Shown in pieces: positions 1-64,000 of a stretch of 64,000 nucleotides of DNA; the stretch's first letter is position 1; each line of letters begins with the position of its first letter. The stretch is taken from assembly GCA_965220745.1 (NCBI GenBank), contig CBDCQT010000013.1, positions 256,001 to 320,000 of the forward strand, read 5' to 3'. Made by a program: the position numbers and the translations under genes. Under the pieces are notes generated by a model. That model worked only from the letters and a program-made list of their open reading frames with translations. It ran no database searches and was not told the DNA's origin. The DNA comes from Alphaproteobacteria bacterium (GTDB lineage: Bacteria > Pseudomonadota > Alphaproteobacteria > UBA828).

Positions 1-1
1 G

Positions 2-52
2 ATCCTCGCTTACGTGCGCTCGTTGCCCCAAATCGAGAACGACACCGATTGA
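2..52 (+). CDS. 3' end of an upstream gene (ILAYVRSLPQIENDTD*), possibly a c-type cytochrome C-terminal helix
   Basis: Open frame from the window edge to TGA at 50-52; 'AYVRSL' resembles the last helix of class I cytochromes c; too short to be sure. Confidence 0.3.
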   Translation: MLAYVRSLPQIENDTD

Positions 53-142
53 CAGCCGTCCGCTGCGGCATGATTGCGCCTTGACGGGTTAACGCGCGAA
101 CAGGCAAGCTTCCGCAACTTTTCGGGACGCGAAGGCAGAACC

Positions 143-1165
143 ATGACCCTTCAGCAGGTTCCCGTTATCGACATCGCGCCGTTCCTCGGCGGAGAGCGCG
201 ACGGCAAAGCGCGGGTGGCAGCCGAGGTCAAGCAGGCGTGCGAAGACATCGGCTTCTTCGTCATCACCGGCCACGGAGTCGACCCGGCGCTGACCGTGGC
301 GACCCACGACGTCAGCCGGCGCTTTTTCGATCTTCCGTTTGAAGAGAAGATGACGATCGAGCGCTGGGCCGACGACGTCATCCGGGGCTACAGCCCGGCT
401 CTGAAGGAATGCCTGGCCGAAAGCCGCGGCGAGCGGGGTCCGGGCGATCTCAAGGAATCGCTGACCGTCGGCCCGCCGTTCGTGCCGGACGAGCCCTACT
501 ATCACTGCGCCGAGGCCGGCCAGCACTTCGTCGAGAATCGCTGGCCGACGCGTCCCGCCGAGCTCAAGGAGACGTGGATCGCGTACTGGGACGCGATGGA
601 GCAGCTTGCCTTCACGCTCATGCGCATCTTTGCTTGCGCCCTCGACCTCGGCGAAGACTATTTCGATACGCGGGTCGACAAGCACGTCAGCCAGTTCCGG
701 GTGCTCAACTACCCGGACCAGCCTGCCCCACCGCTGGAAAACCAATTCCGTGCCAGCGCGCACTCGGATTTCGGCGCCTGCACGATCTGTGCGATCGAGG
801 ACAAGCCTGGCGGTCTCCAGGCCATGAATCGGGACGGCGAGTGGGTGAACGTGCCGGTGGTGCCCAATGCGTTCAGCATCAATCTCGGCGACCAGATGCA
901 GATGTGGACCAACGACATGTGGGTTTCCACCCTGCACAGGGTCGTCAATCCGCCGCGGGACAAGGCGAACGACAGCCGCCGACAGTCGATGATCTTCTTC
1001 TTCTATACGAACTACGACTGCAGGATCGAATGCTTCCCGGCCTGTCAGAGCGCGGACAATCCGGCCAAGTACCCGCCGGTCACCACAAGCAAGAACCTGC
1101 TCGACAAGTTCCTGATGATGACCGCCATCGGCGCCTCGGGACAGAGGGCGTCCGATCAGCCATAA
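143..1165 (+). CDS. Isopenicillin N synthase-like Fe(II)/2-oxoglutarate dioxygenase
   Basis: VPVIDI...ACEDIGFF..GHGV N-terminal domain; HSD...H(RV) iron triad; RxS motif (RQS); ATG 143. Confidence 0.92.
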   Translation: MTLQQVPVIDIAPFLGGERDGKARVAAEVKQACEDIGFFVITGHGVDPALTVATHDVSRRFFDLPFEEKMTIERWADDVIRGYSPALKECLAESRGERGPGDLKESLTVGPPFVPDEPYYHCAEAGQHFVENRWPTRPAELKETWIAYWDAMEQLAFTLMRIFACALDLGEDYFDTRVDKHVSQFRVLNYPDQPAPPLENQFRASAHSDFGACTICAIEDKPGGLQAMNRDGEWVNVPVVPNAFSINLGDQMQMWTNDMWVSTLHRVVNPPRDKANDSRRQSMIFFFYTNYDCRIECFPACQSADNPAKYPPVTTSKNLLDKFLMMTAIGASGQRASDQP

Positions 1166-1231
1166 GGCGCCGAGCGGCGCCTCAAGAAACGACCAAGGAG
1201 CCGTTAAGGCTCGAAACCAAGGGAGGTAGAC

Positions 1232-2356
1232 ATGATCAAACGGGCGAGACTCGCGGTGCTGGCAACTGCTGCACTGGCACTGGCGGTGACGGGAATCTTC
1301 GGCCCATCGCCGGCTTCGGCCCAAGAGGACAAGTACAAGGTCTTCGTCAGCGTGGGCTTCGAGGGCAACACCTGGATGGATGCGGCGCAGAACCTGATCC
1401 GCTCCATGGCCAAGACCAAGGCCTTCAAGGACCGGGTGGAGCTCAACATGCAATCGGCGCGGGCCGATATCCAGACCCAGATCCAACAGGTCAACGCCAT
1501 GGTCCAGGGCGATGCCGACATCATCATCCTGTGGCCGAACTCGCGCACCGCGCTCAATCGCTCGATCCGTCAGGCGTGCCAGAGGGGCATTATCGTGATG
1601 ACCTTCGACGCATCGGTGACCGAGCCCTGCGCCTACCACATCGGCCTGGATCAGACCTGGGCCGGTGCGGGGCCTGCGGAATATCTGGCCGAAGAGCTCG
1701 GCGGCAAGGGCAGCATCATCGTCATGGGTGGCTACCCCGGCCACTACATCGATCATGCCCGCACCGACGGCGCCATGGAGGTCTTCGCCGCATATCCCGA
1801 GATCGACGTCCTGGTCCATGCCTACAGCAACTGGAACAACGCGCACGCCAGGCAGGAGTTGACCAAGATTGTCGCCACCCACGGCTGGGACAACATCGAC
1901 GGGCTGTGGACCCAGGTGGGCTGCTACATGTTCTCGCAGATCCAGGTCGAGGCGGGACGTGCGGATCAGCTCGTGCCCTGTGCGGGTAACGGCACCAACG
2001 GGCATCGGATCGCCATCGCCGAGCCCGGCACGGTGCCGGGTGCGCTGGGCATGAAGAGCAGCTCCATGGGCTCGCCCAATTGGCTCGGTGCCTACGCGCT
2101 CAAGGTCGCCGTCGCCTATGCCGACGGCGGTGCGGAGCCGCCCCGCTTCACCCAGGTGCCGATGCCGCTGGTCGAGCCGGGCCAGGTGGTGGTGTGCACC
2201 GAGGGGACGCGCGAGGAACTGCTCGCACGCAACTGCAACACCTACCATCCCGATCTCGGGGTGCCGCCGAACTACTTCGTCGACGTGTGGCATCCCTGGG
2301 TGAGTGAGCTCGACCTGTTCTCAGCGCTCGAAGGCAAGGTGCCGGAAGGCCAGTAG
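1232..2356 (+). CDS. ABC transporter substrate-binding protein (type I, RbsB-like)
   Basis: Signal peptide ending ASA-Q; GGAGG RBS; QIQQVNAMVQGDADIIIL periplasmic-binding motif; precedes ATPase and permease. Confidence 0.88.
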   Translation: MIKRARLAVLATAALALAVTGIFGPSPASAQEDKYKVFVSVGFEGNTWMDAAQNLIRSMAKTKAFKDRVELNMQSARADIQTQIQQVNAMVQGDADIIILWPNSRTALNRSIRQACQRGIIVMTFDASVTEPCAYHIGLDQTWAGAGPAEYLAEELGGKGSIIVMGGYPGHYIDHARTDGAMEVFAAYPEIDVLVHAYSNWNNAHARQELTKIVATHGWDNIDGLWTQVGCYMFSQIQVEAGRADQLVPCAGNGTNGHRIAIAEPGTVPGALGMKSSSMGSPNWLGAYALKVAVAYADGGAEPPRFTQVPMPLVEPGQVVVCTEGTREELLARNCNTYHPDLGVPPNYFVDVWHPWVSELDLFSALEGKVPEGQ

Positions 2357-2385
2357 CAAAAGGCCTAACAGGGAGGCACCTTCTA

Positions 2386-2419
2386 CCGTGCGGGACCCGT
2401 TGGCGCGGGTTCCGCACGG
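2386..2419 (+). terminator. GC-rich stem-loop after the SBP gene (mRNA stabiliser or partial terminator)
   Basis: CCGTGCGGGACCCG...CGGGTTCCGCACGG inverted repeat, no U tract. Confidence 0.5.
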
Positions 2420-2447
2420 ACGCCTCCGACAGGTCTGACGCGCTGCC

Positions 2448-3986
2448 GTGGAAGAGAGCGGGAGCGGGGCGCCTGCCGCATTCGAGGTCGTCGGACTAAG
2501 AAAGCATTTCGGCGCCACGATTGCCCTGGATGACGTGTCGCTCGCCGTCGGGTCGGGCGACGTTCATGCGTTGCTGGGCGAGAACGGCGCCGGCAAGTCC
2601 ACTCTCGTCAAGATTCTCAGCGGTCTGATCCGGGCCGACGCCGGCGACATCCAATTGTTCGGCGAGCCCGCGCGGCTCGGCGACCCGCGCACCGCGCACC
2701 GCGCGGGCATCCAGACCGCCTATCAGGAAATCTCGCTGATCAAGGACCTCACGGTCACGCAGAACATGCTCCTGCCCTACGAGCCCGCCTACCCGGGCGG
2801 GCAGGTGCGTCGGCGGCGATCCGAAGAGCTGGTACGCGAGATTCTCCAGAACCTCGGCCTGGACGATATCGACCCGCGCGTGGAGGTCGCGACGCTCGAT
2901 CTCTCCACCCAGCAGCGGATCGAGATTGCCCGCGCCATCTCGCGCGAACCGAGGATCCTGCTGCTGGACGAGCCGACATCGGCGCTTTCCGGCAAGGATG
3001 TCGAGTGGCTGCACGGGCAGGTCGATGCGTTGCGGGAGCAAGGCGTCACCACGGTGTTCATTTCCCACCGCATGCAGGAGGTCCGGCGCTTCTGCGACAA
3101 CCTGACCGTGCTGCGCAACGGCGCCAACGTCGGGAGCTTCGCGGTCGCCGACATCTCGGAGGAGGAGGTCATCGCACTGGTGATCGGCCGCTCGCTGGCC
3201 GCGACCTTTCCAGAGAAGCCGCCGCGCGCAGCGGGGGAGGCAGCGGAGCCGGTCCTTTCGGCCGAGGGACTCGCGGCCGGCGGCAGGCTCAAGGACCTGT
3301 CGTTTGAATTGCGCCCCGGCGACGTGCTCGGCGTCGCGGGACTCGAAGGAATGGGCCAGCGTGAGCTGTTCCTCTCGCTGTTCGGCATGATCAGGCCCAC
3401 GGCCGGCACGGTCTCGGTCTACGGCAATCCGGTCACCCTGAAGTCGCCGCGCGATGCGTTGCGGGCCGACATCGGCATCAGCCTGGTGCCGGAGGAACGC
3501 AAGACGGAGGCGCTGGCGCTGGAGATGACCGGGCGGGAGAACGTCTCGCTGCCCGTCATCGAGCGATTCAGACGTTTCGGGGTCATCGACACCGCGGCGG
3601 AATCCGCAGCCGTGTCTCGGGTCCTGGATCTGGTGCAGGTGGACCGCCGCGCGCTCCATACCGCCTGCAAGGTCTTCAGCGGCGGCAACCAGCAAAAGCT
3701 CGCCATCGCCAAGTGGCTGCTGACCGAAAATCGCATCCTGCTCATGTACGACCCGACGCGCGGCGTCGATGTCGGCACCAAGGCCGAGATCTACGTGATG
3801 ATCCGTGCGTATGCGAGCGCGGGCGGCGCGGTGCTGTTCTACTCCACCGACGTCTCAGAGCTGGTCAACCTCTGCGATGAGGTGAAGGTCGTCTACGGGG
3901 GCCGCGCGGCGGCGACGCTGAGCGGCGACGCGCTCTCGGAGCCTGCCGTCATGCGCGCGGCGCTTGGTGAGGGCGGGGCGCCGTGA
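2448..3986 (+). CDS. Sugar-type ABC transporter ATP-binding protein (RbsA-like, two NBDs)
   Basis: GENGAGKST Walker A, LLLDEPT Walker B, second domain with FSGGNQQK and DPTRGVDVG. Confidence 0.95.
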   Translation: MEESGSGAPAAFEVVGLRKHFGATIALDDVSLAVGSGDVHALLGENGAGKSTLVKILSGLIRADAGDIQLFGEPARLGDPRTAHRAGIQTAYQEISLIKDLTVTQNMLLPYEPAYPGGQVRRRRSEELVREILQNLGLDDIDPRVEVATLDLSTQQRIEIARAISREPRILLLDEPTSALSGKDVEWLHGQVDALREQGVTTVFISHRMQEVRRFCDNLTVLRNGANVGSFAVADISEEEVIALVIGRSLAATFPEKPPRAAGEAAEPVLSAEGLAAGGRLKDLSFELRPGDVLGVAGLEGMGQRELFLSLFGMIRPTAGTVSVYGNPVTLKSPRDALRADIGISLVPEERKTEALALEMTGRENVSLPVIERFRRFGVIDTAAESAAVSRVLDLVQVDRRALHTACKVFSGGNQQKLAIAKWLLTENRILLMYDPTRGVDVGTKAEIYVMIRAYASAGGAVLFYSTDVSELVNLCDEVKVVYGGRAAATLSGDALSEPAVMRAALGEGGAP

Positions 3987-6112
3987 ACGGCAGACCGCTG
4001 CTGCCGCTGCCGCGATTCGATCGCGACAGCCTCCCGGCCGTGAACTGGCAGCGCCAGCGCGGCCTGCTGATCTCGGTCGGCGTGTTCCTGGTGATGCTGA
4101 TCATCCTGCAGCTCGTGAAGGGCGAGGGGATCAGCTACTTCGACGTGAGCTCCATCACCACCGGTGCGACGACGCTCGCGCTCGCGGCGGTGGGCGAGAC
4201 CATCGTCATCCTGGCCGGCGGCTTCGACCTCTCGGCCGGCGCGGTGATCTCGCTGGTCAACGTGATGATCATCCAGTTCCTCGGCGGCGGGTCCGAGTTT
4301 TCCTCCGATGTCGCCGCGCTCTCCGGCGCCGAGTTCATCGGGGCGGCACTCGCGCTCGCGCTTGCGGTGGGCGCGGCGATCGGGGCGATCAACGGCTTCC
4401 TGATCGCCTTTCTTGGCCTGTCGGCGATCGTGGTGACGCTCGCCACGATGTTCATCGCGCAGGGAGCGGCCCTGTTGGTGATGACCCATGCGGGCGGCGA
4501 GGCGCCGTGGGAGTTCAGCATGTTCTTCACCGGCGAGGCCATCGCCGGCGTGCTGCCCGCACCCATCATCGTGCTCGCGGTTGTCATCGTGCTCTGGCTG
4601 GCGCTGCGGAATTCGCGGCTCGGGACCGGTATCTACGCCATCGGCAGCGACGAGAAGTCGGCGCTGGCGAGCGGCACCGACGTGCGGATGACGAAGTTCT
4701 GGACCTACACCATCGCCGGCGTCTGCTACGGCGCCGCCGGCATGTTCATGACGGCCCAGATCGGCGCCGGAGACCCGCTGATCGGCGCCAAGTTCCTGCT
4801 CAAGATTTTCGCCGCCGTGGTCATCGGCGGGACGCTGATCGGCGGCGGTCGCGGCGGCTGTGTCGGCACCGTCTTCGGCGCGCTGACTCTGACCATCATC
4901 CTCACGATCTTCCTGCTGCTCGGCATGCGCACCTGGTACGTGCCGCTCGCGGAGGGCGCGATCCTGATCTTCGCCGTGCTGGGGCTCTCGATGAGCCGTG
5001 ACCTGCCGGTGGTGGATGTCGTGCGCGGCTGGCGGCAGGCGCTCCGCACGCGCTGGCGAGCAACGGTCGTGCCCTCGGCCGGCCTCGGGGGCAACGGGCT
5101 TCTGCAGGATCTGCTGGGCCGAACGGCGGCGCGCGGCGGCCCCGATCTGACCCGCCCGACCGCAGGCTGGTTCACCCGCAACCAGGCCACGCTCCGCTAC
5201 ATCTCTCCCACCTACGTCATGTTCGCCGTGATCGTGATCGCGACTGTGGTGCTCTTCGGTGAGAACCTGTCGGCGCTCGAATATCTCAACGTCCTGCTGC
5301 TGTTCACCGCCTTTCTCGCGATCCTGGGCCTGGGCCAGGGGGCGGTCATCATCTCGGGCGGGCTCGATCTTTCGGTCGCGTGGGCGATCACGTTTCCTGC
5401 GATCGTCGTTACCACGTTCTGCTTCGGCGAGAATGGACCCGCTTATTGGGCGGTGCCGCTGGCGCTCGCGATCGGACTCGCGATCGGCTGTCTGAACGGC
5501 CTCATGATCGTGCTCTTCAGGATGTCGCCGATCATCGTCACGCTGGCGATGGCCGGCATGCTCGAAGGCATCTCGCTTATCTTCAGCGACGGCGCGCCTA
5601 TCGGCGGCTCGCCGCCGGTGCTGCGCTGGTTCGTATCGGGCCGGCTGCTCGGCATCGCGCCCATCGGCTGGTTCCTGATCGCCTTTGCCATCGCAGCGAC
5701 GATCTTCCTCAACCGGACCGCCTTCGGGCGCAGGCTCTACACGGTCGGCAACAGCGTCACCGTGGCGCGGCTTTCCGGCGTCTGGACCGGCTCGGTCATC
5801 GTCGGCGCCTACATGCTGAGCGGCTTCTGCTCCGCGCTGGTGGGCGTCCTGCTTTCGGGCTTCAGCGGGCAGGCGTTCTTCGGCATGGGCGATCCGTTCC
5901 TGCTGCAATCCATCGCCGTGGTGGTGCTGGGCGGCACGCTGATCACCGGCGGGCGCGGTCACTTCGTCGGCATCCTGGGCGGTGCCTTGCTGTTCACGGC
6001 GCTCGGCTCGCTGCTGACGGGAACGATGCTGCCCGAGGCGGTGCGCAGTATCATCTACGGACTCGTGCTGCTCGGCGCTATCGTCGCGCTTCGAGAGCGC
6101 GCGGACGCATAG
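3983..6112 (+). CDS. ABC permease with two fused RbsC-like domains
   Basis: Two copies of GG(F/L)DLS and VV(I/L)GGTLIxGGRG in one 709-aa ORF. Confidence 0.9.
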   Translation: MNGRPLLPLPRFDRDSLPAVNWQRQRGLLISVGVFLVMLIILQLVKGEGISYFDVSSITTGATTLALAAVGETIVILAGGFDLSAGAVISLVNVMIIQFLGGGSEFSSDVAALSGAEFIGAALALALAVGAAIGAINGFLIAFLGLSAIVVTLATMFIAQGAALLVMTHAGGEAPWEFSMFFTGEAIAGVLPAPIIVLAVVIVLWLALRNSRLGTGIYAIGSDEKSALASGTDVRMTKFWTYTIAGVCYGAAGMFMTAQIGAGDPLIGAKFLLKIFAAVVIGGTLIGGGRGGCVGTVFGALTLTIILTIFLLLGMRTWYVPLAEGAILIFAVLGLSMSRDLPVVDVVRGWRQALRTRWRATVVPSAGLGGNGLLQDLLGRTAARGGPDLTRPTAGWFTRNQATLRYISPTYVMFAVIVIATVVLFGENLSALEYLNVLLLFTAFLAILGLGQGAVIISGGLDLSVAWAITFPAIVVTTFCFGENGPAYWAVPLALAIGLAIGCLNGLMIVLFRMSPIIVTLAMAGMLEGISLIFSDGAPIGGSPPVLRWFVSGRLLGIAPIGWFLIAFAIAATIFLNRTAFGRRLYTVGNSVTVARLSGVWTGSVIVGAYMLSGFCSALVGVLLSGFSGQAFFGMGDPFLLQSIAVVVLGGTLITGGRGHFVGILGGALLFTALGSLLTGTMLPEAVRSIIYGLVLLGAIVALRERADA

Positions 6113-6172
6113 GGCCGGAGGCACTGAGACCGGACATTCGCCGCGACGTGGCAACGCCAGAAGGGGGAAACC

Positions 6173-7087
6173 ATGGCCACGAAGAAAGACATTCAGGTTT
6201 GTTTCAATCCCCATTTCGATTCGGTTTCACTCTGGATCGGATCGTTCGGCGGCGCCGATTCGCCCTGCGACATCTCGCGCGGCGTCTTCGCGGCGCGGCA
6301 GGGGGTGCCGCGTATCCTCGAAATGATGGACCGCTACGGCATCAAGACCACGTGGGACATCACCGGCCACTCGATCGAGAGCTTTCCGAAGGAATCGGAG
6401 CTGATCGTGAAGTACGGCCACGAGCTGGGCGTGCACGGCTACACGCACGAGAACCCGCTCGCCATGTCGCGCCAGCAGGAGGCCGACGTGCTCGACAAGT
6501 GCATCGAGCTGGTGACCGACCTCTGCGGCGTGCACCCGGTCGGCTACGTCGCGCCGTGGTGGGAGCTCAGCCCCAACACCATCGACCTGCTGCTCGAGCG
6601 CGGCTTCCTCTACGACCGCAGCGTGATGGAGGACGACTACACCCCGCACTACCTGCGCAGTGGCGATAGCTGGACCAAGATCGACTATACCCAGGAGGCC
6701 AAGACTTGGATGAAGCCCTGGCAGCCGGGGGAGGCGGTCGACCTGGTGGAGCTGCCGGCGAGCTGGTACCTCGACGACGCGCCGCCCATGATGTTCGTGA
6801 AAACCTTCCCGAACAGCCACGGCTGGGTCAATCCACGAGATGTCGAGGACATCTGGCGCGACCAGTTCGACTGGATCTACCGCCACTACGACTATGCGAT
6901 CTACACCTGCGTGATCCATCCGGACTGCGCTGGCAAGCCGCAGGTGCTGATGATGCTGGAGCGGATCTTCGACCACATTCTGGCGCATACCGGTGTACGC
7001 ATGATCACGATGCGGGAGATGGCCGAGGACTTCAAACGCCGCCATCCCTTCAACGGCACGACCGAAGGCGCGCCCGCCGCGGACTAA
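6173..7087 (+). CDS. Polysaccharide deacetylase family protein (PuuE/HpPgdA-like cyclic imide or amide hydrolase)
   Basis: GVPRILE, HELGVHGYTHE, GYVAPWWE, ELPASWYLDD, HPD motifs. Confidence 0.88.
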   Translation: MATKKDIQVCFNPHFDSVSLWIGSFGGADSPCDISRGVFAARQGVPRILEMMDRYGIKTTWDITGHSIESFPKESELIVKYGHELGVHGYTHENPLAMSRQQEADVLDKCIELVTDLCGVHPVGYVAPWWELSPNTIDLLLERGFLYDRSVMEDDYTPHYLRSGDSWTKIDYTQEAKTWMKPWQPGEAVDLVELPASWYLDDAPPMMFVKTFPNSHGWVNPRDVEDIWRDQFDWIYRHYDYAIYTCVIHPDCAGKPQVLMMLERIFDHILAHTGVRMITMREMAEDFKRRHPFNGTTEGAPAAD

Positions 7088-7174
7088 GCGAGGGCGCGAA
7101 CCGCGCCGTTGGCCCCGCGTCCTGCGCCGAGGGGCCGGCGGCGGAAGCACCGAAGCGCAGTGAAAGGAGCTCCC

Positions 7175-8233
7175 ATGTCGACCGGATCCCTCGGCGAGAT
7201 TCCGCTCATCGACCTCAGCCCCTATTTCGCAGGCGACCCGGCCGACAAGCGCCGGGTCGCGGACGAGATCAGCCGCGCCTGCGAGCGCATCGGTTTCTTC
7301 ATGGTCTCGGGCCACGGGGTGGACCCGGCGCTTATCGAGCGCGCGCGTCGTGAATCCCTGACGTTCTTCGGCCTGCCGATGAAGGAGAAGCTTGCCATCA
7401 GGAAGCCAGAGGGCGATTTGGCGGTCCGCGGTTACGAGCCGGTGGGCACGGAGCACCTCTCGGCGACGATCGGTGTGGAGACGCCGCCCGACCTGAAGGA
7501 ATCGATCTCTTTCGGGCCTATCGAGGCGTTCGATCATCCGTCCTGCCATACAGAGGCAGCCGCGCCCTGCTACGCGCCCAATATCTTTCCGCAGCACCCG
7601 GCGGGGCTCCGTCAGACCATCGAGGACTACATCCGGGCCCTCGACCTGCTCGGCTGGCATCTGCACCGGCTCGCGGCCATCGCCTTCGATCTGCCCGAGG
7701 ACCATTTCGACGCCATGCTCGAAAGGGGGTTCAGCATCCTCCGCGTGCTGAACTATCCCGAGCAGCAGAATGCGCCCAAGGAAGGGCAGCTTCGCGCCGG
7801 CGAGCACTCGGACTACGACAACCTCACCATCTGCCTGATCGAGGACAAGCCAGGCGGCCTGCAGGCGCGCGGCCCGGACGGCACCTGGGTTGACGTGCCG
7901 GCTATCCCCGGCTCGTTCGTGGTCAACATCGGCGACTTCCTGATGCGCTGGACCAACGACCGCTGGAAATCCACGCGGCACCGCGTGCTCAACCCGCCAC
8001 ACACGTCCGGGGACCGCCTCTCCTTCTGCCACTTCATCGAGCCCAACTACGACGCGCTGATCGAGTGCCTGCCGACCTGCCACAGCCAGGAACAGCCGGC
8101 CAAATACCCGCCGATCACGGCCGGCGCCTACATGCTCGAGAAATTCTCCAGCCAGGAGAGCGGCCGCGAGTGGGACGACGATGACAGTGAGAAGTTCGGT
8201 ACCGGAGACACCGAGACGCGCTTCGTCAACTGA
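7175..8233 (+). CDS. Isopenicillin N synthase-like Fe(II)/2OG dioxygenase (second paralogue)
   Basis: IPLIDL...ACERIGFF, HSD...HRV, RLS; AAGGAG RBS before ATG 7175. Confidence 0.92.
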   Translation: MSTGSLGEIPLIDLSPYFAGDPADKRRVADEISRACERIGFFMVSGHGVDPALIERARRESLTFFGLPMKEKLAIRKPEGDLAVRGYEPVGTEHLSATIGVETPPDLKESISFGPIEAFDHPSCHTEAAAPCYAPNIFPQHPAGLRQTIEDYIRALDLLGWHLHRLAAIAFDLPEDHFDAMLERGFSILRVLNYPEQQNAPKEGQLRAGEHSDYDNLTICLIEDKPGGLQARGPDGTWVDVPAIPGSFVVNIGDFLMRWTNDRWKSTRHRVLNPPHTSGDRLSFCHFIEPNYDALIECLPTCHSQEQPAKYPPITAGAYMLEKFSSQESGREWDDDDSEKFGTGDTETRFVN

Positions 8234-8252
8234 CCGCGGTGAGATCACCGCG

Positions 8253-9353
8253 CTAATCGTCCACGGCCTCCCGCATCCATTGCTGGAGCGTCCGGAGGGA
8301 GTGTTCGGAGTTCAGCCCGCCGCGGGGATCGACCACGAGCGGGCCGGGGCGGTACCCGCGACTCTTGAGCCCCTGCGCCACGCTTTCGACCAGCCGGATA
8401 TCCTCCGCGACCGTGGTCTCCAGATCTTGCGCCGCAAGCTGCCGGATCACCACGCTCTCGTCACCGCCCGGCGTGTACCAGCCGCGCCATACGGTGCACG
8501 TGTCCACGTCGTGGGCGCGCCAGTGGTAGGTGTTCAGCACGTTGCCCGGATAGACCTGGAACGAGAACATCGGCCAGAGGAAGAACGTGCGGTACTCCCC
8601 GGCATGGGGCACCGACAGGTCGATCGGGTAGCTCATCCGCTCCAGGTCCTGGCACTCGGTCGTGTGGCGCAGGACGTAGCCTTCCCCTGAAGGCTGGATG
8701 TCGTAGGTCTCGGGCCGGATCACGCCGGTCGCGAAGGTCGGATGGCGCAGCACGCAGTGGTAGCATTCGGAGTGGTTCTCGACCGAGACCTTCCAATTGC
8801 AGGCCTCCGGGACCTCGATCCATTCCAGCGGCGCGAGTGCTCCGACGTCGGGCACGTAGTCCGCGAGTTCCTCCCGCACGCCCGGATACCACGCATCCAT
8901 CGGCGCCGCGTCGTCATCGAGGTTGACGAAGACGAAGCCGTGCAAGCTCTCGCTCCGCACCGCCGTCAAGCGAATGGATGAACCATCGAAGCCGGGAACC
9001 GACTCCACGTTCGGCCCGCTGCGGAAGGTGCCTGTCAGCTCGTAGGACCAGGCGTGGTAGGGGCAGACGATCGCGCGCGTCGTGCCGGCGCCTTCCACCA
9101 GCCGATGCCCCCGGTGCTGGCACACGTTGTAGAAGGCGCGCAGCACGCCGTCGCGCCCGCGAATGCAGAACAGGCTCTCGCCCGCAATCTCGCATGTGAA
9201 GTAGTCGCCCGGCCCGCGCGCCTGGTTCTCGTGCCCGGCGAACTGCCAGGTGCGGGAGAGCAGGCCCACGCGCTCCTTCTCGAAGATGGCCGGATCGGTG
9301 TAGTAGCGTGCGGCGAGCGAACGGACGGGCGCTGGCGGGTCTTGACCTGTCAT
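8253..9353 (-). CDS. Rieske non-heme oxygenase alpha subunit (carnitine/choline/betaine monooxygenase-like)
   Basis: CQH...CPYH Rieske motif; NWK..ENHSECYHC...H and EDIRLVE mononuclear-iron motifs. Confidence 0.9.
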   Translation of the reverse strand: MTGQDPPAPVRSLAARYYTDPAIFEKERVGLLSRTWQFAGHENQARGPGDYFTCEIAGESLFCIRGRDGVLRAFYNVCQHRGHRLVEGAGTTRAIVCPYHAWSYELTGTFRSGPNVESVPGFDGSSIRLTAVRSESLHGFVFVNLDDDAAPMDAWYPGVREELADYVPDVGALAPLEWIEVPEACNWKVSVENHSECYHCVLRHPTFATGVIRPETYDIQPSGEGYVLRHTTECQDLERMSYPIDLSVPHAGEYRTFFLWPMFSFQVYPGNVLNTYHWRAHDVDTCTVWRGWYTPGGDESVVIRQLAAQDLETTVAEDIRLVESVAQGLKSRGYRPGPLVVDPRGGLNSEHSLRTLQQWMREAVDD

Positions 9354-9521
9354 TCCCGACGATCCTCCCCGGCGGGCGATGCGGCGCGCGCGGCGCCGGC
9401 CACGATAGGCGAAACGGCTGTCCATCGCCCAGTAGAATGTCCATGCGAGTCGCTTGGTTGGGAGTTCCCCAATGATTCCATCTTTAGACGCACATCACGT
9501 CGGCAACATCGCGGTCGTGCC

Positions 9522-10001
9522 ATGACGATCGCCCGCATCCGGCACGCGGCTCTCGCGGTTGCGCTGGGGACCATGCTCACGGTTGCAGGGTTTGCAGCGG
9601 CCGGCCGGGCGGAGAGCGGCCCGCTCGAGCTGCTGGAGATCGAGACGGGCACGGGCGTCCACACCATTCAGGTCGAGGTTGCGCACACGCCGGAAGAGCG
9701 CAGCATCGGCCTCATGCACCGCACCGAGCTCGCGCCCGATCGTGGCATGCTCTTCGACTTCGGCGCCACGCGGCCGGCCACCATGTGGATGAAGAACACG
9801 CTGATCTCCCTCGACATGTTCTTCGCCGAGAGCACCGGCCGCATCGTCACCGTCGCCGAGCGCACCACCCCACTCTCGGAGAAGCGGATTCGCTCGGGCC
9901 AGCCGGTTCGCTTCGTACTTGAAATGATCGCGGGCTCCGCCCGGCGCCTCGGGATTGCGCCCGGCGACCGCCTGCGCCACCCGCTGATCGAGCAGCCATG
10001 A
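9522..10001 (+). CDS. DUF192 family exported protein
   Basis: Signal peptide; VEVAHT..ER.IGLMHR, GMLF, MWMKNT, VLE motifs. Confidence 0.88.
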   Translation: MTIARIRHAALAVALGTMLTVAGFAAAGRAESGPLELLEIETGTGVHTIQVEVAHTPEERSIGLMHRTELAPDRGMLFDFGATRPATMWMKNTLISLDMFFAESTGRIVTVAERTTPLSEKRIRSGQPVRFVLEMIAGSARRLGIAPGDRLRHPLIEQP

Positions 10002-10336
10002 GCGCGTCGCAGCTCAAGACCGAGGTACTGGTGCAGGCGGGCTTCCGCTATTGCCAGCAAGCGCTGCTGTTCGCTGCGCTCCGGCGCCGCGGCGATGCCG
10101 ACGCGGGCGCGCTCCTGGTCAAGGTCAGCCGCCTCGACGGCACGGCGGCGGTCTTCGCCCGGACTCAATCGCTCGACGGCGACCTCGCCTGGCGCCGCGC
10201 CACCGGTGAGGGCTGGATTCCGGAGGAGGAGGCCGAGGCGCGGCTTGCACGGGAGATCGACTTCGACCCGGACGTCTGGATCGTCGAGGTCGAGGACCCC
10301 GAGGGCCGCAACCCCTTCGCGACGTTGACCGGCTGA
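9998..10336 (+). CDS. DUF1491 family protein
   Basis: RRGD.DAGA...FDPDVWIVEVED motif; ATGA overlap with DUF192. Confidence 0.85.
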   Translation: MSASQLKTEVLVQAGFRYCQQALLFAALRRRGDADAGALLVKVSRLDGTAAVFARTQSLDGDLAWRRATGEGWIPEEEAEARLAREIDFDPDVWIVEVEDPEGRNPFATLTG

Positions 10337-10399
10337 GCGGTTCACCCGCATTGCTCGCTGCGTTCGCGGTCCGGTTCCATGTCCCACCGCGACGCACAT

Positions 10400-10550
10400 T
10401 AATTTCATGCGGGACACGCCGGGATTAAGCGGGATAGGTGTGATCCCCTGGGACAAGCGGCGGCAATGACCTGGGATGCGGCTGGTTCGCTCGTATGCTG
10501 CATGGCGCGATCCTGCCGCAGGCGCCGCGCGCCCTGCATCGCACCATGGT
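10400..10550 (-). repeat. Dispersed intergenic element, copy A (10-bp-phased CGGGA boxes plus 47-bp conserved head)
   Basis: GGGA at 10411, 10421, 10431, 10450; reverse complement of 10504-10550 matches 37305-37351 at 36/47 nt, ungapped. Confidence 0.55.
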
Positions 10551-10555
10551 GCGGG

Positions 10556-12637
10556 TTATCCCGAGCGCAGGTAGCGCACCGCCATGTCGCGCTCGAACAG
10601 GTAGAGCAGCGTGCGCAACGCCTGGCCGCGCTCCGCTTCCAGCTCCGGGTCGCGCTCCAGCACCAGGCGCACGTCGTCGCGCGCGACCGCCAGCAGCTCC
10701 TCGTGCACGGCGAGGTCGGCGAGGTGGAAGGCCGGCATGCCGCTCTGGCGCGTGCCCAGCAGCTCGCCGGCGCCGCGCAAACGCAGGTCTTCCTCGGCGA
10801 TGCGAAAGCCGTCGTCGGTCTCGCGCAGGATGTTGAGCCGCGCCCGCGCCGTCTCGCCCAGCGGTGCGGCGTAGAGCAGCAGGCAGGTACCCGGCTTCGC
10901 CCCGCGCCCGACCCGGCCGCGCAGCTGGTGAAGCTGGGCAAGGCCGAAGCGCTCCGCGTGCTCGACGATCATGATGGTGGCCGCGGTTATGTCGACGCCG
11001 ACCTCGACCACCGTCGTCGCCACCAGGATATCGGCGCCGTCGCCCGTGAAGGAGGCCATGGCGGCGTCCTTCTCCGGCCCCTTCATACGGCCGTGGATCA
11101 GCGCGACACGGGCGCCGAAGGCCTCGGCCAGCTTCGCGTGGCGGTCGGTCGCGGCGGCGAGGTCCACCGCCTCCGATTCCTCCACCAGCGGGCAGACCCA
11201 ATAGACCTTGGCGCCGGTACCGAGCGCGCGGCGCACGGCGGCGACCACCTCCTCCAGCCGCTCCAGCGGCATGGCGCGGGTGGCGACGGCGGCCCGGCCC
11301 GGCAGCCGCCCTTCGATGCGCGAGACGTCCATGTCGCCGTGAGCGGTGAGCACCAGCGAGCGTGGGATCGGGGTCGCGGTCATCACCAGAAGGTCCGCCG
11401 CCGGCCCCTTGCGCGCGAGCAGCATGCGCTGATGCACGCCGAAGCGATGCTGCTCGTCCACCACGGCGAGAGCGAGGTCCTTGAAGTCGACGCCCTTCTG
11501 AAACAGCGCGTGGGTGCCGACCAGAATATCGACCTCGCCGGCGGCGAGCGCCGCCAGAGTCCGCTCGCGGGCCCGCCCCTTTTCCCGCCCCGTGAGCAGG
11601 GCGAGGGAGACGCCGCTGCCTTCCAGCAGAATGCCCAGCGTCTCCGCGTGCTGGTTCGCCAGCAGCTCGGTCGGCACCATCAGCGCGGCCTGGGCGCCGG
11701 CCTCCACCGCGACCAGCATGGCGAAGAGCGCCACCACGGTCTTGCCGCTGCCGACATCGCCTTGCAGCAGGCGAAGCATGCGGCGCTCCTTCGCGAGGTC
11801 GTCTGCGATTTCGCCGGCGGCGGCGCGCTGGCTCCCGGTCAGGGTGAAGGGGAGGCTCGCCTCCACCGCGCGGCGGAGCCGGCCGTCGCCTGCGACGGCG
11901 CGCCCGCGCCCGCCCCTGGCGGAGCGCCGCACCAGCGCCAGCGCGAGCTGGTTCGCCAGCAGCTCGTCGTAGGCGAGGCGGGAGCGCACCGGGGTGTCGG
12001 GCTCCAGGTCGGCGGCGTTCTCGGGCGCGTGCGCGGCCGCGAGCGCTTCGTTCCACGCCGGCCAGCCGCGCGCCTCCACCAGGCGCGGCTCGATCCATTC
12101 CGGCACCGCCGGCGCCCGCGCCAGCGCGGCGCGCACCGCACGGGTCATCGGCTTCAGCGTGACGCCCGCCGTCAGCGGATAGATCGGCTCCACCGTCTGC
12201 ACGCTGTCCCGCTGATCCAGCGGCGCGATGTGGTCCGGGTGCGCCATCTGGATTTCGCTGCCGTAGTGCTCGACGCGCCCGCTCACCACCCGCACCGAGC
12301 CTTCGGGCAGCCGTTGCCTGAGCCAGTCCCCCTTCGCGTGGAAGAAGACCAGCGTGAGGGTGCCCGTCTCGTCCGAGCAGTAGACCTTTGCGGGGCGCCT
12401 GCGGTCCGGCGCCGGCTGGTGGCGATCGACGCGCACGGTGAGCGTCGCCGTAGCGCCGGCCTCGGCCTCGACGACCTTCGGCGCATGGCGCCGGTCGATC
12501 AGCCCCGACGGCAGGTGCCAGAGCAGGTGCACCACCAGCGGCCCGGCCAGCCGCTCGTAGGCCGACGCCGTGCGGGCGCCGACTCCCGGCAGCACCGTCG
12601 CCGGCGCGAACAGCGGATTGAGGATCGCCGGGCGCAT
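10556..12637 (-). CDS. recG: ATP-dependent DNA helicase RecG
   Basis: RLLQGDVGSGKT, VVDEQHRFGV, MTATPIPRS, QLHQLRGRVGRG, EDLRLRGAGELLGTRQSG. Confidence 0.98.
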   Translation of the reverse strand: MRPAILNPLFAPATVLPGVGARTASAYERLAGPLVVHLLWHLPSGLIDRRHAPKVVEAEAGATATLTVRVDRHQPAPDRRRPAKVYCSDETGTLTLVFFHAKGDWLRQRLPEGSVRVVSGRVEHYGSEIQMAHPDHIAPLDQRDSVQTVEPIYPLTAGVTLKPMTRAVRAALARAPAVPEWIEPRLVEARGWPAWNEALAAAHAPENAADLEPDTPVRSRLAYDELLANQLALALVRRSARGGRGRAVAGDGRLRRAVEASLPFTLTGSQRAAAGEIADDLAKERRMLRLLQGDVGSGKTVVALFAMLVAVEAGAQAALMVPTELLANQHAETLGILLEGSGVSLALLTGREKGRARERTLAALAAGEVDILVGTHALFQKGVDFKDLALAVVDEQHRFGVHQRMLLARKGPAADLLVMTATPIPRSLVLTAHGDMDVSRIEGRLPGRAAVATRAMPLERLEEVVAAVRRALGTGAKVYWVCPLVEESEAVDLAAATDRHAKLAEAFGARVALIHGRMKGPEKDAAMASFTGDGADILVATTVVEVGVDITAATIMIVEHAERFGLAQLHQLRGRVGRGAKPGTCLLLYAAPLGETARARLNILRETDDGFRIAEEDLRLRGAGELLGTRQSGMPAFHLADLAVHEELLAVARDDVRLVLERDPELEAERGQALRTLLYLFERDMAVRYLRSG

Positions 12638-12721
12638 CGCACGCGCACCCTATCCGCGCGGTATGCGAGCGCCAACCGGGCGGCTAAGGTGCGACAGTTG
12701 AACCGAGCGGCGGAGGTTCCC

Positions 12722-13150
12722 ATGACGGGCGAAGATACTCACCTGGCGACATGCGGCTGCGGTGGGCTGCAAGTGACGACGGTCGGCGATCCGGACCTCG
12801 TCGTCGCCTGCAGCTGCATCGCCTGCCAGCGCCGCACCGGCAGCCCCTTCGGCGTCGGCGCCTACTTCCGCAAGGAGACGGTCTCGGCGGAGGGCGAGGC
12901 GGGGACGTACGCGCGGGTGGCTGATTCGGGCCTGAGGGTCTCGATCAACTTCTGCCCCTCGTGCGGCACGAGCGTTTACTGGTTCGCCGAGCTTCGCCCC
13001 GATCACTATGGCGTTGCGGTGGGCTGCTTCGGCGAGCCCGGCTTCGGCGAGCCCTCCCGCGTGGTCTGGAACGAGAGCAGGCATCCCTGGGTCAAGTTCC
13101 CCGAGGGCCTGCCCGAATTCGACAAGGGCTCCCCGCCGGCGACAACCTAG
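12722..13150 (+). CDS. GFA / CENP-V family zinc protein
   Basis: CGCG...CSCIACQRRTG...FCPSCG; GGAGG RBS before ATG 12722. Confidence 0.9.
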   Translation: MTGEDTHLATCGCGGLQVTTVGDPDLVVACSCIACQRRTGSPFGVGAYFRKETVSAEGEAGTYARVADSGLRVSINFCPSCGTSVYWFAELRPDHYGVAVGCFGEPGFGEPSRVVWNESRHPWVKFPEGLPEFDKGSPPATT

Positions 13151-13833
13151 AACGGCACGCCGACCGCCTTGCACAGGAAGCCGGTGAATTCGCCGCCCGC
13201 GCCCGCGATTGCCGCGAAGCGGTCGAGGAAGTCGGGGCGGACCGCTTCGTCCTCCTCCACGTCGGCGATCACCACGAAGTCCTTGCGCTTGAGGTCCTCA
13301 ATCAGAGGATGCTCCGGGTCGTAGCCGCGCGGCGGACGCTTGAGCGCATCGCCCGCCAGCCGGAAGGTCCGGCAGAAATCGCCGCCCGTGGTGATCCGCG
13401 TCCATTCCTCCGGCTTCTCGACGATGGCATCGCGGATCCGGCCGAGCGTGGGACTGTCCGGGTGCCAGACCCCGCATCCCGCGAAGCACATGCCGGGCTC
13501 CAGGTGCAGGTAGAAGCCCGGCGCGTGCGCGTCCTTGCCGGCCTCGTGGCGGAAGTGCGCGCCCACGTTGGTCTTGTAGGGCGTCTTGTCCTTGGAGAAC
13601 CGCGTGTCCCGATAGATGCGGAAGAGCGAGCCGCCGTTGGCCCGGGGGTCGGCGCGGAAGTGCGGGCTGATCTCCGCCAGCGGCTCCGCGAAGGCCTGGA
13701 TGAAGTCGAGCATGGGGTCGCGCACCTCAGCCCGGTAGCGCGCCTTGTTCTCCTCGAACCACGGCCGCTCGTTGTTGGCCCCGAGCTCGCGCAGGAAGTC
13801 GAAGAGGGCAGGGGTAATGAGTTGCGCAGTCAT
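13147..13833 (-). CDS. DUF2461 family protein
   Basis: FLREL..NNERPWF, FRIYRDTRFSKDKTPYK, LKRPPRGY motifs. Confidence 0.9.
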   Translation of the reverse strand: MTAQLITPALFDFLRELGANNERPWFEENKARYRAEVRDPMLDFIQAFAEPLAEISPHFRADPRANGGSLFRIYRDTRFSKDKTPYKTNVGAHFRHEAGKDAHAPGFYLHLEPGMCFAGCGVWHPDSPTLGRIRDAIVEKPEEWTRITTGGDFCRTFRLAGDALKRPPRGYDPEHPLIEDLKRKDFVVIADVEEDEAVRPDFLDRFAAIAGAGGEFTGFLCKAVGVPF

Positions 13834-13958
13834 GGCGTCCTTTCCGGGCTGGCGTGTGTGGCGCGCCCACCATCGCACAGCGGAGGCGGCGTCCAAAGTG
13901 AGGTGCCGCCGTGCTAAAATGAAGGCCATGTGATCCCCCACGACGACAGAGACTTCCG

Positions 13959-15383
13959 ATGGCCCTCGCCGAAGCGAAAGCCCCGCAGCCCGAACCCGCG
14001 CCGAGCGAGCCGATCGCGCGCACGCTCGCGCGCTTCGCCCGTGAGCTCACCCTGGAGGACGTGCCGGAGGCCGTGGTCGAGCGCGCCAAGCTGCATATCC
14101 TCGACGCTGTGGGGATTGGCCTCGCGGCCTCTCGCTACGACTTCAGCCACAAGACGCTGACCGCCATCCACGGCCTCGCCGGCGACGGACCCTATCCCGT
14201 CATCGGGATGCCGGCACGGCTGCCGCTGCGCGATGCCGCGCAGATGAACGGCTTCCTCATCCACGGCCTCGACTACGACGACACCCACGTCGGCGGCGTG
14301 ATCCACGCCACTACCAGCGCGGTGCCGACGGTGCTGGCCGCCGGCCAGAGGCACGGCGCCTCGGGGCGGGAGATGCTGGAGGCCTATCTCGTGGCGATCG
14401 AGGGCGCGGCCCGCATCGCTGCCGCGGCGCAGGGCGGCTTCCATCGCTTGGGCTTTCACCCCACCGGCATGGTCGGCGTGTTCGGCGCGGCGCTCGCTGC
14501 CGGCCGGCTCGCGGGCATGACCGAAACCCAGCTCGCCCACGCCCAGGGCATCGCGCTCAGCATGGCCGCCGGCAGCCTGCAATTCCTTGACGACGGCGCC
14601 TGGACCAAGCGGATGCATCCCGGCTGGGCGGCGCTCGCCGGCATCAGCGCCGCGGCCCTCGCGCAGCAGGGGTTCCAGGGTCCGGCCGAGCCCTACGAGG
14701 GGCGCTTCGGCCTCTACGCGCTCTACGGCGCGCCCGACGCAGAGATCGACTGGGCGATGTGCACCGCCGGCCTCGGCGAGGACTGGGAGATGCTGCGCAT
14801 CGGCATCAAGCCCTATCCGGCCTGCCACCTGGTCCACGCGCTGGGCGATGCGGCACAGGCGTTGCGCGACGAGCACGGACTCACGCCCGCCGATGTCGAG
14901 AGCGTCGATGCACTAATTGGCGAGGGCTGCGTCAGCGTTGTGTGCGAGCCCGAGGTCGCCAAGCGCCGCCCGGCGAGCGCCTATGAGGCCCAGTTCAGCG
15001 CCCACTACATGATCGCGAGCGTGCTCTCGCGCGGCCGCTTTACGTTGGCCGAGCTTGAGCCCGAGGCCTACACTGACCCGGCGGCGCTCGCGCTCTGCGA
15101 CCGGATCAGCTACCGGGTCGATCCCGACTCGGCCTTCCCCACCTACTACTCGGGCGAGGTGGCGATTCGCACGACCGACGGCCGCACGCTCCGCCACCGC
15201 GAGCAGGTCAACCGCGGCGCCGACACCCGCCCGCTCAGCGCCGACGAGATCGTCGCCAAGTTCCGCGACAACGCCGCGATGACGCTCGCGCCCGACCGGG
15301 CGGAACGGGTGCTCAACGCGGTGATGGCGCTCGACGGCGACTCGACGCCGGCGGAGGTCGCGGCGCTGCTCAGCCTCGCCTGA
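13959..15383 (+). CDS. MmgE/PrpD family protein
   Basis: HGLDYDDTH, GFHPTG, KRMHPG, KPYPACH motifs. Confidence 0.92.
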   Translation: MALAEAKAPQPEPAPSEPIARTLARFARELTLEDVPEAVVERAKLHILDAVGIGLAASRYDFSHKTLTAIHGLAGDGPYPVIGMPARLPLRDAAQMNGFLIHGLDYDDTHVGGVIHATTSAVPTVLAAGQRHGASGREMLEAYLVAIEGAARIAAAAQGGFHRLGFHPTGMVGVFGAALAAGRLAGMTETQLAHAQGIALSMAAGSLQFLDDGAWTKRMHPGWAALAGISAAALAQQGFQGPAEPYEGRFGLYALYGAPDAEIDWAMCTAGLGEDWEMLRIGIKPYPACHLVHALGDAAQALRDEHGLTPADVESVDALIGEGCVSVVCEPEVAKRRPASAYEAQFSAHYMIASVLSRGRFTLAELEPEAYTDPAALALCDRISYRVDPDSAFPTYYSGEVAIRTTDGRTLRHREQVNRGADTRPLSADEIVAKFRDNAAMTLAPDRAERVLNAVMALDGDSTPAEVAALLSLA

Positions 15384-15409
15384 CCGGGAACCATTTCGGC
15401 CTTTCCGGC

Positions 15410-15721
15410 ATGACCGCACGCATCGCCATCCCTGCCGACGGCATCGCCGCCTTCTGCGAGCGCTGGCAGGTGACGGAGCTCGCGCTGTTCGGCTCCGTGC
15501 TGCGCGACGACTTCGGTCCGGACAGCGACATCGACGTGCTGGTCTCGTTCGACGACACGGCCCGGCACACGCTCTTCGACATGGCCCGCATGGAAGGGGA
15601 GCTCAAGACGCTCTTCGGACGCGATGTGGACCTGGCTGAACGTGCAGGCATCGAGACGAGCAGGAACTACATACGCCGCAAGGCCATTCTCCAGTCGGCC
15701 GAGACCATCTATGCGGCATGA
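15410..15721 (+). CDS. Minimal nucleotidyltransferase antitoxin (MntA-type)
   Basis: LFGSVLRDDFGPDSDIDVLV (GSx10DxD) and GRDVDL. Confidence 0.9.
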   Translation: MTARIAIPADGIAAFCERWQVTELALFGSVLRDDFGPDSDIDVLVSFDDTARHTLFDMARMEGELKTLFGRDVDLAERAGIETSRNYIRRKAILQSAETIYAA

Positions 15722-16052
15722 GAATGCCCTGTTGCTCGACATGCTGATGGCCGCGCGCGAAGCGCAAGACATGGCACGTGGGGCGACACTCTCCGACTTC
15801 AAGCAGAGCCGGACTTTGCAACTTGCGATCATGAAGGCGGTGGAGATCGTTGGGGAGGCAGCGTCACGAGTCGGTGCGGATACCAAGCAAGCGCACCCCG
15901 ACATCCCCTGGGCGGACATCGTCGGGATGCGGAATCGCCTCGTCCACGGCTATTTCGATATAAACCTCGTGCGCGTGTGGGAGACGGTGGAGCAGGATAT
16001 CCCCCGCCTCATCGCCCAACTCGAAGGTTTGGTTTCCGAAGAGTCGTCGTAG
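15711..16052 (+). CDS. HEPN/DUF86 RNase toxin (HepT-type)
   Basis: EIVGEA, IPW..IVGMRNRLVHGY (Rx4HxY); overlaps the MNT stop. Confidence 0.9.
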   Translation: MRHENALLLDMLMAAREAQDMARGATLSDFKQSRTLQLAIMKAVEIVGEAASRVGADTKQAHPDIPWADIVGMRNRLVHGYFDINLVRVWETVEQDIPRLIAQLEGLVSEESS

Positions 16053-16061
16053 CGGCCGGCG

Positions 16062-17303
16062 CTACGAGCCACCGGCGCGGTGGATCGTGCCGTCGGCTTC
16101 GAGCGCCTCGATCTCGTCGGGCGCGTAGCCCAGATCGGCAAGGACGGCGGCGGTGTCCGCGCCGAGCGCAGGCGCCGCGCTGCGCGGCATGACCGCGCCG
16201 TCCACGGTGATTGGCTGGCGGACCATGCGCATCGTTCCGCGTTCGGGGTGCGCCACCTCCTGCACCATGCGCCGGCGCTCGGCGAAGTCGCTCACGAGCG
16301 CGTCGGCCACGTCGTTGACCGGCGCGCAGGGGAGGACCCCGGCGAGCCGCTCCAGCCACGCCTCGGTGGTGCGGGTCAGGAACACCGCCTCCAGCCGCCG
16401 CACCACTTCGTCCCGATTCTCGTAGCGCGCCGCGAAATCCCGCATCAGGGGGTCGTCGATCCACTCCGGCCGCTCCATGGCCCGGCAGAGCGCGGGCCAG
16501 AAGTTCGCCTTGTTGGCCATCACGAAGAGCCAGCCGTCGGCAGTGCGGTAGAGCTCGCTCGGCACCAGCGAGGGATGGCCCGAGCGCGCCACCCGCCTGG
16601 GCTCGAAGCCTTCGTTCAAGTGCCAGGTCGCCGGATAGCTCAGGTTGTTCATCGCCACGTCGTAGAGCGGGGTGTCGATGTCCATGCCCCGGCCCGTGGC
16701 GCGCGCCCGCATGACGCCCGAGACCAGCGCGAGCGCCGCCGTCAGCCCGCCCATGAAGTCGACCACCGAGAGCCCGAAGCGGGTCGGTACGCTGTCCGGC
16801 TCCCCGGTCATGGAGAGATAGCCGGCCTCCGCCTGCATCACGTAGTCGAGGCCGGGCCAGGCGGCGCGCTCGTTGTCGCGGCCGTAGGCCGAGAGGTGCA
16901 CGCAGACGAGGCGCGGGTTGGCCGCCTTCAGGCTCGCGTGATCGAGCCCGAGCGTGCCCGGCAGGTCGCCCCGCAGGTTGTTGATGAGGGCGTCGGCGCG
17001 CTCGACCAGCCGCTCCAGAATCTCCCGGCCCGCCGGTTTCTTCAGGTCCAGCGCAATGCAGCGCTTGTTGCAGCTGAAGGTCTGGAAGAAGAGGCTGTCG
17101 CCGTCCTCGGCGTAGGGCAGCACGTGGCGGCCCATCTCGCCGCCGGCCTTGTGATTCTCGATCTTGATGACGTCCGCGCCGAGGTCGGCGAGGTACATGG
17201 TGCCGAAGGGGGCGGCACCGTACTGCTCGATGGAGACGACGGTGAGCCCTTCGAGCGGTCGGATCGGACTAGCCGGCGGCGCCGCAGCAGCGTCGTCGCT
17301 CAC
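16062..17303 (-). CDS. Class III CoA-transferase (CaiB/BaiF)
   Basis: LADLGADVIKIE, NKR.IALDLK, SAYG...PGLD, APALGADT. Confidence 0.93.
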   Translation of the reverse strand: MSDDAAAAPPASPIRPLEGLTVVSIEQYGAAPFGTMYLADLGADVIKIENHKAGGEMGRHVLPYAEDGDSLFFQTFSCNKRCIALDLKKPAGREILERLVERADALINNLRGDLPGTLGLDHASLKAANPRLVCVHLSAYGRDNERAAWPGLDYVMQAEAGYLSMTGEPDSVPTRFGLSVVDFMGGLTAALALVSGVMRARATGRGMDIDTPLYDVAMNNLSYPATWHLNEGFEPRRVARSGHPSLVPSELYRTADGWLFVMANKANFWPALCRAMERPEWIDDPLMRDFAARYENRDEVVRRLEAVFLTRTTEAWLERLAGVLPCAPVNDVADALVSDFAERRRMVQEVAHPERGTMRMVRQPITVDGAVMPRSAAPALGADTAAVLADLGYAPDEIEALEADGTIHRAGGS

Positions 17304-18469
17304 GCCGGATTTCGCTCGATCAGCTGCCGCGCGATGATCAGCCGCTGGATCTCGTTGGTGCCCTCGCCGATGCAGAGCAGCGGGGCATCGCGGTACATCC
17401 GCTCGATCGGGAACTCCTTGGAGTAGCCGTAGCCGCCGTGGATGCGCATGGCCTCGATGCTGTTCTCGAGCGCAGCCTCCGTGGCGAAGAGCTTGGCGAT
17501 GCCGGCCTCCATGTCGCAGCGTTGCCCGGTCTCGTAGGCGAGCGCCGCGCGCTCGGTGAGCAGCCGCGCGGCCTCCGTGCGGGTCACCATGTCAGCGAGC
17601 TTGATCTGAATCGCCTGGTGCTGGGCGATCGGCTTGCCGAAGGTCTTGCGCTCCTGGGAATAGCGCACCGCCTCGTCGAGGCAGGACTGGGCGACGCCGA
17701 CGCCGCGCGCGGCGACGTTGATGCGGCCGAGCTCCAGGCCGCTCAGCGCGTGCTGCAGGCCCTTGCCCTCGACCCCGCCGATGAGCTTGTCGGCATCGAC
17801 TCGGTAGTCCTCGAAGGCGAGCTCCGCGGTGTCGATCCCGCGATAGCCCAGCTTCTGGAGCTTGCGGCTGACCCGGAAGCCTTCGCCCTTCTCGGCGAGA
17901 AACAGGCTCATGCCCTTGTGCCGGGGCTCAGCGTTGGGGTCGGTCTTGACCAGCAGCGCGAGGCAGGAGCCGTGAATGCTGTTGGTGATCCAGGTCTTGG
18001 CGCCGTTGATCACGTAGGCGTTGTTGCCCTCGCGCTTGGCCGTGGTGCGGATCGCCTGCAGGTCAGTGCCGCAGTCGGGCTCGGTGAGCGCGAGTCCGCC
18101 CCGCAGCTCGCCGCTCGCGAAGCGTGGCAGGTAGGAGCCCCGCTGCTCGTCGGTGCCGAAGCGCTCGACCGCCGCAGCCATGATGAGGTGGGAGTTGATC
18201 AGCCCGCTCACCGACATCCAGGCGTGGGAGAGTCGCTCGATGATCTTGGCGTAGGTGGTGATCGGCAGGCCGAGGCCGCCGAATTCTTCGGAGATGGTGG
18301 CGCCGAAGAGCCCCATCTCCTTCATCCTCTCGACGATATCCTCCGGGTAGATGTCGTCATGCTCGAGCGCGGCAACGTGGGGGCGGACATCGCGGTCCAG
18401 GAATCGCTCGATTCCGTCGAGAATCAGCGCTTCTTGTTCCGTGTCCACGGTCTCGGCATGGTTCGCCAT
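17300..18469 (-). CDS. Acyl-CoA dehydrogenase
   Basis: LTEPDCGTD, NGAKTWITN, RKTFGKPI, IHGGYGY, IGEGTNEIQR. Confidence 0.95.
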   Translation of the reverse strand: MANHAETVDTEQEALILDGIERFLDRDVRPHVAALEHDDIYPEDIVERMKEMGLFGATISEEFGGLGLPITTYAKIIERLSHAWMSVSGLINSHLIMAAAVERFGTDEQRGSYLPRFASGELRGGLALTEPDCGTDLQAIRTTAKREGNNAYVINGAKTWITNSIHGSCLALLVKTDPNAEPRHKGMSLFLAEKGEGFRVSRKLQKLGYRGIDTAELAFEDYRVDADKLIGGVEGKGLQHALSGLELGRINVAARGVGVAQSCLDEAVRYSQERKTFGKPIAQHQAIQIKLADMVTRTEAARLLTERAALAYETGQRCDMEAGIAKLFATEAALENSIEAMRIHGGYGYSKEFPIERMYRDAPLLCIGEGTNEIQRLIIARQLIERNPA

Positions 18470-18644
18470 CGCGATAAACTCCCGTCTTCCGGTGCGCGCG
18501 CGGCGAGCATATCCCGCCGGCCTGATCGAGAAAATACTTGAGGCCGCGTCGCGTGAGCGGTATGTCAATCTGTCTTGGTAGGGAAGATGTGCGCCCACAG
18601 GGAGCGGCGAGACTCCCGCACGGGCCGAAGGGACGCGGGGAGCC

Positions 18645-19772
18645 ATGGCGGAACGTGGCGATGTAGAAATCAGGGGCGTGACCAAACGGTTCGGCCCGAC
18701 GATGGCCGTCGAGGATATCGACATCACGATCCCCGACGGTTCCTACTGCTGCCTGCTCGGGCCGAGCGGCTGCGGCAAGACGACTCTGCTCCGCATCATC
18801 GCGGGCCATGAGGTGCCGACCGAGGGTGATGTGCTGATCGGCGGGGAGTCGGTAATCGGCAAGCCCACCGGCCAGCGCGGCACGTCGATGATGTTCCAGA
18901 GCTACGCGCTCTTTCCGCATCTGACCGTGCTGGACAACGTGGCGTTCAGTCTGAAGATGAAGAGGGTCGCCAAGGGCGAGCGCCGCGAGCGCGCCTACGA
19001 GGTTCTGAAGCGCGTGCAGCTCGACCCGCTGGCCGACCGCATGCCGGCGCAGCTCTCAGGCGGGCAGCAGCAGCGTGTCGCACTGGCCCGCTCGCTGATC
19101 ACCAACCCCAAGGTGCTACTGCTCGACGAGCCGCTGTCTGCGCTGGACGAGTTCCTGCGCCTGCAGATGCGCGCCGAGCTGAAGTTCATCCAGATCGATC
19201 TCGGCATTACCTTCATCCACGTCACCCACACCCAGCCGGAGGCGCTGGCGATTGCCGACATGGTCGTGGTGATGGACACCGGACATATCGAGCAGGCGGC
19301 GACCGGGCCGGAGATCTACGATGAGCCGCGGACCACCTATGTTGCGGAGTTCATGGGCGGTTGGAACGTGTTTTCCGGCAAGGTGGCGGGAGTAGAGAAC
19401 AACGTGGTGACGGTCGCGGGCACCGAAGGCGACAATTTCCACTTGCCAAGCAACGGTCATCAAGTTGGTCAGGAGGTCAACTTCGGCGTCCGCCGCGACA
19501 AGGTGCATCTGGCGGGCGGGAGCATTGATCTGGACCGTGGTAACGCGCTGGGCGGCACGGTCCACGCGATCGAATACCAGGGCAACTGGGTCAAGCTCAC
19601 CATGACCCGGGAGCAGAAGCGGGACCTCGTCGCGGTGATCGAGGACCGTGAGTACTTCGCCAACCCGACCAAGGTGGGCGATCAGGTCACCGTCACATGG
19701 GCGAGCGAGGACGTGCGCGTGATGGAGCGCGCAACCGGCGCCCAGAACCTGATTGGCGAGAGTTTTGACTAG
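18645..19772 (+). CDS. ABC ATP-binding protein (PotA-like)
   Basis: GPSGCGKTT, LSGGQQQR, LLLDEPLSALD, TOBE-like C-terminus. Confidence 0.93.
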   Translation: MAERGDVEIRGVTKRFGPTMAVEDIDITIPDGSYCCLLGPSGCGKTTLLRIIAGHEVPTEGDVLIGGESVIGKPTGQRGTSMMFQSYALFPHLTVLDNVAFSLKMKRVAKGERRERAYEVLKRVQLDPLADRMPAQLSGGQQQRVALARSLITNPKVLLLDEPLSALDEFLRLQMRAELKFIQIDLGITFIHVTHTQPEALAIADMVVVMDTGHIEQAATGPEIYDEPRTTYVAEFMGGWNVFSGKVAGVENNVVTVAGTEGDNFHLPSNGHQVGQEVNFGVRRDKVHLAGGSIDLDRGNALGGTVHAIEYQGNWVKLTMTREQKRDLVAVIEDREYFANPTKVGDQVTVTWASEDVRVMERATGAQNLIGESFD

Positions 19773-19882
19773 CGTTTGTTCACTGGCGGCCGCCGGCAGC
19801 CGTCGCACTGCATCGACCGAGGAACATCGCCCAGGCCGGCGAGAGGGCGAGTATTCGAGGAACGCAGGCGAGGGAGGAAAGC

Positions 19883-21190
19883 ATGCGCAAGACCAGTAGC
19901 GACACGAGCAAGACGGGCGTGAGCCGCCGTTCGCTCCTCAAGGGGACGGCGGCCGTGGCCGGTGTTGCTGCTGCGACCCAGCTTACGGGCGGTTTCCCGA
20001 CCGTATGGTCGCAGGACATCAAGGACCTGACCCTCCGGTCGACCGGCGGGCCGTGGTCGCATTTCCAGCTTCTGGAGAACATGGCCAACGAGGACCTCGA
20101 CTTCACGGTCCAGCTCACTCCCGTCGGCCTCGACGAGATTCAGAAGCGGGGTCTGACTCAGACCGGGTCGTCCGACCTGTTCGAGCCGGCCTATCTGCAG
20201 ATGAAGTTCTTCTGGCCCACCGGCAAGTTCATGCCTTGGGACACCACCAAGCTGCCCGAGTGGGACAAGGTGGTCGACCTCTACAAGGCGCCGGGCAAGA
20301 TCTGGCCCGATGCGTGGTTCGGCCAAGGGCAGAACCCGAGCACCGTGTCGTACACGTCGGGACCCGACACCAATGATTTCGTGGAGGCGGGCTCGACGCA
20401 GTGGCTGACAGCCCATCCGGTGCTGCACAACGCCGATACGCTCGGCATCCGACCCGACCTGATTGGCCGGCCTATCGATTCCTGGGCCGAGCTGATCAAT
20501 CCGGAATTCGCCGGCAAGGCAGCGCTGGTGAGCTTCCCGACCATCGGCCTGATGGACGCGGCGACAGCCTTCGAGGCGGCCGGTGAAATCACCTATGGTG
20601 ACAAGGGCAACATGACCCAGGACGAAATCGACTACAGCGTCGAGCGTCTGATCCAGCTCAAGAACGACGGCCACTGGCGTGCGCTTTGGTCGGCCTTCAA
20701 CGAGTCGGTCCAGCTCATGGTCAACGGCGAGGTAGTGATCCAGTCCATGTGGTCGCCGGCGGTCACGGCCGTGCGGGCCCAGGGCGTGCCCTGCATCTAT
20801 CAGGACCTGAAGGAGGGATATCGCTCCTGGACCACGGGCCACGTCCTGCCCAACCATCTCGAGGGCAAGATGATCGGCGCGGCTTACGACTACGTGACCT
20901 GGTATCACACGGGTCGTGTCGGCGCCATGTTCGCCAGGCAGGGCTACTACGTAGTCACGCCCGACAACACAAGGAAGGTGCTGCCCGAGGCCGAATGGGA
21001 CTTCTGGTACGAGGGCAAGCCGGCGACGGTCGAAATCTACGACCCGTTTGGCAACCTGATGGAGAAGCCCGGCACGATCCGCGACGGCGGCTCGTACAAG
21101 AACCGCATGGGCCGTGTCGCCATCTGGAACTCCACCATGGACGAGAACAAGTACCTGACCAGGCGGTGGGCCGAATTCATCGCCGCGTAG
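19883..21190 (+). CDS. Tat-exported substrate-binding protein (PotD/PotF-like)
   Basis: SRRSLLK twin-arginine signal; position within the ABC operon. Confidence 0.85.
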   Translation: MRKTSSDTSKTGVSRRSLLKGTAAVAGVAAATQLTGGFPTVWSQDIKDLTLRSTGGPWSHFQLLENMANEDLDFTVQLTPVGLDEIQKRGLTQTGSSDLFEPAYLQMKFFWPTGKFMPWDTTKLPEWDKVVDLYKAPGKIWPDAWFGQGQNPSTVSYTSGPDTNDFVEAGSTQWLTAHPVLHNADTLGIRPDLIGRPIDSWAELINPEFAGKAALVSFPTIGLMDAATAFEAAGEITYGDKGNMTQDEIDYSVERLIQLKNDGHWRALWSAFNESVQLMVNGEVVIQSMWSPAVTAVRAQGVPCIYQDLKEGYRSWTTGHVLPNHLEGKMIGAAYDYVTWYHTGRVGAMFARQGYYVVTPDNTRKVLPEAEWDFWYEGKPATVEIYDPFGNLMEKPGTIRDGGSYKNRMGRVAIWNSTMDENKYLTRRWAEFIAA

Positions 21191-21204
21191 ATTACGAAAC
21201 CGGA

Positions 21205-21239
21205 TGTGGGGCGTCTCCGGGCGCCCCACACTCTTTTTT
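21205..21239 (+). terminator. Intrinsic terminator-like hairpin after the SBP gene
   Basis: TGTGGGGCG...CGCCCCACA followed by CTCTTTTTT. Confidence 0.65.
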
Positions 21240-21285
21240 CTGCATTGCCCCCTGACAGGCCTTCAATGCCGATGAGAGCTGAACT

Positions 21286-22152
21286 ATGGTGCGCGTGATC
21301 ACTTCAGCGTTGCGATATCGCGCCGCGCTGCAGATCTCGCCGCTCAGCCTGGCGCTGCTGTTCTTCCTCGTAGGGCCCGTGATCATGATCATGATCATGA
21401 GCTTCTACGAATTCACCGGGTTCATGACCGTTCCGGATGCCACGCTCGAGAATTACATCGAGCTGTTCACCTCAAGCCTGACGGGCGTCAATTACCTGCA
21501 GACCCTGAAGATGGTCGGGATCACCTGGGTGGTGACCCTGGTCCTCGGTTTCACCTTGGCCTATTTCCTGGTCTTCGATCTTGTCGAGTTGCGAACGAAG
21601 CTGCTGCTGTTCCTGCTGTGCGTGGTGCCGTTCTGGACCTCCAGCGTCATTCGGATGGTGGCGTGGGTGCCTTTCCTCGGCAAGGAAGGCATCATCAATA
21701 AGTTCGTGATCTGGACCGGCATTTCCTCCGAGCCGCTCCAGTTCCTTCTGTTTTCCGAATTCGCTGTGTTCCTCTCCTACATTCAAATCTTCACGCTGTT
21801 CATGATGGCGCCGCTCTTCAACGTCATGGCCCGAATCAACCGCGACCTGATCGAGGCGGCGCGGGACAACGGCGCGTCCGGGATTCAAATCCTGTGGCAC
21901 GTGATTATCCCGCTCTGCAAGCCCGGCATCGCCATTGGCACGATCTTCGTCGTCAGCCTGGTGGCCAGCGATTTCGCGGCGGTCAGCCTCCTCGGCGGCC
22001 AGCGCGTCGGCACCGTTTCGATCTCCATGATCATTCAGATGAACATGGCGCAATATCCCCCCAGCAGCGCGACGGGAGTGATCCTGCTGGTTGTGGTTCT
22101 CCTGATCGTGGGCGGCATCATGCGCATGGTGGACGTGAGGAAGCAGCTGTGA
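21286..22152 (+). CDS. ABC permease (PotB-like)
   Basis: VPFWTS..IR; EAA motif LIEAARDNGAS. Confidence 0.9.
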   Translation: MVRVITSALRYRAALQISPLSLALLFFLVGPVIMIMIMSFYEFTGFMTVPDATLENYIELFTSSLTGVNYLQTLKMVGITWVVTLVLGFTLAYFLVFDLVELRTKLLLFLLCVVPFWTSSVIRMVAWVPFLGKEGIINKFVIWTGISSEPLQFLLFSEFAVFLSYIQIFTLFMMAPLFNVMARINRDLIEAARDNGASGIQILWHVIIPLCKPGIAIGTIFVVSLVASDFAAVSLLGGQRVGTVSISMIIQMNMAQYPPSSATGVILLVVVLLIVGGIMRMVDVRKQL

Positions 22153-23024
22153 GCCAGAGAGCGGAATTCCGCCGGGCACCCGGCTACTGGCCGCGCGCGG
22201 CCTTGTTCTACGTGTACTTGCTGTTCCTCTACGGGCCGATCCTGATCATCGCCGTGCTGTCCTTTCAGGGACCGCTGGCCTCGATGACGTTCCCGATGCA
22301 GGGGCTCTCTCTTCACTGGTTCAGCGAGGTGGTCGATCCGGGCGGCTTCAGCCGCCAGGATTTTCGTATGCCCTTCGTGCGCTCGCTGATCCTCGCCATC
22401 ATCGTCATGGTCCTGACGATGGGGCTTTCGTTCCTGGCGGGGTTGGCTTTCCGCAAGAGCTTCAAGGGCAACATCGTTGTCTTCTACGTCGTGGTGGCGA
22501 GCCTGATCGCGCCGTCGGCGTTGATCAGCCTCGGCATCGGGCTGGGCTTCAACGAGCTCGGTCTGCAGAGCCAGTGGTATACCGGCGCCCTCGGCGCGCA
22601 TCTGAGCTGGACCCTGCCGTTCGGCGTTCTGATCATGCTGGCGATCTTCAGCCGCCTGGACCCGTCGCTGGAAGAGGCCGCGCGCGACCAGGGCGCGACC
22701 GAATGGCAGACTCTGCGCAACGTTATCGTGCCGATCACCCTGCCGGGCCTGATCGGCGTGGCGCTGTTCGGGTTCACGCTCTCTTACGACGAATACCCGC
22801 GCACCTCGACCATCGTGGGCGAATTCAACACGCTGCCGGTCGAGGTGATGAACACGATCAACATCGCGGCGACACCGGTCATCTACGCGATCGGAACCAT
22901 GACGACGCTGTTCTCGCTCTTGGTCATCTTCGCGAGCTTCCTCGCCGTCTACATCATTCAGAAGCGGCGGACCGGCGCTGGCTTGGGCATCGCCCGGAAG
23001 GCCGCAAAGGCGGACAGCAGTTAA
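22149..23024 (+). CDS. ABC permease (PotC-like)
   Basis: GTG start overlapping the previous stop (GTGA); FLYGP, LEEAARDQGA, FTLSYDE. Confidence 0.9.
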   Translation: MSQRAEFRRAPGYWPRAALFYVYLLFLYGPILIIAVLSFQGPLASMTFPMQGLSLHWFSEVVDPGGFSRQDFRMPFVRSLILAIIVMVLTMGLSFLAGLAFRKSFKGNIVVFYVVVASLIAPSALISLGIGLGFNELGLQSQWYTGALGAHLSWTLPFGVLIMLAIFSRLDPSLEEAARDQGATEWQTLRNVIVPITLPGLIGVALFGFTLSYDEYPRTSTIVGEFNTLPVEVMNTINIAATPVIYAIGTMTTLFSLLVIFASFLAVYIIQKRRTGAGLGIARKAAKADSS

Positions 23025-23126
23025 TTCGGGCCGCGGGCGCGGGCCGGGGTCGGCAGGAGCCGGCCACCGGCCGTTGCGGTGCGCCAGCCCGGCTATGACC
23101 GAACCCGGCGATCGGGAGGAGGAAGA

Positions 23127-25181
23127 ATGGCTTTTCGCTTAGGGGTGGACGTCGGCGGGACGTTCACCGATCTCTTGCTGATCGACGAATCGAGCGGTGG
23201 CACCTACCGCGCGAAGGTGCCCTCCACTCCGCAGGATTCCTCGATCGGCGTGCTCAACGGTATCGAGCGGGTGTGCGATAACGCGGGCGTCGAGCCAGCC
23301 TCGATCACCCACGTGATGCACGGCACCACGGTCGCGACCAACACCATCCTGGAAGGGAAGGGCGCTCGCGTTGGCATCGTGACCACCGAGGGTTACGGGC
23401 AGATGCTGCAGATCGCCCGCTCCTTCGTGCCCGGCATCCTCGCCGGCTGGATCATCTGGCCCAAGCCCGAGCCCCTGGCGCCACTAGATCTCACCGTCGA
23501 GGCGAAGGAGCGCACCGGCGCGCGGGGCGACGTGGTCCGCGAGCTGAACGAGGACGATCTGCGCGAGAAGCTCACCCATCTCAAGACGAAGGGGATCGAG
23601 GCGCTGACCGTCTGCCTGATGAACGCCTACGCCGGCGGCATCCACGAAGAGCAGATCCGCGAGATCGCCCACGAGGTGATGCCCGGCGTGCCGGTCTCGA
23701 TCTCCTCCGAAGTCCTGCCGGAGATGTACGAGTACGAGCGCGCGATCACCACGGTCGCCAACTCCTACGTGGCACCGGTGGTTCAGGTCTACGTCCGCAA
23801 CCTGGAGCAGGAGCTGAAGCAGCGCAAAATCGACGCCCACCTTCACATCCTGCGCTCGGACGGCGGCCTCGCCTCGGTCGAGGCCAGCCGCAACTCGCCG
23901 GTGAACGTGCTGATGAGCGGGCCTGCCGGCGGTGTCGCCGGCGCGCTCTGGATCGCCAAGCAGGCCGGCTACCAGAACCTGCTCACGCTCGATATGGGCG
24001 GCACGTCCACCGATGTGGCGCTAATTCTCGACGGCGTGCCGCGCAAGCGGCGGGAGACCACGGTGGGCGATGTCACCGTGCGCGCGCCCTCCCTCGATGT
24101 GCGTACCGTGGGCGCGGGTGGCGGCTCGATCGCCCATGTGCCCGAGATCACGCGCGCGCTTCGTGTCGGGCCGCAGAGCGCGGGCGCCGATCCGGGGCCT
24201 GCGGCCTACGGGATGGGCGGCGACCAGCCGACCGTCACCGATGCCAACGTCGTTCTCGGCTATCTGCCGAGCGAGCTGATCGGCGGCGAGATGAAGCTCG
24301 ATGTCGATGCCGCCGTCAACGCGGTGCAGACCGTCGCCACGGCTTTGGGTCTCGATCTCAAGCGGGCTGCGGCCGGCATCATCGACATCGTCAACGAGAA
24401 CATGTTCGGTGCGCTCAGGCTGGTTTCGGTGCAGCAGGGCTTCGATCCGCGCGACTTCGCGCTGATCGCCTTCGGCGGGGCCGGGCCGCTGCACGCCAAC
24501 GCGCTCGCCAAGCTGATGAACTCGTGGCCGGTCATCATCCCGCCCTCGCCCGGTGTGCTCTGCGCCTACGGCGACGCCACCACGCGGGTGACCGACGAGG
24601 CCTCCATGAGCTTCGTGCGGCGCTTCTCGGAGACCTCGGACGCCGAGGTGCGCGGTATCCTCGATGATCTTGAGGCCCGCGCTAGGCAGGAGCTCGATGC
24701 CGAGGGCATCGCGCGCGAGGACCAGACCGTGCAGTACGAGGTGGACCTGCGCTACCACGGCCAGGGGCTGCAGTTGCCCGTAAGCTTCACGGCCGAGGAG
24801 TTCGAGCGCGAGGGCCTCGCCTGGCTCGCGAAGCAGTTCGACGACGAGCACACCCAGCTCTTCACCTTCGCCCTCGACGCCGAGCACGAGATCGTGACGC
24901 TGCGCGCGATCATGCGGGGCGCCGAGACCTTCGTCGAGGCCGGTCACGTGGCCGAGGGCGGCGCCGATCCGTCGGCGGCCAAGGTTGCGAGCGGCACGGT
25001 TTATGTCGACAATCGCGACCAGGAGGCCGCCGTCTACGACCGCGGCAAGCTCCAGGCCGGCAACCGGATCGAGGGGCCGGCGATCGTGACCGAGATGGAT
25101 TCGACGACGCTGGTATTGCCGGGCCATGTGGGCGTGGTCGACGGATACGGCAACATCATCATCAACCCGGTCGGCCACTGA
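23127..25181 (+). CDS. hyuA: Hydantoinase/oxoprolinase subunit A (N-methylhydantoinase A-like)
   Basis: [48 protein letters not shown]. Confidence 0.92.
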   Translation: MAFRLGVDVGGTFTDLLLIDESSGGTYRAKVPSTPQDSSIGVLNGIERVCDNAGVEPASITHVMHGTTVATNTILEGKGARVGIVTTEGYGQMLQIARSFVPGILAGWIIWPKPEPLAPLDLTVEAKERTGARGDVVRELNEDDLREKLTHLKTKGIEALTVCLMNAYAGGIHEEQIREIAHEVMPGVPVSISSEVLPEMYEYERAITTVANSYVAPVVQVYVRNLEQELKQRKIDAHLHILRSDGGLASVEASRNSPVNVLMSGPAGGVAGALWIAKQAGYQNLLTLDMGGTSTDVALILDGVPRKRRETTVGDVTVRAPSLDVRTVGAGGGSIAHVPEITRALRVGPQSAGADPGPAAYGMGGDQPTVTDANVVLGYLPSELIGGEMKLDVDAAVNAVQTVATALGLDLKRAAAGIIDIVNENMFGALRLVSVQQGFDPRDFALIAFGGAGPLHANALAKLMNSWPVIIPPSPGVLCAYGDATTRVTDEASMSFVRRFSETSDAEVRGILDDLEARARQELDAEGIAREDQTVQYEVDLRYHGQGLQLPVSFTAEEFEREGLAWLAKQFDDEHTQLFTFALDAEHEIVTLRAIMRGAETFVEAGHVAEGGADPSAAKVASGTVYVDNRDQEAAVYDRGKLQAGNRIEGPAIVTEMDSTTLVLPGHVGVVDGYGNIIINPVGH

Positions 25182-25198
25182 GGCGGGGGAGAAGCGAC

Positions 25199-27124
25199 AT
25201 GCCAGTCACCATCGTCCAGACCAACGACGCGCCGTTCGAGCCGGTCGACATGGATCCGATCACTCTCGACATCATCGAGAGCGCGCTGCGCAGCGCCCGC
25301 TACGAGATGGACGCGGTGCTCTACCGCACCGCCATGTCTCCCGGAATCCGCGAGCAGCACGACGAGTTCCCGATGATCGCCAACCCCGACGGCAAGATGG
25401 TCGTCGGCCAGTTCGGCTCCTTCATCCACGGCTTCAAGCGCGAGTACGACGGCACCATCGAAGAAGGCGACATCTTCCTCACCTCCGATCCCTACAGCTG
25501 TGCCGGCGCGATCAGCCATGCGCCGGACTGGCTCATCCTGCGCCCGGTCTATCGCGACGGCCGGCTGATTGCCTACGCCTCGATGTTCGGCCACATGACC
25601 GATGTCGGCGGCAAGGTGCCCGGCAGCCTGCCCACCGACGCCAACCAGATCTACGAGGAAGGCGTCGTCATCCCCATCGTCAAGATATACAAGAACGATG
25701 AGCTGCAGGAAGACGTGCTGAAGGTGATCCTGCACCAGTGCAGGATGCCGCAGTGGAACCGGAGCGACTTCAACGCGCTGATCGCCGCCGTGCGCCTCGC
25801 CGAGAAGCGCATTCACGAGCTCTGCGATCGCTTCGGCGTCGATACCGTGATCGCTGCGATGGACGAGCTGCTGGAGCGCAACCGCCGCGCGATGCTGCAC
25901 CTGATCCGCAACACCGTGGGCGAGGACGAGACGCTCTACTTCGAGGACTACATCTGCGACGACGGCCTCGGCATGGGCCCCTACAAGATGGCCTGCAAGA
26001 TGTGGCGCGACGGCGACATCCTGGTGTTCGACTTCGACGGCACCGATCCGCAGTCGGAAAGCTCGATCAACTTCTTCCTCAACGAAGAAATGTTCAAGAT
26101 GTTCGTCGGCGTTTACATGATTAACGTCTTCGATCCGCAGATCATGTTCAACGACGGCTTCTACGACCATGTCGATGTGAAGATCCCGCCGGGCACGCTG
26201 CTGAAGCCGCTGAAGCCGGCGGCGCTCTCCTCGCGCACCCACGCCTTGGGCCGCATCTTCGACGTGCTGGGCGGCCTGCTCGGCCAGCGCGCGCCCAACC
26301 TCATGGTGGCGGCCGGCTTCTCCGACAGCCCGCACTTCATGTATTCGGGCTATTCGAGCGAAGGCGAGTGGTACCAGCTCTACCAGATCGGCTTCGGCGG
26401 CATCCCCGGCCGCCCGGCCGGCGACGGCCCCGACGGGCACTCGCTCTGGCCCTCGTTCACCAACGTTCCCAACGAGTTCCTGGAGGCGTACTTCCCGCTC
26501 CGCATCGAGGTCTACGAGACCATCGCCGATTCCGGCGGGCCCGGCCTCCATCGCGGCGGCAACGGCGTCACCATCGGCTACCGCGCGCTCGAGCCCGGCG
26601 AGATGTCGCTGCACGACGACCGCTGGCTCACCTATCCGTGGGGCGTCAACGGCGGCCTGCCGGGCGGGCGCAGCCGGAAGGAAATCCACCGCGCGGACGG
26701 CTCCTTCGAGGTGCTGCCGTCCAAGTGCGACCACGTGAAGGTCGAGGCCGGCGACCTGCTGCTCTTCAAGACCTGGGGCGGCGGCGGCTGGGGCGATCCG
26801 CTGGAGCGCGATCCCGCCCTGGTGGCGCTGGAGGTCGAGCGCGGTCTGGTCACGCGCGCGGGCGCCGAGCGCTACGGCGTGTTGCTGCGCGACGACCTGA
26901 TGGTGGACGAGGAGGCGACGACTGCGCTCCGCGACAAGCTCCGCGCCGCTCGCGGCGAGGTGCAGCTTTTCGATCGCGGCGGCACCGTCGAGGAGCTGCG
27001 CGCGCGCTGCCTGGCGGAGACCGAGCTGGCGCCGCCCAAGCCGCCGGAGTTCAACCGGCGTGTCCTGCGCTTCCTGCAGGAGCGGGAGGCCAAGGCCGCC
27101 GAAGCCGGCGCCGCGGCGGAGTAG
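25199..27124 (+). CDS. hyuB: Hydantoinase/oxoprolinase subunit B
   Basis: DPITLDII, SDPYS...SHAPD, GHMTDVGG, TWGGGGWGDPLER. Confidence 0.92.
   Translation: MPVTIVQTNDAPFEPVDMDPITLDIIESALRSARYEMDAVLYRTAMSPGIREQHDEFPMIANPDGKMVVGQFGSFIHGFKREYDGTIEEGDIFLTSDPYSCAGAISHAPDWLILRPVYRDGRLIAYASMFGHMTDVGGKVPGSLPTDANQIYEEGVVIPIVKIYKNDELQEDVLKVILHQCRMPQWNRSDFNALIAAVRLAEKRIHELCDRFGVDTVIAAMDELLERNRRAMLHLIRNTVGEDETLYFEDYICDDGLGMGPYKMACKMWRDGDILVFDFDGTDPQSESSINFFLNEEMFKMFVGVYMINVFDPQIMFNDGFYDHVDVKIPPGTLLKPLKPAALSSRTHALGRIFDVLGGLLGQRAPNLMVAAGFSDSPHFMYSGYSSEGEWYQLYQIGFGGIPGRPAGDGPDGHSLWPSFTNVPNEFLEAYFPLRIEVYETIADSGGPGLHRGGNGVTIGYRALEPGEMSLHDDRWLTYPWGVNGGLPGGRSRKEIHRADGSFEVLPSKCDHVKVEAGDLLLFKTWGGGGWGDPLERDPALVALEVERGLVTRAGAERYGVLLRDDLMVDEEATTALRDKLRAARGEVQLFDRGGTVEELRARCLAETELAPPKPPEFNRRVLRFLQEREAKAAEAGAAAE
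26927..26970 (+). repeat. hyuB segment that recurs in diverged form at 28187-28230
   Basis: Encodes LRDKLRAARGEVQL; 36/44 nt identical to 28187-28230. Confidence 0.75.
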
Positions 27125-27153
27125 GGCGCCCGCGCCACTCCGATTTCAAACGG

Positions 27154-27183
27154 AGAGAGGGGGCCGCACGGCCCCCTCTTTCT
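27154..27183. terminator. Terminator hairpin between convergent genes
   Basis: AGAGGGGGCC-GCAC-GGCCCCCTCT followed by TTCT. Confidence 0.7.
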
Positions 27184-27270
27184 ATAGGAATCAGATAGTT
27201 AGACTAACGACAAAAGGAGTGTATCCGGTCGGGCTTCGCCATACAGATAGTCGGCGATGCCGGTGGATTT

Positions 27271-28101
27271 CTAGCCGGTCGGCAGATCGCCCTTGAGAAG
27301 GTCTGTCCACAACTCGCCCGTGCAGCGATCGCCAGACCAGCCGCAGCCATCCGGTGCATAGACAACTCTGTTCTGGGCGTTGGAATCGTCCTCATAGGAA
27401 CGCCACAGTCGTACGGACACGGCGTCGGGCCGGTCGACTTGAAGCCGATCGTAAGCTGCCCGCATCATGGTTTTGACTGCGGTCCTAGACGTCGGATCGG
27501 CGCCGGGTATTTCTATCTCCAGCGTGACGCGCCGGCGGACCTGGCCGAAGGAGTTGTCGTTCTCCTTCACGAGGACATAGACCATAGGTGACCCATCACC
27601 GTTGTCGGAGAGTAACTCTGAGGGCGCTTCCGCCACTACATCTGCGAAATCCACTGCGGCGACGGTCGAGACATCTTCGGGCTGCGAGTCTGGTACGACA
27701 GCCATCGCGTCGAGACCGGGCTGTTCATCTGTCGGGAGACCCTGAAACACGTAGCTGGATGGCTCAACTCCTCCACTGAGCGCGAGAACGGTATCGAGGT
27801 TGGTCTCCACACGGGTGAGGCGTTGTTTGATGCCACCGAGCCGCTGGTCCACCGCAGAGATGCGCTGGTCAAACCCGTCAACGCGCTCTTCCAGGCGCGC
27901 GAGGGTCTGGTCGATACTGCCAAGCTTCGGCTCAAGCACAGCTACACGCTGACCAACGTCGGCAACGTCGCCGCGCAAACTGTCGACGCTTGTGCCCAAA
28001 GCGCGAATGTCAGCCTGAGTGATGGAGTGCAAGCCGACGGTGACGCCGATGATCACCACGCCGACGCCGATCAATGCTATCGTCTGCTGCTCAAGTGCCA
28101 T
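27271..28101 (-). CDS. Hypothetical membrane-anchored coiled-coil protein, lower GC
   Basis: N-terminal hydrophobic helix, heptad region, acidic linker, C-terminal domain with YAPDGCGWSGDRC. Confidence 0.65.
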   Translation of the reverse strand: MALEQQTIALIGVGVVIIGVTVGLHSITQADIRALGTSVDSLRGDVADVGQRVAVLEPKLGSIDQTLARLEERVDGFDQRISAVDQRLGGIKQRLTRVETNLDTVLALSGGVEPSSYVFQGLPTDEQPGLDAMAVVPDSQPEDVSTVAAVDFADVVAEAPSELLSDNGDGSPMVYVLVKENDNSFGQVRRRVTLEIEIPGADPTSRTAVKTMMRAAYDRLQVDRPDAVSVRLWRSYEDDSNAQNRVVYAPDGCGWSGDRCTGELWTDLLKGDLPTG

Positions 28102-28186
28102 AAGAGTTCACGCCGAACTGGGAATGGCGCGCTGCTCTGATGACATTATGTCCAATATTTCACCATTTTCAATGGGCGCACCCAGC

Positions 28187-28230
28187 TTGCGCGACAAGAT
28201 GCGCGCGGCGCGAGGCGAGGTGCAGCTCTT
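28187..28230 (+). pseudogene. Remnant of a diverged hyuB 3' region
   Basis: Reads LRDKMRAARGEVQL; differences from 26927-26970 are mostly synonymous. Confidence 0.7.
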
Positions 28231-28411
28231 GGCGGTCTCGCGGGAATTGCCCGGGATTTAGGGGCTACGCGAGACGGGGAAGCGGGGGCTAAGGCCCTGC
28301 GCTGCCGCCAACCCTATACTGGTCTCGTGCCGACGGCGGGCCCGGCCCGTATTCCTCGCTACGATTGCGGCCTGTGTCGCTTCAGGTGAAGCGGAGAAGG
28401 GGAGAGGTGAC

Positions 28412-29713
28412 ATGGCGATGGACTTGATCGTGCGCGGCGCCAATCTGCCCGATGGGCGGGTCGGCGTGGACATCGGCGTGCAGGACGGGCGCATCGTCGC
28501 CGTGGAGCCGGCGCTCAAGGCCGAGGCCGGGCAGGAGATCGACGCCGCGGACCGGCTGGTCTCGCCGCCCTTCATCGACGCTCACTTCCACATGGATGCG
28601 ACGCTGGCGCGTGCGCTCACCGACGCTCTGCCGCGCCCCGACCAGGCCGGACTCCTCTTCGAGGGCATATACCTGTGGGATGAGCTGAAGAAGCAGTTGA
28701 CCCCGGAGGCGGTTGCCGAGCGGGCGATGACCTATTGCGACATGGCGATCGCCCAGGGAATCCAGGCGATTCGCAGCCATGTAGACGTTTGCGACGCGAG
28801 GCTGACGGGGGTCGAGGCGCTGCTGGAGGTCAAGCGCCGGGTCGCGCCGTACATCGACCTGCAGCTCATCGCCTTCCCGCAGATGGGCTACTACCGCTAC
28901 GCAGGCGCGCAGGAGCTCCTGCGACGCGCGCTCGACATGGGCGTCGAGGTGGTCGGCGGCATCCCGCATTTCGAGCGCTCGATGGCCGAGGGCACCGAGT
29001 CGGTGACCGAGCTCATGGAGATTGCGGCAGAGCGCGGGCTGCTGGTCGACATGCACTGCGACGAGACCGACGACCCCATGTCGCGCCACATCGAGACGCT
29101 GGCCAGGGAGACCCACCGCCTCGGCCTGCAGGGGCGGGTGACGGCCTCGCACCTGGCCTCCATGCACGTCATGGACAACTACTACGTCAGCAAGCTGATT
29201 CCGCTGATCGCGGAATCGGAGATCGGCGTGACCCCCAATCCCCTCACCAACATCGCGGCCTGGGGGCACAACAATGGCAGCTATCCGAAATGGCGCGGCA
29301 TGACACGCGTGCCGGAGCTGAGAGAGGCCGGCATCACGTTGGCCTTCGGTCAGGATTGCGTGATGGACCCGTGGTACGTCTACGGCTGCGCCGACATGCT
29401 GGAGGTCGCGCACATGGGCTCGCACGTGGCAGCCATGTTCGGGGCCGAAGAGGTGCGGGCCTGCTTCGACGCGATCACCGTGAACCCCGCCAGGATGATG
29501 CAGCTTGAGGGTTACGGGCTGGAGCCCGGCTGCCATGCCGACATGGTCGTGCTCCAGGCCGCGGACCCGCTTGAGGCGATCCGGCTCAGGGCAACACGGC
29601 TCGCGGTGATCCGGCGCGGCGAGGTGGTGGCGCGCACGCCTGCGGCCGTGACGGAGCTTGCCCTGCCGGGGCGGCCGAACACCGTGGCGCTGACCTACAA
29701 CCCGACCGACTAG
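28412..29713 (+). CDS. Cytosine/creatinine deaminase-like amidohydrolase (CodA family)
   Basis: FIDAHFHMD, RSHVD, AFPQ, GGIPHFE, MHCDETDD, GQD. Confidence 0.9.
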   Translation: MAMDLIVRGANLPDGRVGVDIGVQDGRIVAVEPALKAEAGQEIDAADRLVSPPFIDAHFHMDATLARALTDALPRPDQAGLLFEGIYLWDELKKQLTPEAVAERAMTYCDMAIAQGIQAIRSHVDVCDARLTGVEALLEVKRRVAPYIDLQLIAFPQMGYYRYAGAQELLRRALDMGVEVVGGIPHFERSMAEGTESVTELMEIAAERGLLVDMHCDETDDPMSRHIETLARETHRLGLQGRVTASHLASMHVMDNYYVSKLIPLIAESEIGVTPNPLTNIAAWGHNNGSYPKWRGMTRVPELREAGITLAFGQDCVMDPWYVYGCADMLEVAHMGSHVAAMFGAEEVRACFDAITVNPARMMQLEGYGLEPGCHADMVVLQAADPLEAIRLRATRLAVIRRGEVVARTPAAVTELALPGRPNTVALTYNPTD

Positions 29714-29749
29714 CGCGGGGACCGCGCGCGGCCGCGAAGGGTTGCGCGG

Positions 29750-29796
29750 TATCCCGGCATGTCCCGCATTGTCCCGGCGTGTCTCGCTTCGCCCCG
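29750..29796 (+). repeat. Dispersed intergenic element, copy B (10-bp-phased TCCCG boxes)
   Basis: TCCCG at 29752, 29762, 29772, TCTCG at 29782, CCCCG at 29792. Confidence 0.55.
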
Positions 29797-29875
29797 GTGC
29801 GGCGCCCGATAATGGTGTACACAAGGGGGCGACGGGCGGCCGGCAGCGGCCACGAGAACGGGAAAGGACGGAGCG

Positions 29876-30655
29876 ATGTTGGGCAGGGTGGAGAGCGTCT
29901 GGCGCTATCCCGTGAAGAGCATGCGGGGCGAGGAGGTCGACGAGATCTTCGTGGCCTTCACCGGGCTGATGGGCGACCGGGTCTATGCGATCGCGTCCGA
30001 CGCCGCCGATCCTGCGTTCCCCTGGCACACCGCGCGGGAGCAGGAGGACCTGGTGCTCTACCAGGCGCGCTTCAAGCAGCGCGACGGCACGCTCAAGCCC
30101 GACAACATGGAGCAGGCGATGAGCCACCCCGCCAATATCCACGCGCCGTTCCCCGAGGCGGACGCCTTCGCCGTCGAGGTCGAGCGGCCCGACGGCTCGG
30201 TGGTGGACATCGAGGACCCGGCCTTCCTGGACGGGATCAAGGACAGGTCGAAGGGCGCGCTCTCGCTGCGCTTCACTCAGCGGAGCCTGGTGGATTGCCG
30301 GCCGGTCACGCTGTTCTCGCTCCAGACCGTGGGCCAGCTTGCGGACGAGACCGGCATCGACGTCCACAAGCTGCAGTTCCGCTCCAACCTCTACGTCGAC
30401 TGGGCGGAGCAGGGGGGGTTTTACGAAGACGAGCTAGTCGGCAAGCGGATCGCGGTGGGCGACAAGGTGGAGCTGATGGTCGTGGAGCGCGACCCCCGCT
30501 GCAAGTTCATCACCATCCACCCGGAGACCGCCGAGACCACGCCCGCGCTGCTCAAGCACGTCAACCGGACGCGCGACGGCTTCGCCGGGGTCTACGCGGC
30601 GGTCATCAAGGAAGGGCCGGTCAGGGCCGGCGACGAGATCGCGCTGGTGGACTGA
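29876..30655 (+). CDS. MOSC domain protein
   Basis: WRYPVKSMRGE, GDR, FRSNL, PRC, GVYA.V...G.VRAGD. Confidence 0.9.
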   Translation: MLGRVESVWRYPVKSMRGEEVDEIFVAFTGLMGDRVYAIASDAADPAFPWHTAREQEDLVLYQARFKQRDGTLKPDNMEQAMSHPANIHAPFPEADAFAVEVERPDGSVVDIEDPAFLDGIKDRSKGALSLRFTQRSLVDCRPVTLFSLQTVGQLADETGIDVHKLQFRSNLYVDWAEQGGFYEDELVGKRIAVGDKVELMVVERDPRCKFITIHPETAETTPALLKHVNRTRDGFAGVYAAVIKEGPVRAGDEIALVD

Positions 30656-30702
30656 GGGCGGAGGCCCGGCCGCCGTTATTTCTGTAGCGGGAGCATCGCG
30701 AC

Positions 30703-34347
<3,645 letters not shown>

Positions 34348-34382
34348 CTGTGAGCCAAACGAGAATCTAGGGGAGAACTGCC

Positions 34383-34781
34383 ATGACGCTAACGCTCGAC
34401 GAAGCCAACCGCGTTGCCGAGGGCGCAATGGAACACGCGCGCAGTATCCATATCCTGGTCTGCGTCGCGGTCTGCGATGCCGGCGGGAAGCTGGTTTCGT
34501 TCCAGCGCATGGATGGCGCGATCTGGGCCGCCGTCTACGGCAGCCAGGGCAAGGCCGCCGCGTCCGCCGCCTTCGGCCGGCCGAGCGGCGACCTCACCGA
34601 GAGGGCGGACCATCCCACCTTCCGCGGCATCGTCGCGAAAGACGGCGGCCACATGATCCTGGGCCGCGGCGCCGTGCCCATCGTGCGCGACGGCCAGGTG
34701 ATCGGCGCGTGCGGAGTCGGCGGCGGCACCGGCGAGGAGGACGAGGATTGCGCGCGCGTCGGCGTCGCGCGAATTGAGTAA
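34383..34781 (+). CDS. GlcG/HbpS family heme-binding protein
   Basis: VAVCDAGG...RMDGA, GKA..SAAF, GAVPI...IGACGVGGG..D. Confidence 0.9.
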   Translation: MTLTLDEANRVAEGAMEHARSIHILVCVAVCDAGGKLVSFQRMDGAIWAAVYGSQGKAAASAAFGRPSGDLTERADHPTFRGIVAKDGGHMILGRGAVPIVRDGQVIGACGVGGGTGEEDEDCARVGVARIE

Positions 34782-34827
34782 GGGGATAGGGCGGCACCGC
34801 CGTCGCACGCATTCAGTAAGTAGGGTC

Positions 34828-34960
34828 AGCGCGCGGGACGCTATCGCGCCGCCCGGCCTGACTCTTCTTGTTCCCTCAGACGCCGGGGCGCTGCCTCATT
34901 CATTTCCCTCAGACGCCGGGCGCTCGCTCCGCTCGCTTGGCTTACGCGCTACGCGCGCGG
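34828..34960 (+). repeat. Structured ~100-bp repeat, copy 1 (with internal duplication)
   Basis: Near-identical to 37136-37236; TTCCCTCAGACGCCGGG occurs at 34871 and 34904. Confidence 0.85.
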
Positions 34961-35079
34961 AGCTTTGCGACTAATGCGGTTCTGTTTCCGGCGACATCTC
35001 CATTGGTAAGTCGAAGCACCGTAATATCGAGCTTGGCGCAATCTTCGTCTGACCTGCCTCCGTCGATCCGCGTCCAGAA
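34942..35079 (-). pseudogene. Possible DUF559/Vsr-like endonuclease C-terminal remnant
   Basis: Minus frame reads FWTRIDGGRSDEDCAKLDITVLRLTNGDVAGNRTALVAKLRA, similar to the DUF559 'E.DG...(G)I.VLR.TN..V' C-terminus; in-frame TGA upstream and no start codon. Confidence 0.35.
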
Positions 35080-35428
35080 GGCCCACACGCGGAAACCGAA
35101 GGCAACTCAATAGCCGATCTGTGAAGCCTAGAGACTGACGGGCGATCGCCGAGGCCGCCATTGTCTTGAGTGCGCCTCTGATTCCCCAAGAATTCTTCGG
35201 AAACTAAACCTCTAGGAGCCAGTTTCCTGATTACATGATCCGGTGATTGGAGCGAAGCTCACGCCATGAGGGCACCCGAGCCGCGGAAAAGGTCCACAGC
35301 TTTTCCCCAGCGGAAAGCGGGAGCACCGGGGAAAGTGATTTCCACAGCGATCCGATCGCGGGGATACCGTCAAGTCCGACAGTTCCCCCGTTGCACAGCA
35401 CGTTGTCCAAAGGCAATGTGGGAATGGG

Positions 35429-35505
35429 TGGTGGGCCCGGCGAGACTCGAACTCGCGACCTCAACCTTGGGATGGATGCGCTCTATCCGGCTGAGCTACG
35501 GACCC
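35429..35505 (-). tRNA. Atypical tRNA or tRNA-like gene, anticodon CCC (Gly) on an Arg-type body; may be a pseudo-tRNA
   Basis: GGGTCCG TA GCTC AGCCGGATA GAGC G CATCC ATCCCAA GGTTG AGGTC GCGAG TTCGAGT CTCGC CGGGCCC A CCA; full cloverleaf with encoded CCA. Confidence 0.85.
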
Positions 35506-35512
35506 ACCACCC

Positions 35513-35542
35513 ACCATATCCACCTCGCGCTCGGCGCGTCAA
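35513..35542 (-). promoter_or_regulatory. Sigma70-like promoter for the tRNA-like gene
   Basis: TTGACG (35542-35537), 18-nt spacer, TATGGT (35518-35513); 7 nt separate it from G1. Confidence 0.5.
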
Positions 35543-35766
35543 CGCTACCCCTAGCGGTAATCCCCGTGGATAGCGGGGAAAGCATGGTGAATTTCGGGGA
35601 AAGCACTAAATCTTCGGCTAGATGACCGGCGCGTTGGCTAGTTGGGCGTACAAGTCCCGGAAAAAGTGGGGGTGCCCGGCGCCGGGCCGCTGCGCGGCCC
35701 GGTCCCAATTTGGCAAACACCTCGACTGTTGCCGCGCGGCGCGCATCGGCTCTCGCTCCCCTTTCT

Positions 35767-35786
35767 CGTCATGCCCGGACTTGATC
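35767..35786 (+). repeat. Left half of an alphaproteobacterial REP/RIME-like palindrome interrupted by the IS
   Basis: CGTCATGCCCGGACTTGATC abutting the IS end. Confidence 0.75.
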
Positions 35787-37045
35787 CATTGCTGTCCGGT
35801 TTAGATTTTGGCGAAGGGGATTTGGAGTTGGTCATGGGTTTGTGGCTCATCGGGCGGCGGTTCGAAGAGGTCGGTGAGCGCCCGGCGCTGGAAGGTCGTC
35901 TTGGCGACGAGGCGGGCGATGGCCTGGAGGCCGAGCCGGGTTCCGGTTCCGATCTGCGCCAGCCGCAGCAGCAGGTAGGCGATCAGCGCGGTGACGATCT
36001 GGATGCGCACGGCATTCTCGCTGGTGCCGAGGAAGTGCCGGATCTTCAGGTTCTGCTTGATCCACTTGAAGAACAGCTCGACCTGCCAGCGCCGCTTGTA
36101 GAGCGCCGCGATCTCTTCGGCTGGGGCATTGAGGTCGTTGCTGACCAGCATGATCTCCCTGCCGCTGTCGATGCGCACGGTGACCAGACGCACCGGCTTG
36201 TCGAAGGGGTTCTGGCGGCTCGCCGCCAGGCGCTTCGACAGCAAGGCGACGCGGTCGGCCACGACCGGGCCGTCCGGCTTGACCGGGCGGGTCTCGATCA
36301 GGCTTGTGGGCGAGTTCTTCTTCAGCCGGGTGACGAAGCGGCTCCCCTTGGCGTCGATGTCTGCCCAGAAGGCGAAGTCGTAATAGCCCTTGTCGAAGAC
36401 GTAAGTCGCGCCGGGCTCGATGGGGAGGCGCTTGGCCGGCGTGATGTCGTTGACCCTGGCCGAGGTCACGGCAAAGCAAACGGGCGCATCTGCGTCCGGG
36501 TCGTAGACCACGTGCAGCTTGACGGCACCGTCGACCTCCCAGCTCTCGATCCGCTTGCCAACCAGGACCCGGGTCGCATCGACGAGGCGCAGCATCTCCC
36601 GCCCGCGCTGGCCCGCAGATGCGCCCAGCCGGGCGACCAGGGCCTCGAGTACGTCCTCGAACAGGGCCGCCGGACGTACCCGGTTGGCATCCGCGAGCGT
36701 AGACCGCCGCACCGGCGCCAGACCCAGATGGGCATGGACGCCCGGAAAGCGTTCCAGCGCACCGACCGCCTCGCGCAACGAGCGCGAGCCCGACAGCTGG
36801 GCGAACACCATCGCCTGGAACTGGCTCCACGACGAAAGGCGCCGGACCCGGTAGTCCGCTCCGTGGCGCTCTGCCAGCTTGTCGAAGCGCCAGCGCGGAA
36901 ACGCCTTCATCAGTCCGCCGAAAATCGTATCCTGGTAGGGCATGGCTTGGGCTCCATTGCGAGCTTCGATTCAACAGGTCTTGCAAAAACCAAGTTGAAT
37001 CCAAGCCATGCACCTTGTCTACCCAAGCTAAACCGGACAGCAATG
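35787..37045 (-). mobile_element. IS4-family insertion sequence (~1.26 kb)
   Basis: Perfect terminal inverted repeats CATTGCTGTCCGGTTTAG / CTAAACCGGACAGCAATG; imperfect 9-bp flanks GACTTGATC / GGCTTGACC. Confidence 0.92.
35801..36943 (-). CDS. IS4-family DDE transposase
   Basis: QLSGSRSLRE, RSTLADAN, VDAT, FDKGY, YKRRWQVELFFKWIKQNL (Y-R-E-K signature). Confidence 0.95.
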   Translation of the reverse strand: MPYQDTIFGGLMKAFPRWRFDKLAERHGADYRVRRLSSWSQFQAMVFAQLSGSRSLREAVGALERFPGVHAHLGLAPVRRSTLADANRVRPAALFEDVLEALVARLGASAGQRGREMLRLVDATRVLVGKRIESWEVDGAVKLHVVYDPDADAPVCFAVTSARVNDITPAKRLPIEPGATYVFDKGYYDFAFWADIDAKGSRFVTRLKKNSPTSLIETRPVKPDGPVVADRVALLSKRLAASRQNPFDKPVRLVTVRIDSGREIMLVSNDLNAPAEEIAALYKRRWQVELFFKWIKQNLKIRHFLGTSENAVRIQIVTALIAYLLLRLAQIGTGTRLGLQAIARLVAKTTFQRRALTDLFEPPPDEPQTHDQLQIPFAKI

Positions 37046-37127
37046 GGCTTGACCCGGCCATCCACGTTTTCGTTTCTTTACAGTGTGTTGTGGAGAGAGA
37101 TGCCCGGATCAAGTCCGGGCATGACGA
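37046..37127. repeat. Right part of the RIME-like element (REP half, spacer, inverted REP)
   Basis: GGCTTGACCCGGCCATCCACG...GATGCCCGGATCAAGTCCGGGCATGACGA. Confidence 0.75.
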
Positions 37128-37135
37128 TGAAAGGA

Positions 37136-37236
37136 AGCGCGCGGGACGCTATCGCGCCGTCCGGGCCTGACTCTTTCAGTTCCCTCAGACGCCGGGCGCT
37201 CGCTCCGTTCGCTTGGCTTACGCGCTACGCGCGCGG
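37136..37236 (+). repeat. Structured ~100-bp repeat, copy 2
   Basis: AGCGCGCGGGACGCTATCGCGCCG...GCTTGGCTTACGCGCTACGCGCGCGG shared with 34828-34960. Confidence 0.85.
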
Positions 37237-37304
37237 CGCATGCGCGCCGTCCGGGCCTGCGGCCCGGTTCGCCTCAATGGCAAACTCCTCGTCTGACGCC
37301 CCGG

Positions 37305-37514
37305 ACCATGGTGCGGTGCACAGCGCCCGTCGGGTGCGCCACTATTGCGCCCGTACGGTGCGGGAACGATGAGGCCGCCGCAGGCAGAGGCGGGAATTAG
37401 TTGGGAGTGCCCGGCGCCGGGGCACTGCGAAGCGGTTCCGCTCGCGCGGCTCCAGGTCTTGGAGCTTGCGGCGAGCAACGCGGAATCCCACCAAATCCCG
37501 GCGAGGCTCGCTTC
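37305..37514 (+). repeat. Dispersed intergenic element, copy C
   Basis: Head homologous to the reverse complement of 10504-10550; TCCC at 37486 and 37496; TCCCGGCGAGGCTCGCTTC resembles TCCCGGCGTGTCTCGCTTC at 29772. Confidence 0.5.
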
Positions 37515-37594
37515 TCTTTTGGGGCCCGCCGCCCCAGGCGGAGCGAGCGCGGCGGCGCGGCAGGGTTCGGACCCCGGGTCTCGGGCGCGGCCGC

Positions 37595-39283
37595 TCAGCC
37601 GTAGCGGTAGTCGCGCCGCGCGCCCTCGGGCGTGATCCAGCCCTCGCTCAGGTCTTCGGCGATCATGGCTGGGTCGCGCTCGGCCGGATCGCCGTAGCCG
37701 CCCGCGCCCGGTGCGATCAGGCGGATGCGGTCGCCGGGGCCGATAGTCGCGTTGGCGAACTTGCTGGGCGAGGTCTTGCCGAAGGCCTCGGTGAAGGGGC
37801 GCCAGCCGTTGCCGCCGGCCTGCTGGTAGAAGAGCCCGCCCGTCGCCCCCGCGCCGCCCCCGAGCAGGCCCCAGGGGCGCATCTTGTGACGGTCCGAGAC
37901 GGAACTCACGGTGATCTCCGTGTCCATGCAGCGCAGGATCTTGGCGAGCGCATGGGCGCCCCGGAACTGGCCGGGCCCGGCGGTGTCCGGCTGCAGCGCG
38001 TATTCCTCCACCATCCACGGATAGCGCACCTCGAACACCTCGATCGGCACCATGCGCGAGTTGCCGTTAATGCAGTTGATGACCTCGTTGCCGTCGGCGA
38101 AGGGTCGCCCGCCCCAGGCCGCGCAGGTGAAGTCGTAGCAGACCACGTAGTCGCCGGAGCGCGGGTCGGTGGCACCGAACAGGAAGTTGCTGTGGGTGCC
38201 CGCGTCGGTGGCGAAGGCGCGATCCGGCACGCATTGCGAGAGCGCCGCGATGATGGTGTAGGCGATTCGGATGTGGGTCTCGGTGTTGCCGCCGACGCAG
38301 GTCGCCGGATAGTCCGCGTTCACCATGGAGCCGCCGGGCGCCACGATCTTGATCGGGCGGAAGCAGCCCGAGTTCTTGGGGATCGACGGGTCGGTGAGGT
38401 GCAGGATCGCGTTGTAGGCCGAGGACCAGGCGACCGCGAGCACGGCGTTGATCGGACCCTGCGCTTGCGCATCCGAGCCGCCGTAGTCGACCACCACCTC
38501 GTCGCCCTGGACGTGGACATCGACGTGGATCTTGTACGGGCGGTCCTCGATGCCGTCGTCCTCCATGTAATCTTCGAAGCTGTAGACCCCGTCGCTGAAG
38601 GCGGAGAGCTCGGCCCGCATGCGCGATTCGGCGTAGTCCATCAGGTCGTCGGCGGTCTTGCGGAAGGTGTCCGGCCCGTACTTCTCGATCAGCGCGGTGA
38701 GGCGCGCGGCGCCCACGTCGACGGCGCTGATGAGGGCGCGGAAGTCGCCGTAGTTGGTGCGGGGCGTGCGGTAGTTGGCGAGCAGCAGCTTCCACACCTC
38801 GACCACGTCCTCGCCGTGCTCCTTGATCTTGACCGGGGGCACGCGCATGCCCTCGTGGAAGATCTCGGTGGCCTCGCCGGCGAAGCCGCCGGGCACCATG
38901 CCGCCCACCTCCGCCACGTGGCCGATGGCGACGGCGTAGCCCATGAGCTCGCCCCGGTAGAACACGGGCTTGATGAAGGTGTGCTCGGGCGTGTGCATGC
39001 CGCCCCGGTAAGGGTCGTTGTGGACGATGACGTCGCCTTCCTCGACCTCGTCGTGCGGGATCTCCTGGGCCGAGGTCTGCAGGACCAGCGGCAATCCGCC
39101 GATCTGCGAGGGGTTGAACTCGGCAACCCCGATCAGGTCGCCCCGTGTGTTGCCGAGACCGCAGGTGAAGTCGAGGCCCTCGTTGAAGATGGTCGAGTAG
39201 GAGGTCTTCATCATCGTGATGCCCATCTCGCGGCAGATGGACACCATCGTGGAATCGATGATGTTCATGGTGACCATGTCCAT
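37595..39283 (-). CDS. Stand-alone hydantoinase/oxoprolinase subunit B
   Basis: DFTCGL, NDPYRGGMHTPE, GHVAEVGG, GPGQFRG, PGAGGYGDP; no adjacent A subunit. Confidence 0.9.
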   Translation of the reverse strand: MDMVTMNIIDSTMVSICREMGITMMKTSYSTIFNEGLDFTCGLGNTRGDLIGVAEFNPSQIGGLPLVLQTSAQEIPHDEVEEGDVIVHNDPYRGGMHTPEHTFIKPVFYRGELMGYAVAIGHVAEVGGMVPGGFAGEATEIFHEGMRVPPVKIKEHGEDVVEVWKLLLANYRTPRTNYGDFRALISAVDVGAARLTALIEKYGPDTFRKTADDLMDYAESRMRAELSAFSDGVYSFEDYMEDDGIEDRPYKIHVDVHVQGDEVVVDYGGSDAQAQGPINAVLAVAWSSAYNAILHLTDPSIPKNSGCFRPIKIVAPGGSMVNADYPATCVGGNTETHIRIAYTIIAALSQCVPDRAFATDAGTHSNFLFGATDPRSGDYVVCYDFTCAAWGGRPFADGNEVINCINGNSRMVPIEVFEVRYPWMVEEYALQPDTAGPGQFRGAHALAKILRCMDTEITVSSVSDRHKMRPWGLLGGGAGATGGLFYQQAGGNGWRPFTEAFGKTSPSKFANATIGPGDRIRLIAPGAGGYGDPAERDPAMIAEDLSEGWITPEGARRDYRYG

Positions 39284-39407
39284 GGCCGGAACCTCCTGTC
39301 GGATGGCGCTCTCGGGGCGGCGGCCGTCACAGTGGCCGAGCGCGGGCTGCCTCGCAAGCGGACGGGTGGCACTCCCGTCGCTGGTCTTGCTCGGCGTTCC
39401 AGCGGGG

Positions 39408-39465
39408 GTTGACTCATGATCAACTATGCCCCATATTTGGGCTCAAGAGTTGATGTCTAATCAAC
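39408..39465 (+). promoter_or_regulatory. TA promoter with two palindromic operators
   Basis: -35 TTGACT 39409-39414, 17-nt spacer, -10 CATATT 39432-39437; GTTGA-N7-TCAAC at 39408-39424 and 39449-39465. Confidence 0.7.
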
Positions 39466-39571
39466 CTGTCTGCGGGCCTGACGAGCGCGTGGCCAAACAA
39501 ATCAAATGGAAGGGTAGGAGCGATGACTGAGGCAACAAGACGATGGCCGAAGGGTCTAAGGAGACGACGCA

Positions 39572-39976
39572 ATGGCAGCGAGTACGCCACCCGGTAAATT
39601 CCGCTCGTATTACGCCAAATTCTTTCGTGATTTTCCTAATTTTGGCATCAGACTTACACGACATGCGCGTGACCGAATGGAAGAACGAGGTATTCGGTTG
39701 CCACAGATTAGAACGGTCTTGATGACCGGGGCCTTAGTGCATGTCGAGCCCGATATTCGAACGGGGCTGGACAAGTACCGGGTAGCCGGCGGCGATGCAG
39801 ACGGCCGGCGCCTGGAGGTCGTGGCCAATCTCGACGAATCCGGCCCAGGCCGCGTCATCGTCATCACTGTGATCGATACGCCAGACGCCGGTGGTAGTGG
39901 ACGCCGGGCCAAATGCAGAGGAACGGGAGACAGGGCAACGGAGACTGATCAAGGTTCGGTCTCTGAAACGCCCTAG
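39572..39976 (+). CDS. DUF4258 family putative toxin
   Basis: LTRHARDRMEERGI...VL.TG...KYRV.G.D.DGR.LEVV...IITV pattern; AAGGAG RBS. Confidence 0.8.
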   Translation: MAASTPPGKFRSYYAKFFRDFPNFGIRLTRHARDRMEERGIRLPQIRTVLMTGALVHVEPDIRTGLDKYRVAGGDADGRRLEVVANLDESGPGRVIVITVIDTPDAGGSGRRAKCRGTGDRATETDQGSVSETP

Positions 39977-39988
39977 ACCAAAGCAGAC

Positions 39989-40483
39989 ATGCAGACGAAG
40001 AAAGAACACGACGCCACGGTCGAGATGGGACTACCGGTGACCCTGATTGACACCGTGCTGGAGGACGATGACGGCAACTTGGAAATCCCTAACCTGGACA
40101 TGCTGCTGGCAACCGTTGCCGTGGCTCGTGTGCTTGCGCCCGTGCAAATGGTGGGGGCGGAACTCCGTTTCCTACGCCACGTCCTGCATCTGACGGGAAC
40201 TGAATTTGCTCGTGCCATCGATCTCAGCGACAAGACCGTCGTTTCACGCTGGGAGAATGGCAAGACGCGCCCTGGCGGCTATACGGAAAAGATCATCCGG
40301 CAGCTCATCCTGAACGTGCTGGGCCACCGTGCGCCCGGCATCGAGGTTCCGGAAAACGCAATTCCCGGTATGAGGATTCGCCAACGCGAAGCTTCGGAAG
40401 GCCCGCTCCCGATGGCGTTTGCCTTCAAGAGCCGCTCGGGGTCGGAGGGTCAGCCCATAGACTGTTATGCCGAGGCGGCGTGA
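39989..40483 (+). CDS. XRE-family HTH antitoxin (MqsA/HigA-like)
   Basis: GAELRFLRHVL.LTGTEFARAI...VVSRWENGK HTH; follows DUF4258. Confidence 0.8.
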   Translation: MQTKKEHDATVEMGLPVTLIDTVLEDDDGNLEIPNLDMLLATVAVARVLAPVQMVGAELRFLRHVLHLTGTEFARAIDLSDKTVVSRWENGKTRPGGYTEKIIRQLILNVLGHRAPGIEVPENAIPGMRIRQREASEGPLPMAFAFKSRSGSEGQPIDCYAEAA

Positions 40484-40522
40484 TCGGCCGCGATGGAGCC
40501 GATCGCTGCGGATTTCCCGCGA

Positions 40523-40867
40523 TCAGTCGAAGGGGGCGAGGCTCGCCTGCGCCTTGCGCGTGAGGCCCTTGCGCACGATGCGGTAGGAGTCCGCGAGCCG
40601 CTGGCGGAGCTCGTCCTCCGGCAGGTCCAAGGGAACGTTGATCCAGGAGCGGTGGAAGTAGGGCGCCTTGCGGCCCACGCCCATCTCGATGAGCATTTCG
40701 GCGGTTTCGATGCTGTCGGTCTTGATGTTGACGCCCGGCAGCTTCGAGCCGATGCAGGCGAACATCTTGCCGCCCACCTTCCAGGCGTCGTGCCCGCCGC
40801 CCCAGGGATCCGACAGCTCGGCGCCGGGAAACGTCTCGCAGATCGCGTTGACCGTATCGCGGCTCAT
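40523..40867 (-). CDS. MmcQ/YjbR family protein
   Basis: PWG...WKVGGKMFA, APYFHRSW, SY.IV..GL. Confidence 0.88.
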   Translation of the reverse strand: MSRDTVNAICETFPGAELSDPWGGGHDAWKVGGKMFACIGSKLPGVNIKTDSIETAEMLIEMGVGRKAPYFHRSWINVPLDLPEDELRQRLADSYRIVRKGLTRKAQASLAPFD

Positions 40868-40894
40868 CCGTCGCCTCCCGCTCGCCGCACCGGA

Positions 40895-42010
40895 TCAGAC
40901 GAAGATGTCGTCCGGCAGGATCGCGGAGACCACGGTGTTGGGCACGGCGGCAATGCCGTCCACGGTCACGTCGACGCCCACGCTCGCGATCACGTAGGCC
41001 TGCATCCGCGTGAAGCCGCGCTCGTGCACCAGGTGGTCGATCACGTTGAGCAGCGCGTTCTTCGTCGCGAGATTGATGTCCTCGGCGCGGTTCGTGCCGT
41101 CGTCCTCGATGCAGAGCCCGGTGGTGGCGTAGTAGCCGCCGCGCTCCAGCGCGTGCCCTACCGGTGCGGTATCCTTGCGCGAATAGTGGATGTCTCGGAT
41201 GCCGCGCTCGGCGGCGAGGCCCTTGCGCAGATCGAAGCGCACGCGCAGCGTCGGGTCGGTCTCGATGGCCGTGCCGCAGCACTCGCTGCTGCCCTGGGCG
41301 AAGTGGCCGTCGCCCGCCGAGAACAGCGCACCTTCGGTGTAGACCGGGAAGTAGACCGTGGTTCCGGCGGTCATCTGCTTGGTGTCGAAATTGCCACCAT
41401 GCTCGCGGGGCGGCATGGTGCGCAGAGCCTCGCCGTCGATGATGGGGTTGCGTGTGATCGCGCCCTCGGCCGAGGGCGGCAGTGCCATACCGCCGGCGGC
41501 GAGAAGGTCGTTCTCCCGCGCCGCGATGCGCGCCAGCAGCTCGTGCGAGGGGGCGACCCCCATCGCCCCCATGAACGGTGCGCCGGGGATTCGCACGCCC
41601 GGTATCTCCTCGCAGACGGCGCCGTCTGCGGTCTGCTCCCACTTGGCGAGGAAGGGCTCGGTGAAGACATCGCGCAGGTAGCCGAAGCCCGGAATCGCAA
41701 GAGTGAAGCCGAAGTCGTCGGGGTTCACGTCCAGGATTTCGACGACCAGCAGATCGCCCGGCTCCGCGTCCTTGACGTAGATCGGGCCGGTCAGCGGATG
41801 CACCAGGTTGAGGTCCAGCCGCAGGAGATCGTCCAGGGTCGAGTCACGCGAAATCTGCTGGTCGCCGCCGTCCCGCGTCTCCATGAGCACCTCGTCGCCC
41901 GGCTCGATGGTGAGGATGGGCGGGATGTCGGGATGCCAGCGGTTGTGGCCGGTCCCCGGCTCGTCGGAGAGCGTCTTGGACTGGTCGATACGAATCTCGT
42001 GTGCGGCCAT
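40895..42010 (-). CDS. Acetamidase/formamidase family protein
   Basis: HNRWHPDIPP, HPLTGPI, GGNFD, GDGHFAQGSSE. Confidence 0.92.
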   Translation of the reverse strand: MAAHEIRIDQSKTLSDEPGTGHNRWHPDIPPILTIEPGDEVLMETRDGGDQQISRDSTLDDLLRLDLNLVHPLTGPIYVKDAEPGDLLVVEILDVNPDDFGFTLAIPGFGYLRDVFTEPFLAKWEQTADGAVCEEIPGVRIPGAPFMGAMGVAPSHELLARIAARENDLLAAGGMALPPSAEGAITRNPIIDGEALRTMPPREHGGNFDTKQMTAGTTVYFPVYTEGALFSAGDGHFAQGSSECCGTAIETDPTLRVRFDLRKGLAAERGIRDIHYSRKDTAPVGHALERGGYYATTGLCIEDDGTNRAEDINLATKNALLNVIDHLVHERGFTRMQAYVIASVGVDVTVDGIAAVPNTVVSAILPDDIFV

Positions 42011-42319
42011 CTCAGGTCTCCTCGCGGGAATTCTGGGATGCTCGACGATCGGGAGCGCTCCGATCTTACACGGCTGTCGAGGAGCGCGGGAGCCGGTGCC
42101 CCCGGCTCGGGACTGCTAAGTGCATAGGCGCGCGATGCAGGCTGCAACCGTGGTGAGCAATGCGATATGGCGCCACGTCGGGCGCGGTTGTCCCCGTTGC
42201 TCGTTTTGGCGAGACTTCATTGGAGAGTGCTGCCCTGGCAGGCGCACGCGATCGGCGAGACCGGGCGGATGAATGGGAATGAACATGGCGCCGGAATCCA
42301 GCCACCCCATGCTCGTGTC

Positions 42320-42961
42320 ATGAGACGCTGCCTTCTCCCTCTTCTGGCAATGGTTCTGTTCACGCTGCCGGCGCACGCCGAGCCGCTGGTTCTCGAATGG
42401 CCCTCGCGCGGTGACAGCGGGGACTGGGAGATCGAGGAGTTCGAGGGCGAGACCCGCTATCAAGTGGTCAAGATCGACGGGCGGCGCGTGCTGGAGGCCG
42501 ACAGCTCTGCTACGGCGTCGAGCCTCTATCTCGAGCGGGAGATCGATATCGCGGCGACGCCGATCCTCGAATGGAGCTGGCGGATCGAGAGGCCGCTCGC
42601 GGTGGACGACGAGCGGATCAAGGACGGCGACGACTACGCCGCCCGGGTCTACGTAGTGGCGCCCGGAGAGGGATTGTTCGGGCTGCCCCGAGCGATCAAC
42701 TATGTGTGGGCCAACCGCGCGGAGGTAGGCGAAAGCTGGCCCAATCCGTTCACCTCCAAAGTGATGATGGTTGCGATGGATACCGGGGTTGCCGAGGCAG
42801 GCACCTGGCGGACCCACCGGCGGGACGTCCGTGCCGACTTCCTCCGCCTGTTTGACATGGAGGTCGACGAGCTCGAAGGCATCGCGGTCATGACCGACTC
42901 CGATAACTGCGGGCAGAGCGCCCGCGCCTGGTACGGAGAGTTGGCGTTCCACCCCGAGTAG
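42320..42961 (+). CDS. DUF3047 family exported protein
   Basis: Signal peptide AHA-E; TPILEWSWRI, GDDYAARVYV, INYVW, AVMTDSDN. Confidence 0.85.
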   Translation: MRRCLLPLLAMVLFTLPAHAEPLVLEWPSRGDSGDWEIEEFEGETRYQVVKIDGRRVLEADSSATASSLYLEREIDIAATPILEWSWRIERPLAVDDERIKDGDDYAARVYVVAPGEGLFGLPRAINYVWANRAEVGESWPNPFTSKVMMVAMDTGVAEAGTWRTHRRDVRADFLRLFDMEVDELEGIAVMTDSDNCGQSARAWYGELAFHPE

Positions 42962-43025
42962 CGGAGGCCGCCTTGATCGGGGCGGGGGGCTGTGGTTGTT
43001 TGGCCCGAGCCACCTGCGAGTTCCC

Positions 43026-43910
43026 ATGAATCTGCACCGCACCTATCTGTTCGCTCCCGGCAATCACCCGCGCAAGGTCGCCAAAGTCTTTGGCGCCGGC
43101 GCCGATGCGGTGGTGCTCGATCTCGAAGATGCGGTGGCCGCGGCGGAGAAGGAGGCCACGCGGGCGGTCGTGGTCGAGGCGCTGCAGGCGCCGCGCCCCT
43201 GCCTCGGCTATGTGCGGGTGAACGGGCTCGATACCGACTATTGCTACGGCGACCTCCAGGCCGTCGTCGCGGCGGGCGTGGACGGTATCCTGCTGCCCAA
43301 GGTCGAGGCGCCTGGCCAGCTGGAGACGGCGGACTGGCTGCTCGGCCAGCTGGAGCGCGAGCGGGGGCTGGAGCAGGGCGCGATCGACCTGTTGCCGATC
43401 ATCGAGACCGGCCAAGGTGTTGCCGCCGCCCAGGCAATTGCCGGCGCGGAGACGCGGGTGCGCCGGCTCTCCTTCGGTGCCGGCGACTACACCCGCGACA
43501 TGGGCATGGTCTGGACCGGGGCGGAGGCCGAGCTTGCGCACGCACGCGCGTGCATCGTGCTCGCCTCCCGCGTCGGCGGGCTGGAGGCGCCCATCGATAC
43601 GGTCTTCATCGACTTGGCCGACGACGAAAACCTGGAGCGCTCGGCCGAGACCGCGCTCAGCTTCGGCTTCCAGGGCAAGCTCTGCATCCACCCCAAGCAG
43701 GTGGAGCCGGTCAACCGCGTGTTCACGCCGAGTGCCGACGCCGTGGCCCAGGCGGAGAAGCATGTTGCCGCCTTCAAGGAGGCGGAGGCGGCGGGCTCCG
43801 CCTCGATTCAGGTGGACGGCTACTTCATCGATTACCCGATCTACGAGAAGGCCGAGCGGGTGCTGCGGATCGCCGAAGCGATCCGGCAGAGGGACTCGCA
43901 GGCCGGCTGA
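43026..43910 (+). CDS. CitE / malyl-CoA lyase-like (HpcH/HpaI family) CoA-ester lyase
   Basis: LFAPG, LDLEDAVA, YVRVN, LPKVE, IIET, FGAGDY, GKLCIHPKQV. Confidence 0.92.
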   Translation: MNLHRTYLFAPGNHPRKVAKVFGAGADAVVLDLEDAVAAAEKEATRAVVVEALQAPRPCLGYVRVNGLDTDYCYGDLQAVVAAGVDGILLPKVEAPGQLETADWLLGQLERERGLEQGAIDLLPIIETGQGVAAAQAIAGAETRVRRLSFGAGDYTRDMGMVWTGAEAELAHARACIVLASRVGGLEAPIDTVFIDLADDENLERSAETALSFGFQGKLCIHPKQVEPVNRVFTPSADAVAQAEKHVAAFKEAEAAGSASIQVDGYFIDYPIYEKAERVLRIAEAIRQRDSQAG

Positions 43911-43924
43911 ACGGGAGACGCGGG

Positions 43925-45472
43925 ATGTTGATGTCCGGCGAGGAATACCGGGAGTCGCTCAGGCGACTCACGCCCAGGGTCTATGTCGATGGCGATGAGG
44001 TCGCCTCCGTCGCCGACGAGCCGCGCTTCGGGCCGGGAGTCGCAGCGCTTGGACTGGTGTACGATTTCGCGCGCGACGAGCAGCACAAGCACACGATGGT
44101 GGCGGTGGAGGAGAGCACCGGCGCCGAGGTCCACCGCTTCCTCCACATCAACCGCTCGACCACCGACCAGCTCCACAAGTTGGAGGCGGTGCGCCTCGTC
44201 TGCCAATACACCGGCTGTGCCCAGCGCTATCTGACCCAGGACGGCCTCAACGCCATTCACCAGACGACGTGGCGCATCGACCAGGAGAATGGCGGCGCGC
44301 TCCACGAGCGCTTCCTCGCTTACCTCCATCGGGTGCAGGCGGAGGACCTCACCCTCGGCGTCGCCATGACCGATGGCAAGGGCGACCGCTCGCGCCGCCC
44401 CCATGCCCAAGCCGTGCGCGACTCATACGTCCACATCACACGGCGGCGGCCGGATGGCATCGTGATCCGGGGGGCCAAGGCGATCGTCACCGCGGCGCCC
44501 TACGTCCACGAGTATCTGGTCATGCCCTGCCGCAATATGACCGAGGACGACAAGGATTTCGCGCTCTGCTGCGCGGTGCCGGTGGATGCGGACGGCGTCA
44601 CCATCGTCGCGCGGCCGGCGGGCCGGCCGGGAGAGAAGGCCGCCACGTTCAGCGCCCGCTACGGTCAGTCGACCGGCGTGGTGATCTTCGACGACGTGTT
44701 CGTGCCTTGGGAGCGCGTGTTCCTGGCCGGCGAGTGGGAGCATTCGCAGTATCTGACCCAGGCCTACGCGACCCATCACCGGCATTCCTGCATCGGCGCG
44801 CGCGCGGGTTTTGGGGACCTGCTAATCGGCGCCGGCGTGCTGATGGCCGAGGCCAACGGGCTCGAAGTCGAGCGCACCTCGCACCTGCGGGACCGCATGG
44901 TGGAGCTGATCAAGATCGTCGAGGGCTTCTATGCCTGTGGCGTGGCAAGCTCGGTGTACGCGACGGCAGATGGCTCCGGCTGCGTCGAGCCCGACCGCGT
45001 GTTCGCCAACATTGGCAAGCTGCTGCTGTCCACGCAGATCTACGACATGCACCGCATCGCGCACGAGGTCTCGGGCGGGCTGGTGGTGGCCCTGCCAGGG
45101 CCGGACGAGGACCACAACCCGGCGACCGCAGGAACGCTTGCCGAGATGCTGAAGGGGCGGGAAGACCTGCCCTACGGCGAGCGCATGGAGGTCGCGCGCC
45201 TGATCGAGGACCTGACCGCCTCCGGCACCGCCGGCTGGTACTCGGTCATCAGCCTGCACGGCGGCGGCTCGCCGCAGGCGACGGGACTCGAAATCTTCCG
45301 CAGCTATCCGGTCGAAGACAAGGTGGCGCTGGTCGAGAAGCTGCTCGACCGAGGCGTGCTCGCCGACGAGAGCGGGGCCGAGAGTCGCGACCGCCAGCCG
45401 GGGCGGTGCTGCCCCATCGGCTGCAAGGAGCCGTCGGAGGCACCGGCCCTGCCGAAACGAGCACACAATTGA
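43925..45472 (+). CDS. 4-hydroxybutyryl-CoA dehydratase / HpaB family flavoprotein with divergent active site
   Basis: MLMSGEEYRESLR, AMTDGKGDRS, DGIVIRGAKA, FDDVFVPWERVF, SLHGGGSPQA. Confidence 0.88.
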   Translation: MLMSGEEYRESLRRLTPRVYVDGDEVASVADEPRFGPGVAALGLVYDFARDEQHKHTMVAVEESTGAEVHRFLHINRSTTDQLHKLEAVRLVCQYTGCAQRYLTQDGLNAIHQTTWRIDQENGGALHERFLAYLHRVQAEDLTLGVAMTDGKGDRSRRPHAQAVRDSYVHITRRRPDGIVIRGAKAIVTAAPYVHEYLVMPCRNMTEDDKDFALCCAVPVDADGVTIVARPAGRPGEKAATFSARYGQSTGVVIFDDVFVPWERVFLAGEWEHSQYLTQAYATHHRHSCIGARAGFGDLLIGAGVLMAEANGLEVERTSHLRDRMVELIKIVEGFYACGVASSVYATADGSGCVEPDRVFANIGKLLLSTQIYDMHRIAHEVSGGLVVALPGPDEDHNPATAGTLAEMLKGREDLPYGERMEVARLIEDLTASGTAGWYSVISLHGGGSPQATGLEIFRSYPVEDKVALVEKLLDRGVLADESGAESRDRQPGRCCPIGCKEPSEAPALPKRAHN

Positions 45473-45507
45473 ACACATGACCTGAACAGCCAAAGGAAAA
45501 ACAGACC

Positions 45508-45996
45508 ATGTCCGTCGAACAACGCCTTCAGCGCCTGGAAGATATCGAGGCAATCAAGCAGCTCATCGCCCGCTACATGACGGCGGCGGATAAGAATGGC
45601 GATCCGGAGTTGATGGAGCCCTGCTTCACCGAGGATGCGGTCTGGAACGCCGAAGGGATCGGGCGTTGGGAAGGCCGGGACAATATCGTCCAGGGTCTGC
45701 ACGAGACTTCCACCAAGGTGCTCTCGTGGGCGCTGCACTATGCGACCCAGCCGATCATCGAGGTTGCGGACGACGGCCAGAGCGCTACCGGCGAGTATTA
45801 CCTGTGGGAGCTCGCCAAGGCGGTGCAGGAGGACGGCAGCCCGGACCAGGACACTTGGATCGGCGGCTGGTACGAGTCCAAGTTCCGCAAGGAGGGCGGC
45901 GACTGGAAGTTCAGCCACATCGAACTGATTCTCAAGCTGCTGAGCCCCGCCAACGCGCCCTCATGGGAGACGCCGATCCCGCCCTGGACGGGCTGA
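45508..45996 (+). CDS. SnoaL-like NTF2-fold protein (LinA/BaiE-like)
   Basis: RLEDIEAIKQLIARY...D, FTEDAVW, ALHY, GGWY...WKF. Confidence 0.88.
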   Translation: MSVEQRLQRLEDIEAIKQLIARYMTAADKNGDPELMEPCFTEDAVWNAEGIGRWEGRDNIVQGLHETSTKVLSWALHYATQPIIEVADDGQSATGEYYLWELAKAVQEDGSPDQDTWIGGWYESKFRKEGGDWKFSHIELILKLLSPANAPSWETPIPPWTG

Positions 45997-46015
45997 CCGC
46001 GCAAGGGAGACGCCC

Positions 46016-46507
46016 GTGGGAATCGAAGAGCGGCTGCAGCGCCTCGAGGATATCGAGGCGATCAACCAGCTGATCGCGCGCTACGCGCAGGCGGTGGATC
46101 ACAACGGCGACCCGGCGCTGGTCGAGCCGCTGTTCACCGAGGATGCGGTATGGCATTGCGAGGGCATCGGCCATTGGGAGACGCGCGCGGGCATCCTGCG
46201 CGACATTCGCCCCAACTGCACCACCTTCATGCCCTGGGCCATGCATTACATGACCCAGCCGGTCGTCGATGTGGCGGCGGATGGCCTGAGTGCCACCTCC
46301 AACCACTATCTGTGGGAGCTCGCCAAGGTGACGACGGAGGAGGGCGGCGCGACGCGGGATACCTGGATCGGCGGCTGGTACGATTCTCGGTTGCGCAAGG
46401 AGGATGGCGCCTGGAAGTTCGCCCGTATCGACCTCACGCTCAAGCTCTTCAGCCCGGCCGATGGCCGCGCCTGGGAGACCCGGATCGCGCCCTGGACTCC
46501 TGATTAG
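46016..46507 (+). CDS. SnoaL-like NTF2-fold protein, tandem paralogue
   Basis: Same blocks as the previous gene (RLQRLEDIEAI, FTEDAVW, YLWELAK, DTWIGGWY). Confidence 0.88.
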   Translation: MGIEERLQRLEDIEAINQLIARYAQAVDHNGDPALVEPLFTEDAVWHCEGIGHWETRAGILRDIRPNCTTFMPWAMHYMTQPVVDVAADGLSATSNHYLWELAKVTTEEGGATRDTWIGGWYDSRLRKEDGAWKFARIDLTLKLFSPADGRAWETRIAPWTPD

Positions 46508-46579
46508 GGCGTTTCCCGACCTGATGGAGTCGTACTCAGTCGTTGTACGTTCGCTTGTCCGCATACCGTGTGGTCCAAG

Positions 46580-46692
46580 CCCCCCACCTCACCCCGGCCC
46601 TCTCCGCCCCCAGGGGCGGAGAGGGAGAGCAGGCGGCGCCTTCTACGTTCCCCCTCCGCCCTTCGGGGGGAGGGGGACAGGGGGAAGTGGGG
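46580..46692. repeat. REP-like double-hairpin element, copy 1
   Basis: CCTCACCCCGGCCCTCTCC...GGAGAGGGAG and ...GGGGAGGGGGACAGGGGGA shared with 60301-60412; between convergent genes. Confidence 0.8.
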
Positions 46693-46778
46693 CCGTGCGG
46701 GCCACCGTAACTCGCTAAGCTCGGATAGTGTTTGGGCTGGCGGCTTCTGGTGGGGCCGCCGGCGTCGAACCTCGGGTG

Positions 46779-47543
46779 TTACTTGGGCGCCATCCGGAGC
46801 GCGCCGTCGAAGCGGATCACCGAGCCGTTCATGAAGGTGTTCTCGGCGATGTGCACGGCGAGCGCGCCGTACTCGTCGGCGGTGCCGAGGCGCTTCGGGT
46901 AGACCGTCGTCTCCAGCAGGGACTGCTTCACCGGCTCGGAGAGGCCGGCCATCATCGGCGTGTCCATCAGCCCCGGCGCGATGCAGTTCACGCGGATGCC
47001 GTCGCGGGCGAGCTCGCGCGCCATCGGAATGGTCATCGCGGCGACCCCGCCCTTCGACGCCGCGTAGTCGAGCTGGCCGATCTGCCCCTCGAAGGCCGCG
47101 ACCGAGGCGGTGGTGACGATGCAGCCGCGCTCGTTGTCCTCCATCGGCTCCATCGCGGCCATGTCGGCGGCGGCCAGGCGGCACGAGTTGATCGTGCCGA
47201 TCAGGTTGACGTGGACCGCGCGGGTGAGCTTTTCCAGCGGGCTCGCGTTGCCGTCCCGGCCCACCAGCTTGGCGCCCGGCGCAATGCCGGCACAGGCGAC
47301 CATGATGCGCGCGGGTCCAAGCGCGTCCCGCACCTGGACGACGGCGGCCTCGTGGCTCGCCGCATCGACCACGTCGCAGACGGCTGCCGCGCCGCCGATC
47401 TCGGCTGCGACCTTCTGCGCCAGCTCCTCGTTCATGTCGAGGATGCCGACCTTGGCGCCAGCGGCGGCGAGCTGCCGCGCCGTCGCTTCGCCCAGTCCCG
47501 ACGCGCCGCCGGTAACGATCGCCGTTTGCCCGCTGATGTTCAT
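46779..47543 (-). CDS. SDR, HSD10/FadB2x-like 3-hydroxyacyl-CoA dehydrogenase
   Basis: VTGGASGLG, TASVAAFEGQIGQLDYAASKGG, DGALRM. Confidence 0.93.
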   Translation of the reverse strand: MNISGQTAIVTGGASGLGEATARQLAAAGAKVGILDMNEELAQKVAAEIGGAAAVCDVVDAASHEAAVVQVRDALGPARIMVACAGIAPGAKLVGRDGNASPLEKLTRAVHVNLIGTINSCRLAAADMAAMEPMEDNERGCIVTTASVAAFEGQIGQLDYAASKGGVAAMTIPMARELARDGIRVNCIAPGLMDTPMMAGLSEPVKQSLLETTVYPKRLGTADEYGALAVHIAENTFMNGSVIRFDGALRMAPK

Positions 47544-47620
47544 GTCCAACTCCCTTCGAATTCCGGGCGTCTACATAGCAAACCGCCGGTGCGCGCAAAA
47601 GACGCGGGGCAAGCGGCAGG

Positions 47621-48538
47621 CTACGGGCCGATGGCGGTGGGGCGGCGGCCGGCGAGGAGCGCTTCACGGCGGGCGATGTAGACAGCGCTCGCTACGATGA
47701 AGACCGCGCCGACCCAGGTCCAGATTCCCGGAAACTCGCCGAACGCGAACCAGCCGATCGCGACCGCGAAGGGGAGGCGGGTGAAGTCCAGCGGCACGAT
47801 GGCCGTCGCTTCCATGATCGAGAGCGCGCGCGCCATCGAGAAGTGCGCGATCGTGAGCACGCAGCCGATGCCGAGCAGCCAGCCCAGCTGCTCCATGGTT
47901 GGCATCTGCCACCACCAGAGAGCGGGGCCGAGCGAGATCGGGGTCATGATCAGGTTCATGTAGAAGACGATGGCCAGGGGCGATTCCGAGCGAGCGAGCA
48001 GGCGCACCAGCGCCATCGAGGTGGCGAACATCAGCGCCGCGAAGATCGCGAGCAGGCCGCCGACCGACATGGTCTCCGCGCCCGGTTGCAGGACGATCAA
48101 GACGCCGGCGAAGCCCACCACGGTGGCGACCCAGCGGCGCGGGCCCACGCGCTCGCCCAGCATCAGGATGGCGACCGGGATCATCCAGAGAGAGACCGTG
48201 AAGTTCAGCGTGATGGCTTCCGCGAGCGGTGTGATCTGCAGCGCCGAATACCAGGCCCACATGGCGCAGACGCCGATCACGGCGCGAATGGCGAAGAGGC
48301 AGAAGCGGCCCGGCTCGAACGAGCCGAAGCCGATGCGAAACATGAAGGGCACCAGGATCAGGGTGCCGATGCCGTTGCGGATGAAGGCGATCTGAAACAC
48401 CGAGATTTCCGCCGAAATGTGGCGGATCGCCGCCGACATGCCGGCGAAGCAGGCGCAGGTAAAGACCATCAGGAGCACGCCTTCCCAGGTGCGCCCGATG
48501 GCGCGGCCGCCCGCCCGTTCCGTCGACTGCGTGCTCAT
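47621..48538 (-). CDS. DMT/EamA family transporter
   Basis: About 10 hydrophobic segments; LGERVGPRRW, FGEFP. Confidence 0.9.
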   Translation of the reverse strand: MSTQSTERAGGRAIGRTWEGVLLMVFTCACFAGMSAAIRHISAEISVFQIAFIRNGIGTLILVPFMFRIGFGSFEPGRFCLFAIRAVIGVCAMWAWYSALQITPLAEAITLNFTVSLWMIPVAILMLGERVGPRRWVATVVGFAGVLIVLQPGAETMSVGGLLAIFAALMFATSMALVRLLARSESPLAIVFYMNLIMTPISLGPALWWWQMPTMEQLGWLLGIGCVLTIAHFSMARALSIMEATAIVPLDFTRLPFAVAIGWFAFGEFPGIWTWVGAVFIVASAVYIARREALLAGRRPTAIGP

Positions 48539-48698
48539 GGCGGGCGGCCTGCTCCCTTGCGCCGCTCGCCTGGCGTCCCTCCGTTGCGAGAATGTCAGTG
48601 GTTACAGGCGGCGGATTCGTTCGCTCACGCCACCATGCCACATCGGCCCGCCGGTCGCAGCGGGGGCAGCAGGCGGGAGCGCCCGCCTGCAAGCCGGT

Positions 48699-49412
48699 TC
48701 AGTACTTGTGGCAGCCGAGGCAGGTGAGCTGAGCGCGCTCCTCCGGCTGGTCGAGCTGGCGCTGCGCCATGAGCGCGTAGGGAGTCTCCGGCAGCTCGGT
48801 GATGATTCGGTTGAGATAGATTTGCGCCTCGTCGCGTCTCTCCAACAGCCACAGGGCCTCGGCGAGCGCGCCCAGCAACTCGCCCTGGCCGTGCAGCGAG
48901 AGAGAATCGAAATAGGGTTCTTGCAGCTCGAGAGCCTTGGTGTAGTCGCCGACCACCGTCTCCAGGAGCCCGATACGGGTCGGGGCGTGCGTGATATACG
49001 GAGCGACAGAGAGGTAAACTGCCGCTCGCGGGATCAGCGTCTGCAGGCTGTCGGGAGCGAGCGCCACGGCGCGGTCGAATTGGGCGACGCTCTTGTTGTA
49101 GAGCGCCATGCCCGCATCCCGATCGCCCTGGGCAAAGGCGAAGCTTGACTCATAGAACCAGCCCGACGCCTGCCAGACCAGGGCGCCCGGATGGTCCGGG
49201 TCGTCTGCGAGCGTCTCTTCGCACATCGCCATGCCGCGCTGCAGCGCGTCTTGGTTTCCGGCGAAGCCGGCGAAGAAGAGCTCCCGGACCTTCTCGTCGA
49301 AGCGCTCCGGCTCTTGCGCTGCGACCGGGAGGGTGAGCACGAGCGCCGCCAGTAGAGCGATGAGGCCGAGGACGAGGCTGCCCCGGCGCCCACGGTTCGC
49401 CATGATGTGCAT
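48699..49412 (-). CDS. Exported helical-repeat (TPR-like) protein with C-terminal CxxCH
   Basis: Signal peptide ending VAA-Q; helical repeats; ends CLGCHKY. Confidence 0.7.
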   Translation of the reverse strand: MHIMANRGRRGSLVLGLIALLAALVLTLPVAAQEPERFDEKVRELFFAGFAGNQDALQRGMAMCEETLADDPDHPGALVWQASGWFYESSFAFAQGDRDAGMALYNKSVAQFDRAVALAPDSLQTLIPRAAVYLSVAPYITHAPTRIGLLETVVGDYTKALELQEPYFDSLSLHGQGELLGALAEALWLLERRDEAQIYLNRIITELPETPYALMAQRQLDQPEERAQLTCLGCHKY

Positions 49413-49430
49413 GTCGTCTCTCCCCTTCGT

Positions 49431-49736
49431 TTATACGCCGGCGCCTTCGCTCTCCAGAATCTCACGCAGATAGGTGACATGGTTCTGGAAGGCGCGCCGT
49501 CCCGGCGCGGTGATGCGGACGCGGGTTCGCGGCCGCTTGCCCGCAAAATCCTTCACGACGGTCACGTATCCGGTCTTCTCCAGCGTGGTGAGGTGCGACC
49601 CGAGGTTGCCGTCGGTGGCGCCGGTAATCGCCTTGAGCCGGACGAACTCCAGCATCTCGCGGCGCGGCAGGGCGTTCAGCGCCGACATGATCTTGAGCCG
49701 CGTCGACTGGTGGACGATCTCATCGGGGGCGCTCAT
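49431..49736 (-). CDS. Winged-helix transcriptional regulator (HTH_34 type)
   Basis: IVHQSTRLKIMSAL, TDGNLGSHL..LE..GYV, RPRT. Confidence 0.88.
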   Translation of the reverse strand: MSAPDEIVHQSTRLKIMSALNALPRREMLEFVRLKAITGATDGNLGSHLTTLEKTGYVTVVKDFAGKRPRTRVRITAPGRRAFQNHVTYLREILESEGAGV

Positions 49737-50299
49737 CAGGCCCGCCGCATCCAGACGCCGCCGAGGACGAGGGCGCCGCCACCCGCAAGCGGAACGATCA
49801 AGTGCAGGTGCGCCGGCGCCAGGACGAACACTCCAACCGCGAGACCGCCCAGAGCCACGCCTACGACTGCATAGCGGAGACCTATCCAGCACCCCGCGAT
49901 GGCGTAGCCCGCCGCGACCAGCAGGGTGAAAAACATCAACACTCTGCCACCCGAGGTCGGCGCGAAGATCATCAGAGTGAGCCCGATGAATGCCGCGAGC
50001 ACGGCGGCCGACCCCACGTAACGGAGGAGGCGCACGCGATCGCCCGGCTCGCCGCAGCGCCGCGCGTGACGGACGATCAGGAGGGCGGTGCCGAGGAAAC
50101 CCGCGATATCGACCGCGCCCCAGACGATGCCCGGATTCGCGGTTGAGAGGGCATTGACGGCGCCGGCGACGATCCATAGCGCGCCCCACAGCAGCAGGTA
50201 GGGGCTCGCCACGCCGTACCCGAAGAGCGTCCGGCTGCGGCGTTCCGTGGTCTCGATGTCGTGCAGTGCCGACTGGGCGTCGTCCTTGCTCACGCTCAT
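49736..50299 (-). CDS. Hypothetical integral membrane protein
   Basis: About 6 TM segments (LLLWGALW...GGVWMR); stop overlaps the regulator start. Confidence 0.75.
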   Translation of the reverse strand: MSVSKDDAQSALHDIETTERRSRTLFGYGVASPYLLLWGALWIVAGAVNALSTANPGIVWGAVDIAGFLGTALLIVRHARRCGEPGDRVRLLRYVGSAAVLAAFIGLTLMIFAPTSGGRVLMFFTLLVAAGYAIAGCWIGLRYAVVGVALGGLAVGVFVLAPAHLHLIVPLAGGGALVLGGVWMRRA

Positions 50300-50351
50300 G
50301 GCTCGCTCCACGCCTTCGGACCAGTGACGACGGGCAGTATACGCGAATTTG

Positions 50352-50366
50352 CTCTGCAATGCAGAG
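50352..50366. promoter_or_regulatory. Palindromic operator candidate for the HTH_34 operon
   Basis: CTCTGCA-A-TGCAGAG, about 55 nt upstream of the membrane gene. Confidence 0.55.
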
Positions 50367-50386
50367 TAATCTGTATGCCAAAACGT

Positions 50387-50415
50387 CTTGATTCAGGCCA
50401 ACGCGCTCCCCACAT
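50387..50415 (+). promoter_or_regulatory. RpoH-like promoter
   Basis: CTTGAT...CCCCACAT upstream of hsp20. Confidence 0.55.
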
Positions 50416-50427
50416 TCAGGATTGAGA

Positions 50428-50531
50428 GGTAGCCGGCCGCGTAAGGGCTACCGCGATCGGTCGCTTCAGGGTGCGCGCCGCTACCGGGCGCACCCACCGA
50501 CACTCGCTCGACGGAGGAGGGCAAGGCGATG
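50428..50531 (+). ncRNA. ROSE-like RNA thermometer in the hsp20 5' UTR
   Basis: Hairpins at 50428-50451 and 50469-50495; CUC-G-CUC/GAGGAG SD hairpin with bulged G at 50503-50519. Confidence 0.65.
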
Positions 50532-50957
50532 GCACGCGTTTCACCGTTCAGCAGCCCTCTTCTGCTCGGCTTCGACCGCCTGGAGGAAATGGTCGACCGG
50601 CTCAGCCGTTCCACGACCGACGGGTATCCCCCTTACAACGTCGTGCACCTGGGGGATGAGCGGCTGCGCATCAGCCTCGCGGTGGCCGGCTTCGACGAGG
50701 ACGATCTCGACGTCACCATCGAACGCAACGAGCTGCACATCAGAGGACGGCAAGCGGAGGAGAACGGTGCCGTCTACCTGTATCAGGGCATCGCTGCGCG
50801 CCAGTTCCACCGCACGTTCCTGCTTGCGGACGGGATCGAGGTAACTGGCGCTTCACTCGACAGCGGATTGCTTCACATCGAGCTGACTCGCCCCACCGCA
50901 CCTGAGATCGTGAGGACCATTGCGATCAAAAGCGGCGGCGGAGCAGGCAATGACTAA
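50529..50957 (+). CDS. Small heat-shock protein (Hsp20/IbpA-like)
   Basis: LLGFD, YPPYN, LAVAGF, YQGIAARQF.RTF.LADG, GLLHIEL. Confidence 0.95.
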   Translation: MARVSPFSSPLLLGFDRLEEMVDRLSRSTTDGYPPYNVVHLGDERLRISLAVAGFDEDDLDVTIERNELHIRGRQAEENGAVYLYQGIAARQFHRTFLLADGIEVTGASLDSGLLHIELTRPTAPEIVRTIAIKSGGGAGND

Positions 50958-51031
50958 GGGAGGTGTGTCGTGTGTGAACGGCGCGGCGGGTGCTGCTGCA
51001 GCTACCGCGCCTCGGCCCAAGGAGGATGGTC

Positions 51032-51247
51032 ATGAATGATGGCGATCGGGCGACTGCCGGCGAGCGGAGGGAGTATGTGCACTTCCTCACCGGCAACGAA
51101 GCGTACATCCGGGAAGTCCTGGTGGACGGTGCTGCCGTCTACGGCATCCATGCACCGGACGGCCGCCTCCTTGGCGTCGCGCCGGACCGCGACCTCGCGT
51201 TCGCCGCGGCGCGCCAGCACCAGCTGGAGCCGCTCAGCGTCCACTGA
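51032..51247 (+). CDS. DUF1150 family protein
   Basis: AYIR...YGIHAPDG..L....DRDLAFAAARQHQLEPLSVH; follows hsp20. Confidence 0.85.
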   Translation: MNDGDRATAGERREYVHFLTGNEAYIREVLVDGAAVYGIHAPDGRLLGVAPDRDLAFAAARQHQLEPLSVH

Positions 51248-51277
51248 AAGGTGAGATCTGCGCGTCGCTTAGCGCGC

Positions 51278-52990
51278 CTAGCCTGAATCTGTCAGCCTAA
51301 CAGAGTCCGCGGCGGGAAGCTCCAGTCGGAAGCTTGCGCCGACAATGGCGCCCGCACCATCGCGCCGGTTGACGCAACTCAGCTGGCCGCCGTGGGCCTC
51401 GGCGATCTGGCGCGAGATGCTGAGACCGAGACCGGAGTGGGCGCCGAACGGCTCACCCTCCGGACGGTCGGTGTAGAAGCGCCGGAAGATCGCCTCCTCC
51501 ATGCCGGCCGGCACGCCGGGGCCGTCATCGTGCACGCTGACCATGACCGCGGCGCCGTCCCGGCGCAGCCCGAGCGTGATCGTCCCGCCCGGCGGGCTGA
51601 ACGAACGGGCGTTGTTGATGAGGTTCTGGAGCACCTGGGCGAGGCGGTCCTCGACGCCGAGCACCACGAATGGACCCTCGCCTTCGACTTCGACTCGTAT
51701 GGCCGCGGGGGCCTCGCCCATCGAGGCGGCAGCGCTGTGCATCTCGGCGAGCGTTGTCAGCATGGCGCCGACATTGACCGGCTCCAGTCGGGCACGGAAC
51801 AGTTCGGTATCGATCTTGGAGGCGTCGGCAATCTGGCTGAGCAGCCGGTCCAGCCGCTTCACGTCCTCGCCGACAAGCGCCAGCAGCTTCGCTCGCTTCT
51901 CTTCGTCGTCGACGCGGCGGGCGGTGTCGACGGCGGTGAGCACGGAACTCAGAGGATTCTTCACCTCGTGCGCGACATCGGCGACGAAACGTTCGATCGC
52001 GTCCATGCGCACCCAGAGCGCCTCGGTCATGTCGCGCAACGCACCGGAGAGCCGCCCGATCTCGTCGTTGCGCGACGTGAAGTCGGGAATGGCCACCTTG
52101 CGCCCGCCGCCGGCGCGCACTCGCTCCGCCGCCCGCGCAAGCCGGCGCACGGGCCGGGTGATCGTGCCTGCGAAGTAGAGGCTGAGGAGGATGGTGATCC
52201 CGAGCGCGATGCTGAACGCCTGGAGGATGGTGAAGCGGGCGTTGCGCACGCTCTCCAGCACGTCGTTGGCATCCGCCACCAACAGCAGGGCGCCCTGAAT
52301 CCGGCGGAACGGCTGGATCGGCGCGGACACGACGGCGACCAGCCGGGCGTCCTGCGTTCTGTGCATGGCGCGCCCGGCGGTACCCTGCAGCGCGCTCAGC
52401 ACCTTCGGGAAGTCGGCCGCTTGCGGGTTGAGCGGCTCGATGTAGAGCGGCACCGTCGTGCGCGGGGGCAGCCGCGCGGTGATCCAATCGTAAGCCGCGT
52501 CCGCCGCCCGGCCGAGGACTCCTCGGCCTTCCTCCGGGGGCGGCAACTCCGTCGTCTGCACAGGCGCCATCGGCAGCCGCCATGAATCGACGGCGAGGGT
52601 CCCATCGGCGTTGAAGAGCAGCGCGCGCGTATCGACCGGCAGGTTCAGTCGGTAGATCAGGCTCGCGGCGTCGGCCGGGCCGAGACCCGCTTCCGACGGG
52701 CTGGCGGTGTCCACCGCGCTTTCACCGAGCGCAGCGGCCAGCAGGGTGGCCTCGCGCGCGAGCGCGTCCAGCCTGTCGTCCATCAAATCGCGCTGCATTT
52801 GGTCGAGATAGAAGAAGCCCGCGACCAGCACCCCCAGAGCCATGACGTTGATGGCGAGGATTCGGGCCGTCAGCGGGAAGCCGATGCGCGGCCGCCGGCC
52901 CCGGCCGGCCTGCGCCCGGGGAGCGGTCGGCGCCGCCTTCAGATCGTCTTCGACCCGATCACGGCGTGGTGTATCGGTAGCCGACACCAT
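51278..52990 (-). CDS. chvG: Sensor histidine kinase ChvG/ExoS-like (start uncertain)
   Basis: [13 protein letters not shown] (RNDEIGRL), [31 protein letters not shown]. Confidence 0.88.
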
Positions 52991-53648
52991 AGAGCGTCTC
53001 GATCTGCGAGAAGGCCGGATCGATGGCCCTGAACTTCTTGCGGATGCGCTTGACGTGACTGTCGATGGTGCGGTCCTCGACGTAGATCTGGTCGCCGTAG
53101 GCGGCATCCATCAGCTGGTTCCTGCTCTTGACGTGGCCGGGGCGCTGGGCCAACGCCTTCAGCAGCAGGAACTCGGTCACCGTGAGGGAGAGCGCCTTGC
53201 CCTGCCAGGTGCAGAGGTGACGGTCCTCGTCCAGCACCAGCGCGCCCCGCACCATGAGCGCAGCCCCGTCGGCGCTCTGGGCCGGCTCGGCACGCCGCAG
53301 GACCGCCCGGATCCGCTCAACCAGAAGGCGAATCGAGAAGGGCTTGGTGATGTAGTCGTCCGCGCCCTGGCTGAGCCCATAGAGCTGGTCGTCCTCGGCG
53401 TCCTTCGAGGTCAGGAACACCACGGGGAGCGTCGAATGCTCCCGCAGCTGGGCGAGCAGCTCCAGACCGTCCATCTGCGGCATCTTGATGTCGAGTACCG
53501 CGAGGTCGACCGGCCGGCTCAGCAGGTCCTGCAACGCCTTCACCGGGTCGCTGTGGGGCCGGACCACGAAGCCCTCGGCCTCAAGCGCCATGGTGACCGA
53601 GGTGAGCAGGTGCTGGTCGTCGTCGACCAGCGCGATGGTCGCAGGCAC
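52959..53648 (-). CDS. chvI: Response regulator ChvI
   Basis: [48 protein letters not shown]. Confidence 0.92.
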
Positions 53649-53727
53649 CGTATCCCTCCTCCTCCTGCGGCCGCCCCGAGTATGGCTTCACTGTGGCGAT
53701 TTTAGGGCGCCGGATCGGCAGGTCACG

Positions 53728-55110
53728 TCAGTAGCGGGCGATCGGTCGCCGGGCGACGGCGAGAAAGCGGCCAGAAAGGAGAATGCTCGCACTAAGCGCG
53801 CCCGCCAGAATGCCCCACATCAGGCCGTCCACGCCAATCCCCACCACGAAAGCCAGCACGTAACCGATGGGCACCGTGATGAACCACCAGGAGATGAGCT
53901 GAAGTCCTGGCGGCACCCACACGTCGGCGACGCCGCGCAACGCGCCCATCAGCACCGCCTGCATGCCGTCGAACACCAGGATGATACCGCAAATGCCGAT
54001 GAGCGAGGCGGCAAGCGGCAGCACCAGGGGATCATCGGTGTAGAGCTTCGCGAGGGGCAGTCCGAGGCCAATGAACGGGCCGGCGAAGCACGCCATGAGG
54101 AATGCGATGAGCAGGACGCCCGCCCAGCCGGCGCGCACGATATCGGTGGCGTTGCGCCGGCCGACTGCGTTGCCGACCCGGACCATGCTCGCCCCGGCGG
54201 TGCCGATGGCGACCATGAAGACGAGCCCGATCAGGTTGTAGCCGATCTGATAGGCGGCGAGCGACACCGTGCCGAGATGGCCGGCGAACATGACCAGCGC
54301 GGCGAACGCCGCGGTCTCGAGACCCCGCGCGGCGCCGAGGGGGTAGCCGAGGCGCCTGAGCCGCTTCGAGATCACCCAGAAGTCGCCGGCGGGGCGGTGG
54401 ATGCCGAGCGCGCGGGCGTCCGCCTGGCGCAGCACGACGAGCAACAGAGCCCCGAACATGACCCAGCGCACCAGCGAGGTCGCGATGGCGGCGCCTTCCG
54501 CCCCCATCTCCGGGCCGCCCAGGTTGCCGAAGATGAGGATCCAGTTGAGCAGCGCGTTGAGCAGCACCGCGCCGAACATGACCAGCATGCCGGGGATCGG
54601 CCGGCTGAGGCCTTCCAGGAAGTGCGTGCACACCACCCACATCATCAGGGGCGGCGAGCCCCAGGCGATCATGTCGAGCACGCGGCCGCCGCCGGCGACG
54701 ACTTCGGGCGACTGGCCGGTCGCATCGAGGGTGTAGCGGCCGAGCAGGCAGATCAGGCCCATGACGACGCCGAGGACCGCGCCGTGGACGAAGCTCACGC
54801 GCCAGTACGCGCCGCAGGCGGCGTGGTCGCGCGCGCCGTGCGCCTGGGAGACCACGATCACCGTGCCCTGCAGCAGGCCCACGCCGATCAGGATCATGAC
54901 CACCTGCGCGGCATTCGCCGCCGCGTAGTAGGCCAGCGATGCGGTGCCGTAGTGGCCCAGCATGGCGGAATCGATCGCGACCATCACGAGCAGGCCCGCG
55001 CGCGCGAGGATCACCGGGCCGGCGAACCGGGCGGTCCGAATCAGATGGCGCTCGAACGACATGGCCCGGCTGGCGGGCCGCTCGGGCGCGACGGCGACTC
55101 CCTTGGTCAT
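53728..55110 (-). CDS. MATE family efflux transporter (NorM-like)
   Basis: IDSAMLGH, LIFGNLGGPEMGAEGAAIAT, RVGNAVG, FDGMQ..GALRG. Confidence 0.92.
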   Translation of the reverse strand: MTKGVAVAPERPASRAMSFERHLIRTARFAGPVILARAGLLVMVAIDSAMLGHYGTASLAYYAAANAAQVVMILIGVGLLQGTVIVVSQAHGARDHAACGAYWRVSFVHGAVLGVVMGLICLLGRYTLDATGQSPEVVAGGGRVLDMIAWGSPPLMMWVVCTHFLEGLSRPIPGMLVMFGAVLLNALLNWILIFGNLGGPEMGAEGAAIATSLVRWVMFGALLLVVLRQADARALGIHRPAGDFWVISKRLRRLGYPLGAARGLETAAFAALVMFAGHLGTVSLAAYQIGYNLIGLVFMVAIGTAGASMVRVGNAVGRRNATDIVRAGWAGVLLIAFLMACFAGPFIGLGLPLAKLYTDDPLVLPLAASLIGICGIILVFDGMQAVLMGALRGVADVWVPPGLQLISWWFITVPIGYVLAFVVGIGVDGLMWGILAGALSASILLSGRFLAVARRPIARY

Positions 55111-55174
55111 GGCGCCGGACCTTAGCCCGGAATTCTCACCAAGGTCATGGATTGCTGCCGCAACGGCAGCCCGT

Positions 55175-56491
55175 TTACTGCCCGTCCGGCGTCTTGGCGT
55201 TTAGGCCGGGATAGATGGGGAAGGCTTGGCAGAGTGTCCGCACCTCGGCACGGACGGCGTGCTCGACTGCCTCGTCGCGCGCGCCTGACGGCGCCATCGC
55301 GTGGAGCACATCGGCGATCCAGCCGCCGATACGGCGGAACTCGGCCTCGCCGAAGCCCCGCGTGGTCCCGGCTGCCGAGCCGAAGCGGAGGCCCGAGGTC
55401 ACGCGGGGAGGCTGCGTGTCGCCCGGCACCGCGTTCTTGTTGCAGGTGAGGCCGGCGGTTTCCAGGCTGTCGGAAGCGGCGGCTCCGGTGAGTCCGAGCG
55501 GGCGCAGGTCGGCGACCAGCAGCGGCGTGTCGGTGCCGCCGGCGACGATGGCGATGTCGCGCTGCATGAGCGAGTCTGCGAGGGCGCGGGCGTTGGCCAG
55601 CACCTGGGCGGCGTAAGCCTTGAACGAGGGCTTGAGCGCTTCGCCCAGGCAGACCGCCTTGGCCGCGACGGCGTTGAGGATCACGCTGCCCTGCACGCCG
55701 GGGAAGACGGCGCTGTCGAGCTTGCGCGCGAGCGCGGGATCGTCGGTGAGGATGAGGCCGCCGCGCGCGCCGCGCAGGTTCTTGTAGGTGGTCGCCGTGG
55801 TGACGTGGGCGTGGGGCAGGGGGCTCGGGTGCGCCCCGCCGGCGACCAGCCCGGCGAAGTGGGCCATGTCGGCGAGCAGGGTGGCGCCGACCGAGTCGGC
55901 GATGGCCCGAAAGCCGGCGAAGTCGATCGCCCTGGGGTAGGCCGAGCCGCCGCAGATGATGAGCCTGGGGCGGTGCTCTCGCGCCAGGAGCGCAACTTCG
56001 TCCATGTCAATGAAGCCCGCCGCATCGGTGCGATAGCGGATCGGATTGAACCACTTGCCGGTCAGGTTCACCGCTGCGCCGTGGCTCAGGTGGCCACCGG
56101 CATCGAGGGCCATGCTCAATACCGTGTCGCCCGGCTGCAGCAGCGCAAGAAAGGCCGCCTGGTTGGCCTGGCTGCCGGAATGGGGCTGGACGTTGGCGAA
56201 GGCGCAGCCGAAGAGCTGCTTGGCGCGCTCGATGGCGAGGGCCTCGATCTTGTCGGCGAACGCGGCGCCGCCGTAGTAGCGCGCGCCGGGCCGGCCTTCG
56301 ACGGTCTTGTTGACGATGACCGAGCCCAGGGCGTCGAGGCTCGCGCGGCTCACCAGGTTTTCCGACGCGATCAGCTCGATCCCGTCCTGCTGGCGGACGA
56401 GTTCGCCCGCGAGCGCCGCGTGGACCTCTGGGTCAACTGTTTGCAGGTGATCGAGGAAGTAACCCGGCTCGCGCGCCGGGGTGTCGCTCAT
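55175..56491 (-). CDS. Non-canonical serine hydroxymethyltransferase (alpha-methylserine hydroxymethyltransferase-like)
   Basis: [35 protein letters not shown]; divergent [24 protein letters not shown]. Confidence 0.88.
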
Positions 56492-57276
56492 TGGGCGGCC
56501 GCCGGGGCGAACAGGCAATCGTCGGCGAGCGGCACCACCGGCGAGAAATCGGTGTGATGCTTGTACTCGGGCCGGGCGAACGCGGTCTGGGCGTTGGCGA
56601 CCGGGTTGAGGATGAGCGAGAAGATCGCGCGGTCCCACGGCGACATGTTGCCCGGCGAGCCGTGGACCATCAGGTCGCCGAAGATGAGCACCGTGCCGGG
56701 CGGGCCGAGCGCGGGCGTGATGCCGCCCACGGCAATGAGGTTCGTGACGGTCTCGCGATCCACCACCCAGAGCGGATAGCTCGTGCTCGTCACGTCGTGG
56801 AAGGTCGGCAGCGGCTCGTGCCGGTGGGAGCCGGGGATGAAATAGAGCGGCCCGTTATAGTGGCTCACCTCGTCCAGCAGGATGTGCAGGTTGAGCGCTT
56901 GGGGGGCAGGAACGCCGTCGTCCCGGTGATGGGTAGCGAAGTCGTAGTGCCACTGCCAGACATCGCCCTCGAACGCCGCCTTAACATTGACCTTGACCTG
57001 CTGGATGTAGAGGTCGGGGCCGGCGATCTGCCGCGCCGGTTCGACCAGGCGCGGATGGCGCACGAGGCGGTCGATGAGGTCGCTCCGCTGGTGCAGTCCC
57101 ATGATGGTACGGGGCGCGGTGCCCGCCTTTTCCCCGATATTGGCCTCGCTCTCCTCATCGAAGAGCGGCGGCAGGGAGGCACGGATCGCCGCCACCTCGG
57201 CCGCGGAGAAGAGGCCGGGGAGGATCAGCAGGCCGTCCCGGCGGAAGACCTCAAGCTGTTCGTCGTTCAACTTCAA
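56488..57276 (-). CDS. PhyH-family Fe(II)/2OG dioxygenase (ectoine/proline hydroxylase-like)
   Basis: [41 protein letters not shown]; TTG start; stop overlaps the SHMT start. Confidence 0.88.
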
Positions 57277-57380
57277 CGGGCCGGCCTCGCCGCCCGCTCG
57301 GAGTCCCAGGCGAGAAGGGAGTGGGGCTCTCCCGCCAGCGGCAGGGAGAAGCCCCGAACCCCGTTACGGATCGCGACAGC

Positions 57381-58679
57381 CTATTCGGCGGCGGCAGGCG
57401 TGACGGCCCGGCGGCGCTTGGCCAGTGCGATCTCGTTCGGCGCGCGGTGATAGGCGCCGTCCTTCATGATCATGAGCAGGTTGTCGGCGTCCTGCATGAT
57501 GGAGACGTCCTTGGTCGGGTCGCCGTCCACCAGCAGCAGGTCGGCGAGGTAGCCTTCCTTGACCATGCCGACGTTGAGCCCCATGAGCTCGCCGCCCCAC
57601 TTCGTGGCGCCGATCAGCGCCTCGGCCGGCGAGTAGCCGAAGTGGTTGACGAAGTGCTCCATGTCGCGGGCATTGGCGCCGATCGGGTTCCAGGCGAAGC
57701 CGTAGTCGCCACCCGGCATGGCCCGGATGCCGCGCTTCCGCACTTCCTGATAGGTGCGGATGGTGTGCTCCATCTTGTAGAACATGTTGTAGCTCTCGGC
57801 GATCTCGCGGGTGATGCCCCACTCGCCGGCCTCGTGCGCGAACGTGTAGACGATGCCGAAAGCCGGGGCCATGAAGATGCTCTTCTTCTTGGCTTCCAGC
57901 ATGTCGAGGGTCTTATTGGTCGCGTAGTCGGCGTGGTAGATGATGTTGATGCCGTGCTTGAGCGCGAGGCGCACCGCCTTGTCCGCCCTGGCATGGGTGA
58001 TGATGTTGACGCCGGCTTCGCGGGCGACTTCGGCGGCCGCTGCGACCTCGGCATCGAAGTAGGTGATTTTCTCGGACTGCCCGGGCTGGCAGAATTCGTC
58101 GCCCGAGATGTTGATCTTCAGGTTGTCCACGCCCTCGCGCACGCAGAGCCGGCAGGCCTTGCGCACTTCGTCCGGCCCGTCGGCGATGAAGCCCACTGAC
58201 TCCTGGTGCATGTGCCACTTGCGTTCGTCGCCGAGCCCGCCTGACGACACGATCTCGGGCGAGGCCGCCTTGATGCGCGGCCCCGGATAGCGCCCGGCAT
58301 TGATCACGTTGCGCAGTACCGGCTCGATACGGATCTTGTTGTAGCCGACGCCGGCAGCCGAGAAGAGGCTCGTGAAGCCGTGGTCGATCATCGTGCGCGC
58401 ATTGTCGAGTGCGAGCACCATGTGCTCCTCCGGCGGGAGCGCCCCGATCTCCGGCAGGGTCGTACTGTCGATGTAGCAGACGTGGGCGTGGGGCTCGACA
58501 AGCCCTGGCATCAGGGTGGCGCCCGCGCCGTCCACCACGGTCGCGCCGTTGGCCCTGATCTTGCCCTTGCCGCGGGCGACCTTCTTGATGAGGTTGCCCT
58601 GCAGCTTCACCTCGCCCGCGAACGGGCGCTTGGCGTTGCCGTCGAAAATCATCACGTTCTTGAAGAGGGTCTCTGCCAT
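57381..58679 (-). CDS. Amidohydrolase (prolidase/Xaa-Pro dipeptidase-like)
   Basis: MPGLVEPHAH, LKINISG, THAR, IYHA, GGDYG, GYLADLLLVDGDP. Confidence 0.9.
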   Translation of the reverse strand: MAETLFKNVMIFDGNAKRPFAGEVKLQGNLIKKVARGKGKIRANGATVVDGAGATLMPGLVEPHAHVCYIDSTTLPEIGALPPEEHMVLALDNARTMIDHGFTSLFSAAGVGYNKIRIEPVLRNVINAGRYPGPRIKAASPEIVSSGGLGDERKWHMHQESVGFIADGPDEVRKACRLCVREGVDNLKINISGDEFCQPGQSEKITYFDAEVAAAAEVAREAGVNIITHARADKAVRLALKHGINIIYHADYATNKTLDMLEAKKKSIFMAPAFGIVYTFAHEAGEWGITREIAESYNMFYKMEHTIRTYQEVRKRGIRAMPGGDYGFAWNPIGANARDMEHFVNHFGYSPAEALIGATKWGGELMGLNVGMVKEGYLADLLLVDGDPTKDVSIMQDADNLLMIMKDGAYHRAPNEIALAKRRRAVTPAAAE

Positions 58680-58955
58680 CGTCTCAGCCTCCGTCTCGGG
58701 CGTGCGCTCCCCTGGTTCCCTGTGCCGCACGCCTCAGTAATCGGTTCGGCGCCCCGCGTCGCGCGACGCACGCCGCTGCGCACAGATTAGGCGCCCATTT
58801 AGGCCCCCGCAATCGCTAACCGGCGTGTGTGATCGAATTCTACGCGGTCTCTCGGTGTCTCCCCGTGCGGTATAGGCGCCTGAATGCGCGACGCAGGCCG
58901 TGACATTGGTGCGAAATCCGGGCTAAGACGCGCCCGCCAGTGCGGAGGACACCCC

Positions 58956-59543
58956 ATGAAGCTCTATTCCAGCCCGGCCACGCCCTTCGGCCGCAAGGCG
59001 GTGATCGTCGCGCGCGAGCACGGCATCGCGCTCGACATCGTGAATGTGAACCCCTTCGAGTCGGAGGAGCTGGAGCGGCTCAATCCGATCAAGCTCATCC
59101 CGGTGCTGGTGATGGACGACGGCACCGTGCTCTACGACAGCCACGCGATTTGTGCCTATTTCGACGGGATCGGGGAAGGACCATCGCTCTATCCCGACGA
59201 CGACCGCTGGGGTTGGCAGCGCCGCATGACGCTCGGCACGGCGCTCACGGAGTCGAGCGTCTTGTGGCTCTTCCAGAAGCGCCAGCCGGCGGACCAGCAG
59301 AGCGACAACCTCAAGACCCATTACGTGAAGCGGGTGCGGCGCATCACCGCGGCGCTCGAGGCCGAGGTGGATACGCTGGCCGCCGCGCCGTTCCGCATCG
59401 ATCACATCGCGGTCATTTGCGGCATCGGCCACCTGGAGTTCCGCCACGACGACTCGTGGCGGGCGGACTGCCCTGCGCTCACGGCGTGGTACGAAGGAAT
59501 CCAGAGCCGGCCGAGCGTCGCCGCGACGCAGCCCACCGACTGA
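58956..59543 (+). CDS. Glutathione S-transferase family protein
   Basis: SPATPFGRK, NPIKLIPVL..DDG.VLYDS..I. Confidence 0.88.
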   Translation: MKLYSSPATPFGRKAVIVAREHGIALDIVNVNPFESEELERLNPIKLIPVLVMDDGTVLYDSHAICAYFDGIGEGPSLYPDDDRWGWQRRMTLGTALTESSVLWLFQKRQPADQQSDNLKTHYVKRVRRITAALEAEVDTLAAAPFRIDHIAVICGIGHLEFRHDDSWRADCPALTAWYEGIQSRPSVAATQPTD

Positions 59544-59564
59544 CCCTGGCGGAAGGAAAGACCC

Positions 59565-60287
59565 ATGATCGACGTGCACTACTGGCCGACGCCCAACGGC
59601 AAGAAGGTGACCATTCTGCTGGAGGAATGCGGCATGCCCTATCGCCTAGTTCCTTGCCACATCGGGAAGGGCGATCAGTTCGAGGACTCGTTCCTCAGTA
59701 TCAGTCCCAACAACCGTATGCCCGCGCTGGTGGACGACGACCCGCCCGGCGGCGGCGCGCCGGTGAGCGTCTTCGAATCGGGCGCGATGATGATGTACAT
59801 CGCCGAGAAGGCCGGTCGCTTCTACCCGCAGGACCTGCACGGCCGCTACGAGGTCAACCAGTGGATCATGTGGCAGATGGCGAACCAGGGGCCGAAGTTC
59901 GGCGAGTTCGGCCACTTCCGCCGGCTGGGCGACGACGAGGGCGATCAGACCTACGCCATCACGCGCTTCGGCAACGAGGTCAACCGGCTCTACGGCGTCA
60001 TGAACAACCGGCTCTACGACCGGGCCTATCTCGCGGGCGAGGGCTACACGATCGCCGACATGATCTCCTATCCTTGGGCCGTCTATTGGGAATCGCAGGG
60101 GCAGGACATAAACGAATTCAAATACTTCAAGCGCTGGTTTGAGCAACTATCTGAACGCGAGGCGGTGCAGCGCGGCATGGCGGCCGGTGAAGACTTACCC
60201 GAGGACCCTGACACCCTCTCCGACGAAGAGAAGGAGCGGCGGCGCGCGCTGCTCTACAACCAGCGAGCGCGCCCCGCGCCGGGCTGA
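59565..60287 (+). CDS. GST, YfcG/YghU-like disulfide oxidoreductase
   Basis: WPTPNGKK, SPNNRMPA, FESGA, WQMANQGP, YTIADM..YPW. Confidence 0.92.
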   Translation: MIDVHYWPTPNGKKVTILLEECGMPYRLVPCHIGKGDQFEDSFLSISPNNRMPALVDDDPPGGGAPVSVFESGAMMMYIAEKAGRFYPQDLHGRYEVNQWIMWQMANQGPKFGEFGHFRRLGDDEGDQTYAITRFGNEVNRLYGVMNNRLYDRAYLAGEGYTIADMISYPWAVYWESQGQDINEFKYFKRWFEQLSEREAVQRGMAAGEDLPEDPDTLSDEEKERRRALLYNQRARPAPG

Positions 60288-60300
60288 GCGAACGTCTGCG

Positions 60301-60412
60301 CCCCCTCCTCACCCCGGCCCTCTCCTCCCCGCCGGGGAGGAGAGGGAGAAATTGAAGAGCGTCCCCTCAGCCTGCGTTCCCCCTTCGGGGGAGGGGGACA
60401 GGGGGAGGTGGG
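60301..60412. repeat. REP-like double-hairpin element, copy 2
   Basis: Shares both arms with 46580-46692; between convergent genes. Confidence 0.8.
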
Positions 60413-60443
60413 CGTCGGCTAAGCTGCGTCGGCCTTCCGTGCG

Positions 60444-61475
60444 TCAGTCGACGGGTTTCCAGTCCCCGGCCGGCTTGAGCTTCTTGGCTTCGGGGATCAC
60501 CTCGGTGCCGAAGCGCTCGATCTGGTCTAGCTGCTCGGAAAGTTCGCCCGAGGGGCACTCCAGCATGCAGACCGCCATCGAGAAGCCGGCGTCGGCCAGC
60601 GCCGCGAGATCCTCGACGATCTGCTCGCCGGTGCCGGTACAGGTTTGGCGTGGATTGGCTTGAGAAGCCGGGTCGCTGGCGTCAGTGATGCGCGCGGTCG
60701 CGGCGCATAGCATCAGGAAGTCGGATGGGCTCCGGCCTTGCGCCTCCAGCTCGCGGCACACCTCGTCTTGGAGGCCGGTGTAGCGGTCGGCCTGTGTGTA
60801 CGAATCGAGGAAGAGCGGATAGAGGCCGTCGCAGAAGCGCGCGGCACGCCGTGCGCCCCTGATCGTGTTGCCGCCGAAGACGATGGGCGGGTGCGGGTTC
60901 TGCTGCACCGGCTTCGGGTCCTGGGAGACGTCCTTGAAGCTGTAGTAGTTGCCCTCGAAGGTGGCGAGGTCGCCGGTCCACGAAGCCTTATAGATCTGGA
61001 TGCACTCCTCGGTGCGCCGGTTGCGCTCCTCGTAGTCGATGCCGACCGCGTCGAACTCCTCGACCATCCAGCCGACCCCGACGCCCAGCATGAGCCGGCC
61101 GCCCGAGAGCTGGTCCACGGTCATGAACTGGCGCGCGTCCGAGAGGGGATGGCGATAGGGCGCGATGAGCACGCTGGTGGCGAGCTTGATGGTCGTGGTC
61201 TGCACCGCGACCGCGCCCATGACCACGGCGGCGTCCAGCATGTTGTGGCGGCGCTGGTAGGCGCGCTGGCCGGAGACGTTCGCGGTGTGGTGGCTCTCGG
61301 AATCGTAGGGCATGCAGACATGGTCGGGATACCAGATCGAGTGAATGCCCGCGCGCTCGGCGGTCTGGGCGACCCGGATCGGGTCCATCTGCTCCGCCGG
61401 CGTGTGGTGGAGGAACATGTTGACGTCGTCGCGGTAGGACTGACCGTGGGTGTTTCCGTAAAGCCCGACTTCCAT
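60444..61475 (-). CDS. LLM-class flavin/F420-dependent oxidoreductase
   Basis: WYPDHV, TSVLIAPYRHP, DQLSGGRLMLGVGVGW.EEF, PKPVQ..PPIVFGG. Confidence 0.9.
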   Translation of the reverse strand: MEVGLYGNTHGQSYRDDVNMFLHHTPAEQMDPIRVAQTAERAGIHSIWYPDHVCMPYDSESHHTANVSGQRAYQRRHNMLDAAVVMGAVAVQTTTIKLATSVLIAPYRHPLSDARQFMTVDQLSGGRLMLGVGVGWMVEEFDAVGIDYEERNRRTEECIQIYKASWTGDLATFEGNYYSFKDVSQDPKPVQQNPHPPIVFGGNTIRGARRAARFCDGLYPLFLDSYTQADRYTGLQDEVCRELEAQGRSPSDFLMLCAATARITDASDPASQANPRQTCTGTGEQIVEDLAALADAGFSMAVCMLECPSGELSEQLDQIERFGTEVIPEAKKLKPAGDWKPVD

Positions 61476-61629
61476 GATGCATTCCCTTTCGTTCGCCCGG
61501 TTGCTGGCGCGGCGCGATTATGCCGCCCGCACCGCCTGCCTGGAAGCGCCGTCGCGCGCACGGTAGCCTCGAGCCGCCGGGCGAGTCGCGGGACCGCGCG
61601 GCCCTGACGCACACGGAGCGAGGGCGGTC

Positions 61630-63090
61630 ATGCGGGTTTTCATCGCCTGTCTCGGGACCGAGACCAACACCTTCTCGTCGCTGCCGACGGGCGAGCAGAC
61701 TTACCGGGACACCGCCGTCTTCGACAGCGATGCGACCTGCCATTCGCCCAATCCCTTCAGCCTGCCCCTGCACATCTGGCGCGAGCGCGCCGAGGCGGAG
61801 GGGCACGAGGTGATCGAGGGGCTCTGCGCCTTCGCCCAGCCGGGGGGGCGGACGATCCGCCGCGTCTACGAGGACTATCGCGATCGCATCCTCGAGCAGG
61901 CCGAAGCCGCGCTGCCGCTTGACCTCGTGCTGGTCAACATGCACGGCGCGATGGTGGCGGAGGGCTACGACGACTGCGAGGGCGACTTGTTGGCCCGGCT
62001 GCGCGCGGTGGTGGGCCCTGACGCGGTGATCGGTGGCGAGCTCGACCTGCACTGCCACATCACGCCGCTGATGCTGGAGGCGGCGACCGCGCTCGTCACC
62101 TACAAGGAATACCCCCACATCGACATCGGCGAGCGGGCGGAGGACCTGTTCCGGCTCTGCCACGACGCGGCCCGCGGGCGCACCCGGCCCGTGATGGCCG
62201 CTCACGACTGCCGCATGATCAGCATGTGGCGCACCACGGCTGAGCCGATGCAGACCTTCGTCGCCGACATGAAGGCGCGCGAGGGGAGCGACGGAATTCT
62301 CGCCGTCTCCTTCGGCCACGGCTTCCCCTGGGGCGACGTGGCGGAGGTGGGCGCCAAGACCCTGGTGGTAACCGATGGCGATGAGGGCAAGGCGGCGGCG
62401 CTGGCCGCCGATCTCGGCGCCCGGCTCTGGGCGATGCGCGAGGAGACGCGGCCCACCGCAATCGGGATCGACGAGGCTATCGACCGAGCGTTGGCGGTAG
62501 ACGGCGGGCCCGTGGTGCTGGCGGACGTCTCCGACAATGCCGGCGGCGGCGCGCCCAGCGATTCCACCTTCATCCTGGAGCGCTTGATCGCGCGAGGCGT
62601 CGGCGATGTCGCGAGCGGTCTCTACTGGGACCCGGTGGCGGTGCGCTTCTGCATGGAGGCGGGGGAGGGGGCGTCGCTCCGCTTACGTATCGGCGGCAAG
62701 TGCGGCCCGGACTCGGGCAACCCGGTGGACCTCGCGGTCACGGTCGAGCGGATCGTGATCGGCGCCAAGCAGACCTTCGGCGCGGCCCGCAACAGGATCG
62801 GCGATGCGGTGTGGGTGCGCGCGGAAGGCGGCCTCGACCTCGTGCTCAATACGGTGCGCACACAGGTCTTCCATCCCGACGCGTTCGCCGCCGTCGGGCT
62901 CGATCCGGCGGGCAAGAAGATCGTGGTGGTGAAATCCACCCAGCATTTTCATGCGGGCTTCGCGCCCATGGCAAAGGAAATTCTCTACGTCGCTGCACCG
63001 GGTGCCATCGCGCCCGACTTCGCGGCGATCCCCTACACTAAACTGGCGAAGCCCTACTGGCCGCGGGTCGAGGACCCCTGGGCAGGATAG
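61630..63090 (+). CDS. MlrC / M81 family metallopeptidase
   Basis: ETNTFS, HGAM, DLHCH, YPHID, DNAGGG, VVKSTQHF. Confidence 0.92.
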   Translation: MRVFIACLGTETNTFSSLPTGEQTYRDTAVFDSDATCHSPNPFSLPLHIWRERAEAEGHEVIEGLCAFAQPGGRTIRRVYEDYRDRILEQAEAALPLDLVLVNMHGAMVAEGYDDCEGDLLARLRAVVGPDAVIGGELDLHCHITPLMLEAATALVTYKEYPHIDIGERAEDLFRLCHDAARGRTRPVMAAHDCRMISMWRTTAEPMQTFVADMKAREGSDGILAVSFGHGFPWGDVAEVGAKTLVVTDGDEGKAAALAADLGARLWAMREETRPTAIGIDEAIDRALAVDGGPVVLADVSDNAGGGAPSDSTFILERLIARGVGDVASGLYWDPVAVRFCMEAGEGASLRLRIGGKCGPDSGNPVDLAVTVERIVIGAKQTFGAARNRIGDAVWVRAEGGLDLVLNTVRTQVFHPDAFAAVGLDPAGKKIVVVKSTQHFHAGFAPMAKEILYVAAPGAIAPDFAAIPYTKLAKPYWPRVEDPWAG

Positions 63091-63114
63091 GAGAGGCCCG
63101 GCGGGCGCTGCTGC

Positions 63115-64000
63115 TTATTCCGCCGCCTCCGCCTCGGGGCGGGCCCAGCGGCGCTCGAAGGCCCAGACGTCCTCGAAGCCCATGAGCGCGTGCATCTCGG
63201 GCAGCGAGATCATCGGCGCATCGACGTTGGCGGTCGAGCCGTCGCGCTTGAGGGACGCGAAGGCACTCTTCATGGCGCCGGCCGCCGGCAGCATGCCGAT
63301 GGCGGGATAGATCGCGATGTTGAAACCCAAGGCCGCGAGGCGCTCCGCCGGCACGATGGGGGTCTTGCCGCTGTCCACCATGTTGGCGAGCAGCGGCTTG
63401 TCGAAAGTCTCGCCGATCCGCGCGATCTCGTCTTCGTTCTCCGGCGCCTCGATGAAGATCACGTCGGCGCCCGCGTCGGCGAAGGCCTGGCCCCGCGCGA
63501 GGGCCTCGTCGAGTCCGAGGCTCGTGCGTGCATCGGTGCGCGCGATGATCAGGAAGTTGGGGTCGCGGCGCGCCTCGGCGGCGACCCTGATCTTCTCCAC
63601 CATGTCCTCGATGGGGACCACGCGGCGCCCCGGCGTGTGGCCGCACTTCTTGGGGATTTCCTGGTCCTCGAGCTGGATCGCGCTGCAGCCCGCGTCCTCG
63701 TAGCCCCGCACGGTGTGCTGCACGTTGAGCAGGCCGCCGAAGCCCGTGTCCGCATCGCAGATCAGCGGCGAGGCGGTGCCGCCCGCGATGGTGCGCACGC
63801 GGCTCACGACATCGGCGTAGCTCGCGATGCCGGCATCGGGCAGGCCGAGGTGCGAGGCCGCGACGCCGTAGCCGGTCATGTAGAGCGCCCGAAAACCCAT
63901 GCCGTCGGCGACCTTGGCGGAGATCATGTCGTAGACGCCCGGCGCCACGACGAACTGGCCCTCCCGGATCGCGCCGGCGAGCGCGGCGCGCTTCTCGCTT
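63115..64000 (-). CDS. Isocitrate lyase/PEP mutase family C-C lyase (PrpB/dimethylmalate lyase-like); 5' end beyond the window
   Basis: APGVYD, DADTGFGG, LEDQ..PKKCGH, IARTDA; frame open to the window edge. Confidence 0.92.
   Translation of the reverse strand, partial: SEKRAALAGAIREGQFVVAPGVYDMISAKVADGMGFRALYMTGYGVAASHLGLPDAGIASYADVVSRVRTIAGGTASPLICDADTGFGGLLNVQHTVRGYEDAGCSAIQLEDQEIPKKCGHTPGRRVVPIEDMVEKIRVAAEARRDPNFLIIARTDARTSLGLDEALARGQAFADAGADVIFIEAPENEDEIARIGETFDKPLLANMVDSGKTPIVPAERLAALGFNIAIYPAIGMLPAAGAMKSAFASLKRDGSTANVDAPMISLPEMHALMGFEDVWAFERRWARPEAEAAE

Follow-up and report, generated by a model that had tools for sequence, protein, structure and literature searches.

An orphan tRNA gene with an arginine-type body and a glycine CCC anticodon in an alphaproteobacterial mobile-DNA insertion, probably an acquired relic

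The tRNA-ProX families of Streptomyces and Kitasatospora, as described in the accessible part of PMC10404621, are conserved across genera, usually lie beside a dedicated ProRS isoform, and have been shown to mistranslate. They join the body identity of one amino acid to the anticodon of another and occur as extras beside the canonical set, two properties that are shared by the tRNA-like gene described here. However, the present gene is a single instance with a mismatched anticodon stem and no extra synthetase; neither the conservation across genomes nor the adjacent dedicated synthetase isoform of the tRNA-ProX pairs was found for it. A keyword search of the literature, which was not exhaustive, returned no natural bacterial tRNA that combines arginine identity with a glycine anticodon. 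The relevant bacterial identity sets, in the accessible part of PMC9976931, are A20, C35, U/G36 and A/G73 for arginine, and U73, G1:C72, C2:G71, G3:C70, C35 and C36 for glycine. Two other kinds of sequence invite comparison, namely the canonical tRNA-Arg(CCG) of alphaproteobacterial type and the tRNA fragments found at the borders of integrated elements.

The window, a stretch of 64,000 nucleotides from an alphaproteobacterial genome, contains a sole tRNA according to ARAGORN, with anticodon CCC and located on the minus strand. This odd tRNA and the signals at its ends are as follows:

35429–35505, minus strand: tRNA-like gene of 77 nt (ARAGORN, Rfam RF00005 and sequence)
35513–35542, minus strand: sigma-70-like site TTGACG-N18-TATGGT (consensus scan, 9 of 12 matches)
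35499–35513, no strand assigned: upstream arm of an inverted repeat, formed by the 5′ acceptor strand and 8 leader bases (15 nt, 93% complementary)
35425–35439, no strand assigned: downstream arm of the same inverted repeat, formed by the 3′ acceptor strand together with A73, the CCA and 4 bases of trailer (repeat search)

Membership of the tRNA family is indicated by an RF00005 score of 58.5 bits, compared to a gathering score of 29, and the only other RNA family to match within 34700–35800 at E-values up to 1 was a chance plastid match of 20.9 bits. The acceptor stem (GGGUCCG/CGGGCCC) presents G1:C72, G2:C71, G3:C70 and U4·G69, and is completed by A73 and an encoded CCA, while the D loop, AGCCGGAUA, includes A20. 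The anticodon stem (CAUCC/GGUUG) carries a U29·U41 mismatch beneath a loop that reads A32-U33-CCC-A37-A38. U8, A14, G18G19, G15:C48 and the T loop UUCGAGU are all intact, and the D and T pairs, tertiary-pair positions and CCA of the body are free of defects. An earlier note on this DNA had listed the same cloverleaf features, from the 77-nt length, CCA, A20 and A73 to G2:C71, U4-G69, the A-U-CCC-A-A loop and the U29-U41 mismatch, along with a promoter-like site and an inverted repeat covering the CCA, and every one of these is present in the sequence. The same note had raised the possibility of an assembly error, and this is answered by contigs from four runs, which carry 0 differences across 34964–35735, although all four represent one sample that is possibly the genome's own source; the CCC anticodon is no one-off assembly slip. 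A near-identity index placed the stretch in only four runs of one sample, and in none of the RNA datasets that it covers. The minimum-free-energy fold predicted for the 77-mer differs from a cloverleaf (–34.1 versus –29.0 kcal/mol), but such folding was discarded as a diagnostic, as 13 of the genome's own 45 tRNA calls also fail it, canonical Arg-CCT and Arg-TCT among them.

The sigma-70-like site stops 7 nt short of G1, and is the one such site found in 34700–35900, compared to 0.4 ± 0.7 in shuffles. Among the 44 other tRNA calls, no more than 4 have any site of this type within 150 nt upstream, with the second hexamer ending 15–45 nt before the tRNA, and the sigma-70 consensus is therefore a poor guide in this organism. 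With regard to the inverted repeat, TGGGTGGT (35513–35506) is exactly complementary to ACCACCCA (35432–35425), which extends the acceptor stem by 8 Watson–Crick base pairs (10 bp with G·U), as against at most 3 bp in 46 other ARAGORN calls. Weaker pairing of the flanks continues out to ~30 nt, and an equally good fold is reached by 7 of 300 shuffles.

Isotype was evaluated with home-made nhmmer profiles, trained mostly on tRNAs from phage contigs, rather than with tRNAscan-SE 2. The odd tRNA scored highest on the arginine profile (46.7 bits), followed by valine (41.4 bits), and reached just 25.6 bits on the glycine profile, on which the three true Gly tRNAs of the genome scored 53.8–65.1 bits. 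True Arg tRNAs scored 60.7–67.5 bits on the arginine profile, placing the odd tRNA 14 bits under the lowest of them. Its D arm is identical at 19/19 positions to those of the genome's own Arg-CCT and Arg-TCT. These results bear out the earlier proposal of a body that is arginine-like and not glycine-like, including the absence of the bacterial glycine determinants U73 and C2:G71. Relative to the arginine set in the accessible part of PMC9976931, A20, A73 and C35 are present, but position 36 is C in place of U or G; all four of the genome's own Arg tRNAs have G73, unlike the A73 seen here. Relative to the glycine set from the same part of that source, C35 and C36 are present, as are G1:C72 and G3:C70, but the acceptor triplet is broken by G:C at 2:71, and A73 replaces the U73 that is also found in the genome's three Gly tRNAs.

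The nearest relatives of the odd tRNA are tRNA-Arg(CCG) sequences, which match it at 62–64 of 77 positions (83% at best). It has in common with this alphaproteobacterial type the 77-nt length, C35, the encoded CCA, a D loop of 9 nt that includes A20 and U20a, and a variable loop of 5 nt (AGGUC); among 52 canonical Arg tRNAs that were sampled, 18 have A73. It differs in having C36 instead of G, by which a glycine codon is read, as well as in the U29·U41 mismatch, the acceptor stem GGGUCCG, a location outside the conserved tRNA-Arg locus, and the lack of orthologues; in addition, it carries A32, whereas a pyrimidine occupies position 32 in 50 of the 52 sampled Arg tRNAs. It is in the anticodon arm that the sequence departs most from its nearest relatives (6 of 17 positions, versus 7 of 60 elsewhere), which is where the earlier note had located the damage. 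Of five stem pairs altered with respect to the nearest relative, four still pair, two of them through double compensatory changes, and the lineage of the odd tRNA therefore functioned as a tRNA until recently.

A patchwork origin from native tRNAs of the genome was considered, given that the acceptor stem with position 73 is 14/15 identical to an Ile2-like CAT tRNA, the D arm equals the native Arg D arm, and the anticodon arm is 14/17 identical to Gly-GCC. This was dropped because the longest exact tract common to the odd tRNA and any tRNA of the genome is 22 nt, and because the stem CATCC/GGNTG is common, occurring in at least 117 stretches of viral contigs (among the matches listed, 100 Thr-GGT, 3 Arg-CCG, 3 Val, 2 Ile, 1 Gly and 1 Ala). 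A hybrid formed by recombination in the anticodon loop was likewise set aside: both non-Watson–Crick pairs do lie in stems that span the two halves, but so do 12 of 21 stem pairs, which renders the observation uninformative. Searched as an exact pattern in viral contigs, either half of the odd tRNA returned 0 matches.

Comparison with same-genus loci placed the odd tRNA inside an insertion, with the following components:

34769–37582, no strand assigned: 2.8-kb insertion, from an HbpS/GlcG-like gene to the 3′ end of a hydantoinase-B gene (same-genus locus comparison)
34828–34963, no strand assigned: REP-like dispersed repeat, with a second block at 37136–37267, so that both sides of the tRNA are occupied
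34964–35681, no strand assigned: tRNA-bearing orphan DNA of 718 bp, with lower GC and no convincing ORF
35059–35117, plus strand: 3′-end remnant of a small ORF, with a second shared block at 35626–35659
35754–37139, minus strand: insertion sequence (IS) with 34-nt terminal inverted repeats (repeat search, Pfam)

In nine loci of the same genus the flanking genes lie next to each other, with a spacing of 13–37 bp in six and 283–1310 bp in three, compared to 2.8 kb here. The added DNA consists of REP-like repeats, which match several dozen places across the genome's contigs, the orphan DNA (718 bp, lower in GC), and an IS4-type element. The latter encodes a DDE_Tnp_1/DUF4372 transposase (ORF at 35801–36943, Pfam), begins 249 bp upstream of the tRNA, and has five further copies in the genome at 92–99.8% identity. 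The orphan DNA has a GC content of ~55–64%, versus 65–77% in the flanking genes; three of its ORFs were tested and gave no Pfam match. No flank of the odd tRNA had a match among plasmids and phages. The blocks 35059–35117 and 35626–35659 are found again, separated by 312 bp, in two genomes of the same genus, in one case within IS-crowded DNA, and an intact version of the gene whose 3′ end is preserved at 35059–35117 lies among transposases in genome G009.

No orthologue of the odd tRNA was found in 40 relatives, 20 of them from the same genus, nor by BLAST in 48 genomes of the same order or 400 of the same class (the class tallies include genomes G268 and G069, and one of ten class-level loci, L073, comes from G268, which is unpublished; none of the conclusions hinges on these). 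Canonical Arg genes (ACG, CCG, CCT and TCT) and Gly genes (GCC, TCC and CCC) are present elsewhere in the genome, among them the separate Gly-CCC and Arg-CCT genes whose presence the earlier note had wanted checked. The one ArgRS is encoded at a distance of 97 kb, and the one glyQ lies on a different contig; no second ArgRS or GlyRS was found in the genome, and no aminoacyl-transferase or nuclease gene adjoins the odd tRNA. Two suggestions of the earlier note find no support here. A resident tRNA-Arg(CCT) decaying in place is ruled out, since all canonical Arg and Gly genes exist, the gene sits in an insertion, and its closest kin are Arg-CCG at 83%; for a maintained function, no evidence was found in conservation, in the synthetases, in the neighbouring genes or in the RNA datasets of the near-identity index.

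We therefore regard the odd gene, with a probability of roughly 0.55, as a horizontally acquired orphan tRNA of tRNA-Arg(CCG/CCU) architecture, a relic without selection in this lineage that would be silent or a poor decoder. This reading follows from the 2.8-kb insertion between genes that are adjacent in relatives, the mobile context (IS, REP-like repeats, lower GC and a gene 3′-end remnant), the lack of orthologues together with redundancy to canonical Gly-CCC and four Arg isoacceptors, and the arginine profile score below the true Arg range. In addition, GGG makes up 17.6% of Gly codons (16.4 per 1000 codons), so that efficient insertion of arginine at this frequent codon would be very costly. 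The odd tRNA would have arrived within the block of mobile and junk DNA; its CCC is a single substitution away from CCG or CCU, with A32 and U29·U41 as further oddities of the anticodon arm. If it is transcribed, A20, C35 and A73 should allow the single ArgRS to charge it to some degree, while GlyRS should reject it owing to the absence of U73 and C2:G71, and any activity would then be low-level insertion of arginine at GGG. As a relic, it would offer a clean example of how an arginine-type passenger on mobile DNA comes to be listed by annotation pipelines as a second 'tRNA-Gly(CCC)', and an 'Arg body plus CCC' would mostly arise as a side effect when elements integrate into tRNA-Arg genes.

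Similar tRNAs elsewhere are rare and degenerate-looking, which likewise favours a relic. In a scan of genome contigs that required the exact Arg-type D arm and UCCCA, such that variant D arms or other anticodons fall outside it, at least 50 stretches were found; among the 50 matches listed, 42 are shortened 5′ halves, 15 of which have an intact tRNA-Arg within the same stretch. The combination of Arg D arm and UCCCA elsewhere thus mostly represents tRNA fragments of the kind found at integrated-element borders. The odd tRNA resembles these in being Arg-type and adjoining mobile DNA, but has its full length and an intact 3′ half. It also differs from att-site duplicates, having no integrase nearby (no PF00589 match within the window) and no repeat partner, as no partial duplicate was found in the genome. 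Full-length look-alike loci among the matches listed number 8 in genomes, 10 in metagenomes and 1 in viruses, and an IS or Abi gene is present in three of the four neighbourhoods examined. Arg-type tRNAs with CCC are rare and sporadic, and often defective. Mismatches in the anticodon stem were rejected as a hallmark, the contrast (8 of 19 parsed full-length look-alikes versus 9 among the 52 canonical Arg tRNAs of those loci) being weak and the comparison set biased, mostly towards phage or island loci. A purine at position 32 occurs in 4/19 of the Arg-like CCC tRNAs, compared to 2/52 canonical Arg tRNAs of the same loci, which hints at a recurrent feature.

The surroundings of the odd tRNA also contain an array of short motifs:

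35566–35605, minus strand: two direct repeats of ~20 nt, each with CTTTCCCCG, 21 nt apart and at –98 and –77 from G1
35302–35335, no strand assigned: downstream of the tRNA, the third CTTTCCCCG (same strand as the tRNA), one copy of CTTTCC and one of TTTCCCC in inverted orientation
35182–35203, no strand assigned: palindrome TTCCCCAAGAATTCTTCGGAAA, with the same half-motif as the TTTCC array (repeat search)

Three of the 17 copies of CTTTCCCCG in the whole genome are around the odd tRNA, and the 12 TTTCC/GGAAA pentamers within 718 bp were equalled by none of 1116 GC-matched genome windows. An imperfect palindrome of ~140 bp is centred on the tRNA.

Several features sit uneasily with a relic. 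The flawless body and retained pairing indicate a tRNA that worked until recently, and the clustering of changes in the anticodon arm is not what random decay would predict; the promoter-like site exactly at the 5′ end, the excess of purine 32 among Arg-like CCC tRNAs, and the organised-looking frame of CTTTCCCCG copies, TTTCC density and 8–10 bp helix may likewise point away from it, none of this frame being explained by a plain relic. The body, the promoter-like site, the anticodon-arm changes and purine 32 could instead reflect a working dual-identity tRNA, charged by ArgRS via A20, C35 and A73 and reading GGG as arginine, at a low level or conditionally through a TTTCCCC-bound factor. The intact body with these three elements of the arginine set (accessible part of PMC9976931), the missing glycine determinants, and the two direct repeats, two helical turns apart, are consistent with this, and the tRNA-ProX family, insofar as PMC10404621 was accessible, provides a precedent. 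If active, it would give the first natural bacterial case of a tRNA that inserts arginine at a glycine codon, and dedicated mistranslation machinery, as represented by the proline-based tRNAs of Streptomyces, would gain a second and independent kind. Nevertheless, we consider such a role unlikely: the gene is an unconserved single instance embedded in IS and REP junk, its arginine profile score is low, and the frequency of GGG implies a high cost. Both U29·U41 and A32·A38 are expected to weaken decoding. Moreover, C36 departs from the U/G36 given in that part of PMC9976931, and no dedicated synthetase corresponds to the ProRSx that adjoins tRNA-ProX. A more elaborate version, in which purine 32 and the weak stem damp CCC:GGG decoding by an ArgRS-charged missense tRNA, a factor at the TTTCCCC array controls transcription from at or next to G1 such that a CCA-masking leader is never made, and purine 32 marks a scattered class of mobile-DNA tRNAs, is quite improbable. 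An ordinary extra Gly tRNA, charged by GlyRS to supplement GGG decoding, would account for the CCC anticodon, for G1:C72, G3:C70, C35 and C36, and for the resemblance of the anticodon arm to Gly-GCC. However, that resemblance is undiagnostic, with the same stem occurring in viral Thr, Arg, Val and other tRNAs, and the Arg-type D loop, the low glycine profile score, and A73 and G2:C71 in place of the U73 and C2:G71 in the accessible part of PMC9976931 make this reading very unlikely.

Alternatively, the tRNA sequence may matter as DNA, at the core of a site to which protein binds (an attP-like recombination site or some other site of a lost mobile element), with TTTCC(CC) serving as arm- or iteron-type sites and the palindromic flanks as part of it. 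Copies of CTTTCCCCG in the same orientation on both sides, at approximately –136, –115, +132 and +150 from the anticodon loop, would suit such an arrangement, as would the pentamer density and the centred palindrome. Furthermore, tRNA-Arg is a common integration target, as the 42 tRNA-Arg halves among the 50 listed stretches illustrate, and the genome contains 61 tyrosine-recombinase matches. We nonetheless judge this possibility unlikely, as the window has no integrase match, the genome holds no partial duplicate of the odd tRNA, no other tRNA of the genome has the same anticodon loop, as a crossover would require, and a complete, perfectly paired cloverleaf with CCA is not needed for such a site. 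The pair CTTTCCCCG-N8-14-CTTTCCCCG was also sought in viral contigs, where all 21 stretches found are unrelated tandem repeats. The TTTCC(CC) array and the palindromic flank are the sole parts of the locus that still appear strange.

The only tRNA that ARAGORN recognises in the 64-kb window is a minus-strand gene with anticodon CCC at 35429-35505, which scores 58.5 bits on the Rfam tRNA model against a gathering score of 29. Its parts, as read from the sequence, are:

Acceptor stem: GGGUCCG/CGGGCCC, including U4·G69 and G2:C71
3′ end: A73 with encoded CCA
D loop: 9 nt, AGCCGGAUA, with A20 present
Anticodon stem: CAUCC/GGUUG, with a U29·U41 mismatch at its centre
Anticodon loop: A-U-CCC-A-A
Variable loop: AGGUC
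T arm: perfect

Standard bases occupy all the usual tertiary-pair positions (U8, A14, G15:C48, G18, G19, T54-A58), and every sequence statement made about this gene in the earlier note proved correct. Contigs from four runs match 34964-35735 with 0 differences, these runs representing one sample that is possibly the genome's own source.

The earlier note had described an Arg body with a Gly anticodon and had proposed a search for separate canonical genes of both kinds. The genome (13 contigs, 4.82 Mb) indeed contains canonical Gly-CCC, Gly-GCC and Gly-TCC, each with U73 and G1-C2-G3, and canonical Arg-ACG, Arg-CCG, Arg-CCT and Arg-TCT, each with G73. The chimeric description is borne out by the D arm, the isotype profiles and the identity elements. 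The D arm is identical to those of the genome's own Arg-CCT and Arg-TCT (19/19), and identity over the whole gene is highest with Arg-TCT (62/77), compared with 59/77 for both Arg-CCG and Ile-GAT and 56/77 for Gly-GCC. Profiles for 20 isotypes were built with nhmmer from tRNAs of the collected loci, excluding those of the genome itself, and recovered the annotated isotype for 41 of its 43 tRNAs. The CCC gene scored 46.7 bits on the Arg profile, 41.4 on Val, 30.9 on Thr and 25.6 on Gly; true Arg tRNAs score 60.7-67.5 bits on the Arg profile and true Gly tRNAs 53.8-65.1 bits on the Gly profile. These scores indicate a tRNA that is Arg-like and clearly not Gly-like, yet atypical as an Arg tRNA. 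Measured against the bacterial identity sets in PMC9976931 (Arg: A20, C35, U/G36, A/G73; Gly: C35, C36, G1:C72, C2:G71, G3:C70, U73), it carries A20, C35 and A/G73 of the Arg set and lacks U/G36. From the Gly set it has C35, C36, G1:C72 and G3:C70 and lacks U73 and C2:G71. A true Gly tRNA, the reading that anticodon and these four shared elements would favour, is very improbable given the profile scores.

Conservation in related genomes, which the earlier note had suggested looking for, was not found: no orthologue turned up among 40 relatives (20 of the same genus), 48 genomes of the order or 400 genomes of the class, and matches in plasmid and phage collections were confined to the tRNA itself, with ≤85% identity. 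Apart from the self-match, the best hits are the highly conserved tRNA-Arg(CCG) genes of Alphaproteobacteria (62-64/77 identical) at ten loci, including L073 from the unpublished genome G268, without which the result is unchanged. The closest Arg-CCG differs at 13 positions, six in the 17-nt anticodon arm and seven across the remaining 60 nt. Of five altered stem pairs, four still pair: 3:70 and 28:42 through double changes, 4:69 as U·G, and 50:64 in improved form; at 29:41 both sides have changed and pairing is lost. With pairing kept in four of five altered pairs, the lineage must have evolved as a structured tRNA, and the gene is no recent copy of any tRNA found.

The gene lies within a 2.8-kb insertion (34769-37582), organised as follows:

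ending near 34770: HbpS/GlcG-like gene, flank of the insertion
34828-34963 and 37136-37267: REP-like repeats (~70-135 nt), related to several dozen other places on the genome's contigs
34964-35681: 718-bp stretch carrying the tRNA (minus strand), between the REP-like repeats and the IS; no other copy in the genome
35754-37139: IS with 34-nt terminal inverted repeats and a 380-aa DDE_Tnp_1/DUF4372 transposase
3′ end at 37583: hydantoinase-B gene, flank of the insertion

The flanking gene pair occurs at 87-95% identity in nine same-genus genomes, separated by 13-37 bp in six and by 283-1310 bp in three, against 2.8 kb here. The 718-bp stretch has a GC content of ~55-64%, compared with 65-77% in the flanking genes, and yielded no convincing ORF. 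Two same-genus genomes share two short blocks with it, one of 34 nt and the other comprising the final 59 nt of a 57-codon ORF. There they sit 312 bp apart with a small gene between them, at the place taken here by the tRNA; in genome G009 the shared blocks fall within a region crowded by transposase genes. Five further copies of the IS (92-99.8% identity) and 61 tyrosine-recombinase matches, none of them in the 64-kb window, mark the genome as one in which mobile DNA is very abundant. Elsewhere in the genome, the tRNA has no partial duplicate. One group of REP-like repeat matches adjoins the canonical tRNA-Arg(CCG) on contig C3.

One genome from each of 185,579 species was scanned for the combination of an Arg-type D arm and, at the anticodon, UCCCA; at least 50 stretches matched. 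Among the 50 listed, 42 are tRNA-Arg 5′ halves broken off in the anticodon loop and eight are full-length; for 15 of the 42 halves an intact tRNA-Arg (13 CCT, 2 CCG) lies in the same 8-kb stretch, a hallmark of element integration into tRNA-Arg genes. A stricter pattern, in which the T arm was also required, matched 10 metagenome records and one viral contig. Among 19 parsed full-length Arg-type CCC sequences, including the present one, anticodon-stem mismatches occur in eight, acceptor-stem mismatches in three and a purine at position 32 in four; in a biased set of 52 canonical Arg tRNAs from the same loci, the anticodon stem is mismatched in nine, position 32 is a purine in two and A73 occurs in 18. 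Three of four neighbourhoods examined have an IS1 transposase, DDE transposase or Abi-like gene beside the tRNA. From these counts, mismatches and neighbours, Arg-type CCC genes occur rarely and sporadically, are linked to mobile DNA and in many cases are defective.

Several of these loci merit description. Across many phyla among the matches listed, 5′ halves at L021-L070 read ..UCC/CA(A).. where the intact gene has CCU, and look like a widespread element family that integrates in the tRNA-Arg(CCU) anticodon loop and differs from its target at position 36. The closest Arg-like CCC tRNA among the matches listed (L054:1595-3125, a Pelagibius MAG) shares U4·G69 and a purine at 32; it is flanked by terminator-like hairpin-plus-T-run sequences, and its neighbours are an abortive-infection gene (Abi_2) of low GC3 and a gene for a ComM-like Mg-chelatase. 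A separate group of Arg-like CCC tRNA copies, nearly identical to one another and with paired stems, occurs on Bryobacterales-type contigs and one 56.8-kb viral contig (L041, L082, L087, L090); in three of the four the tRNA sequence stops near position 71, in the manner of an attachment-site border. On Rickettsiales MAG contigs (L036:3968-4171, L059, L068), an intact tRNA-Arg(CCT) is immediately preceded by partial CCC copies truncated in the T stem, two of them in tandem in L036.

The reading we favour (probability roughly 0.55) is that an orphan gene of tRNA-Arg(CCG/CCU) type was acquired horizontally and became stranded in mobile DNA, where it is probably silent or weak. The Arg-like body with a Gly anticodon stands from the earlier interpretation; a resident tRNA-Arg decaying in place is rejected on account of the canonical genes present and of a locus that is an insertion, and no evidence was found that a non-canonical RNA is maintained. 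A tRNA conditionally inserting Arg at GGG would suit an Arg-like body with this anticodon, but seems unlikely: in 1753 long high-GC3 ORFs, GGG makes up 17.6% of Gly codons and occurs at 16.4 per 1000 codons, so an efficient reader of this kind would damage most proteins. The closest known functional analogue, the mistranslating tRNA-ProX family of Streptomyces, has as hallmarks conservation and a partner synthetase, according to PMC10404621; the present gene has neither. The single ArgRS gene lies 97 kb away and the single glyQ on another contig, and the nearby genes (hydantoinase/oxoprolinase genes, an IS and a DUF4258/HTH pair 4 kb off) suggest no special user. Among the sequencing runs listed as containing this DNA, none is an RNA run. 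A keyword search of the literature returned no report of a bacterial tRNA that naturally combines Arg identity with a Gly anticodon.

Some flanking features are unexplained by a plain relic. Within 270 bp of the tRNA lie three of the 17 genome-wide copies of CTTTCCCCG, all on its strand, two of them (−98 and −77 from G1) within 20-nt direct repeats that have a 21-nt spacing and the other at +171. The 718-bp stretch holds 12 TTTCC/GGAAA pentamers (16.7 per kb versus 1.03 per kb genome-wide), a number reached by 0 of 1116 GC-matched windows. The eight bases preceding G1 are fully complementary to A73-CCA and four bases of the trailer, an extension of eight pairs (10 counting G·U) compared with at most three in 46 other ARAGORN calls scored in the same genome; no other of the 19 parsed Arg-type CCC sequences extends beyond three pairs. 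The flanks imperfectly prolong the acceptor helix over ~30 nt, with equally good folding in 7 of 300 shuffles. Such features are compatible with a regulated promoter or with a DNA site that surrounds a tRNA-like core and is bound by protein. A function at the DNA level is improbable in our estimate, to about the same degree as the Arg-at-GGG reading. The promoter-like site, TTGACG-N18-TATGGT at 35542-35513, is a consensus match ending 7 nt before G1, and is the sole one in 1.2 kb, where 0.4 would be expected. Comparable sites lie within 150 nt upstream in only 4 of 44 other tRNA calls of the genome, ending 15-45 nt before the tRNA, so the consensus scan is a poor guide to the organism's actual promoters.

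Two further loci were recorded. At 39572-40483, in the interval separating the hydantoinase-B gene from an ORF at 40895-42010, a DUF4258 protein (134 aa) is followed by an HTH protein (164 aa), a layout that looks like a toxin-antitoxin pair. Elsewhere in the genome (G000:C10:520540-520630), a 91-nt tRNA has an acceptor stem of Ser type (GGAGGCG...CGCCUCC, G73, CCA), a long variable arm and an irregular anticodon loop, and is labelled 'tRNA-??? (ta)' by ARAGORN.
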